Assembly: GCA_004431415.1 (NCBI GenBank)
Contig: QPMI01000409.1
Location: 434,001 to 498,000 of the forward strand
DNA length: 64,000 bases
From: Cyanophora paradoxa CCMP329
Lineage: Eukaryota; Plantae; Glaucophyta
Direction: 5' to 3'
Shown here piece after piece: positions 1 to 64,000 of this stretch. The notes below the pieces were generated by a model. That model was not told the origin of the DNA and did not search any database. It was given only the letters and a program-made list of their open reading frames with translations. The translations under genes were made by a program, and so were the position numbers. Every line of letters starts with the position of its first letter. The stretch's first letter is position 1.

Positions 1-3000
1 GAGACCCCTCCGACCTCCGTCGGCGCAGACGTCGCGAAGGCGGCGGCGCACGTCGTCGTCGAGGTCGATGTCGTGGGCGCCGGCGTCCTCGTCCTCGAGC
101 TGGAGGGGCGGGACGTCGGCCGGCAGCGCCGGGATGTGGTCCACGCGGGGCAGCGGCGCCGCCGCCCCCGCCACCAGCGCCCCCGCCAGCGCGCCGAACG
201 CAGCCAGGTTCGCGATCATGGCGGGGTTCACCTGCCGACAAGTCAGCGGGCGCGAGGGAAGCAAACGATCCGAGGCGAGCGGCGCGCGCGCGCACGTTGA
301 TGCAGAAGGCCTTCTCGGTGCTGGCCTCGATGCTGGCGGTGGGGTTGCCGTAGGTCCCGGGCACGAGCTTGATGATCGCCTCGATGTCCCAGGGCTCGAT
401 GAGGACCTCCCAGACGTGCGTGTCCGGGTGCCAGCACTTGCCGTCCAACTCGACGGCGGCGCGCAGGCCCAGCGCGCCCTCCGCCGTCATCAGGTGCACG
501 CGCGGCAGCTTCACGCCGATGCGCAGCAGCGGCATGCGGTATCCGTTCGGCGTCGGCGCGTCCTGCAGCACCTGCACCACGATGCCCTCCACCTTCGCTA
601 GGATGTGCTGCGGCCCGGGTGAGAGGGCGCGAGCGGGCGGGAGGAAGAAAGCGAGGGCGGCGGGCGGACCATAATCGCGGCGGACGGCGGTGGCGGGTCC
701 GGCGGCGGGCCCGGGGCCGGGGGCGGCAGCTGGAGGAGGGGTACGTACGCGACGAGGCTGTTCACCACCGCCAGCGCTGAGGGAACGGAAGATGAGCAAC
801 GATGGGAGCGAACAAAAGGGGAGGGGCGCTTCCGGCGGCGCACCGCTGCGGATCTTGGCGGGAGAGACGGCGATGCCCATCGGGTGCACGCTGCGGCGGA
901 CGGGCGCGTCAGGCGCGACTCGCAGGTCCAGGGCGGCGCGGGCGGAGCGTACACGGCCTTCAGGTAGGCCTTCTCCTGGGCGTTGGCGGCCCAGAAGCCG
1001 ACGGAGACGGCGAAGGGCTGGAGGAGGTGGACGGGGCGGCGGTCGGCCATGACGGAGCGCCAGCGCTTGATGTTGGGGAGGATGTCGACGGCGATGCCCG
1101 TGATCACCACGTCGAAGCACGTGTAGAGCTCGTCCACGCCGGGGTCCAGGTACTGCGCCAGGTCCAGCCGCTCCTGCGGGATCGGCTTCGAGCGGACGCT
1201 CGCGCCGTCCCCGCGCTCCAGCTCCAGCTCGCGCTCCTGCAGCTCCCGCGTCTCGAGGACCTTGCAGAAGGCCTCCTTGTTGATAATCTGGCCCACCACC
1301 TCGATCTTCTCGATCCAGACGAGCACGCCGGCGAGCTTCTGGCGGGCCGGCGGGGGCGGCGGGGGCGGGGCGAGGCCCGAGGCGGCGGCCTTGTCGACGG
1401 GCGGCTGCTCGTAGACGGTGACGATGATGGGCCCGACCTCGACGCGCGAGAGCTTGACGGCGACGAAGGCCTGCGAGTCCTCGTCCAGCTGGCCCGCCTC
1501 CGGCAGCTCGAACTTCTTCACGAAGTCGTCCTTCTCGGCGTCGTTGACCGCCCGCGCCGTCTTCGCCTGCCGCTTCGGGTTCGCCTTCGTGTACACCACC
1601 TGCGCCGCCGCGTGAGAGGACGACGGGGGGGGCGGGGGGCGCGAAGGCGGGGCGGGGCGGGGGGAGGGCGCGCCTTCGGGGGCGGGCGGACGGTCATTAG
1701 GGGCCCGAGCGAGTTGACGAGGTCGACGACGAGCTCCATGGAGAGGTTCACGCGCAGCGTCCGCACCGTTGCTTCCGCGTCCACCAGGCCGCCCGGGGCG
1801 TTCGGGCCCGGCGGGGGGTACACCTTCACGTGCGCCGACACGAAGTCGGGGCGGGCGAGGGGCTTGCCGTCCCGGTCGTGCGTCGGGCGCTGGTCGACGG
1901 GGTCGGTGCTGATGAAGGGCCGCGCGCGGGCCGCCCGCAGCGGGCTCCGGTCGAGGATGTAGAGCCCGCCGACGGCGACGTCGGCGGAGATGAGGCCGAT
2001 GGCGCCCCCGAGGCGGCCCTGGATGCGGCCCGAGGCCCCGATGGCCCGCACCTCGACGCCCAGCACGGGCGTCCGCGGGGGCATCATGACCGGCACCGGC
2101 GCGCCCAGCAGGCGCGTCGACTTGGAGCCAGGGATGGAGAGGCGGCCCTCGTCGGAGAAGCCGGGGGCCTCGAGGGAGGGCGGGGGCAGCCCCAGCGAGG
2201 AGGGCGTCGGCGGCGGTGGCTTGAAGAGCGTCACCGCCACAAGCTTCAGCTCCACGGCGAAGGAGATCTGCGGGGCGGGGCGTAAGACTCGCCTGGAGCG
2301 GGGCGGAGTAGCTAGGGCGCAGCGCAGTGGGGGCGGGCGCGCCATGCCGGGCATGCGGTCGGGGGGGACGCCGGAGACGGTGAAGGTGGACATGGCGGTC
2401 ATGTTCGTGCGCGCCGTCATCGTCGTCGGCGCGAGCGTCGGCGCGTAGTCGCGCGTCGGGGCGTACGAGGCCGTCCCGTCGTCCCGCGGGGGCGGCGCGA
2501 AGGTGACGGAGGCGGTGCGGGCGGTCGGCGGGCGGCCGTCCTCGAAGGAGGAGACGCGGGGGAGGCCCTGGACGACCCCGGGCGAGGAGGGCGGGCCGTA
2601 CGCCGCCCGCGCCTTCTTCTTCTTCTTGCCCTTGCCCGGCAGGCAGCCCGACTTGTCCTGCGCGCCCCGCTCGGCCGGGGGCGGGCGCGAGACGGGAGCC
2701 GGCGGGGCGCACCGTGACCTCGAGGTCGCCGCGGCGGGCCGCCCAGATCGGGTTCTCCCCGAAGTCCCGGAAGAACACGATGTCCTGCGCGTCGCGCCGC
2801 GGCGCGCGGCGGTGGCCTCCTCAGCACCGGGCGCGGCTGAGGGGAGGGGAGGGGCGGCCCCGAGGCGGCGGGGCGGAGGCGGACCTCGAAGGTGTAGCGG
2901 TCGGACTCCTCGATCTCGCGGAGGCGCTTCTCCTCGGAGCCCGAGAGCGCCTTCTTCGCCTCCTTCTCCTCCGAGTCCATGAAGCGGGACCAGATCTCCG

Positions 3001-4799
3001 CGTACTCCCGCCGCTCGTGCCTGAGCGAGCAGGCGGGCGGGCGCGAGGGCGGGCGGGCGGCGGATCAGTGAATAAGTGTATGGGTGATTGGGAGGGGCGC
3101 CGCGCACTGGCGCTGGTGGTCGGTCATGCCGGCGCGGACCCAGCGCCAGGGCTTGGCGCGCTTGAGGACCTCCTCGCGCACGAGCGCCATGGCGTAGTGC
3201 CACCAGGCGCGCCGCGTCGCCGGCGTCGGGTCCTGCTTGATCGAGACCTTGGGGCGCAGCCGCCCGTGCCGGATGAACGTCTCGCGCGCCCCGAAGAAGG
3301 CGCCGAAGCCCATCAGGTTCACCAGCTGCTCCGGGTCCGCCGAGACCTGCGCAGAGCGAAACTCAGCGAGGCCGGCGCGCCAGACGTCATGGAGGAGAAG
3401 GGCGGGCCTTGACGGCGGGGATCTCGACGCGGGCGGAGACGACGCCGCGCTCGCGGTCGGCGGGGAGGCCACCCAGCAGCGCGTTGCAGTCGATCGCCGC
3501 GCACACGTTCACGTAGAGCGGGTGCACCACGAACCGGTGCTCCTGCGCCGCCGCCCCGCGTCAGCCTGCGGCCCCGATGCTTGCTGCACGCTGCGGGCCG
3601 CACCGAGTCGTCGTCGCGGGCGATGTCGGCGGCGAACGCGCGCGTCTGGAAGCCCCGATCCAGCAGCTCGTAGCTGCGGGGCGAGCCTGGGCGGGACGCC
3701 GGGGTGCAAGGAGCCAAGCAGCGCGGCGCACCTCCCGTCCGGCAGGTCGCTGTCGAGGTACACGGAGACCGCCTCGACCTTCGCGAGGGCGGGAGGGGCG
3801 CGTAAGCGCGGGCGGGAGGGGCCACGGCCGCGCGGGGAGGCGGCGCACGTAGACACTCGTCTGCGCGACGGTCAGCTTGCTGCGCCAGTGCTCGGACTTG
3901 ATCTCCTCTTCATCAGGCGTCTTCTTGATCTCCACCTTGGAGATGCAGACGCCGAGGGAGACGGGGCGCTGCGGGGCCCGCCCGTAGTCAGGACAGGTTC
4001 CCCGCAAGAGACCCGGCGCCCGCGCGCATGCGCGGCAGCGCTGGAGGCACCTCCGGGCGCGTAAAGGTGTCCTCGATGCGGATGTGGATGCGGTTAACGG
4101 TCACGTGGACGCCCCGGAGAAAGCTCGCGATGATCGCCGCCACCGCCGGCTTTCCGTTGTCCGCGTCCGCGCCCAGCTCCTCCTTCACCTTCTCCTCTGC
4201 AGGCCGCGCTCGAAGCGCGGTACGCACGCGCGTGCCTTCGGAAACGCACCGATCTGCTTCTTCGCAACGCGAACGGCCTCGTCGGCCGCAAGTCGCGCCT
4301 TCTTGACGACCTTCATCCTATTTTCTCCCGCATCCTCGGACAGCTGCGAGCGCGTTTCGCAGGTGCGCAGGGCTGGGAGAAAGGCGCAGAGTGCACCGTC
4401 GTGTTGAGCGTCGCGAAGATGTAGATGTCCTCGACCAGCACGCGCACCTGGCGCTTGAGCAGGCTCAGCTCTACTTCGATGTTCCCGAAGTGCCCTGCAC
4501 ACAGCCGCACCGGCCGCGTCGGCGTGCTGACGGACAACCGGTTCTGATCGCACCGCGAATGATGTTGAGGTCGAGGTCGAGGTTGAGGTCGTTGATCGCT
4601 TGGGGGCGAAGCTCGAGGCTCGACAGGCGTATTGTGCCTGTGTGGGTAGGCTTTAGAACAAGCGGCATAGCGAGGACGGGGGTTGTAACGCGTTTTTGAG
4701 CGAACCGAAGAGATTGAGGCTGATCTGAGAACCATCTTGTATCGGTTCGAAGAATGGCGCGAACTTGAGGCCACTGTTCACTAGCCACTTGCCGAACAT
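1..4799 (-). CDS. VPS13: VPS13-family lipid-transfer protein (Chorein_N), multi-exon; 3' part runs off the window start
   Basis: ATG at 4799 gives MFGKWLVNSGLKFAPFFEPIQD. Spliced exons give GTIRLSSLELRPQAINDLNLDLDLNIIRG-HFGNIEVELSLLKRQVRVLVEDIYIFA and IIASFLRGVHVTVNRIHIRIEDT-RPVSLGVCISKVEI (Chorein_N), RRAWWHYAMALV, and WEVLIEPW at 389-412 (VPS13 WEPxIEPW-like motif). Confidence 0.85.
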
Positions 4800-5499
4800 C
4801 CTCCCACTGCACCCAAACTACCGGCAGCTGCAAATTTCAAGGTCAGACGCTCCTGGCCAACGCGCGAGCGAGAGTAAAACATCCTAACGAACCGGATGAT
4901 GCAGAGCTCGTCCCTTGCCGCGCCCGCCGCGCCTGGGAATGCCGTCGCCGCGAAATGCCGCCAACGGCAGGTCGATGCGAAGCGGAGCTTCTCGCGAGGC
5001 TCAGCGGCAGCTGGATGCCGCTTCTTGAGCTGTTGCGAGCCAAGCGCAAGCGGTTGCACGGCCGCGCTAGCTGGAGTCTGCTGGACTCTTCCGGCCGGCC
5101 CGGCGAGCTGGCGGCTAAGACCGGTGTACCCAGACCTCTCTGTTAGGGGCTATAGGGCCAAACGCTGACCAATGGGAACCCAGCGCTGCATTCATGGTCG
5201 CGATCGCGCGATATCGATCGCTCGGCCTTCGCGTCGGATCCGGATCCCGGATCGACCGTCGATCACGATCATGATCGATGTCGCTGAGCTCGCGCCGGCC
5301 GCCGGCCGGCGGTGCCGGCGCGGGCGATCGCAGCCGCTCGGTGATCGCGCGCAGTGCGCAGTGCGCTCGCAGTGCGCGCGCAGTGCTGCTGCTGGTGGTC
5401 AACATTTGCAATTATCGTGGTTCACTGTAATTTGACATCCTTACTACGAAAGAAAGACAGAAATGGAAAGTGATTACATTTCATTTAAGCCTGAAGGGC

Positions 5500-8400
5500 T
5501 TACTTCTTCTCAAGCTTATCAAGGATCTGACCGACTGCGATAGGGATGCGGGTGCCTGGGCCAAAAATGCACTTGACACCTGCCTTATACAGCTCATCAT
5601 AGTCATTCTGGGGGATCACACCACCAGCAATCTGTCCGAAAGGTTTCAGTCCGTACAAGGTTTGCAGCCAAGAAGCAAACACTGAAGTGTCTTACCACTC
5701 CGATGTGCTTTCCACCCTGCTTCTGGAGCTCTGCAATAAGCTCAGGGATGAGGGCACGGTGGCCAGCTGCTTGAGAGCTGACGCCAACAACATGCACGTC
5801 GGCTTCAATCGCCTGAGTGGCCACCTCCTTCGGGGTCTGGAAGAGGGGACCAATATCTACATCCCAGCCTGCATGCACAGTCAGGTTGACTTACAAGAAC
5901 ATAACACACGAGAGCGTGTACCGAGATCGCTGAAGCCAGAGGCGATGACCTTGGCTCCACGGTCATGACCATCCTGGCCCATCTTAGCAACCAGAATGCG
6001 GGGCCGACGGCCCTCCTTCTTCATGAATTCCTCCACCTGAGAAGAGATTTTAGGATGTTGAAGATGTTCAAAAGAGATGTTGAAGAAAAGCTACACACCC
6101 GCTTGAGCACGGCCTGCACCTCGCCCTTGCCATCATCGTAGGAGCTGACATAGGCCCCAGTGACAACGGAAGCGCTTGGTGAGTAGCGGCCGAAGCTCTT
6201 CTCCAGGGCGTCCGAAATCTCCCCAACAGTGGCACGTGCAAGAGCACACTCGACTGCGACAGCCAGCAGGTTCGAGTTCATATCCTTGCAGTCGGCTTTG
6301 TTGTTTGCTCCTAGTGCCTCGAGCTTCTTCAGGGCCGCCTCAACCTTGGTCTTGTCACGCTTGGCCCGGGTTTCTTGGATGCGCTTGACCTGCGAATCAC
6401 GGACAGCCACATTGTCGATCTTCCGAACTTCCATAGGGTTGGCAGCATCCCTGAGAACACATGTTGGTTAAGACGGAAATGTACAATGATCATTCCAGAT
6501 GTCAAGCCCATTCCAAGACGCACTTGTCCGATTTGTACTTATTGACACCGACAATAATCTCCTGGCCAGAATCAATGCGTGCTTGCTTGCGGATGGCGCT
6601 CTCTTCAATGCGGCGCTTGGCCATGCCAGACTCGATCGCCTTGGACATACCACCAAGTTGCTCAACCTGGAAAGAAATAGATGAGACACAGAGACTCAAC
6701 ATGCTTGAAAAACGAGCCACAAAGTGCAGACCTCCTCGATAGTAGCGAGAGCCTTGTCGTACAGATCTTGGGTCAACGCCTCAATGAAGTACGAGCCACC
6801 AAGGGGGTCAGCCACACGCCGGATGCCTGTCTCGTCCTGAAGGATGAGCTGTGCATCCAAGCTGTGTCAGGCCGAATGCGTTAAATCAACAAGATGCATC
6901 ATGAAAGTTGCAGACCTGTGTGTTGCGTGCAATGCGAGCAGAGAACTCAGTAGGCAGTGCGATAGCCTCATCGAAGCTGTTCGTGTGGAGCGACTGTGTG
7001 CCACCAAGGGTTGCAGCCATGGCCTCCACTGTCGTGCGGATAATGTTGTTGTAAGGGTCTTGCTCCGTGAGCGAGTAGCCTGAAAAAAAGCGCATCATTA
7101 CTTAGTAATCTGACAGATGACAAGATCGGAGCAGACTGCTCACCAGATGTCTGGCAGTGAGTGCGAAGAAGCATAGACTTCTCGCTCTTGGCATTCGCCT
7201 TCTCCTTCATGAGATGCGCCCAGAGGCGGCGAGCTGCACGAAGCTTGGCAATCTCCATGAAGAAGTTCTGCATAGATTTGCATCAGATTCCATGCAATCA
7301 TTCGGATTCGTAGTAGGAATGGTCTCAATGTGTGCACCATGCCAATGGCGAAGAAGAACGAGAAGCGAGGGGCAACAGTGTCAACATTCAGACCCGCACG
7401 AGCGGCGCATTTCACGTATTCCTGGAGGGAAGAGCACGTCAGCGAAGAGTGTTGGAGATGCAGGTATGAATACAGAAGCACACCAGGCCATCAGCAAGGG
7501 TGAAAGCGAGTTCAAGCGCACTGTCAGCACCGGCCTCCTGCATGTGGTAGCCCGAGATGGAGATCGAGTTGAACTTCGGCATGTTCGCACTTTGGTAGGC
7601 AAAGATCTCCGAGATGATGCGAAGGGAGGGCTCCGGTGGGTAGATGAACGTGTTCCGGACCATAAACTCCTTCAGAATATCGTTCTGGATCGTGCCCGAC
7701 AGCTCGTTGAGTTGCGCACCCTGCTCCAGGGCCACGCCGATGTACATCGCGAGGATAGGCAACACGGCGCCGTTCATTGTCATACTAACGGAGACCTTGT
7801 TGAGCGGAATCCCTGCGATGCGCTCGTTTAGCGCGCGCCAAGCTGCCAGTCAATCGCAAGGTACCGTCGAAAAGAATCTTCATGTCTTCAATGGAGTCTG
7901 CGTGCGGTCGTCAGCGAACAGGGGATCAAATTTGACAGCTAAGCCCGCGAACCGATCGCCACTCCAGCCATTCCGACGTCTGTGCACGCGATACCATGGT
8001 GAGCAGAACCCATGCGAAGATCTAATGGCTACGGGAGAGGCGCAGCGGACGCACCGCCAGCGACGCGAGGATGATCAGAGTCATAGCCGCGGTGCGTTGG
8101 AAGGTCGAATGCGACAGAGAGGCCTTGCTGGCCGGCCTTCAAGTTTCTCTTGTAGAACGCATTCGACTCCTCAGCGGTACTGAACCCTGCCGAGCCCTGG
8201 TGAGCCGAAGGCTATCGATGACGCGACACATCTGGGCGAGTTCGCGCACCGGCGTACTGACGCACGGTCCACGGCTTGTATGTGTACATAGTTGCGTCTG
8301 AGGAATCGCGAAATCAGCTTCTGACACGCGTGTGCGTGTGCGGTCGGCGGATGACGCACACGGCCCCCGCGAGAACGGGAAGACGCCAGGCATCTCATCC

Positions 8401-8719
8401 AGCTCGGACGCGGCCGTCCCTTGAAGGTCAGCCTTCGTGTAGAGAGGCTTCACATCGATTCCTTCGGGCGTCTTCCAGATGAGCAGCTCCGCGGGGTCCT
8501 TCCCGTCGACCTCCTTCGTCGCAAGCTTCGCCCACTTCTCCGGCAGCGGCTGCACAGGCCGTGCCTGCAAAGCGCGTGCTCAATACCGCGGTCATTGACG
8601 CGGTCGACGCCTGACCGGCGGACGCCGTGACGGACCTTGTTAGCGAGTTCGCGTGCTAGGCGAGGTGCGCGTGGGCCCACGACAGGGCGCACACGCACGG
8701 ACCGAAGTGCCGTGTACAT
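5500..8719 (-). CDS. MMUT: Methylmalonyl-CoA mutase (adenosylcobalamin-dependent), mitochondrial precursor, multi-exon
   Basis: Exons read [86 protein letters not shown] and the B12-binding [13 protein letters not shown]. The gene ends at GPGTRIP...KLEKK*. The leader [12 protein letters not shown] is Arg-rich. Confidence 0.96.
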
Positions 8720-9099
8720 CCTGGACGGCCGCGAATGCTACGCTCAGGACGCGGCGCGCGGGTCGTCAAGTGTCAGACCGGGTACCCCCCGGGGACAAGC
8801 GAAGTGGCAATTGCAAGCTTCGAGCTTCAGTGCAGCGCGCGTGCAGGCCGGCGCCGGTCACGGCACAGGTCGGCAGGTATACGTTGCCGCTTTGGTGGCG
8901 GCGCTATCGCGCGGCGCCGACCACGCCGCTTTGCATTAGACCGATCGAATTCCAACACCTTAACTGTGCTATTTTCAGGGGTTCCTCACCAATCACTGAA
9001 GCGTGATCACTGTACAATCCGAGCGAAATAGAAGGGGGAGCGCGGGAGCGAAATCGAGTATGTTACACCAGAGGACGGGCCGGCCGCCGACGCCCGCCC

Positions 9100-11001
9100 T
9101 CAGTGGAAGGTCGTGCCGGCGAGGCCGTCCAGGAGGGCGGCGATGTACCGCACGCGGGCGAGGTTCTGGGCGTAGTCCAGCCTGCGTGGAGGGGGACCTG
9201 TCAGAGCAGGGCAGGCCAGGGCGCGCGATACGCCGTTGAGAGTGCACCGCGTCGGCCCGAGCAGCGCCACAGCGCCCTGAACGGCGCTCCCATCGTCGCG
9301 GCCGCCTGCGGGGGCTCCCCGGTCAGACGGCGAAGGCGCTCGGCTGGGGGCGGCGGCAGGCACCGTAGGGGGCGACCAGGAGAGAGCAGTCGCGAATGCC
9401 GTTTCTGAGGGGCGTCGACATCATCTCGCCGCCGATGATCACGCTCGGCCCCCTGTGCGGCGCGAGGCTGCGAGTCAGCGCGGCGGACAGGGGCAGCCCG
9501 GAGGCGGCGTAGGCGCACGAGGGGAGCAGGTCCTCCGAGCAGAGCGAGGCGGCCAGCAGGCCATCCTCAGTTGCGCTGACGAGCTCCAGGACACGCTACA
9601 GAGACTGTAAGCAGCGAAGACAGAGAGAACGCGCAGCGGGCGGGGCCGGCGGGGCCGCGCCTGGTGATTGCTGGCAAACTCGGGCTGGAGGAGGACGTCG
9701 GCGAGGCCCTCGATGGCGGTTGCGCTGGGCGCCGAGCTCGCCCGCCGCTCCGACTGCAGTACGCTCAGGAGCGCCTGCGCGACGCGCGCGCAGATGGCCG
9801 CCCCCGGCGAGTCGGCCGGCTCGTCCTCCATCGTGCGCGCCATCTGCGCGCGGGTGAGCGGCGGAGCCGGGGCGGGGCGGGGCGGGGCGGGGGGAGCGGG
9901 GGGAGCGGGCCTGGTTGGCGAGCTCGGGGTCGACGAGGGAGAGGCCGGAGACGGCCTTGCCGATGCGGAGGGCAGCGCGGCGGAGCTCAGCCTCGGGCAC
10001 GGGCTCGTCCCCATCTCCCAGCTCCAGCGGGACGAGCGTCTTCAGGATGCTCGCGTCGCTGAGGATGACGACGAGGAGCGCCGCCCCGCCGACCGCCACC
10101 GCGTCCACCGCCCGCACGTACACGAGGTCCGTCCGCGCCCGTGGGGGCGTCACGATCGTCAGGAGGCCCGCCCGCCGCGCCAGCGAGCGCGCCGCCGCGG
10201 CCGCCCACGCCTCCGGCTCCATGGGGCCGTCGGAGAGCTCGCGGGCGATCGAAGCCCGCTCCTCCGCCGAGAGCCGCACCTCCTCCATAAGCGAGTCGAC
10301 GTACACGCGGTAGCCACGCTCCGACGGCACACGTCCTGCTCACGGCCGGTTCGAGGGGGCAGCGGCTCAGCGCGCGGGGGGCTGCGCACCGGATACTTGA
10401 TGGGGCTGGTGAAGCAGCCCGCTGCTCTCCAGGGCAGCCAGGTCCAGGCGGATTGTGGCGGGGCTTGCCTCGTTGGTGCCCTCCAGGAATGACGACGCAA
10501 CCGGCGACCCCACCTCCACATAGCTGCGCGGAAAGGCGCAGAAAGCGTTCAAATGTGCAAAAGCAAGGAGGTCTGGGTTTAGGACCGCCCGGCAGACGGT
10601 TACGGGCGCGAGGACGCGGCACGCGTAGGGAGTGCGCACCGCTCGACGAGGCGGCGGAGTACTTCTGCGCGCCGGGCCCCTACTCTAGAGGCGAACAAAG
10701 TCTCCTGGAGCTGCACCGCGTCCCCCACTTGGCCGTCGGGTGCGGCGACCCCGCCGCGCGGCACCCAGCGCTTCCGGGGCGCTGGCGCCGGGTCCGATGC
10801 CGGCGCCGGGCGGGCAGGGGTCTGTCCCGCGCGCACGACCCGCTTGGTTCGCGGCCGTCCGCGTGGTCTCTTCGCTTCGCTGGATTGTGCGCACTCCACG
10901 GCAAAAGCGCATGGCAACGCAGCGGACCTCACTGACGGAAGTACACGAACCTCCGCGCCACACACGGCGCCCCCGAGGAAGGCAGCCTCTTGGCCGGCCA
11001 T
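9100..11001 (-). CDS. hrcA: Heat-inducible transcription repressor HrcA homolog, intron-containing, with ~95-aa N-terminal extension (putative plastid transit peptide plus AT-hook)
   Basis: Spliced product: RRAEVLRRLVER|YVEVGSPVASSFL...SPATIRLDLAALESSGLLHQPHQVSG|RVPSERGYRVYVDSLM (winged HTH); IEGLADVLLQPEF; PSVIIGGE...RDCSLLVAPY; GAVALLGPTR|LDYAQNLARVRYIAALL...TFH*. All HrcA blocks are present in order. Confidence 0.9.
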
Positions 11002-11196
11002 CAATCTGGGAGGGCGAACTGGACCCAGGGTACACCTCACCAAAAGTTGGACGCTCGACGTTCGCCAGTCCAGCTAGTTTCCGCTGAAGCGTGCGCGCGC
11101 GTGAGAAGCCGGAGCAAATCCGGCAGCGCTCACAAGCGCTCACCGCGCATCTGACAAACCTGAGCACGCAGAAGCTCAGCGGAGCGCCTACTTGAA
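11002..11196. promoter_or_regulatory. Putative bidirectional promoter between hrcA and UBP6
   Basis: Divergent ATGs at 11001 (-) and 11197 (+) are separated by 195 bp. Confidence 0.5.
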
Positions 11197-13610
11197 ATGC
11201 CGAAGCGTGCGCGCCATGCGCACGCTGCATACCTTTGTCGTAACGCGCCTATACCGCAGTGACGGTCAAATGGAGCGGGAAGGTCTTCGATGTGGATGTG
11301 GACTTCAACGAGCCGCCCGCCGTGTTCAAGTTCCAGCTCTTCTCGCTCTCCGGAGTGCCTCCTGAGCGCCAGAAGGTGCGCAAGCCTCCGCATGAGAGCG
11401 AATGACTGGCGGCTCATGCGTACGCGCAGATTATGGTCAAGGGCGGTATGCTGAAGGACGATGCGGACTGGAGCACGCTCGGACTGAAGGAGGTGCGTTG
11501 CTGCGTGCGGCGGAGCCCGAGCGCGCTTGACCGACTCGGAAGGGGTCGACGCTCATGATGATGGGCTCGGCGGAGCAAATTCCCGAGGCGCCGAAGGAGC
11601 AGGTCAAGTTCGTCGAGGATATGACCTCGACCGAGCTGCAGGCGAACATTGTGGTGCGATTCGCCGGCAGTCTGGTTCTTTGGCACGTCTGCTGAAGGAC
11701 TAGCAGGCCGGCCTTCCCGCGCACGTGAAGAACCTTGGAAACACGTGCGTGTGATATTTATGAAGATCTTTTCCTTTTTCCATTGCTGATTCATCTCTTC
11801 CTTTGGTTGCTTTCCTCTTGCGTGGTTCCACAGGTGCTATCTCAACGCTGTCCTTGGCCTCCTCCGGCACATCCCGGAGTTCTGCGCGGGCTTGAAGAAG
11901 TACACTGGACCGTCGCTCGGGATGCATGACCAGGGGCACAACCTCGCCATCGCCATGCGGGATCTCATCAGTGAACTTGACGGCTCTGTGGAGTCTGTCA
12001 CCCCCTTCCGCCTCGTCCACGTTCGTTTCTTTATGTGCCATTCCGTTTTTTCATTGCACTTATTTATTTTTATTCGCTTTGCAGACCGTTCGCTCTGTCT
12101 TCCCCCAGTTCAGCCAGCAGACGCCTCAGGGACACTTCATGCAGCAGGACGCCGAGGAGTGCTGGACTCAGGTTTGAATACCGCCCCCCGCTCTCACGTG
12201 GCCTCGCTGAATGGGAGCAGTGTCTCAGCCTCCTCGCACAAAAGATGGTCGAAAATCAGTCTGGGGACTCAGCGAACAAGCGGAAGAACACCATTGACCA
12301 GCTGTTTGGCATTGATCTGCGCACAACGTACGTATTTGGTTTTATGAAGGTTTTAGAATGAGCTAATGTAGAACGTGCAGGTTGAAGAACGAGGAGAGTG
12401 CCGAGGAGGGCTCGTCTGAAACGAGTGAGAGTGTTCAGAAGCTCAGCCTGCACCCCCAGCAAGAGTCCCGGCTCTTTTTCGAGTGCATCCGCAAGGTGCT
12501 TTCATGCCTGGCAACGTCCTTTTTCATCTCATAAAACTTCGCTCTCCCAACCAGAGCCTCGAGGGAGAGCTCGTGAAGAGGTCAGAGACCCTTGGCCGAG
12601 ATGCCAAGTTCAAGAAGATGCAGCGCATTGCACGCCTGCCTTCATACCTTGTCGTGCAGGTGCTCTTGCTGCTCAACAATTCCCTGAATTTCCCTGATCC
12701 ATCTTGAATGGTGCAGTTCGTGCGGTTCGAGTGGCGACCGGAGACAAAGACTCGCTGCAAGATCCTGCGGGTCTGTTGATGTTCACTGCTTGGCTGTGCA
12801 TTATCTTAGTAGCTTTCTGGCAGGAAGTGGCTGTGCCTCAGGTTCTTGACATGTTCGACTTCTGCACTGATGATCTTAAGGACCGGCTGAAGGTGCCACC
12901 CCTCCGCACTTCGCTTTTCGCGCTCGTGTTGATGCGGAACCGGACAGCCTGTTCGTGAGTCGCTGCGCATTAAGGAGGAGGAGGAGCTCCGCCTGCGCAA
13001 GGCCCAGGTACGCAGAGATGATGCCACCACACATCAGCCTGCAAGACAACTCATCGCCCGTGAGCAGAAGACGAGCCCCGATGGCGGCCCCTCGTCCTCG
13101 AATGCAGGCAATGGCGCCACAGAGGCTGCGGTGTGTGCTTTTGTCCCCGATCGCACGGCACTTTCTCACTCCTTTGGAGCAGCAGCCGGTCATAGGTCTG
13201 GCGGCAGCCACTGCTGCTGCAGCTGCAAAGAAGCACGCTGAGGAGTCCAAGCGGCTCAAGGAGCCAGGTGGGCTTGGCTCTTTATGTGGGGCGCTCGGTC
13301 ACAACAATTTTTACAGTGGGCGAGTGCGAGACTGGGCGGTACGAGCTTGTGGGCGTTCTCACCCACATGGGCCGTGCTGCTGATGGCGGACACTACGTGG
13401 CCTGGGCGAAAGAGGCAGCTGGTGAAATCATTGCTGCGAAATTTTCTCGATTGTCTGGATGCTCATTGCTCTTCTGCTTCAGACTCCTGGATCAAGTACG
13501 ATGACGACAAGGTCAGCCTTGTAAAAGACGAGGACATCCGTAAGCTCAACGGCGGCTACGGTGATTGGCACATTGCGTACCTCTGCCTCTACCGTGCCAA
13601 GAACTCCTGA
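11197..13610 (+). CDS. UBP6: Proteasome-associated deubiquitinase UBP6/USP14 (UBL + peptidase C19), multi-exon
   Basis: MPKL|TVKWSGKVFDV...FQLFSLSGVPPERQK|IMVKGG (UBL domain); Cys box KNLGNT|CYLNA; MQQDAEECWTQ; His box YELVGVLTHMGRAADGGHYVAW; GDWHIAYLCLYRAKNS*. Confidence 0.95.
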
Positions 13611-14720
13611 ACTTGCTATATATTATAGCTAGCGCTAGTGGTCCGCTTGACTTGAACGAGGGCATGCTTAGCGTACACGTGACAAAAATACAGAGTAATT
13701 TTTCAACGAGAGCTTCACTGCATGCGCATGAGCCTGCTCTGTCTCAGGCGCCTCACACATACATGCAGCTGGCAGTCTGCATGGCGCCGGCACTGCGGCG
13801 TTGACGACAAATGACATAGCGAAAATGACATAGCTGTGCTGTGCCTGCTTACAGAAAATCAAACGAAAAGGTTTGCTTGTGAAGAAGGCCGAAGCAGGCC
13901 AATGCCTCACGCACTGGAACTGCGGAAGTAACAACCTTCATGCATTCATTGCCGAACGAAATGCCAATTGGCATCCAGCCATCGTACTTATCCAGGAAAC
14001 TGCGCGGACGGTCAACGAAAAAGGTATAAATTTCGCAAGGGGGTGACAGACCTGAAGCCCATGTCCACCTGCACTGCTGATGTCTGTGTTGTCGCACTCC
14101 AGCAGAGCCCAGTGTGGACCAGTTGGTTTCCGGAGGTCGAAGGTAATGGACGCAGGGAACGTTGGCCTGGGCCCCGACGCAACAAGGCCCGAGGAGCTGT
14201 TGTTCAAGAAAGGCGACAGCAGGCCCGCATCCCGAGCTCTCGAAATGGACTAAAGGAACCTGATCAGCACAAGCTCATCAGGCAGTGCACAGGATCACGG
14301 ACTGTTTCACTGTACTCGATGAGAGAGCCTGAGTTGAGGAACATCCCAATGCCCGCGAGCTGGCTGCTGATAAGCGAGTTGACACATTGAGCAACCCCCG
14401 ATGGTGATTGCAAGGCTTCGCCGCTAGGCAGCGCGAATTCGAATTTGTTTTGAGGGGTACAGAGCCTTCATTAGCGCTTGCAGTTGCCAAGCGCGCGACG
14501 TCGACCGTCAACGCCTGCCGCGCCCAGAGCGCACTGCGGCATTCTGAGGTTTAGCAAGCATCTTTACATTGTCCAAGTAGACCGTTCCGTCGAGGTGAGC
14601 GCGCCAGTGCTGCACCGGCGCGTGCGATCCTTGGTGACCGGCGCGCAGATCCCTTCGGGCTCGAGCGCTCAGGCGGACCAAGCGCGGAAGGCCGCGCGTT
14701 CGCCTGCGCCGGCGCGAGGC

Positions 14721-17700
14721 ATGGCGGCACCGCAAACGCGAAGCTTCCTTATCGTATACCAGCGCGTTGGAGAGCCGGCTCGTCAGTATGATCAGTATGA
14801 GCTCAGCGAGCTCGAGACGCCGGAGAGAGCGTACATCCGACTCCTCTCCCACGCCGCGGCGCTCGCTGGGGTTGACTCGCAGGTGCGCCATCTCAACCCT
14901 TTTGAGCGGCCCAGCCTGCCCTCGATTGCGCCCGACGCCGGCCGGGCTAGCGCTTCGAGGCTAGGCCGCACACGCAGCGCCCGCGGCGTACCCTTACTCG
15001 CCCCGCTTCCCCGCGCAGTACATCCAGCTGCTCAAACAGGTCCGTAGTCTTGAGCGTGCGCGTTCGACAACGCCGCTCGCGCCTCGCGCACGCGGCCGAT
15101 GATCGGTTTTTGTCGAGAGCAGACGGGCCGACGGCTGGAGCCGGACGACCTCTGCCCTCCAGCCGTGCTCGGCATCAAGCGGATCCTCGTCAGCTACGGG
15201 GCCACACCGAGCTCCGACGAGACCGCCCCCGCGCTCGACTCGGAGGAGGTTGAACTTGCTCCAGACGTGAATGTCTGTCGCGTCTGGCCCCTACCCCCTC
15301 GCGCGCTCCGAGCCCCGCTCATAGGCGCCGGCAGATCTACGACGTGATGGCGGCCGACATCAACTTCGAGGTCGCCCTCTCTGAGCTCATCGTGCGCCCC
15401 CCGAGGCCGCATCGCATTTCCTGGCCCGCCCCGCTAGCGCTGAAGCCGGGCGGGGGCGGGGCCGCGCGCAGGACAACAGCCTGGAGGCGACGAAGGCGAA
15501 GCTGCAGAGGAACATCGAGGTCCGCATCGACAAGGCTGCCCGCACCATCGAGATCAGCGACGACGGTGCCTGTCCTACCCCCCCCCCCCCCCCCTTCCCC
15601 CCCCCCCCCAACCACGCTTCTTCTTAAAGCATAAGGATATGGGGTACAGGGGCGTTAGAGGCGGAGGGGGGAGGGGGGGGGTCAGAGGGCACTAAAGGAG
15701 GGGGGGGGGAGGGAGAGAGAGGGGGGGGAAGGGAGGGAGGGGGGAGAGATGGCGAGGCTCCGCCAACTCCCCCTCCCCCCCTCCGACGCTGCCGCCACCC
15801 GACGCCCCGTGGACTGACGGACGTGCCGGCGCCGCAGGCTACGGCATGAGCAACGAGCAGATGAAGGAGTTCGGGCGGCTGGCGAGCAGCGGGAACGTGC
15901 GCGAGGGCCAGAGGAACGTTCGCCCGAGCCTCGTCGACCCCCTCGAGGGCTCCCGCTTCCACATGACCAGCGAGTTCTCGCGGTGCCCGGAGCGCGCCCC
16001 GCCCGCCCTGCAGCTCAGGCCTCTGACTCGGCGGCCCTCGCGCCCGCCCCAGGTTCGGGATCGGCGCCAAGTCGGCGATCTTCTTCTTCGGCCCGCTCCT
16101 GAAGCTGACCTCCAAGGTCGAGGACTCTCTGACGGTCTACAGGCTCAACATGGACCTCGTGCGCCGCTTTGAATTCCAAGCTAACAAGTGGAAGATCTAG
16201 ATAAGGAGAAATCGAAATCGGAAAAGAAAGGGCAAGGGGCGCTCGGACGCGCGCTCGTGCTGACGTTCGGTGGCGGCGCAGCGGGAGATCCAGCAGAGGA
16301 GGCAGCACGTGGCGAGGTTCGAGCAGGCGCTTGCCAACGCGGACGAGCTCGAGGTCGGCTCCTTCACGCAGTGCGGCCCCTGCGCCCCCGCCCCGAGCTC
16401 GAGCCCCTCCCGCGCCGCCCCTGCCGTCCCTCACGCGCGCGCGCCCTCGCGCAGCATCGAGATCAGCGAGGTGAACCCCGGCGTCCTGGACTCCTGGAAC
16501 ACGCACAAGACGGCGATCATCCGCTTCCTTGCCGGTCCGCTGATCCCTCGCGCTGCGCTTGCCATTGGGTTCGAGTTCGGGCCGAGCGGGGCGCGCGCGC
16601 GGGCGCAGAGACGTACCACTTTTACCTCCACGGCGGCTTCAAGCTGAACCCGGAGCGGCTCGTGCACGATCAGGCCGGCGAGCAGCCGATGCAGCTCGCC
16701 GAGGCCCTCCGCCCTCTCAAGCTCTCCGTCGTGGAGTACGAGGCGCGCCCCGGCCGCCTCGCGTGCCCCCCTCTGCTCTCTCCCCCGCCCTCGGTGTTTG
16801 ATCGCGATCGCGCAGGGCAAACAGGAGCTCGCGCGCCTGTGCGCTGCCTCCCCCGCACAGCGGCCCCTCTGCTCCCTCCCTCCTCCTGCGCATGCGGAGC
16901 CCTAGATCTGACGCCGGCCGGCGGCCGCAGCGCGCTGCCGTACGCGCTCTCGCAGCTCGAGCATCCGCCGGCAGCCATCGCGTCGGAAGTTAAGGCCGCC
17001 ATCGAGAACGAGGTCGGCGGCGCCCCGCGCTCTCGGCCCCTCGTATTCTGAAGCCTGCGCTCGCCCCCGTGGTCGTGGCCAGGTCCGGGTGCTCCACGGC
17101 TGCCTCCACCCGGTGCCCGGCGCGGCGACGGCCGCCGGCGACGACTGGCCCCGCCAGGGCGACCCCAGGTCGGCCCGGGCGCGGCCCAGCCGGCGCCGGC
17201 GACGCCGACCCACGCCCGGCCGGGGCGCAGGCTGCGGTGGGAGAAGACGTACACGGTGCAGTACGTGGACGAGAAGACGAGCTCGCGCCGCTCCGTCGAA
17301 GTCACGGTCCGCGATCGATCGCGCGGGGCCCAGCGCGGGAGCCTCGAGCTCAAGCCGGCCGGCAGGTGGTCCTGAAGTACTTCCCCGTGGCGAAGAATCG
17401 GGAGACGGTGCCGGACACGGGCCTGGGGGACCGCGAGGGGCCCAAGGTCTACACCGTCTGGCAGGGCAGGCGCGCCCCGCTGCGCGGAGGCCCCGGGCCC
17501 CGGGCCCCGCCCGCCCGCCTCGGCTCGCCCGGCCGCGCCGACGCGCCGCCCGGCAGGAGCATGGCGCAGGCGACGCTGACGAACAACAAGAAGTGGCTGG
17601 CGTGGATGGACAAGCCGGGGCGGCGGAGCAGGGAGCTCCCCTTCGAGTGCTGGCCCCGCATCCGCGGCTTCCTCTTCCTCAGCAGCGAGTTCGAGCCGCA

Positions 17701-20700
17701 GAGCCACAAGGCGCGCCCGCTCCGCCCGCCCGCCCCGCCCGCCGGCCGCGCTCCTCGCCTCGCCTCGCCCTCGGGGCGCTGAGGCGGGGGCGCAGACGCA
17801 GATGGCGGTGAACCCGGCGGCCTTCAAGGCGCTCATCGCGGACGAGTACGAGGAGCTGCGCAGGGAGTTCCGCGCCAGGGTCAAGGAGTGGCACAAGTTC
17901 GACGACGAGGCGCGCCCCTCTCATCGCTCGGGTTCGGAGGGAGAAGGGCGGCGGGGCTGAGGGCGGGGGCAGGTCTCCTGCCCGGAGCGCTTCTCGGGCG
18001 ACTTCAAGGAGCCGCGCACGAAGAAGGCGGGCGCGGCGCCGGCGCCGGCCGGCCCCGGCTGCAGCTGAGCGCCGGCGGGGCGGGCGGGGGCAGGTCATCG
18101 GGCGCACCCTCGACTTCGTCAAGCTCGGCAAGACGACGTACAAGCCGGGACACAGGGCGCGCCTTGGCCTCCCCCTCGCCTCCCCAGGCCTCCAGCCCAC
18201 CGACTGCGGCCGGGGCGGCAGGTGAAGGCGCGGTACGATCGGGAGAAGGTCTCAGGGGCCGCATCCATCCTCTTCGGCACCATCAAGGCCGTGCGCGGGG
18301 CCCGCCTGCGCTCCGGTCCAGTCCGAGGGGCCTGAGCGGGGGGGGGCCAGATCTACGTGGAGGGGGCGCCGGCCTCGCAGGAGGGGCCCGAGCCCAGCGA
18401 CGTCCCCTGGGTCTCCGTGCGCCCCGCCCCCCCGCGAGGTCCCCCTCCAAACAGAGGCCCCCGGGTGCGAGCGCGGGGCGCGCCGGCGGGCGCAGTTCGA
18501 GCAGATGTCGCTGCGGGAGTACGGCGAGCCGCGCCTCCTCAAGATCGCCGCCACCGACCTCGTCGGGATGCCCAGCGTGCGGCCCCCCGCTCGCCTGGGG
18601 GGCGGGGGCGCCGGGCGACGCCGAGGCGGGGCGGCGCAGAAAGCCGAGCTGAGCAAGGAAGAGGACCGGCTGCAGCGGCGCCTCCCCAAGTCCCTGCGCT
18701 TCTCCACGGACGTGCGCGCGCACGCATTAGAATTCTTGACGCCGGGCGGCGCTGAGCGGGAGCGAGCAGGCGGGGGCGGTGCCGGAGAGGCTGCGGGCGA
18801 GCGGGGGGGTGGAGCTGCTGGGGGTGGAGGCGGTGGACCAGGAGGGGCGGCGCCTTGACGGCCCCGAGCTCGCCCGCTTCGTCCCCGCCGTCCACCTCGT
18901 CCTCTACCGTCCGCTCCCTCCTCCGCTCCTTCCCCCCTCCGCTCTGACTCGTGTTTCTTCAGTGCGGGCGGCGGACGCCCGGGTGGAGGTGGACGGGGTC
19001 CCCGTCAAGCGCGTCAGCGCCGTGCGCCGCCCCGCGCAGCTCAGGGGGGCCTGGGGGGGCTGCCCGAGCCCCGCCCCCCGCAGGAGGGCCTGGGGGAGCT
19101 GCCGGAGAGCCTGCGGCGCTGGCGGGTGGACGGGGAGGAGTACGTGGCGAACATCCACCTCAAGAACGTCGCCCGCGACAACGACCTCTACTACTTCAAG
19201 CGCATCCAGTGCGCGAGGCCGTCGGCTCGGGCCAGGCTGGGTCCTCCGTGACGCCCGGGGGCAGGCTGAAGCACGCGGGGAGCTGGAAGCTGCGGGCGCT
19301 GGCGGTGGCGTGCGGGGGGGGCGAGAAAGGCGCCGTCGCCCTCTCCGACTCGCCCCACCGCATCGACGTCGCCCGCAGCATCACCGTCCTCCCGGGCGCG
19401 CCAGGCCTAGGGCCTAGCTGACTCTGCAGCTCGGCCCTGCAGCTGACTCGGTGGGGGCGGGGCAGACGGGCCGGTGCAGGTGGAGGCGGCGTGGCACGGG
19501 GACGGGGCCGGCTTCGGGCGGGTGGGGGAGCCCCTCCCCGGCGTCGCCGTCCTCCTCGAGGACGCCGTGCGCTCCGCCCGTCCCGAGTGGGCTCGGGGAT
19601 CCTAGCCGGCGGGAGAGAGCGCCGCATCCAGCTCGAGCTCCTTCCCGCCCCGCCCCGCCCCTCACGCGCAGCTCGCCCCCTGCAGAACGGGAACTTGCCG
19701 GTGGAGGAGCCGCCGGCCAGCATGGTCGCCAGCGTCAGCTTCACCTGCCGGGACAAGAGCTTCGAGGTGGGCGGGGCCGGGCCCCCGCTCGCGAGCCGTC
19801 CTCTACGGCCGCGCCGACGCGACCGGCGCGCCAGGTGCTGCCGGGGTTCACGCGGAAGCTTGAGAAGGGGCCGGGGGGCCGCTACTGGCTCCTCCTCGGC
19901 GACATCCGCTTCAGGGCGCGCCCCGCCCCCCTGCCGCCCCCGCCCCCGCCCCCGCCCCCCGCCCCCGCCCCCTGCCGGCCCTCGGCCCTGCTCAGGAGGG
20001 CGACAGGTGCGGGAGGGGGCGCAGCCGGCGATGCCGGCCCCCAAGGTCCCCTTCCTCGTCCAGTTCGGCCCCGCCCGCAACCCGCACTCCACCGCCGAGC
20101 TCGCCCTCGAGATCCGCGCCGGCGCGCCCCCGCGCGACCCGCGGCCCCGCCTGCCCCGCCCGCCTCACGCCTCTGCGCAGGGGCGCCGGCGCGGCTGGAG
20201 GCGTGCGCGGGTCGCCGCTGGCGCCGGCGGCCGCGGGGGCGAGCCGGCCCTGCTCGAGCGCTCGGCGGTCATCCCCCAGCTCAAGATCCGCCTCGTCGAC
20301 AAGGACGGTGCCCCCTTTCTAGAGCTTTCGAGCGCTCTCTTCTGTCTCGACGGGGCTGACGGGGCGGGCGGGCGGCCTCGGCAGGCCTCGCGGCGGACGT
20401 GCGGCAGGCGGCCTCCTCCTCCTCCGCGCGGCTGCGCGTGCGCCTCTCCGTCGAGGGCGCCCGCGTCCCCTCGGGCCTCAAGTGGGACTCCCGCCTCGTC
20501 CGCCCGCCCCGCCCCGCCCCGCCCCGCCCCGCCCCGCCCCGCCCCGCCCCGCCCCGCCCCGCGCCTTCTCCAGGTGCGTGGACGCCTGAGGCGGGGGCCC
20601 CGGCAGGTCCCCGCGAGCGGCGAGCTCGACTACGGCGGCCGCATCGAGGTGCCCCCGACCCGCAGCGTCCCCCGCCCCCTTCTCCCAGGCCCTCCCGAGC

Positions 20701-23700
20701 GCCCCGCGCGCAGGTCATCGGCAACTACGGCTCCGAAGGGTACCCCGGCTCCGCGTCGCGTCGCCCTCCACGCCTCCTGCCGACGCGGGGCGGGGCGGGG
20801 CGGCAGGCTGCTGGCCTTCGCGATCGAGGGGGGCGACGAGGCGGGGCGCCTGGAGCTCCCCTTCAGGGTCGCCCCCCGCCGCCTCCGCGTCCTCCTCCCC
20901 AAGCGCCTGCCCCCCGGCGCCACCCGCGACGCCAAGCGCAAACCGCCCGCCGCCGCCGCCGCCGCCGGGAGCAGCAGCTCCGGCGGCGAGAAGCGGCGCC
21001 GCGGGAAGAGCGACGAGGACGCGATGGAGGAGGATGAGGACGAGGAGGAGGGCGAGGAGGAAGAGGGGGAGGAGGGGGAGGTGGGGCGGAAGGGGAAGGG
21101 CGAAGACGACGAAGAAGGACAGGGGGCGTGCCGGCTGCGGGTGCGGCACGGGACGGTGCTGTCGGGCCTCGCCGTGCAGCTCGTCGACGAGCGCGGCCGC
21201 CCCGACAAGTCCGTCTCCGGCGAGCCGGTGCGCCCCCGCCGCCCGCCGGCAGCGCCGCCGTGCCCACCAGCACGCCTCGCAGCTCGAGCTCTCGTGGGAC
21301 CCGAGCCAGTCCCGCAAGTGCGGCCCGCCGCCCCAAAGCCCCCCGCCCGCCCGCCCCCGCTCGCTCGCCGGCCTTCCGAGCGAGAGCGCGGCAGGTTCCA
21401 GAACGGGCGGGCGACGCTGCCGGACATCCGGGCCTGGGAGCTCCCGCCGGCCGGCGGCAGCGGGGGCGGGGAGGGGGAGGGGCAGGGGGCGCGGGCCTGC
21501 CACGTGGCCTTCGCTGGACTCCGCGCCGACCTCTCCTTCTCCGTCTTCTGGGGTCCGCTGCTCCCCTCTCCTCTTCTCTCCTTTGCGTTGCTTAGCTTTT
21601 CTTTGCATTGCCTTCGCCTCACGCGTGTGCGCAGACGCGCCGCAGCGGCTGCGGGGGGCGCGCGAGGGGCCCCTCCCCGTGCAGAACAGGCAGCCGGCCT
21701 CCCTCCCGCTCCTCCTCCTCGCCGCCTCGGGCGACCCCGTCCCCTCCAGCGCCTTCGCCCAGGCCCGCCCCCGCGCCCCTCCCGCCCCGCCCCGCCGCCT
21801 CACGCCCCTCCGCTCCGCAGAGCGCGCACCTGGAGCTCTCCCTCGAGGAGGGCTCCCCGCTCGCCCTCGAGGTCGACCCGGCGGGCCTCGCGGTGGCCCC
21901 CGAGGAGGCCGGCGCGCTCCGCGTCTCGGGCTGGCGCCTGCGCGGCCCCGTGGATCTCGCGGGGGGCGAGGCCTCCCTCCGCGTCACCGTCCTCCGCTCC
22001 GAGCCGGCCCTGCCCCCCGACCAGCGCGCCTTCTCCGTGCCCCTCGCCCTCTCCGCGGGGCCCCCGGCCCGCCTCGCCGTCGTGGGCGAGGACGGGGCGG
22101 AGCTCGCGTCGCCCCTCGAGCTGCACAACGGGGCCGCGCTGCCGCGGCTCGCGGTGCGGGCGGTGGACGAGGACGGGTCGGTGGCGGCCTCGGCGGCCGG
22201 CGCCGTGCACGTCGAGGCCGACGAGGCCCTCCAGCTCGCCGGGCCCCGCCTCCCCGTCCGCATCCCCTCAAGGCCGGCCTCGCCCCCTCCCCTCCTCCGC
22301 GCCTCCCTCGTCCGCCCCCCGCCCCGCCCCGGCCCCCTCCAGCCGCGCCGCTGACCGTGCCCGCCCCGCCCCGCCCCGCCGCGCTCGGCCTGCAGCGGGA
22401 CCGGAGCCGCCTGCGCGAGGCCGGCGTCCACTCCATCCGCTTCGCCCTCGTCCCCGCCGGCGCCTCCGCCGTCCGCCGCCGCCCCGCCGCCTCCGCCGCC
22501 CGCCCCGTGCGCCGCCTCGCCGCGCCCCTGCTCCCCGCGCGGCCTGAGCGGGGCGGCAGGAGGTGGAGGGGCGGCGGTGGCGGTGCGGGTGGTGCCGGGG
22601 CGGAGCGGGCGGAGCGCGTCGTCCTGCGCCTCCCGCCCGGCGGCCTCGCCTGCGAGGCGGGCGCCCTCCTCCCCGACATCCCCGTGCGCCGCCCCGGCCC
22701 CGTCCCCGCCCCGCCCCCGCCCACGCGGCGCCGGGCAGGCGGAGGTGCTCTCGGAGACGGGGGCGCCCCTGCGGCTCCCCGCCGGCGCCCTCCTCGCCCT
22801 CCACGTCCACGCCTCCCGCTACAGCCCCGACGAGGCCCGCCGCCCCCGCCCGCCCCGCCCCGCCGCCTCCGCCCCCTCTGAGGCCTCCGCAGGCCCCCGG
22901 GGAGCCGCCGGGGTACGTCTTCCGGGAGGTGCCGGCCCCGCGGGAGGCGATCCGGCACGCGCTGCGCTGCGAGGTCCTCGCCGCGAGCGGCGCGCCCGAC
23001 GCCTCTGTCGCCCCGCCGCCTGCGACCTCACCGTCCGTCCGGGTGCGCCCCGGCCCTCCGCCGTCCCCGCCCCTCTGCTCGGCCCGAGGGCCGAGGCGGC
23101 GTGCAGGGGCGCCGCACGCGCTGCGGATGGCGGCGGAGGGCGGGGCGACGCGGCTGCAGCTGGGGACGGGCGCGGCGCTCCCGAGCCTCGCCCTCGAGCT
23201 CCTCGACCGCTTCGAGAACCCCGCGCCGGCGCCCGCCGGCCCGCCCCTCCGCCTCGCCTACTCCGTCTCCGGCTCGGGCGGCGCCGCGGAGGGCGCGGCG
23301 CCCCAGGTGGCGGCGGCGGCGGGGCCGGCGGCGTGGCCGGCGGGGCACGCCAGTGTCGTGCTGGCCGGCCTGACCATCGGCGACGGGTGCGGTCGCCCGC
23401 GCCCCTCGCCCCCGCCCCCGCCCCCGCCGCGGCCGGCTCAGCCTGGGCTCCTGCGTGCAGGGCGAGCGGGACGTACGAGCTGAGGGTCTCGGTGGAGGGC
23501 CTCCCCGGCGTCGCCCCCGCCGCCATCCACATCGACTTCACCAACGGTGCCCGCCCCCCGCCCGCCCCGCCCCCTCGCTCTTCTCCCCCCAGGCGACGCG
23601 GGCCGGGGCGGCAGCCGAGACGGAGCGGCTGGCGGAGGAGGCGCAGCGGGCGGAGCGGAGGCGGCGCGAGGCGGCCGCGCGCGAGGCCGACCAGCGCCTC

Positions 23701-25387
23701 CGCGCCGCCACCAGGTGCGCGGGGGCCCGCCCCGGCCCCCGCCCCCGCCGGCCTCCTCCGAGCGGCGCGGGGCGGCGCGGGGCAGGGAGCTGGCGGAGAA
23801 GAGGAAGGCGGCGGGGGAGGCTGCGGCGGGGGCGAAGCGGGCGCGGGAGGAGGCGCGGCGGGCGGAGGGGCGGCTGCCGGGCGCGGCCCCGACGAGGAGG
23901 CGCTGGCGGGGCTCGTGCGGGGGCGGCGGGAGGAGGCGGCGGCGCTGCAGGCGGCGGCGGCCTCGGGGGCCGGGGGCGGGCGCGAGGCGAACGGCCTCCG
24001 CATGCGGGACGCCGGCCTCCAGCGCTTCATGGCGACCGTCGCGCAGTCGCCGCCCCGCGGGTGCGGCCCCCCTCCCTCCCAGCGGGCAGCAGAGGGCTGA
24101 GAGGGGCTGCGGGGGGCCTGCAGGTTCCTGGGCTTCGTGTTCAGCCTGCTGCGGGTGGACGACGACCGGGAGGCGGAGGCCCTCGCCTGCTTCCTCGGCC
24201 CCAACGCCCAGGCCCGCCCCCGCCCCGCCCGCCCCCGCCCCGCCCGCCTCGCCCCTCCCCGCTGAGGCCGGGGCGGGCGCAGACGGCAGTGTTCCAGGAG
24301 GACCGCGACGCGCGGTCCTTCGAGCAGAACAACTGGCGCGCCGGCTCTGGGCCTGACCCGCCCCCCGGCGTCTCGTCACACCGCTGCGCCGCGCGTCGCG
24401 CAGGTACTCGGGGCTGCGGATCCTCGCGCTGGGCTCCCTCACCGACGACGCCTTCCTCCCCGCCAGCCGCGTCGACCCCGCCTCCCCGCAGCAGGCCCGC
24501 CCCCGCGGCCCCCGGAGCCGAGCCTCGCCCTCCCGCTCGCCCCACTCACGCGCCCGCTCGCGCGCAGCTCATCCGCTTCTCGACGCCGGCGCCGCCGGGC
24601 TCCTCGTACCTGATCAACAGGGTGCAGCTCGCCGACCCCTCCCTGCGCCGGTGCGCCCCCCGCGCCGCCTCCGCCCCAGGAGAGTGGCAGTGGCCCTCCC
24701 GTCGTGAACCTGGCGCGCGGGCAGGACGCTGGTGTGGTACCTGGTGCGGGACACGCTGTGCGTGGAGAGCCTGGAGGAGCGGCACCGCCTCGTCGACGAG
24801 CACTGGCGCGGCAAGCAGGCCCTCAACGTGCGCCCCGCCCCGCAGCCCCCTCCCCGCCCCGGCTCCCTTGGTGCGACGCGCCGGCCGCGGGCAGGTGGTG
24901 GTCCTCCCGAGGGTGGACGGGGCCGGCCGCGTCGACCCCGCCTCCGTCCGCGTCTTCCGCCGGAACGCCATCCGCAGGCCCGCCCCCGCGCGAGCCGCAG
25001 GCTCCTTGCGCTGCTGACGGGCGGCGGGGGCGCAGGACGGGCCCGCCGGAGCCGGCGCGGGTGACCCTGGGGCGGAGCCGGACGGCGGCGCAGGAGGCGG
25101 CCGAGCGCCTCGCGGAGGTGGGCCGCCAGCTCGAGGCCCTCGAGGCGGTGCAGCGGCGGCGCGAGGAGGCGGCGCGGGCGGCGGCGGCGCAGCAGCGGGC
25201 GGAGGCGGAGGCGGCGGCGGCGCAGGAGCGGGCGCGGGCGCTCGAGAAGGAGCGGGACGCCGCCGAGGGCGAGCTGCGCGCCCTCGCGGGGCAGGCGCCC
25301 CGCGGCACCGTCGCGGGGCCCTCCGCTGGGACCTCGGCCTCGGGCCCCGGGGGCACGAAGCGGCCCCGCTCGACGGACGCCGCCTAG
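14721..25387 (+). CDS. SMCHD1/GMI1-like protein: N-terminal GHKL ATPase, long beta-rich middle, coiled coil and SMC hinge; many exons
   Basis: GHKL motifs FEVALSELI|DNSLEAT, IEISDDG|YGMS, SEFSR|FGIGAKSAIFFFG; ETYHFYLHG; LKYFPVAKNRETVP; CWPRIRGFLFLSSEFEPQSHK, all parallel to recalled SMCHD1 blocks. Hinge-like FLGFVFSLLRVDDDREAEALACFLG...YLINRVQL...TLVWYLVRDTLCVESLEE is flanked by coiled coils. The C-terminus has an NLS-like KRPR. Confidence 0.85.
20506..20560 (+). repeat. (GCCCC)11 pentanucleotide microsatellite inside an intron
   Basis: Eleven perfect GCCCC units. Shorter arrays of the same unit occur in many introns across the window. Confidence 0.9.
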
Positions 25388-26219
25388 GGCGCCCCCGCCG
25401 CGCTCGCAGCGTGCAGCGTGCATACCGCAGTATTGGGGCATGTCGTATTGCGTTGTACCCCCTGTACCCCTGTTCAAGACGTGCCCCCTTTCCCGGCGTA
25501 CTCAGCGGCACCTGTACATGTCGCGCCGCCTCCCCGATATCGATGTTCTCCGAATTCGGCGCAGTTTCGCCTTCGAACCGCGTCTGCGCCCTGATATTGA
25601 TGTGGTGTTGCTGTACATGTCACGGTGTAGTATTGTTGAGGCTATTGATGCAGGGAATTGAACGACGGCCGCGGGCGGCATTCGGCCTATGGGCAAGTGC
25701 CGCAGTGCATCGCGCCGTGACGCCTCACGATTCAATCGCCTTAAGCCTTGAAGCCGAAGCTCCCTGTGGCCCCCCCCGCTGTGGACTCCAGATCTCGACT
25801 CCTGCAGCTGCAGCAGCAGCAGTACTCAGAGAGCCTTGCAAGTTGGAGCTCTAGATCTTGAATGAAATTTTGGGGAGGGACATCATGATCATGATCAATT
25901 CATGATCAGGGCCTCTTTCCCCTTTGCAATTAAGGGGTGTCCAAATTTAACGAAATCTCCAGGTTGTCGACGTCATAATCACGGCGCCCCGGCATGCCAC
26001 TTGAACGCGTTGCTAGCTATCTAAGACCGCGCGCGCACTGCCTGTCGAAGATTACTCATTGCAAGCAACGATCGCGACGCACACGTGATCATGATCATGT
26101 CGCGTGAGGGAAAAAACACCACAGCTAGATCTAAGGCCGCACTAGTACTGCCTGTCGAGAATAAGTTGTGAATAGATTCGCCGAAGGCTGGGTCAACGTC
26201 GTCCTGGGCCCCCCAGGGC

Positions 26220-29200
26220 CTAGGCGAGGCCGGTGTTGCGGAGCTGCTGGCGGGAGTTCTCGAGGGTCGTCTCGACGTCCGCCAGCAGCCGCCCCCCCGC
26301 CTCGTCCAGCCGCCCCGCCCCCGCCTCCCCCCGCAGCAGCCCTGCCGCCTCCTGCGCACAGCACACAGGGCCGGGGGGGATCGGAGGTAGAATTGTAAAG
26401 GGGCAGGGCGGGGGACCTCGAGGTAGGCGAGGGCGCGGGCGTAGTCGGGCGGCTGGTGCTCCCCGGGTCCCACGTACCAAAACCACGCCGTCGCGTACAG
26501 CCCCGCCGCACGCTCCACGGGCCCCTGCCACCAACCGCGGGGCGGGCGAGGTCATGATCAAGCCGAGTGCAAGCTCAAGGCGAGGAGCTCTAGATCTGCG
26601 GGGCGGGGCGCACGCGGGCGGCGGCGGTGTAGGCGTCGAGCTCGCGGAGGGCCTCGCGGAGGCCGCCCTCCCCGAACTGCGGGTGCGCCAGCGCCAGCGC
26701 CCAGGGCGCCACCGCCTGCGCCCCCCGCCCCGCCCCGCGCGATCCACGATCGGCAAACCAGCGAGGCGCTGGCTACGGCGGCGGGGCGGGGTGGGGGCCG
26801 CGCCTGGACCACGCTGACGTGGTAGGGGCTGTGGTTGGCCCTGCGCGCGTGTCCCCGGTCGGCCTCGAGACCCGACGGCAAGAAAGGCGCAAAAAGGGGC
26901 CCTGGGGGCTGGCCCGTGGCCGCGGGGCGGGGCGGCGCACCGGCTGATGCGGAGCACTTCGGCGCGCTTCTCGCGGGCGCCCTCCGCGTCCGGCGGCGAC
27001 GCGCTCGCCATCGCCGTCGCCTGCCCGAACCAAAGCGGTGAGGAGCCGGCTGGCGGAAGAGGAGGGGGGGGTACGAGGGAGGCGAGGGCCGTGGCGGTGT
27101 TCGGGTGCGTGTCGCCGAAGAAGCGGCGGAAGAGCTGCGCGCGCACGCGGGGCCTCGTGGGCCCTCCTTCACGCGCCCCGCGCCCGCGCCCGCGCCCGCT
27201 CTCGATCGCGAGCGAGCGCACCGTCTCGCCGCGGCGCGCCGTGGCGAGGGCCTTGTGGTAGTCCCCCTGCACGGGCCCGGCGCGGACGCGTCAACAGGGC
27301 GTGAAAGGCCTAGGAGGAAGGGGTTGGGGAGGGGTGGGGGGGGGGGGGGGGGGAAGGGTGAAGGGGAGGGGATCGAAGGGAAAGGAAGGGGGCAGGGGCA
27401 AGCAGAGGGGAGAGAGGCTGGGGAGAAGGGGAAGGGTTCCGAGGGGGAGGGAAGGGAGGGCGCACGAGGGCGGTGTAGGATTGGCAGAGGTTGTTGCACG
27501 CGATGCCGACCTGCCCGCCCCCCGGACGTCAAGAACGCTGGGGGCGGGAGGGGGGCCGGGGGCCAGGGCGCGCCTCGAGGGACTCGGGCCCGTTGGCGGC
27601 CTCGAAGATGGCGAGCGCCCGCGACGTGTACTCCACAGCCTTCTGCTCCCCCCGGACCCTCTCGGTACTATAGCTAGACTAGACGAGGGCGGGGCGGGCG
27701 GGGGGCCGCGCCTGGGGCTCCTGGCGGTTGTCGCAGAGGGTGCCGAGGTTCGCCAGCACGATCGCCACCTTCGGGTGCTGCGGGCTCAGCAGCTGCGCGC
27801 CCCCGCGGCCCCGTCAGAGCAGAGAAGAAAATCCGGAGGCGTGGCGAGGGGGCCCGGCCTTGGAGAGGGTGCGGATGGCGCGGTCGAAGAGGCGCTCGGC
27901 CTCCTCGTGCTTCTCGGGGGCCACCCCCGGGCGGTGCAGCAGCGCCCCCAGGTTGTTCGCCGCCTGCCCGGCCCTCAGTCGATCTCGAAGCGTAGTGGGG
28001 GATAGAATTCCGGACTTGCGCACGTCAGCCGTGTCCACGTGCTCGGCCCCCAGCAGGCGCTCCCGCTCCTGGGCCGCCGGCGGCGCCTCAGGCGAGCAGA
28101 TTCGGGCGGAAGGTCGGCAATGCAGAGGAAGCGGGTCGGGGGTAATCGTAGGGGCGGGAATTCGGAAACTCGTTGCAGGGGAGGTAGGGGGTGGGGGGAG
28201 AAAGACAGGGGTGGGGGGGGGGGGGGGGGAAGGGCAAGGCGGGAGGGGCCGGGGATGCGGGGGGCGGGCCTGGAGCGCCATGCGGTAGAGCTGCTCGGCC
28301 TCCTCGTAGCCGCCCTCCGCCTCCAGCGCCCGCGCTGCCGGCGAGGCGCCCCTCACGAGCCCCTCTTCTCTGAGGCGGAAGGGGCGGGGCGGACCGAGCT
28401 CGCGGTAGGTGAGGGGCAGTTCGAGGTCGCGCTCCTTGGAGGGCGGCAGGGCGCGCTGCTCCTGCACCGCCCGCCGCAGCAGCGGCAGCGCCTCCCGGCT
28501 GAACCCCAGCTGCCGCCCCCGCCGAGTTCAGCTCGCTCCGAGGGCGGTCGGGGCGGCGAGTGCTGCGAGGCGGGCGCTCGCCTCGCGGACGATGGCGCCG
28601 GCGCTGCGGAGGAGGCGGGCGCGGCGCTCGGGCTCCAGCCCCCGCCCGCCCCCCGCTCGGCGCGGGCGATCGCCGCCGAGTAGGCCTCCGCCGCGTGCGC
28701 CTGCCCGGCGGCCGCCGCGGCCGATCGGCTCGACTGCAGCTGGCGGGCACGGGGCCGGGACGGGGCGGGGGGGGCGGGGCGGGCCTGGCGGGCGGAGGCG
28801 GTCCAGAGGCGGAGGAGCTCGGCGTCGTTGGTCTCGGGCGAGCGCAGCCGCTCCAGCACGTCCAGGTCCCCTGCGCGCCCCCTCGCAGACGTCAGCCGAG
28901 CACGACGCGGGCTCGAGCACGAACTCGATGTCCAGAACGCGGGCCTCACCGAGGATGCGGGCGAGGCCGTCGCCGTCGGCGGCCCCCTGAAAGGCGTGCG
29001 GCGCCTCCACCGCCCGCCGCTCCGACGCCGGCTGCGTCGCCAGATCAGAGGCTGCCCCGCGGCCGTCCCAAGGAGCGGGCCCGCACGCGCCTGGGTCTCC
29101 CACCAGCGCGCGAGGGCGGCGCACTGGGCCCGGCGGGCGTCCGGGTCTTCCAGTCCGCAGAAGGCCTCCGCCGCCTGCGCCCCCTGGAGTTCGATGCCGG

Positions 29201-30848
29201 CTACCTGGACTGAAAGGGAGCGGGGCCTGGGGCGCCACGCCTGCTGGGCGGCCTTGTGGTAGAATGCGAGGAGTCCGCCGCGGTCGACGAGGGCCCCCAC
29301 GGCCGCCGCCGCCCCCGTGAAGTCCGACCACGCCAGCGCCGACGCCGCGGGGAGCCCCGCCGCCCCGTGCCCGTGCCCGGGCCGCGGGTCGGCCCCCGCG
29401 CTCGCCCCGCCCACCGCCAGCAGCGACTTCAGCTCCCCCTCCGCCATCCCCTGCGCGAGCGGACGAGCCCGGCGCCTCAGCAGACTGGTGCGAGGGGGCC
29501 GGGGCGGCAGGGCGCGGCGCGGGGCGGGCCCGGCGGCTGCAGGCGACGGCGGCGAGGACGCCCTTGACGAGCGCCGGCCCGAAGTTGCCCGTCCACTTCT
29601 GGATCACAAGCTGCCCCGCGCACCGCGGGTCGGGGGGAAGAAGGACGGCGAGGGGAGGGGGGTACGGGGCGCACGAGGTAGAGGTCGGCCGGGGTACGGC
29701 GCTCCATGAGCGAGGCGAGCTGCGGGGCGGGGCCCGGGGGCGGCTCGCGAAGGGCAGCGCGGGGGAGGGGCGGGATGGCAGGCCAGGCCTAGGGGCGCGA
29801 GGAAAGGCCGGGGAGGCATGAAATGCAGCCTTTGCGGCCCTAGAGGCTGCAGCTGGGCGCGGGGGGCCGGGCCGGGGAGGGGCGGATGGCGCGCCTCGGC
29901 GGCCATGGTGTCGTGGGTGACGGCGCCCGAGGAGGTCAGGTACGAGAGCACCGTCGAGAGCCACAGCGCGTTCGCACTCTGCCCCGCCCCGCCACAGGCC
30001 TCAGAGGGCGGAGGATCCGAGGGGACCCGCGCGTGCTCAGGCGGGAGAAGGGCGGGATCAAGTGTGGACCTGGGGCTGGCGGGTGAGGCCGTCGAGGACG
30101 CTCTGGGGCGCGCTCTTCGCGAAGGCCTGCGCCCCGGGGGGGTTCTGGAGAGCAGAGGGGGGTCTGGAGGGGCGGGAGGGGGCGGGCGCCTTGAAGTGCT
30201 CGTGGACCATCTCCCGCCGCTCGGGCTCCGTGAAGGCCCGCACCTCTACGAAGCTGGGCCCCGGCACGTGAGCCCGCCTCTTGCCCTTCACGAGGGCCCG
30301 GCGCCGGGGGAGGGCGCATGCGCACTCGGGGGCCGGCTGCAGCTGCCTCACCGCATCCAGCGTGGGCCCTGCTCCCCGCGTAAATAAATCGGAGGAAACC
30401 CAGGTTGCAGACTTGAAACTTGAAAGGGGGGATCGGACCCTCGGTGGTGGAGAGGATGATGCGGACGCGGCCGGTGCAGCCGCTGGGGGGGAGGAAGAGG
30501 AGCGGGGCGGGGCCCGTCGTCGTCGCGTCCAGCTGGAGCTGCACAGGGGGCTCAGAGGGGGGGCCGGGGGGCGAGCCGGAAGGCGGGCGGGGCGTGCGGG
30601 CCTGGTCGAGGGCGTCGACGACGATGACGACGCGGGCGTTGTTGCGCGTCAGCCCCGGCGTCAGCGTGTCCAGCCACGCCTGAGGGCGATCTCAGAGGGC
30701 GAGAGGAGGAGGAATTGCAAGGGCCTAGGGGCCGGGCCACGCAGCGCACGCCGAACTGGAGGAGGAGGGCGCGGGAGTCGGCCCCCGGGGGCGACTCGAG
30801 GGCCGGCACCCAGTCCAGCCGCTTCCGCAGCGTCTCGTACACCCGCCT

Positions 30849-30881
<33 letters not shown>

Positions 30882-33649
30882 CGGGGGGGGGCGGGGCCGG
30901 GACCGGCGCACCGGATGAGGTTGGTGGCGAGGGAGGACTGCGACGTGCCCCCGCAGAAGTGCGCCACCTGCGCCCCGGCGGCCCGCCGGTGAGAGGCGGT
31001 GACGGGGCGGGAAGTGGAGGGGGTGCAGGGCCGGGGCGCGCGCGCCTCGATGTCGCGGGGGCCACGCTGGCGCCAGCGGGCCGCCCAGTTCGCCACCAGC
31101 GCTGCCGGCGGGGCCGGGGAGCTTCAGCGAGGGCAGAGGGCGATGCGGAGGGAGCTCGAGCGAAGGGGGAGGGGAGGGGCCGGGGGGCAGGGCGGACAGC
31201 TCTTGCCGACGCCGGAGGGCCCGGTGATGCAGAGGAGCTCGCGCCCCGCCGACTCCGCGTACGAGTCGATTTCCTGCGCGATCGCGCCCCGCCAAAGGCG
31301 ATCCGAGCTCGTCGGTCTCGAGCTCCCGGGCCCAGCGGGGCCGCAGGCGCCGCGCTAGAGCACGGCTCGAGGCGGCGGGGCGCGCGCACGGCGAGGGTCA
31401 TGATGCGGCCGACGAAGATGCGCCGCCGCACGTTCCCGAAGGCCTGCCCCGGGGCCGGGGGCGGCGCGTCAGGGGCTCGGCGGGGCGCGCTGCGGGGGGC
31501 GACGGCGGCGGCGGGGGCGGCGCGCCTCGTGGGCCTGCTCCTCCTCCTCGACCCAGCTCATCGGCTTGCGCCCCGAGCGGTCCCGCCGGATCATCTGCCC
31601 CCGCCCCGCCCCGCCTCGCAGGACCGCCCCCGCCCGAGGGGGCCCCGCGGGGGCGTGCGCGCCTCGGTGAGGTCCCTCTCGAGGGCCTCCGCGAGGTCCG
31701 CCTCCGAGTCGTACTCGGGGCCCACCCGCAGGCCCGCCCCCCTGCCCCCTCCTGAGAAGAAGGGCGCCTCTGGGAGGGGCGGGCGCGGGCACCGGATGGC
31801 GGCCTTGAGGGCGGCGAGCTGCTGGACTGCGTACTGCGATTCGGGGGCCTCCCCCTGCGCCCCGCCCCGCCCCCTCAGCTCCAGCGGGGCAGTTGAGCCC
31901 GCCGAGTCATCCGGGGACCTTGGCGCGCTCGCGGGCGAGCATGGCGGGGGAGGCGTAGTAGAAGAGCGACTTGCTCCGCGCCGCCTGCGCCGCCCCGCGC
32001 GCTCAGACATCGACCCGGGGCGCTGCGGTTGCGGGCGGGGCGGGGAGGGGCGCACCCCGGGGTCGAGGAGGGCCCCGCAGAGGATCTCCTGCTCGCCGAA
32101 CCCGGCGCCGGCGCCGCGTGAGCTGAATGCTCGGGCGGGCGGGGGGGGCGGGGGAGGGCCGGGCCATCTCGGTGACGGAGCGGCCGTCGCAGTCGCGGAG
32201 CCAGGGGAACTCGTCCAGCGCCAGCTCCACCGACCTGCCCCGCCCCGCCCTCGCTCAAGCCGCCTCCAGCCCCAGGCTCGCGTACAGGGCCCCGCGCACT
32301 TGTCGTACGACGCGTCCGAGGTGTTGGGCGGGCGGCACCAGCCTGCAGCCGCGCGCACGACGCTCGCGTTCGGGAGGGACGGATCGCGGCAGGGCGCGGG
32401 ACGGGACAGGCGCTGGCACCGTAGCGATCCTGCGGGGGGGTAAGCGAGTGGCGCCCCCTTCCAGCGCGCCGCGGGGGCGGGGGCGGGGGGGGGGGGGGGG
32501 GGAGGGGGGGAGGGGGGGGGACATGTGGGGGTTACCTTGAGGAAGGCCACGAAGTAGTCGCACTTGGCCACCTGGGGGAGAGGAACTTGAGGGGTACCGT
32601 TGGGGGAAAAGGGGGGGAGGAGGGAGGGGTGCGGATTGTACCTCGCGGAGGCACAACCTCACGACCTTGGTGAAAGCAGATTAGGCCCGCAAGACGGAAA
32701 GAGGAGGAGTGGGAAGGGAGGGGAAGGGAGAGGTGGGGGGGATGGGGGGGGGAGGGGGGTAGTCACGCGCACGTTGCCGGATTTTGCCTCCTCCTCCGTG
32801 ATACCCTGATCATGAAGGGAGGATTGGATGAGCGTGCAGAATGTGCCGCGGGGGGTACCGCACCCAGCGGAGGTCGACCTGCGGGCAGCGTGGTACACAC
32901 AGGTCAGCGGAGGGGGCAGGGGGATGGCTGCGGGGGTTATCGATGGGTGGGGTGGACGGGGGGTACGCGCCATGACGAGGAGAACACCTCGGGCCGCGCA
33001 CTCCGTCTGAGGAGCCGACCGGCGTGAGGACGAGAGGCAGGAAAGGGCCGCAGTGGGGACAGGCCCTCAGGATGGGGGGGCGGGCCTGCAGGCGGGGTAC
33101 GGCGGACGTGAAGATGACGCGGCGCTCCTCCTGCATGTCTCTGAACGTGGATGACAAAAACCTGCCAGCGGGCGGGCGGTGAGCGGGGCCGGCGGCCCCC
33201 GGGTGGGGCGCGGGCCGGGTGGCGTTAACGTTAGCTGCAGCTGCGGCGCACACGCGCAGGGTCCGGCTGTCGATCTGGCGCTTCTGGTACTCAGCCAGCC
33301 AGCCGGACGCGCGGCCGGGGACTTGCTTCTTGGGCAGGTTGATCGCTGGGCCGGGGCCCGCCTTGGGCCCCGAGGGCGGAGGAGGCGGAGGGACGGCGGG
33401 GCCGGCGCTCGGAGGGGGCGGCACGCGTACGGCGCCGATCGCGGGCGGCCTGGCGGGCCCCGCGGCCGGTGGCGGCGGAGGAGGAGCAACCGCCCGAACA
33501 GGAGCAGCTGCGACGGGCATCGCGTGCGCGGGAGTCGGCGCCGTGGCGAGGGACGGCTTCTCCGGCGCGTAAGCGCTGGAGCTGGCGGCTGTCGCGCTCA
33601 TCTCGTTCCGATGCCGACGCGCCTCCTCTTTCGAAGAGCAGCATCCCAT
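26220..33649 (-). CDS. DUF4062-NACHT-TPR STAND protein (nephrocystin-3-like architecture) with N-terminal acylation motif; multi-exon
   Basis: Starts MGCCSSK, followed by a Pro-rich linker. RVFLSSTFRDMQEER, VDLRW|GITEEE and GRSVTEM|EI fit DUF4062. Walker A LCITGPSGVGKS and Walker B VVIVVDALDQ. Kinesin-light-chain-type TPRs include LLGAEHVDTA...ANNLGALL and FFGDTHPNTATALASL. The last exon ends ...RNTGLA* at 26220. Confidence 0.8.
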
Positions 33650-33945
33650 GGCGGGGCCGGAAGAGGTGCGCTGCAGCTGCGGGGCCGGCAGTTACTGTGC
33701 TCTCTTGTGCCACGCGGCTCCGCTGTTGCTGCCGGATCGCCCAGTCGCTTTCTACACCGTTGTGCGATCGCTCAGCCTCGCCAGTGAGCCAGGAGCCAGG
33801 AGCCTCCCGGCCGCGGAGCTCGAGGGACTCGGAAGACTCGGATCGAAAGAACAATCCTTTCACAAAGGAAAAAAAGAGCAGGGGAGCCACCGAAGAGGGG
33901 TACAAGTGCATACTTTGTTCGCAGGGGTTACGCCCCGAAGCCAAG
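33650..33945. promoter_or_regulatory. Putative bidirectional promoter between NACHT-TPR gene and AIP1
   Basis: Divergent ATGs at 33649 (-) and 33946 (+). Confidence 0.45.
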
Positions 33946-36900
33946 ATGCCGGCGACTATGCGCTATCTGTACGCGGGCACGCCGTCGACGACGCGCGGCG
34001 TGCCCACCTTCCTCAACGCCAGCCCCGATGGCCGCAAGATGGTGCGGAGCTTCGCGCGCGCGCTCCCGCGCGGCCGGCTCTGATAGCGACCGCTTTCGCT
34101 CGCAGATCTATCCGAACGGCAACTCGTGCGCCCGCCGCGCCGCCGCGGCCGCCCCTGTGCCGGCGGTTGAGTGTTCGCGGCCGAGCTAACGAATGGCCGG
34201 CCGCGCCGCCGCCGCAGGATCGTCATCCGGGACCTGCAGAACCCGCTGGACTCGGACGTGTTCCAGGCCCACAACGCGGCGGCGACCGTCGCGCGCTTCG
34301 CGCCGGCCGGCAACTGGGTCGCCAGCGCCGACGCGCAGGGCAACCTGAAGATCTGGGACAGCAGCAACCCAGAGAAGCCGATCAAGATGGAGAACCGGAT
34401 CCTCTCCTCGGCCATCTGCGACGTGGCGTGGACACCCGACAGCACCAAGATCGCCGTCGTCGGCGACGGCCGCGAGACGTGCGCCCCGCCCCGCCCCGCC
34501 CCGCCCAGCCACGCCGCCCTCCGCCGCCGCCGCCGACGCGGCCCGGCCCGATCCGGCGCAGCTTCGGGCGGGTCATCACCTGGGACTCCGGCAACAGCGT
34601 GGGCGACATCGCCGGGCACACCAAGAAGGTCCGCCCCTGCGGCCCCCGCCCCGCCCCGCCCGGCCCGGTGCCGGCCTCAGCGAGGCAGGTGCTCTCTTGC
34701 GACATGCGGCCGGCGCGGCCGATGCGGCTGGCGACCGGCTCGGAGGACGCGACGTGCGGCTGGGCCGAGGGCCCCCCCTTCAAGTACAAGACCTCCATGA
34801 AGGCCCGCCCCCGCCGCGCCCCGCCCCGCCGCGCCCCGCCCCGCGCTGCGCTTCGCTGAGGCCGGCGGGCGCGCACAGGAGCACAACCGGGCGGTGAACT
34901 GCATCCGCTTCTCCCCCGACGGCGCCCGCGCCGCCTCCATCGGCGAGAAGAAGGCCCGGCGCCCGCCCCGCGCTCCCGCCCCGACCCTGCCTCGGGGCGC
35001 CTCAACGGGCGGGCGCAGATCGTGGTGTACGACGGGGAGAGCGGGGCGAAGGTGGCGGCGTGGGAGGCGCACAGCGGCACGGGGATGACCCTCTCGTGGA
35101 GCCCCGACGGGCGCCAGGCCCGCCCCGCCCCGCCCCGCCCCGCCCCTCCCCCCGCCTCCCTCACCCTCACCCGCACCCCCCCAGATCCTCTCGTGCGGGC
35201 TGGACAAGACGGCCCGCGTCTTCGACGTGCAGGTGCGCCTTCGCCCCTGCCGAGGTCCCCGGCGCCGGCCCCTCACCCGCCGGCCTTCCGCGCAGACGCA
35301 GCAGTGCATACTCGACGTCGCGTTCAACGACCGCGGCACCTTCGACGACCAGCAGGCCCGCCCCACCCATCACCCCTCTCGTCTCCGCGCTGACCGCCGG
35401 GCGGGGGCAGGTGGGGACGCTGTGGGCCGGGGGCTACCTGATGTCCCTCAGCACGGGGGGCGACCTCAGCTACCTGGACACGCGGCAGCCGACGGTGACC
35501 TTCAAGCTCCAGGGCCACAACAAGCCCATCAAGGGCCTCGCCGTCAACCCCGCGCACCGCATCGCCTACACCGGCGCCTCCGACGGCGCCGTCTGCCGCT
35601 GGGACGAGGTCCGCCCCGCCGCCCCCGCAGCCGCCCCCCGCGCGCGCAGGCGCGAGGGGCCCCCGCAGGGCAACGGGTACGCGTACGGGTTCGTGGGGAA
35701 GGCGCCGGCGAGCACGATCACGGGGCTGGCCCTCGCGGGGGGGTACCAGGGCGGGGCGGCCGAGTCCGTGCTCGTCACCTCGCTCGACAACACCCTCCGC
35801 TCCGTCCCCACCGCCACCTCCACCTTCACCCCGCGCGCCCCGCCCCCCTCGCCCCCTCCTCCCTCCCCGGCCCCTCTGACGGGCGGGCAGGGACACGCTG
35901 GCGGTGAAGGCGCCCCTCTGCGTCTCCCCCATCAACCGTGACCCCCTCGACGTCGTGTGCGCGTCGCTTTGCTCCGATCCTGCGCGCCTCGCCGCCGGCC
36001 CCGCCAGGCAGCTGACAGGCGCCGCCCCGCCGGCAGCGTGGGGACGCCCTCCTCTCTCGTCCGCGTCCGCTCCAACCGCATCGTCCAGGCCCGCCCCGCC
36101 CCGCCCCGCCGCAGGGCGGACCGCAGCCCGCCCGCATCGCCCCTCGCCGATGCACGACGTCGCGCGCGCAGGAGCTGCAGCTCAACTACGAGCCGCGGGC
36201 CATCGACTGCTCGCCCTACGGAAACCAGGTCCGGCCCCGGCCCCGCGCCCTCTCTCGCGTCCCGCGCCGATGCCCGCGCCGCAGATCGCTGTGGCCGGCT
36301 CGGTCCGCCCGCCCGCCCCACCTCGCGAGGGCTGGCTGGCCGGTCCGGGGGCCTTACGCGGGGCGGGGGCGGGGCGCGCGGCAGGACTCGCTGGTGCACA
36401 TCTACAGCGTGCAGGGGGACCGCCTCGCGGAGGAGGGCACCGGCCTCCGCAAGCACCGCGCCGGCGTCACCTGCGTCGCCTACAGGTCGCGCCCCGAGCG
36501 GCCCCGGGATCCCTTGCCCCCCATCTCTGACTTGCCTGCGCGGGGCAGCCCCGACGGGCAGCGGCTGCTGAGCAGCGACCAGTCGAAGGAGTCGACCGTC
36601 TGGCTCACGAACGGCTGGCAGGCGAGCCCGGCCTCCGCGGCCCGCCTTCGAGCTCGCCCCTGACGCTCCCGCCCCTCAGGTGGAGCACGGGGAGCTGGTG
36701 GCGCAGACGGCGCGCATCAACTGCGCGGCGTGGGCGCCCGACTCTCGCCGCTTCGTCACCGGCTCCCTCGACCGCTCCGCCGTCGTCTGGCAGGTCCGTC
36801 GTCGTCTGGCAGGGCCCGGGGCAGGCGGGGAGCTGAGGAAGCGGCCCGCCGGGCCGGGCCCACATGTTTCTCGCTCACCGTGGGCCGGGCAGGTCGCGGA

Positions 36901-37091
36901 CCCGTACGTCAACCAGATCCTCCTCCAGTGTACGCCCCCTGCGCCCGCCCGCCCCGCGCCCCGCTCTGCGCCGACGCGCCGCCCGCGCAGTCATCCACGT
37001 CGGGGGCGTCGTGGGGGCCGCCTTCCTGGACGACCACACGCTCATCACCGCCGGCGCCGACATGATGCTCAAGACCTGGGCCCTCTCCTAG
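33946..37091 (+). CDS. AIP1: Actin-interacting protein 1 (WDR1), WD40 double propeller, multi-exon
   Basis: YAGTPSTTRG, IYPNGNS, ATVARFAPAGNWVASAD, WDSGNSVGDIAGHTK, RPARPMRLATGSED, EGPPFKYK, GHNKPI; ends LITAGADMMLKTWALS*. Confidence 0.93.
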
Positions 37092-37341
37092 CCGCAGCGC
37101 CCCCGGCCCCCGGCCCCCGACCGGCCTAGTCACCCTCCACTTCGCATTCTGCATTTCTGTTAACGTTGCATTCGAGATCTTTCAGAAGACCGTCACATCC
37201 CTCGCACGCACGCACAGAGAAAGCCCGCGGGGCCAGCCCAAGAGCATGCGTTTCGCACTCCAGGACAGGACGGGCACCGGTATCGATCACACTTTAAACA
37301 CGACGAAGAAGCAGAGGGAGGGGGGGCGGGCCGCGGGGCGT

Positions 37342-40083
37342 CTACTTGCGGCGGAAGAAGCCGAGGATGCCGCCCTTCTTCTGGGCGGGGGCGTGGGCGG
37401 AGACGTCGGGGTACTCGATGGCGTTGAAGGCGAGGTCGAAGAGGGCCGGCTTGCAGGCCACCGGCTCGAAGGCCGGCGGGAACTCCGCGAGCACGACGGG
37501 GCCGCCCCCCGCCGCCCCCTCGTAGCTCCCCAGCCGCCCCAGGAGGCCCCGGCCCTGCGAGCGAGGGAGGGAGCTCAGGGGGGAGGGGAGGGGCGGGGGA
37601 GACGGGTGCGGGGCGGGCCTGGGCGGCCTGGGCGTCGGCGAGGGAGACCTCCTCGACGGCCTGCAGGGAGGCCTCCGCCTTGAGGACGGCGTGCGCGTGC
37701 GCCAGCAGCCGCTGCGCGCGCGCCGCCCCCGCCGCCTTCTCCGCCCGCTCCGCCACCGCGGGGTCCACCTTGGGCATCTTCTTCAGGCGCTGGAGGGCGG
37801 GGGCGGCGTGCTGGCGGCAGCGGTCGTAGAGGGCGACCGCCTCGGCCCACTTCTCGGCGGCCGCGTAGCCCTCGGCGAGGTGCAGGCAGCGGCAGGCGCG
37901 GAAGGCCCCCGAGAGGGCCCCCGCCTCCTCCTCGGCCCCCGCCACGCCGGCGAGCTCCGCCGCGTTCTGGAGGAGGGTGTCGTAGAGGCGGACGAGGTCC
38001 TCGGGGCGGGGCCCCGCGCGCCGGCCCTCGGCCCGCGCCATCTTCGCCGCCTGCTCCGCCACCAGCAGCAGGTTCCGCTCGATCGTCTGCCCGCAGCGCT
38101 GAGCGCCCCGGGGGCGCCAGGGAGGGGGCGGGGGCGCAGGGAACCCGGCGCAGGAGCGTCTCGCTGGCGTAGGCGAGCAGCGCGTTCAGCTCGGCCGTCG
38201 CCGCCTGCGGAGCGCGCCCCGTCAGGCGCGCGGGGAGGAGGGCGCGGGGCGGGCGGCGCACGGGGCCGGAGCCGTAGAGGGCGGCGGTCGCCTCAGCGGC
38301 CTCCCCGCGCTTCTGGCCGGCCGTCGTCTGGCGGTGCGCCCCGGCGGCCGCGTCAGTCGGGCCGGCCCCCCCAGAGCAAAGCCGCGCGCGCACCAGGGCG
38401 ATGAGGTCGTTCTTGATGCACTTGCGCGCCTCCTCGAGCTGCGCCCCGGCGTGCGCGTGAGGCCGGCACGGCGGGGTAGAGGCCCCGCCCCGCGCGCCTG
38501 CGAGAAGGTCTGCCCGTACAGGTCCAGCCGCTTGTCGTGCTTCTCCTCCTTCGCCGCCTGCCGGGATACGTGAGTACCCGAGCCAGGGGGGGAGGCAACG
38601 CGGGGGGTACCTGGGCCGCAAAGTCCGCCGCGGAGACGAGGGCGAGCCGGACCTGCACGGAGGGCCCTCAGACCGAAACGAAGAGTGAACGAGAGTGGGG
38701 AAGGAAGGGGGGGTACCTTGTCGGAGCGGATGGGTACGGTGGCGCCGCGGTACTCGACGGTGCGCATCTGCTCCGCCGCCTGCCGCCGGCTCTCCGAGAT
38801 GACGCCCTGGGGTACGGGGCGCGCGCGTTCGCTCAAGCTGCCCGAGTGGTACGGGAACAGAATGGGAGCCGGGGGTACCTCGAGCTTGGAGCGGAGGAGG
38901 TCCATGGAGGGGTCGTCCATGTTCTTCTCCATGGCCCTGTGCCCCGGAATCGTTCCGGCGGGCGCGGCGGACCCGCCGAGCGGGGCCGGGAGGAGGCGGC
39001 GGGGGCCTCACTTGATGTCGTCGTCGACGTCCATCTTGGCGGACGAGTCTGGCGCGGGGGGGGACGGTGAGCCGGGCGGGGCGCAGATGAGGCCGCGCGC
39101 CGGCTCACCGTCGACTCCGGCCTTCTTCAGGTTGTAGCGGCAGTAGCTGGCGCGGGCGTGTAAGGGGGCGGCGCCGGCGGGGCAGGGCGCGGGCCGGCGC
39201 GGGGAGCCGGCGGGCACCGGACGCTAGGGTCGATCTCCTCGACGCGCTGCTCGTAGACGCGCTGCTGCGCCGGGTCGGCGACGCGCGCCAGCTGGTCGTA
39301 GATCGTCCTGCCGCCGAGCGCGCTCAGCCGCAGCGGAAGCACTGGCTAGCCCAGGCCGGCGCGGCGGACCGAGCGCGCATGAACTTCGCCAGCGACTCCG
39401 ACCAGTTCTCCCGCTCGAGGAGCTCGTTCGCTTGCATGAAAGTGGCGTAGGCCTGCGGCCCGGGCACGCATCAGGCGCCCGCCCGCCACGGGCAGGAACG
39501 CGGCGAGGCACGCCTCGCTTTCGAGCGCGGTCTTCGCGTCGGCGCGCTTCGAGCAGAGCTGTTCGAGATCTTTCGCTACGCGCGCCGCTTTCGCGAGTCG
39601 CCGGACCAGGTGGAAGCGCTTCCGCGGATCAGGGCGCCCCGACTTTCCTTGGTCCGCCTTCAGCTCCATCGCCAGCGCCCAGGCGCGCTCGCACTGAACG
39701 AGCGGCAGCAATAGATGCCTGCAAAGGCGACGGGATGTGAGAGCGCCGAAGAGGAGCGCGTCGCCCCGAGCAATCGCGCCTGGCATCGGAGACGATGTCC
39801 GCTGTGACGGCCTTCGCCTGGAACTTGCCCTTGCCGAGATTCAACTTCAGGCTGTCGCGAAGGCGCTTCAACCTGCGACTGCAGTACTGCCTGCGGCAGA
39901 ATGAGCCATCGCCGGCAAGCTCTCGCGCACGCGGGAGCGACCGCGGCCAGCGACCGCGAACCTGTATCGCTGGTAGTTGCCGTGCCGCAGACCGTTTTGC
40001 GCCTGGCTGGTCTTCACGGTCATGAGGATGTCCAGGCTGACCGGCGCCGCGGGCGCGACGGGCGTCCCCTCATCGATCTCCAT
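37342..40083 (-). CDS. SRP68: Signal recognition particle subunit SRP68, multi-exon
   Basis: SLDILMTVKTSQAQNGLRHGNYQRYR|QYCSRRLKRLR, ERAWALAMELK, RFHLVRRLAKAA, EEIDPSVR|YCRYNL; C-terminal PVACKPALFDLAFNAIEYP...GILGFFRRK*. Confidence 0.95.
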
Positions 40084-40334
40084 CGTTGTGCGGCTTGTGC
40101 GGCAGCAGTGCCCGCGATCACTGTTTGTTGGTTCGGCCGCCGAGGGGGGGGGGTACGGCTTGGGCGAGCCTGCGCCTACCATCTAGCTATAGGGGTCCGG
40201 CCGGTCAGTCAAAATTGGGCATTATGCCGTAGTCCTAGCCTAGTTATTACCCTGCTTGTCTCTATCGCCGAGCTGACGTCGACTGTACTGATCATGAAAA
40301 TTACGCTTTCCACACTACTAGGCTAAACCTAATA

Positions 40335-43300
40335 CTACTCATCGCCGCCATCATCCTTCTCAATCTCCGCCAGGCGCTTCTGGACAGAGGAGAGCTTCTT
40401 GCGGGCAGCCTCCCGACGCTTCTCGAGGACCTCCTCCTTCTGACGGATGGCATCGCTCTTCTCTGCCAGAGCCTTCCGCCTCTCCGAGTACGCATTACTG
40501 TGTGGACAAGCTTGAAGTGAGCAGACGGAACGAATACGCAATTTAAGAAACAGGCAAGAGCTTGCCTCCAGTAGATGTGTTCCGAGGTCTTCGCAAAAAG
40601 GTCAATGTCGATAGTCAGGTGATCCCGCTCTACAGATATCTGCTTTTGTTCCGCCTCCAACTCAACCTTAGAGACATAGCTCAGTCTATTCGTCAGCAGC
40701 AATGCATGTTGCTGGAAAACTCTCACCTCCTCATCACGCAAGGCCTGCTCCTGCTCACGAAGCTCTGTCCGCTCGTTTGCACTTCTGATCTGAGATGCTG
40801 TCAGCGCAGTAATCTCGATTCCAGCAGCAAACGCTTACTCTGGATGCGAAGTTGCGAGTCCCAGCCAGCTGGCGGTAGGCGTAGAGCTCCAATGGCGAGT
40901 CCGGAGTGAGATAGAATACATGCCTGCCGCAGTGCAACATGTCAGGTTAACAATGATCTCAAAGCGAGCACAGGTGGCAAACCTCTCGGCACCCTCCAAG
41001 TCCGCAGTTTTGCCTGCACACAGACATGAGTTGCTGGCAACGTACAGAGAACGTTTTGTGCAAACCAGCGCGGAATCCCAACAGGTCATCGCGAATAAGG
41101 GCCCGCATAGGTGCCTCATCGCCTGTTTAGCAGAAGTATGAGCATAATGTTGGCACCAATGGAACCAGATGCTCTCACCGTCAAACACTTCATTCTTGAT
41201 CTGGTGGTAGTCCACGAACCCTGCATGCGTTCCTCAGTTCTGCTTCATTGAAAGTCTTGGAGGATGATATGCACCGCCCTTGGATGATGCAAGCATCTCG
41301 AGAGCAGCCTGCAGCTGCCGTGGCTTCCATGCAGGCCCGGCAGCAGCATTGCCATCATCATCATCATCGTCATCATCTTCCTCCTGAGGAGCTAGCAGTG
41401 CCTGATGCACAGTTAGCTAGAAACGCCTTTTTCCATCATGGCAAAATTAGCACTTTCAAAAGGCGCTCCCGCTGAGATGCGACCATGCCCTTGATGACAT
41501 CTGCATAGTAGTCAGCAATAGCAGAGAGCTGCCGAATATCCCACAGGGGCGGGTACCACGCGCAGAACGACCAGAGATAACCTAATTGCAATCAGCAGAG
41601 CGCATGCAACAAACAAATGCCCTCTTCACCTCATTAATCGCATTGTTGAGATGCATGAAGCGACCGCCAACGGCATCCACGATCATCTCGGCATCGCTCT
41701 GCCAAACCAATTGGTGGTGCACAGATAGAATCAACGCAGCAAGAGCCTACTGCAGAGGTTGTCGGTATGCGCATGCGGACGTATTCCAGGGCACGAGCAC
41801 GAGGAAGGTCGCCAAGCCTGAAGAAGCGGTACCGGCCATGAATTCCAGAGACTGCAAGAAGCTTAATTAGCATGCAGGGGCATTCGTAGAGAATTAAGCA
41901 GACGGACACTGGTCGAGGGCCTCGATGATGAAGGCGTCGCTGGAAGCAATAACAACGTGAGCAAGGTGGCGTTCCTTGGTCACGTGAACAGCCCAGTTCA
42001 GGAGTGACTGCACAAGGTCACGCCCATCCGGTGAGCTGCGGACAACCCCGAACAGAGTGTTGAACTCGTCAATGCATATGACGGGAGGCTGCCGTGAAGC
42101 AAGGAGTCAAGCCCAGGCAACAAGGTACGAATATTTGCGCTTGACTCACCCTCGAGATGCCCCTGCGCCGGTTATCGGCAGCAATTCGCTCAAGCGCTGC
42201 AGTGACGCATTGCAGCGAGATCGCAAAGTCCTGCAGTAAATGTCAGCTTGCATAACTTTGTTTGGTGAGACTGAAGCCTGCCTGCAGATTCAGCGCTTCC
42301 TTGACAACAAGGTTCTCGCCTCCAGAAATAGGCAGAAAGTCCACCACCCAAGAGCGGAACAGGAGGAACTTCACGGCCATCTGTTCAAGGAGTTGTTAGC
42401 TAGTGCTGATTTCACTAGTCCAGCAGAAGCTGACACACCTGCTCATTGAAGAACCGAACAAAGTCATTCACACTCGAGACTGGCCTCTGCAAAGGGCATC
42501 AGCATCAAATCAAGCATATCATCTCAGGGAGTTTGATGGAGATCGACGATCACCTCTCGGAGATCGATCTTGACGGCCCCAGGTCGCTTCGAGAGAACGT
42601 GGTTCAGAAGTGTGGACTTTCCAGCATCAGACGGGCTGTAGCACAGTCAACTCCTGTGGCTTGCAGCAAGAGGGAGGCCTAAAGCGAACCCAGTGAGAAT
42701 CATGATGCGGTCCGGCGTCTGCTCGAAGAGTGCCTGAAGAGTCCGCATCTCCTCGTCACGCCCGAAGAAGTGAGTGAGCTCGCGGAGTGAACGGGGTCGC
42801 ATCAGGTGCTCCTCCGTGATCTTAGCGCGGTCGAGATCGAGGTAGATGTAGTAAGCCGCCGGAGCGAAAGCCAGGGCCGTCTGCGAAGAAGCGCGCGACG
42901 GCGTTTAGAGCCGGGAGGAGAATGCGGCAGCAAGTTCACCAGCCCAACTAAGCTGCTATTTGTTCCGGCAGCGTCTCTATATAACGTATGTTCCAGTCTA
43001 GAGCAGCGCCGAGCAGCGCCGAGCAGAGCCGAGTATGCGGTTCGCAGCCGTTTCAACAAGCAGCCGGCGACGAAGGCCAGGCACGTCCATAGCGCACCCC
43101 GCAGAGCTTGAGCCCTTGGAAGAACATGCGCCCCCAGCCGCGGGACGAGCTGCCGGAACTGCCGCCGGATGAGCTGCCGCCACCGCCGGCGTTTTCGCCC
43201 GCGTTCCCGGCGACCACGGCTGCGGCGGAAGACGCCGAACGGGACGTCGAAATGCCGCGCCGTGCGGCAAGGGCGGCCGCCCGCACGCCGACCTGCGCGA

Positions 43301-43359
43301 TGCTCAACGAGTTGTACGCACGCGGAGCCCGTCGTCTGGCGGACCTTGCTGACAAACAT
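40335..43359 (-). CDS. P-loop ATPase of the archaeal/MJ-type (ATPase_2-like) family with putative mitochondrial presequence, hydrophobic segment and C-terminal coiled coil
   Basis: MFVSK|VGVRAAALAARRGISTSRSASS, Gly/Ser linker, ...LKLCG|TALAFAPAAYYIYL, HFFGRDEEM, Walker A ILTG|PSDAGKST, Walker B PVICIDEFN, WAVHVTKERHLAHVVIASSDAF, RYRFFRLGDLP, VGGRFMHL. The tail ...EKRREAARKKLSSVQKRLAEIEKDDGGDE* is coiled-coil-like. Confidence 0.75.
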
Positions 43360-43581
43360 GGCGGCGGCGAGCTACAATGCGGCCTGGAGGCTTGGGGACT
43401 TGCCGCTCTTGCGGCTCTTGAAGCCGCTCTTCCGGCCGGGGGGTACGGTCGCCGGTGAAGTTGAGCCGTGGTTTGTTCGTGAGCACTAGCCGTCGTTCGC
43501 TCGCCGTGTGCCAAAGCAAGCCAGACCTTCAGAGCCAGCAGCCCTCGCGACCTTGCCCGCAGACCTTGCGACAACATCACA
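43360..43581. promoter_or_regulatory. Putative bidirectional promoter between two genes with mitochondrial-type leaders
   Basis: Divergent ATGs at 43359 (-) and 43582 (+). Confidence 0.45.
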
Positions 43582-45588
43582 ATGCTCCGTGCAGTGGCAG
43601 CAAGGTCCCTGGTAGGGCCTGCATCACGCGGAAGGCTTTCCCGGTTCGTCCATGGTCGCGATCCACACCCGTGCCGCATCGCCGACGCCTGTCCGCAGCG
43701 CTCTCGCAGGTGCCGCGGAGGTGCCGCCCTCGCCTACGGCCGCTCAACCATCACTCGATGCAGAGACACCGTGGGCGAGAGTACCGCGCGCCCTCGCGAG
43801 CAGTATGGCTGTCCGCCGAGGCCGTTCATCGCCATCCAAGGTCGTCGATTTGGGCGAGGTTGAAATCAACCTGGACGGCTGGAAGCGCGAGCTTTCAAAG
43901 CACGGCGTTCGGATCCGCGACACCGAAGCAGAGGAGCTGGAGGGGATCGACGCGGACGACGAAGGCGCGGTGGACGCCGAGGACGTCAAGGCCGTCGCCG
44001 CCCTGCTCCAGCCGCCGGTTCCTTTCGAGTACAGCAACCTTCCACCCGAGAAGAACGGCAAGAAGGTGCGCCCTCCGCTCGCGCAATCGCAGTCGGCCCT
44101 TCACTCAACACCGCGTAGCTGTACTTCGACAGCGCGGGCCAGCCCGTGTACATGAAGGAATGGAAGTGCGCTGCAATGCTCGATCGCGCTCCTGCGGCCG
44201 CTCTGATGCACATGCCGTCCAGGGACCTGCGGCGCATGGAGCGGTACCTGCAGGAGCGGCCGCAGAAGCTCGTTCAGTCGTGCGCATTCCTTACAGTCTC
44301 GCTTTGCGCGAGCGCTGAGCGGTATCCCTAGGCGGAAGGACGGCAGCGCGCCGGCCCCCGTCAGGATGCCACGCGCAATCGAAGCCGCGGAGGACTTCGT
44401 CGATGAGGATGCTGCGGCGGCAGCCGGGGACCAGAAGAAGCCGCGCGTGAGTTGGCGCCCCTTCCGTCGCCCGCGCCCCGCGCCGGCCCGACGCGGTGAG
44501 CCGCGCAGTCGCGCAAGACGGCGATGCTCAACGACCGACTGGTCCGCGCGAACATCGACGTGCGCGTTTCCGCCCGCGCGCCCACCGATCCGGTCCGATC
44601 CGATATCCCTTATCCGACGCAACTTTCCGCAGCCTGCGATCTTCCGGAAGCACAAGCACGACCTGTACGCGAGCATCGAGTACAGCCGGCAGCTGGTCGC
44701 CGAGCGCCGCGCCCTCCGTGCGCGCCGCCCTCCCGCAAGACGCGCGGACGCGGCTGACTCGCCGGCGGGGGCAGTGGAGGGCCTGCGGGAGCGCACTGGG
44801 GTGCCGGTCGAGGCGCAGATGACCCTCATCGAGGTCCTCCAGATCCTCTCCGATGAGAAGGTGCCCTACTCTCCCCACCCCTCCCCACCCTAACAACACC
44901 CCCCACCCCTCCGGCCGCCGGCGCCAGCGCGCGCGGCTTGGCGGCCCCCGGCTCCCCGCTCACCTGGCGGGCGGGCGGCAGGTCTTCGACGTGCACGTGG
45001 TGGAGACGCGGCGGCGGACGGACCACCACACGCACGACTTCCTCGTCTTCGCGTCCTGCCGCACCGACCGCCACGCCCGCGCCGGCGCCGACCGCCTCTG
45101 CAAGGCGGTCCGCCGTCCTCGCCCCCGCATCGCCTCCGCATCGCCCCGCCTCGCCCCCGCCGACGCCAGCGGCGCGCAGCTGCGGGAGAAGGGGGTGCTG
45201 ATCGACGGACGCTACCCGCCCTACGTCGACGGGCGCGACTCGGACGACTGGATGGTCGTCGACTGCGGTGCGCCGCCCCCCGGCGCCCGCCTCCGCCGGC
45301 CGGGGGCCGACGGGGGGGGCGGGGCGGGCAGAGCTGGCGTCGGTGCACTTCTTCACGGAGGAGGCGCGGCGCTCGTACGACGTGGACTCGCTCTGGGAGC
45401 AGGAGAAGGAGCCCGAGGCGGCCTTCAACCCGGCCACCATGAACCCCTTCGTCGCCAAGCGCGAGGCCAAGCGCCGGCACCGCCGCGCGCAGAGCGAGGC
45501 CCGCCGCCAGCGCGAGGCCGCCGCCGCCGCCGCCGCCGGCCCCGCCCCGGAGGCCCCGGGCGTCGAGATGGAGGCCCTGTCCGCCTGA
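43582..45588 (+). CDS. Ribosomal silencing factor RsfS/Iojap (MALSU1-like), probably mitochondrial, with long N-terminal extension
   Basis: Leader MLRAVAARSLVGPASRGRLSRF. The C-terminal domain reads EVLQILSDEK|VFDVHVV...DFLVFASCRTDRHARAGADRL...VDGRDSDDWMVVDC...VHFFTEEARRSYDVDSLW, matching the RsfS W..VD...VH.F..E.R..Y.LE.LW signature. Confidence 0.85.
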
Positions 45589-46077
45589 GCGGGCCCCGGC
45601 GAGCCCGCCCCCCAGCCCGAGCGCTCCTTCTTTCAAGCGACACGCCCCCTCCAGAAGAGTCCCCGAGTTTACGTAACAGTCACACAGTATCGAATACAGA
45701 CAGCAATTTGTCAGCAGAGAATGAAGAATACAATCAGGTTTTGAAGAATGCAGAATTCAGCACTTGGCCCAGTGGAATGAGCTCGTCACGGCGCCTGCTA
45801 GCTGGGCCTCGATCCTGCACGCTGCACTGCGGCAGCTGTGCATGCATATATGCGCATGCCGGCTGAATTCCCGATTCGAAGCGCTAGCTAGCGCGCGCTG
45901 GCCGGCGCCAGCAGCCGCTAGCGCTGAGCTTCGAATTCGAGGCTGTAGTGCCGCTGTACGTACATGTGAGCTAGGGCTGGCGCTTGGCTTCGAATTCAAG
46001 CTTACATAGGCATGCGCAGTGCGCACGCGCATATGCTTGCATCCACACCTGCTCATTCGCATTCGAATTCATGCATA

Positions 46078-46426
46078 CTGTAATTCGGGTAATATTTAAG
46101 ACCCCAAAATAATTAGTAATCCCGGGGTTTGGTCGGTTTAGTAGGCTGAAAATAATTAAGAGATATCGATAGCCGCGCGGAGTGCTTTAGTATACGTAGC
46201 GGCCTTTGGAAGGGGGTGGGCGCACCAGGGGGTCTTGATCTGTTGGAGAGTCCGGAAGCCCCCTAGCACTATAGCTAGCTTCTCCCGCACTGCAACTTTG
46301 GCTGCGCGCGCGGGCTACGTACCCCCCCTCGCACCTCGGTTTAGTATACGATAAAACTTTAGTAGTCAGGCCTCAAAACTTTGGTACTATAAAGATCCAG
46401 TATACTAAATATTTCCCGACTTACAG
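46078..46426. mobile_element. 349-bp non-autonomous TIR element (MITE), TA-flanked, Tc1/mariner-pogo superfamily-like
   Basis: Left end TA|CTGTAATTCGGGTAATATTTA; right end reverse-complement TA|CTGTAAGTCGGGAAATATTTA (19/21 identical). The interior is AT-richer than the genes, carries repeated TTTAGTA(TAC) motifs, and has no ORF. Confidence 0.75.
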
Positions 46427-47677
46427 TAATGCATGATGAAGGGTGATCAAGGGCGCGTCGACGCGTACCCTAGCTATAGGCCTGAACCCTGGTACGCGGC
46501 GTACTAAGCGTGTGTACGCGTGACGTCGACGCAGCCGTGGCCCGTGGGCCGTGGCCCATAAGAACGTACGTCGACGTCACGCTCTGCGGCAGTGGTCCGG
46601 CGTATTTAGATTATTCGAGAAGAATTTCATTATTTCGCGAATGATTTTAATTGCAATTGGGTACGTATATGTGCTTATGCTCGATGGCAGGCATTGGCAG
46701 CTGCCATGGCCAGTGCAGCTGCAGCTGCAGTGCCCCCAGTGGGGCCGGGGCGCCGCCGGCCGCGGGCCCCCCACGTGCACTGGGTCCCCACTGACTCCCC
46801 AGTGACCCTGGCAGAGCGGCCCGGGCCGCCCGGCCCACTAGTTCTGCCCCGCGGTCGGCGCGCGGCCGGGCGCTGGCGCCGCGCGGCGGCCGCCGGGGCG
46901 CCGGGCGCGGCGCCGCGCGCGCGGGGTTTACGTATACGTACGTGCTTAATTTGCGTTTAATATATATATTATATAAATCTCGAAAATTGAAATTCCATAA
47001 AATTTGCTGCTATATTGCAGACGCTCGCGCTCGGCATGGCCAGCTGCAGGCTGCAGCCTGCAGGGGATCGAGTTCGGTCGACGTCCGGAACTTCGCCGCA
47101 GTCTTCGCGGTCCGGTACCGTATAGTACGGTGGTTCCGGCCGCGGGTGGTACCGGCTCACCGTACCTGCTGCTCCCGTTGCCCGCCAAGCAGCACAGGAA
47201 TCCTCGCGAGAAGGAGCTCGTCTGCCGATCAGATCGAAATCTGGCCTCGGAAGGCGCAGGAGTGCTAAAGCTTGGTGTTCTCCGGTCCCCGTCAAAAGAC
47301 TCTACTGGAGTGCGTTTTGATCTTCTCTGTGCTGGTTCGGCTCTGGCAGTTTGCTGCTCTGCTGACGAAATCTCACAAAGGCGCTCACGCAGGGCCCACC
47401 ACTTGCACGCGCTTGGCCCCCCGCGACTGCCGAGCGAGTCATTGAGATAGAGGATTTCAACGCTGGAGGTGCGTACAGAGGAGCTCTGTAAAAGCTCGCT
47501 AGAACCTGTGGAAGGCTCGCGGGTTAGGCTGGAGGGGTCCGAGGGGATCTGCCCGGCTCAGATCGGCCGAGCCTCCCCGCGCGTGCCGGCGTGTGCGGCG
47601 CTGATATTCAGTTGCAGTGAGCCCGGCAGCACACAGCCGCGCCCAGCGGCAGGCAGCCAGGCCACAGGTCCTCTGCG

Positions 47678-55607
<7,930 letters not shown>

Positions 55608-56357
55608 GACTAGCTAGCTGCAGCCGCAGCTCGAAGGCCGCCCCTTCATCCACCAGCATCGCAAGCATGTGCATATGCCTCCGTACGTGTCAGTCGCCCG
55701 TTGCGCGATTGAGTGTCTTCATGTCCGACGGTCAGTCAGCGATGTCATGTCACGATTGCAATGTCAATTGATTTCGATTCATCCGTTGCTCCGAGTTCAA
55801 GTTCAAAATATTGGCTGCGGGCCACTGGGCCAAACGGGCCGGGGCGCCGGCGGCCTTCGCCAAGTCGAATTCCGCATAGTCGGATCCGATGATCCAGGCT
55901 TACCGGAGTACCCAGTACCGTAGTACTACCGTAGTACGGTAGCTGATCATTATCCAAGCGGGGGGGCGGGGCCCCGGGGGCAGGGCGGGGGCCGCATTGG
56001 CACGCGTCCGACGGCCCCCGCTTGGCAATCATTGGATGTGGCACACTGTGACATGCGCTCCGAGGCTCTTTGCATGCCGTCGCGGCCGGCGTGTCCATGC
56101 GCACGCGGGGGCCCCCGCCGGGCCCGGGGCCCAGATTTTGAGACGGATACCTGCCAGGCTGAGATGGGCCCCCGGTACTACGGTAGCCGGGCCGCCGGGC
56201 GGGGGGCCGTCCTCGGGGACTCGCAAAAAGCAGCTGCAGCATCCGAGAAAAAGATATCTCCTCACATTCCCCACACACATTATCTGCCCAACAAACTGAA
56301 CTGCAAAGCGAACAAAACTGGCCGGCGGGGGCCGGCGGGGCGCTCCGGCTGCGGCCC

Positions 56358-59300
56358 TCACTTCTTGGCGGCGACGGGGGTCTCGAGGATGCGGTCGATA
56401 ACCGACGGGTCCTCCAGCGTCGACGTGTCCTGCCCCGGCCCGTCAGGCCCCCGGCCCCTCCCCGGCGCAGCGGGCCGGGGGCGCGCCTGCGTGATCGGCT
56501 GCCCCGCGGCGATGGCGCGCAGGATGCGGCGCATGATCTTCCCCGATCGCGTCTGCCGCGGCGCCCCGGGTCAGACCGCGTCGGGTCGGATCGCATCCGA
56601 TCTGATAGGACGGGGGCGGGCCTTGGGGAGGCCGGGGACGGGCCGGATGACGTCGGCCGAGGCGATGGGGCCGATGCTCTTGCGGATGACCCCGTTCACC
56701 GCCTGCCCCGCCCCGCAAAGTCAGGCGGCGGAGGGCGGGCGACGGGGCGGGGCGGCGGCGGGCCTTGAAGACGGCGGCGTCGTCCTGGTCCTTGGCGGCG
56801 TCGCGCAGGACGACGAAGGCGTACACCGCCTCGCCCTGCGCCCCGCCCCCGCCTGAGGCGCGCCCCGGGGCGCCCCCGGCTCCTAGGGCGGACCTTGATG
56901 TCGTCGGGGCGGGGCACGACGGCGCACTCGGCGACGAGGGGCGACTGCTGGATCGCCGCCTCGATCTCGGCGGTGCCGAGGCGGTGGCCCGACACGTTGA
57001 TGACGTCGTCGACGCGGCCCGTGATCCAGACGTAGCCCTCCGAGTCGTAGATGGCGCCGTCGCCCGAGAAGTAGACGGGGTGGCCCTCCTTCTTGGCCAC
57101 CCCGAAGTAGCCCGCCTCGAAGCGCTCCGGGTTGCCCCAGATCGTCCTGCCGAGAGCTCGGCTCCGGGGCCGGGCCCCGAGGGCCGGCGCGGGGGCACCG
57201 GATCATGGAGGGCCAGGGCTTGGTGATGCAGAGGAGGCCCTTGTGGTGCGGCTGGCAGCGCACCCCGTTCTCGTCGAGGATCTCCGCCATGAGGCCCGGC
57301 AGCGGCAGCGTCGCCGAGCCGGGCTTCGTGGGGGTCACCCCCGGGAGGGGCGAGATGACGTGCCCGCCCGTCTCCGTCTGCCACCACGTGTCCACGATGG
57401 CGCAGCGGCCGGCCCCGATCTTCTCGTTGTACCACTTCCACGCCGCCGGGTTGATAGGCTCCCCGACCGTCCCCAGGACTGCCCCGCGGCGAATCCGGCG
57501 AGTTGGGCGGGGCGCGGGGCAGGCGAGAGGGGGGCGGGAGGGGTCCGGGGCGGGCGCACTGCGGAGGGAGGAGAGGTCGTACTTGGCGGGCTCGTCGGCG
57601 CCCACCTTGTTCAGCAGGCGGATCGCCGTCGGCGCCGTGTAGAACTGCGTCACCTTGTGCTGCGCCCCGCCCCGCGTCAGACCCGGCCCCGCCGGCGGCG
57701 GCGCCGGGGTCTCCGGCGGCGGGAGCGCGCCTGCTCGATCATGCGCCACCAGCGGCCGGCGTCGGGGTGCACGGGAACTCCCTCGTACATGATCGTCGTC
57801 CCACCGCACGCCAGCGGGCCGTACACGCTGTACGTGTGCCCCTGCCCGCCCCCGCCTCAGCCGGGGCGCCCGCGCGGGGCGGGGCGGGACGGGCGGGGCG
57901 GGGCGCACGGTGATCCAGCCGACGTCGGCGGTGCACCAGAAGACGTCGCCGCGCTCCGGGTGCAGGTCGAACACCCACTCCATCGTCATCTGCGCGGCGC
58001 CAGGCGGGCCGCCGCCGCCCCCGCTCAGCGGAGGGGAGCGGGGGGCCGGCAGGGCAAGGGGGGCGGGCCTGGGCCCAGAGGATGTAGCCGGCCTGGGAGT
58101 GCTGGACGCCCTTGGGCTTGCCGGTGGAGCCCGAGGTGTAGAGGAGGAAGAGCGGGTCCTCGCTATCCATCTCCTCCGGCGCGCACTGGCGCACGCGACC
58201 CCGTCAACAAGCGGAACGGCGAGTCGAACGGGCGAGGCCGCGGGGCCTCCGGGCATCCCCAGCCCTGCTCACCTGGTCGGAGACGGAGGGGGCGAGGTCG
58301 TGGAACCAGCGGTCGCGGCCCTCCTTCATCTCCACCGCCTCGCCGTTGCGGCGGAAGACGAGCACGCCCGTCACCACCGCCGCCGCCTCCTCCCGCTGCC
58401 GCCCGCCCCGTCGCCGGCCGCGCGGGCGGTGGAGGGGCGGGCGGGGGCGCGCGCACCGCGACGGCCGAGTCGCAGACGGGCTTGAGGGTGTACGGGCTGC
58501 CGCGCCGGTACGCCCCGTCCGCCGTCACCACCTGCGCCCCGCCGGCCCCGCGCCGTCGGGCCCGGCCCCGCGCGGCGGGCGGCGGCCGGCGGCGGCGGGG
58601 GGCGGGGCGGACGACTTTGGCGCCGGCGTCGGCGATGCGCTCAGCGAGGGCCTCGTCGGAGAAGCCGCCGAAGACTGCGCCGGCGCGCCCCGGGGCCCGG
58701 GGTCCGTGCGCTCGCAAAGCAGGCGAGAGGAGAGTGGGGCGGGCGGGGGGGGGGGGGGGGGGGGGGGCACCGACGGAGTGGACGGCGCCGATGCGGGCGC
58801 AGGCGAGCATCGTGAAGGCCGCCTCGGCGATCATCGGCATGTAGATCACCACACGGTCCCCTGCGCGCGCGCCGGCGCCCCTCAGAGCCCCGCGCCGCCC
58901 CCGCGCCGCCCCCACGGCCCGCCCGCTGACCCTTCTTCACGCCGAAGTGCGTCTTGAGCACGTTGGCGACGCGCGAGACCTGCGCGCGTGGATCAAATCA
59001 GCGATCAAATCCGCCTTGACGCGGGGATCGCGGGCGGGCGGGCCTCGCTCTGCAGCTCCGAGTAGCTGATCTGCGGGCGCCGGTCGGCGCGCGGCGCGCT
59101 TGCGCCGGCGCGTCGGTGGCACCTTGCGAACGTCGCCGTTCTCGCCCTCGAACAGGATCGCCGTGCGGTCCCCGAGGCCGTTCTGCGCCGGCGCCGTCGG
59201 CCGGCCGGCCGGCCCGGGCCGATCGCGCGCGCGCCGGGCGCACCGCAACGTGCCGGTCGATGCACTGGGCGGAGACGTTGAGCTTGCCGCCGTCGAACCA

Positions 59301-60002
59301 GCTGGGGCGGCGCCGTGGGCGCGGATCGGCGAGGCGGCGCCGGGGCGGCGAACCGGTAGAAGGGGGCCTTGGACTCGTCGAGCACGGTCGAGAAGGGCTT
59401 CATCCAGGTGATCTTCTCGTTCGCCATCTGGCCCCAGAAGCTGCGCCCCCGCCCCGTCAGCTAACCGCCACGTGCGCGCCGCGGCGGCCGGCGCCGGCGC
59501 GGACCCCTCGTAGTCCTCGTTGGCGAGCTCGCACAGAGCCCGGTACTGCTCGAAGCTGTGCACGCGCGCATCCCGCGCCACGTGCTCGGGCGGCTGGATG
59601 GAGGGCACGTCGCCGATGATGTCCTCGCCCATCTCCGGCACGGCCTGGGCGGCGCGTCAGGCCGGAGAAATAGATAGTTGGCGATGTTTATGACATGAGC
59701 TAGTGGCCTGGCCGGCCTTCGGAGCCTAGCGCCGGCACTTTCGTCACCTTGACATCGAACGAGGAAACCGGAGGCGCGCTCTCGGCGAGGACACGGAAAG
59801 AGCGCTGACAGCTGATCGAGGAGAACTGCCGGATCGGACGCAGGGCCTCGCCGGTGAAGAACCGGCGGCAAGTCGGCACAGCCCTCGCTGGCCGGCGAAC
59901 CAGCGCCTGCGGGCTGCTGGCGTGCTCCTGAGCCACAGCATGGTGATCGGCGCGGCCGAGGCCGGCCACGGCGCCGGCCGCGCAGACGAACGTCGACGCC
60001 AT
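56358..60002 (-). CDS. acs: Acetyl-CoA synthetase (AMP-forming) with putative plastid transit peptide, multi-exon
   Basis: Leader [12 protein letters not shown]...; [12 protein letters not shown]; [10 protein letters not shown]|GHTY; [12 protein letters not shown]; [22 protein letters not shown]; PGLPK|[12 protein letters not shown]; ends ...PVAAKK*. Confidence 0.96.
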
Positions 60003-60145
60003 CACCCGGGGGTACGTGGTTTGTTTGTCCGTAGTGCGTACCCGCCGGAAGAGTCGAAAAGGCGACACTTTCACTTCGCCGCGTCGGAAGGCGAAAAGGA
60101 GCCGACCAGCAGCACGGCGCGCAGCGGCGCGTGCTGCGTACGGAT
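60003..60145. promoter_or_regulatory. Putative bidirectional promoter between acs and M13 peptidase
   Basis: Divergent ATGs at 60002 (-) and 60146 (+) are separated by 143 bp. Confidence 0.5.
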
Positions 60146-63100
60146 ATGGCGGAACTCTACGGCACGTTCGACAGCGAGGCGGGCGTGCGCGCGCTTCCGG
60201 GCGTCCCCATACCAGCTTCCCCAGGCAAGCGGAGGCGCTTCTTAGTTGCAGGCGTGGGTGCTGCATTCCTCGTACTCGTCGCCTGCGCCACCTTCGGCGC
60301 CCTACAGCCCAGCGCGGACCGCGCGGGAGTGCAGGCGCTCGGCAAACGCGGGAGCCCCACCGCGGGCAGCGCTGCAGGCGACCCACGGAAGCTCGGTTGG
60401 CTCGGTACGCGAGATCCTCCCTAGCTAGGCACGATCCGGCCACAAGATCTACGAGCGCGTCCCCTGGCCGCCCGATCGCGTGACCCCCTCGCGCCGCGCA
60501 GCCGATCATATGTCGCGAGCGATTGACAACAGGTGGGCTAGCTAGGAGCCATGCGGATGCGCTAACCTTGTTAGCTAACGTTGCGTCGAATCGACAACAG
60601 CACCGATCCGTGCGACGATTTCTACGCGTACGCATGTGGGGGCTGGATCAAGAGCGCGGAGCTCCCTCCTGCGAGGCCCCAGTTCCAGATGAACGACGGC
60701 GCGCGCGCCGCCCCGCCCTGCGCGGCCGTGCAGCGCGTCCGTCCCCGGCGCTGACGCGCGGCGGGCGCCGCAGACATGATCCGCGAGCGCGTCATCGAAG
60801 TCCTGAAGGAGATCGTGACGGAGAACCTGCCGATCATCACGCCCCTGTACAAATCCTGCATGGACGAGGCCAAGATCGAGGCGCTCGGCGCCGTGCCCCT
60901 CCGCCCGTGGCTCGAGTCAGCCCGCCCGCCCGCCGCGCTCGCCGCGCGCGCGCTCTCGGTTGATCTGATCCGGCGTGGGCAGGGAGATCTGGGGCGCGGA
61001 CGACAAGCGGGAGCTGCTGTACGTGATCGGGCGGCTGCAGACGGTGGGCGTGCAGGCCCTCTGGAGCTTCGACGTGCAGTTCGACTCGAAGAACCCGTGC
61101 GCCCCCGCCCGGGCCGGCCGGCCGCGCGCCGCCGCCTCGCGACGGTGCAGCGCCGGGGGCGCAGGGAGTACTACATCGCGATGCTGGAGCAGGGCGGCCT
61201 GGTCATCGAGGACGCGCGCATCTACGACGGGAAGGACGAGCTCTCGAAGGCGTACCTGGAGCACGTCACCCGCATGCTCGCCATCGTCCACCCCGAGATG
61301 TCTCCGGTGCCCCGCCCCGCCCCGTCCGCTCCTTCTTCTCGTCACACGGCGGCGGGGCCTCAGGAGGCGGTGGCGGCGCTGGCAAAGCGCGTGTACGACT
61401 TCGAGAACGCGATCGACGACTGCTGGACCTCCCCCCGCAACTTCGACGCGCGCCCCGTCCTGCCGCGCCCCGCCCCGCCCCGCCCCGCCCCCCTCACCGC
61501 GGCGGGACCCCCGGGCAGGACCCGTCGGCGTGGTACCACTACGTGGACATCTCGGGCCTGCAGGCGATGACGCCGGGGATCTGCTGGGACTGCTTCTTCC
61601 GCGGCGCTGGCGCCCGCGGCCGCGTCACCGAGCTCGTCCTCGACATGCCCCGCTTGTCCGCCCCGCCCGCCCCCCCCCCCCCCCCTTCTTCGCGCGGCGC
61701 CACCCGACGCGGGGCGGCGGGGGGCAGCTTCCGGGCGATGGACGACCTGATCGCGATCACCGACCTGGTCACCCTCAAGCACTACACCTCCTGGCTCCTC
61801 GTGCGCTTGCACACTCGCGCCCCCTCGGACGCATGCACCGGCCGGTCCGGGGGGATTCTCACGGGCGCGGCGGGGGCGCAGATCAACAGCGCGGCGCCGC
61901 TGCTCTCGTCGGCGTTCGTGAACGAGCACTTCGACTTCTACGGGCGGCGGCTCTCGGGGCAGAAGGAGATGCGGCCGCGGGCGGACCGGTGCGTGCAGCT
62001 GGTGGACGCGGAGCTGGGGCAGCTGATGGGCCACTACTTCGTGTACCGCGAGTTCCCCGAGGAGGCCAAGCGCGCCGCCCTGCGCGTGGAGGAGAGCGTC
62101 AAGCGCGCCTTCCTCAAGCGCCTCGACGGCGTCGAGTGGATGGACGAGGCCACCCGCCAGAAGGCCCGCCCGCCCGCCCCCCGCAGCCCCTTCCTTCCCT
62201 CAGCCCTCGCCCATCGTAGGCGCGGGCGAAGCTGGGGCTCATGCACGGGCGGATCGGGTACCCGGAGCGGTGGCCCAAGTTCGAGGGCCTCCTGGGCTCC
62301 ATCCAGCCCACGGGCGACCTCCTCCTCGTCAACGCCTTCCGCGGTGCGCTCACAAGGCGCCGCCGCCCAGGCCCCGCGCCCCCGCCCGCGGCTGAGCCGG
62401 CCGCGCCGGGGCGCAGCGCGGCAGTTCCAGCTGCAGCTGAAGGTGGAGAAGATCGGGCGGCTCGGGGACCGGCAGCTCTGGTCCATGAGCGCGGAGACCG
62501 TCAACGCCTACTACGCCCCCGAGCAGAACACCCTCTTCGTCCCGGGTGCGCCCCCAGACCCCCCGCTCCCCCCGCCCCCCGCCCCCCGCCCCCCGCACGC
62601 CGCCGACGCCGGCGTGGGGCGCAGCGGCGCAGATGCTGCCCCCCGACTTCGACCCGGGGTACCCCACCTCGGTGAACTACGGCTACCTCGGCGCCCTCAT
62701 GGCCACGAGATCCTCCACGGCTTCGACGGTACCCCCCCCGCCCCCCCCCCCCCCCCCCCCCCCACACCCACCCGCGGCTTATCCCCCACTTCCAGACGAG
62801 GGCTCCCACTACGACGAGTACGGTACCCTGACGCGCTGGATCGCCAAACCGATCATGGCCGAGTACGCGAAGCGATCCAAGGCCCGCCCGCCCCGCCCCG
62901 CCGCGCCCCGCCCCGCCCCGAGCTTTCCTGACAAGCGGCTGCGTGCGCGGCGCAGTGCGTGGTGAAGCAGTACGACAAGTGCGAGCTCTTCCCCGGCCAC
63001 TTCGTCAGCGGGGAGCAGGTCCTCCGCCCCCCTCCCCTCCCCCACATCCCTAGATCTAACCCCCGCGCCAGACCCTCGCCGAGAATCTCGCCGACACCGG

Positions 63101-63560
63101 CGGCCTGAAGGCGCGCCCCCGCGCGCGCTCGCTTTTTAGAGCCTTGCCCCGTTCTTACACTCCGGCCCAGGTCGCCTACTGGGCGTACGTGGAGGAGGCG
63201 GGGGGCGAGGCGGTGGCGCGGGCGGCGTCGGGGATGCTGCCGGGGTACACGGACGAGCAGCTGTTCTTCCTGGCGTACGGGCAGAGCTGGTGCCAGGTGA
63301 TCTCGCGGGAGCACGCGCTGGAGAACCTCGCGAACGACGAGCACGCCCCGCCCCCCTTCCGCACCAACGTCCCCCTCTCCACCTTCGCCGAGTTCCACCG
63401 CGCCTTCAAGTGCCCCCTCGGCTCCCGCATGCGCCCCGCCGACGCCGACCAGTGCAAGGCCCGCCCCCCGGCCCCCCGCCCCCCCCCCCCCCCCCCCCCC
63501 CCGCCCGCGATCGCTCGGCTGCGCTGACGCGGGGGCCACCGTGATCAGGTCTGGTGGTGA
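60146..63560 (+). CDS. M13 metallopeptidase (neprilysin/ECE-like), type II membrane protein; apparent 1-nt frameshift at ~62702
   Basis: N-terminal TM segment RRRFLVAGVGAAFLVLVA; DPCDDFYAYACGGW; LYKSCMDE; WMDEATRQKA; IGYPE; VNAYY; HEILHGFD; ENLAD; EQLFFLAYGQSWC; ends C|VWW*. Confidence 0.88.
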
Positions 63561-64000
63561 GGCGCCATGGGGCCCAGGGAGGGCCCGCGGCGTCGTCCTG
63601 GCCGGCTGCCTCCGCAGCGCGCATCGCCCTCGTATCCCTCCCCCCTTCTCCAACCCTCGCCCCGCCCCTCCTCGCCTCGTCAACACCCCGCCTCCCCTCG
63701 TCTCCTTTTCCTTCCTGTATGCACTGTATGGACCTCTCCGAGTCTGATGGCCCGATTCCGTTTTATGCCCGGCTCTAGCGCTAGCTATCGTTCTGCTCGC
63801 CTGTATTAATACGTAATCGTAATTAGCCGTTTATGTGTTCAGCCTAGGCCTGGCAGCCTGAAACAAACGTGTACATTTCCTTTTTTCCGATGTTATTTTA
63901 ATGCGATGCCATTTTCAAGCGCTTCTGCAGCTATAGCTAGCGCTAGCGCTGCGCATATGCATGCAGCTGCATATGCGCACATCCGCATGCTGGCGTTTTC

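Follow-up and report, generated by a model that had tools for sequence, protein, structure and literature searches.

A spliced nuclear gene of the HrcA repressor family in Cyanophora paradoxa and its possible role in plastid chaperone regulation

Gene structure, transcripts and neighbours

A gene encoding a protein of the HrcA repressor family was identified on the (-) strand of the window, which is the whole 64-kb stretch of Cyanophora paradoxa nuclear DNA that was analysed (Table 1). The RNA-supported coding sequence is composed of eight exons and seven short introns and comprises 1410 nt, corresponding to 469 codons and a stop codon. RNA-type contigs of X1, X5 and X8, which come from three studies, omit seven stretches that represent the introns, whereas the DNA run X15 follows the genome without such gaps. 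Spliceosomal introns had been proposed in a first-pass annotation made from the sequence alone, and the splicing is confirmed by these contigs; that annotation missed intron 5, however, and the GC donors of introns 3 and 4 are new additions. A search for GT throughout intron 3 (9844-9910) found none. The loose end of 13 nt at position 9518 in X8 equals 9439-9451, which is consistent with splicing of intron 5, and this intron is also spliced out in the public model. The acceptor near 9597-9606 had been regarded as ambiguous; the downstream AG is used (exon from 9595), an in-frame TAG is thereby avoided, and no RNA contig shows the TAG-containing form.

Table 1. Positions of the HrcA gene and its parts in the window
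Feature	Position	Strand	Description
HrcA gene of Cyanophora paradoxa	9100-11001	(-)	ATG at 11001; stop TGA at 9100-9102
Exon 1 (coding part)	10640-11001	(-)	ATG 11001, leader of about 105 aa, start of the HrcA winged helix
Intron 1	10524-10639	(-)	116 nt, GT-AG; joint 10523>10640 in X1, X5, X8
Exon 2	10390-10523	(-)	Winged helix-turn-helix: recognition helix (SPATIRL), wing (PHQVSG)
Intron 2	10336-10389	(-)	54 nt, GT-AG; joint 10334>10389 (cut +1) in X1, X5, X8
Exon 3	9911-10335	(-)	Last part of the wing (RVPSERGYRVYVD); HrcA C-terminal domain, first half
Intron 3	9844-9910	(-)	67 nt, GC-AG, 91% G+C; pieces abut 9843|9911 in X1, X5, X8
Exon 4	9661-9843	(-)	GLADVLLQPEF motif; P307, E308 and F309 conserved
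Intron 4	9596-9660	(-)	65 nt, GC-AG; joint 9595>9661, ends CT..GC, in X1, X5, X8
Exon 5	9519-9595	(-)	RNA contigs and translation check
Intron 5	9453-9518	(-)	66 nt, GT-AG, in frame (retention = 22 codons); joint 9451>9518 in X1, X5
Exon 6	9364-9452	(-)	VIIGGE ... CSLLVAPY; I346, G347, E349 and Y369 conserved
Intron 6	9306-9363	(-)	58 nt, GT-AG; joint 9304>9363 in X1, X5, X8
Exon 7	9248-9305	(-)	Ends VALLGPT
Intron 7	9182-9247	(-)	66 nt, GT-AG; joint 9180>9247 in X1, X5, X8
Exon 8	8929-9181	(-)	Last 26 codons (coding part 9100-9181), TGA, 3' UTR to about 8929-8935 (contigs extend to 8929 in X5 and 8935 in X1)
Divergent intergenic/5'-UTR stretch	11002-11090	(.)	Common to the HrcA gene and the (+) USP14/UBP6-like gene

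The public model for this locus is tig00020554_g10933.t1 (eukprot), designated P0001, with a length of 415 aa. Every exon piece agrees with P0001 in register, and P0001 is the same as the RNA-supported model from residue 61 on. The first six residues of P0001 stem from a predicted intron in exon 1 that was seen in no RNA contig; contigs of X5, X1 and X8 run unbroken over 10640-11006/11012. Because exon 1 is unspliced, the translation start must be the ATG at 11001, and no upstream ATG is present between 11001 and 11100.

The contigs of the HrcA gene end at 11006-11012, and the transcript of the (+) neighbour already has a splice donor at 11090. This transcript is spliced at the GT..AG joints 11090>11172 and 11206>11260, and its first coding exon has its best match in the ubiquitin-like domain of USP14/UBP6 (1wgg_A, E 1.9e-7), which agrees with the head-to-head UBP6 gene recognized earlier. 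A methylmalonyl-CoA mutase exon also flanks the gene. The G+C content and the intron style of the HrcA gene agree with those of the genome (nucleus about 68% G+C). The HrcA gene is a real, expressed eukaryotic nuclear gene and not a contaminant, as the first-pass annotation had also held, because its spliceosomal introns are removed in RNA and its neighbours are eukaryotic.

Family, fold and DNA-binding residues

The analyses of family, structure and residues were carried out on P0001. The profile TIGR00331 (hrcA) matches P0001 over profile positions 3-335 of 338 (E 3.9e-52), and the Pfam profile PF01628 of the HrcA C-terminal domain matches over positions 5-213 of 215 (E 3e-22, 80.1 bits, above the cut-off of 22.2). 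The TIGR00331 score of 177.9 bits lies below the NCBIfam equivalog cut-off of 197.2, and the protein is thus a homologous family member that has diverged past the threshold for automatic naming at NCBI. Single exons are also recognized: exon 2 alone matches TIGR00331 positions 15-58 (E 6e-9), exon 3 alone matches positions 62-185 (E 2.9e-14), and the open reading frame of exon 3 alone matches PF01628 (E 0.0021). A search of the PDB with exon 3 alone returned chance matches only, whereas a phmmer search of the PDB with P0001 retrieved 1stz, the HrcA of Thermotoga maritima (E 2e-12).

The AlphaFold2 model of P0001 has a pLDDT of 87.1 and a pTM of 0.82, and contains the helix at residues 88-100 and the strands of the wing. 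The top Foldseek matches of this model are 1stz_A and 1stz_B with E values of about 1e-16 (1.8e-16 for 1stz_A), followed by regulators of the IclR type with E values of 1e-5 or weaker. The model and the Foldseek matches together indicate the three-domain HrcA fold as in 1STZ, which is the best PDB match in both sequence and fold (TM 0.59-0.61 by target length). The T. maritima protein reportedly consists of a winged helix followed by a GAF-like domain with an inserted dimerising domain. The domain order is the same in the predicted Cyanophora protein, whereas the identity over the structural alignment is 19% and the N-terminal extension is absent from 1STZ; the global rmsd is large (10 A), which fits a different orientation of the domains. 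The nearly complete profile matches and the confident model bear out the earlier claim of a complete HrcA, and by its sequence and predicted fold the protein is a full-length member of the HrcA repressor family.

Conservation was assessed in P0001 numbering against 203 unbiased homologues, in which 40 columns are strongly conserved (at least 85%). P0001 retains 38 of these 40 positions, including the motifs GPTR..Y, QPEF and IG.E. The two misses are S110V and A111S, and N93L and T109Q are further deviations at less conserved positions. All four are located in the helix and wing that read the DNA, where ATIRN is changed to ATIRL and PHTSAGR to PHQVSGR. Position 93 is N in 170 and L in 2 of the 203 homologues, position 109 is Q in a single one, and position 110 is Ser in 198 and Val in none. 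The divergence of the DNA-binding motifs noticed in the first-pass annotation is therefore confirmed by residues that are rare or absent among the homologues. The DNA-binding domain keeps R56, P74, V75, S77, S87, A89, T90, R92, P107, H108, G112, R113, P115, G119, Y120 and R121. Since the four residues are unlike those of nearly all HrcA proteins, some departure from the canonical CIRCE is expected in the operator or in its recognition. The substitutions N93L, T109Q, S110V and A111S could confer another target or weaken binding.

N-terminal leader and relatives

The protein has an N-terminal leader of about 105 aa. Counted to the first conserved Arg (R56 of P0001 plus an offset of 54), 109 residues lie ahead of it, whereas the bacterial homologues begin 3-12 residues ahead of this Arg. 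The leader is unavoidable, since the only in-frame Met ahead of the DNA-binding domain is that of the ATG at 11001. An extension had been described before, and it is present, but it is longer than the 95 aa or so then given. The leader contains Phe8, a basic block with an RGRP core (about 10840-10872) and a Pro/Ala-rich linker. The basic block, KRPRGRPRTKR at residues 44-54, resembles both an AT-hook and a monopartite nuclear localization signal (NLS). The 128,000 six-frame residues of the window contain 64 occurrences of RGRP, and in 12 of these the flanks include four or more K/R. The first 43 residues include four acidic ones; compared with a textbook transit peptide, the leader has fewer hydroxylated and more acidic residues.

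Phe8 lies within the first 10 residues of the precursor. This is weak evidence for import because about one random protein in five has such a Phe, as a rough estimate. The N-proximal Phe pointed out in the first-pass annotation is shared with most Cyanophora transit peptides: of 77 mapped for the cyanelle, 49 have a Phe among their first 10 residues, and 145 of 187 have one at positions 1-18 (PMC4510345). Cyanelle transit peptides have a median length of 63 aa, and their cleavage site is marked by Val at -3 together with Ala at -1 (PMC4510345); a candidate site of this form, V56-R57-A58|G59, is present in the HrcA leader. The RGRP motif may be a chance occurrence, and processing at VRA|G would separate it from the mature protein. 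The terms 'HrcA', 'repressor' and 'heat-inducible' gave no entry in three supplementary files of PMC4510345 (cyanelle proteome, TAILS). With 262 proteins, that data set is small and favours abundant ones, and a low-abundance regulator could easily have been missed in it. Judged by the leader sequence, plastid import of HrcA is plausible.

The best matches of the protein are Chloroflexota-type or unnamed MAG proteins with 34-42% identity, and cyanobacterial HrcA proteins reach about 29-32%, so that the resemblance to cyanobacterial HrcA suggested earlier is not supported. An exhaustive search of representative sequences gave a best non-self match of 42% identity, and all sequences checked were bacterial. 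Among the matches listed in a metagenome scan, relatives have 26-30% full-length identity, and three short ones reach 44% over the winged helix-turn-helix only; the HrcA clusters of a language-model atlas are all bacterial. No other eukaryotic HrcA was found among the best matches listed in the representative, metagenome and atlas searches. Two longer matches, P0053 and P0128, were considered as eukaryotic precursors and rejected as internally duplicated bacterial sequences.

In a maximum likelihood tree of a 48-row subset of 94, which omitted most Lachnospiraceae, some Chloroflexota and Acidobacteriota and six unnamed matches, Cyanophora HrcA is sister to a Chloroflexota clade (91/78) and lies outside the cyanobacterial clade (100/100). 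Its branch is very long (1.66). After Dayhoff-6 recoding it stays among the Chloroflexota-type sequences (78.7/77). Forcing it next to the cyanobacteria costs 4.04 lnL, and this position is not rejected by the AU test (p 0.347). The endosymbiotic, cyanobacterial origin that had been proposed is thus not supported by these sequences, yet given the very long branch and the AU result a cyanobacterial sister position may still be the true one.

Literature searches on plastids, chloroplasts, algae, Cyanophora and cyanelles brought up no description of HrcA from an alga or a plastid. One entry in a list of Porphyra ESTs is labelled hrcA; it stands among grpE, dnaK and Tn916-type matches, looks like bacterial contamination and was rejected as an algal HrcA.

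Possible regulation of cyanelle chaperone genes

Bacterial HrcA is kept active by GroEL, and the repressor is released on heat stress. Its operator, CIRCE, has the form of an inverted repeat, TTAGCACTC-N9-GAGTGCTAA. No CIRCE-like site is present in the 64-kb nuclear window, even with three mismatches allowed. The cyanelle genome encodes DnaK, GroEL and GroES, whose CDS are numbered consecutively in U30821 (PMC4510345 supplement), in agreement with the retention of these genes stated in the first-pass annotation. In cyanobacteria, HrcA represses groES, groEL1 and groEL2 via CIRCE (PMC2758279).

The reading favoured here, with moderate confidence, is that of a functional nuclear HrcA that would be imported into the cyanelle and exert heat-responsive, CIRCE-type repression of plastid chaperone genes. 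In this reading, transcripts start at the short divergent promoter; they are spliced at seven introns and give a precursor of 469 aa from the ATG at 11001. A transit peptide of the Cyanophora type is the most likely role of the first 40-60 residues, which would deliver the protein to the cyanelle with its dnaK, groEL and groES; no other compartment of the cell is known to have chaperone genes of bacterial type. There, an HrcA dimer would bind a CIRCE-type inverted-repeat operator ahead of groES-groEL, and perhaps of dnaK too. At normal temperature HrcA would block the plastid RNA polymerase, and upon heat stress it would be released as in bacteria, with the same dependence on heat and GroEL.

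Import of a repressor that has been retuned is an unlikely alternative. With its changed helix and wing, and possibly an AT-hook, such a protein would recognize a different site and control another or a wider regulon than groESL, or it would act as a general binder of the AT-rich nucleoid. The changes at positions 110 and 111 as the sole misses in the 40 strongly conserved columns, the rarity of T109Q and N93L and the very long branch are in its favour, as is the RGRP core with basic flanks, a possible AT-hook, in a cell whose cyanelle genome is AT-rich and whose nucleus is about 68% G+C. The DNA-binding domain retains every other signature residue, however, and RGRP, in view of its frequency in the window, may be due to chance, or may be lost upon cleavage at VRA|G. 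The same basic block, read as an NLS or an AT-hook, leads to the less probable view that the former bacterial repressor acts on host genes in the nucleus or cytosol; the missing entry in the cyanelle proteome lists (PMC4510345 supplements) and the unusual composition of the leader also point this way. Against this stand the lack of a CIRCE-like site in the window, even at three mismatches, the Phe8 and the extension length that suit cyanelle import, and the fact that basic stretches are normal in transit peptides. As far as we know, HrcA proteins act only within transcription systems of the bacterial type.

A decaying or functionless relic, transcribed into a product that no longer binds DNA, would account for the long branch, the altered DNA-reading residues, the score below the equivalog cut-off and the lack of a close eukaryotic relative among the best matches listed. 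It is improbable, since the frame of 469 codons is intact across eight exons, the protein retains 38 of the 40 conserved positions and has a complete fold predicted with confidence, and three studies yielded spliced transcripts. For bacterial contamination or mis-assembly, nothing speaks beyond the bacterial family of the protein; this explanation has practically no probability and is refuted by the seven spliceosomal introns that are present in DNA reads and missing from RNA contigs. The G+C content, the intron style and the flanking USP14-like gene and methylmalonyl-CoA mutase exon also speak against it.

A more elaborate form of the favoured plastid reading is possible but rather doubtful. 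The nuclear HrcA and the plastid operator and chaperone operon would constitute a two-genome circuit with a heat-shock threshold set by the host, in which the altered residues of the helix (Leu for Asn) and of the wing (QVS for TSA), perhaps aided by an AT-hook, would have changed in step with a plastid operator that is modified and extended by a hairpin. A non-cyanobacterial, Chloroflexota-like donor may have supplied the gene, which would then have replaced the endosymbiont copy.

Compared with the HrcA/CIRCE systems of Bacillus subtilis and Synechocystis sp. PCC 6803, Cyanophora HrcA shows the same full-length, colinear homology to TIGR00331 and PF01628, and the expected targets groES, groEL and dnaK exist in the plastid genome. 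It differs in being encoded by a nuclear gene with seven introns and a leader, in the Leu of the recognition helix and the PHQVSGR of the wing, and in the presumed location of repressor and operator in two genomes. The Cyanophora gene lies outside an hrcA-grpE-dnaK operon, whereas that of the nearest bacterial relative lies inside one.

Plastid gene regulation is poorly known in early-branching algae. To our knowledge, sigma factors make up most of the nuclear regulators of plastid transcription described so far, and Ycf27-Ycf30 are plastid-encoded regulators in red algae and glaucophytes. HrcA would likewise be a bacterial-type regulator of plastid genes, with a nuclear gene as in the case of the sigma factors, but HrcA is a dedicated repressor with one known operator. 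If the plastid reading is true, the repressor resides in the nuclear genome and its target operon was left in the organelle, which would be a simple, testable case of a host taking over the stress response of its endosymbiont and a natural experiment in the co-evolution of a repressor and its operator across two genomes of opposite base composition. In practical terms, the analysis yields a corrected gene model of 469 aa, with the true start and two GC-AG introns, that is ready for expression and testing.

Structure and transcription of the hrcA gene

The gene encoding an HrcA-like protein (HrcA is the bacterial heat-shock repressor whose operator is CIRCE) appears as HrcA-like protein pieces in several frames of the minus strand. 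Exons 2 and 3, each searched singly, match the NCBIfam family TIGR00331 (hrcA) with E = 6e-9 and 2.9e-14, respectively. The only protein matched by the exon-3 open reading frame in a word-based search was the public spliced model tig00020554_g10933.t1 of eukprot (P0001; 415 aa, 99% identity). P0001 aligns with positions 3-335 of 338 in TIGR00331 (E = 3.9e-52; 177.9 bits, short of the equivalog cut-off of 197.2) and reaches 80.1 bits against Pfam PF01628 (cut-off 22.2), which bears out the complete HrcA claimed in the first-pass annotation.

Contigs from three RNA-type runs of separate studies (X1, X5 and X8) and one DNA-type run (X15), among twenty public runs of Cyanophora paradoxa containing the stretch, were placed on positions 8900-11300. 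The X5 contig aligns in eight segments with no extra letters, and the X1 and X8 contigs are concordant with its splicing pattern, whereas the X15 contigs are colinear with the genome over the introns covered. The gene comprises eight exons and seven introns of 54-116 nt (cuts set on GT/GC..AG). The splicing expected from the sequence was thus observed in RNA of three studies, and at the acceptor near 9597-9606, which had been regarded as ambiguous, the downstream AG is used (exon start at 9595). An additional in-frame intron of 66 nt is also removed in the RNA contigs. Introns 3 and 4 have GC donors (GC-AG), and intron 3 is 91% G+C with no GT within it. The Cyanophora paradoxa genome has 67.6% G+C and 9.2 short introns per gene (PMC6704402), and the G+C content of the window ranges from 53 to 84% per 2 kb. 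GC donors may be common in so GC-rich a genome and may mislead gene predictors.

Exon 1 is unbroken in X1, X5 and X8 up to 11006-11012. No ATG occurs upstream on the minus strand at 11001-11100, and no in-frame Met other than ATG 11001 precedes the DNA-binding domain; translation must therefore start at 11001. The coding sequence of 1410 nt encodes 469 aa, and every exon translation is in register with P0001 from its residue 7 (offset 54), P0001 being the stored reference sequence for precursor residues 61-469. In the public model, translation begins near 10912 at an ATG that is out of frame, and exon 1 carries an extra predicted intron. This intron is unsupported; since the RNA contigs of three studies are continuous across it, the MRFCRG N-terminus of that annotation is probably an error that conceals the leader. 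The original observation is therefore confirmed and the gene model improved.

Positions of the hrcA gene, its neighbours and related features in the window
Feature	Position	Strand	Remark
hrcA-like gene	9100-11001	minus	
Segments of X5 contig (1586 nt)	8929-9180, 9247-9304, 9363-9451, 9518-9595, 9661-9843, 9911-10334, 10389-10523, 10640-11006		
Intron 3	9844-9910	minus	GC-AG
Intron 4	9596-9660	minus	GC-AG
Additional in-frame intron	9453-9518		66 nt
Start (ATG near 10912) and extra exon-1 intron of public model	10823-10912	minus	not supported by RNA contigs
Contig breaks	9058-9075; 10231-10248		
USP14/UBP6-like gene (starts within 11002-11400), 5' introns	11091-11171; 11207-11259	plus	joints 11090>11172, 11206>11260 (GT..AG)
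Methylmalonyl-CoA mutase, first exon	8139-8570	minus	Pfam PF01642, E = 2.8e-7; ~360 nt downstream of hrcA 3' end
Highest G+C (84%)	22001-24000		2-kb stretch

A spliced transcript of the plus strand, with two short 5' introns removed in the RNA contigs, confirms the head-to-head UBP6 neighbour reported earlier. The first coding exon of this transcript has the ubiquitin-like domain of USP14/UBP6 as its best match (1wgg_A, E = 1.9e-7; Pfam ubiquitin, E = 0.0011). No more than about 80 nt separates the two transcripts, suggesting a bidirectional promoter for the pair. Bacterial contamination, already dismissed in the first-pass annotation, is excluded by the eukaryotic-type splicing in RNA and by the flanking USP14/UBP6-like and methylmalonyl-CoA mutase exons. 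At two places, contigs from RNA-type as well as DNA-type runs are interrupted or pass into unlike sequence, and one 2014-nt DNA contig meets both via 18-nt matches. Short GC-rich repeats that upset assembly are the probable cause, rather than real rearrangements.

Fold and DNA-reading residues

The AlphaFold2 model (59-sequence alignment; pLDDT 87.1, pTM 0.82) is confident save for the leader. Its top PDB matches are both chains of 1STZ, the Thermotoga maritima HrcA (E about 1e-16), followed far behind by IclR-type regulators; phmmer also matched 1STZ (E = 2e-12). P0001 was aligned with 203 homologues of 300-400 aa from family searches, mostly an exhaustive HMMER search. Of 40 columns conserved at 85% or more, the Cyanophora protein retains 38, and the two missed are neighbouring wing-motif residues, S110V and A111S (P0001 numbering). 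Position 110 is Ser in 198 of the 203 homologues and Val in none. At position 109, Cyanophora has Gln (T109Q), found in one homologue, in place of Thr (167/203), and the Asn of the recognition-helix motif ATIRN (170/203) is replaced by Leu (2/203). The divergence noted earlier in the DNA-binding region is thus correct and sharper than described. As judged from this alignment, constraint extends over the whole protein except precisely at the positions expected to contact DNA, which points to an altered operator or reading mode rather than decay.

Relatives and origin

The best non-self matches, among those listed, are bacterial-length proteins of Chloroflexota or MAG origin (34-42% identity), whereas cyanobacterial HrcAs share about 29-32%. 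The closest bacterial relative of the algal protein among them (P0171, from the cluster of P0023) is encoded within a classical hrcA-grpE-dnaK-dnaJ operon, carried by metagenome contigs (L100/L101 4001-9026). No eukaryotic relative was found by word-based search, in the exhaustive-search matches checked or in a metagenome scan, among the matches listed. The entry hrcA in a Porphyra EST list looks like bacterial contamination. A search of freely accessible full texts returned no paper on algal, plastid or cyanelle HrcA/CIRCE.

The cyanobacterial ancestry proposed earlier found no support in a maximum-likelihood tree of 48 rows (LG+C20+F+G4 PMSF). In this tree Cyanophora HrcA has a very long branch (1.66) and groups as the sister of a Chloroflexota clade (UFboot 91, SH-aLRT 78), within a Chloroflexota+Actinomycetota group (95/80) and outside the cyanobacterial clade (100/100). 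A quick 94-row tree gave broadly the same placement, and the protein stayed among Chloroflexota-type sequences (78.7/77) under Dayhoff-6 recoding, a treatment that reduces the Ala/Arg/Gly bias arising from high genomic G+C. However, constraining it with cyanobacteria was not rejected by the AU test (delta lnL 4.04, p = 0.347), and in a language-model atlas the first of several equally ranked clusters is a cyanobacterial HrcA cluster. An endosymbiotic origin is therefore compatible with these results but not demonstrated by them; a non-cyanobacterial donor is slightly favoured.

Leader, targeting and candidate targets

An N-terminal extension is present as claimed, although by the RNA-supported model it is about 105 residues rather than ~95 aa. 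Residues 1-43 are rich in Ala/Val, include Phe8 and Phe33, and carry four acidic against two basic residues; the stretch 44-58 is strongly basic (8 of 15 positions) and includes an RGRP core; residues 59-105 are rich in Pro/Ala. Cyanophora transit peptides have a median length of 63 aa and are cleaved after Val at -3 plus Ala at -1, or after Arg at -1; among the 77 that were mapped, 49 carry a Phe at one of positions 1-10 (Köhler et al., PMC4510345). Phe8 and V56-R57-A58|G59 agree with this pattern.

If cleavage occurs at V56-R57-A58|G59, the RGRP block would belong to the transit peptide, not to the mature protein. Reading this block as an AT-hook is weak, because it may be cleaved off and because RGRP is frequent in six-frame translations of the window (64 occurrences, 12 with basic flanks). 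The same basic block (residues 44-58) could act as a nuclear localization signal, so that HrcA would reside in the nucleus; this is a live rival to plastid import, with which Phe8 and the putative cleavage site agree. HrcA is absent from the supplementary proteome tables of PMC4510345, which carries little weight for a rare regulator.

In Synechocystis, HrcA represses groES, groEL1 and groEL2 via CIRCE (PMC2758279). No CIRCE-like site, with up to three mismatches, occurs in the 64-kb nuclear window. DnaK, GroEL and GroES of Cyanophora are cyanelle-encoded with consecutive CDS numbers in the plastid genome record U30821 (PMC4510345 supplement), and the classical HrcA targets therefore lie together in the plastid genome. 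Re-import of the nuclear HrcA, which would then control these chaperone genes, is the most likely reading, at somewhat better than even confidence. The Cyanophora repressor departs from the known HrcA system in being encoded with introns, in carrying a leader and in the re-tuning of the residues that read DNA, and a genome boundary apparently lies between it and its operator.
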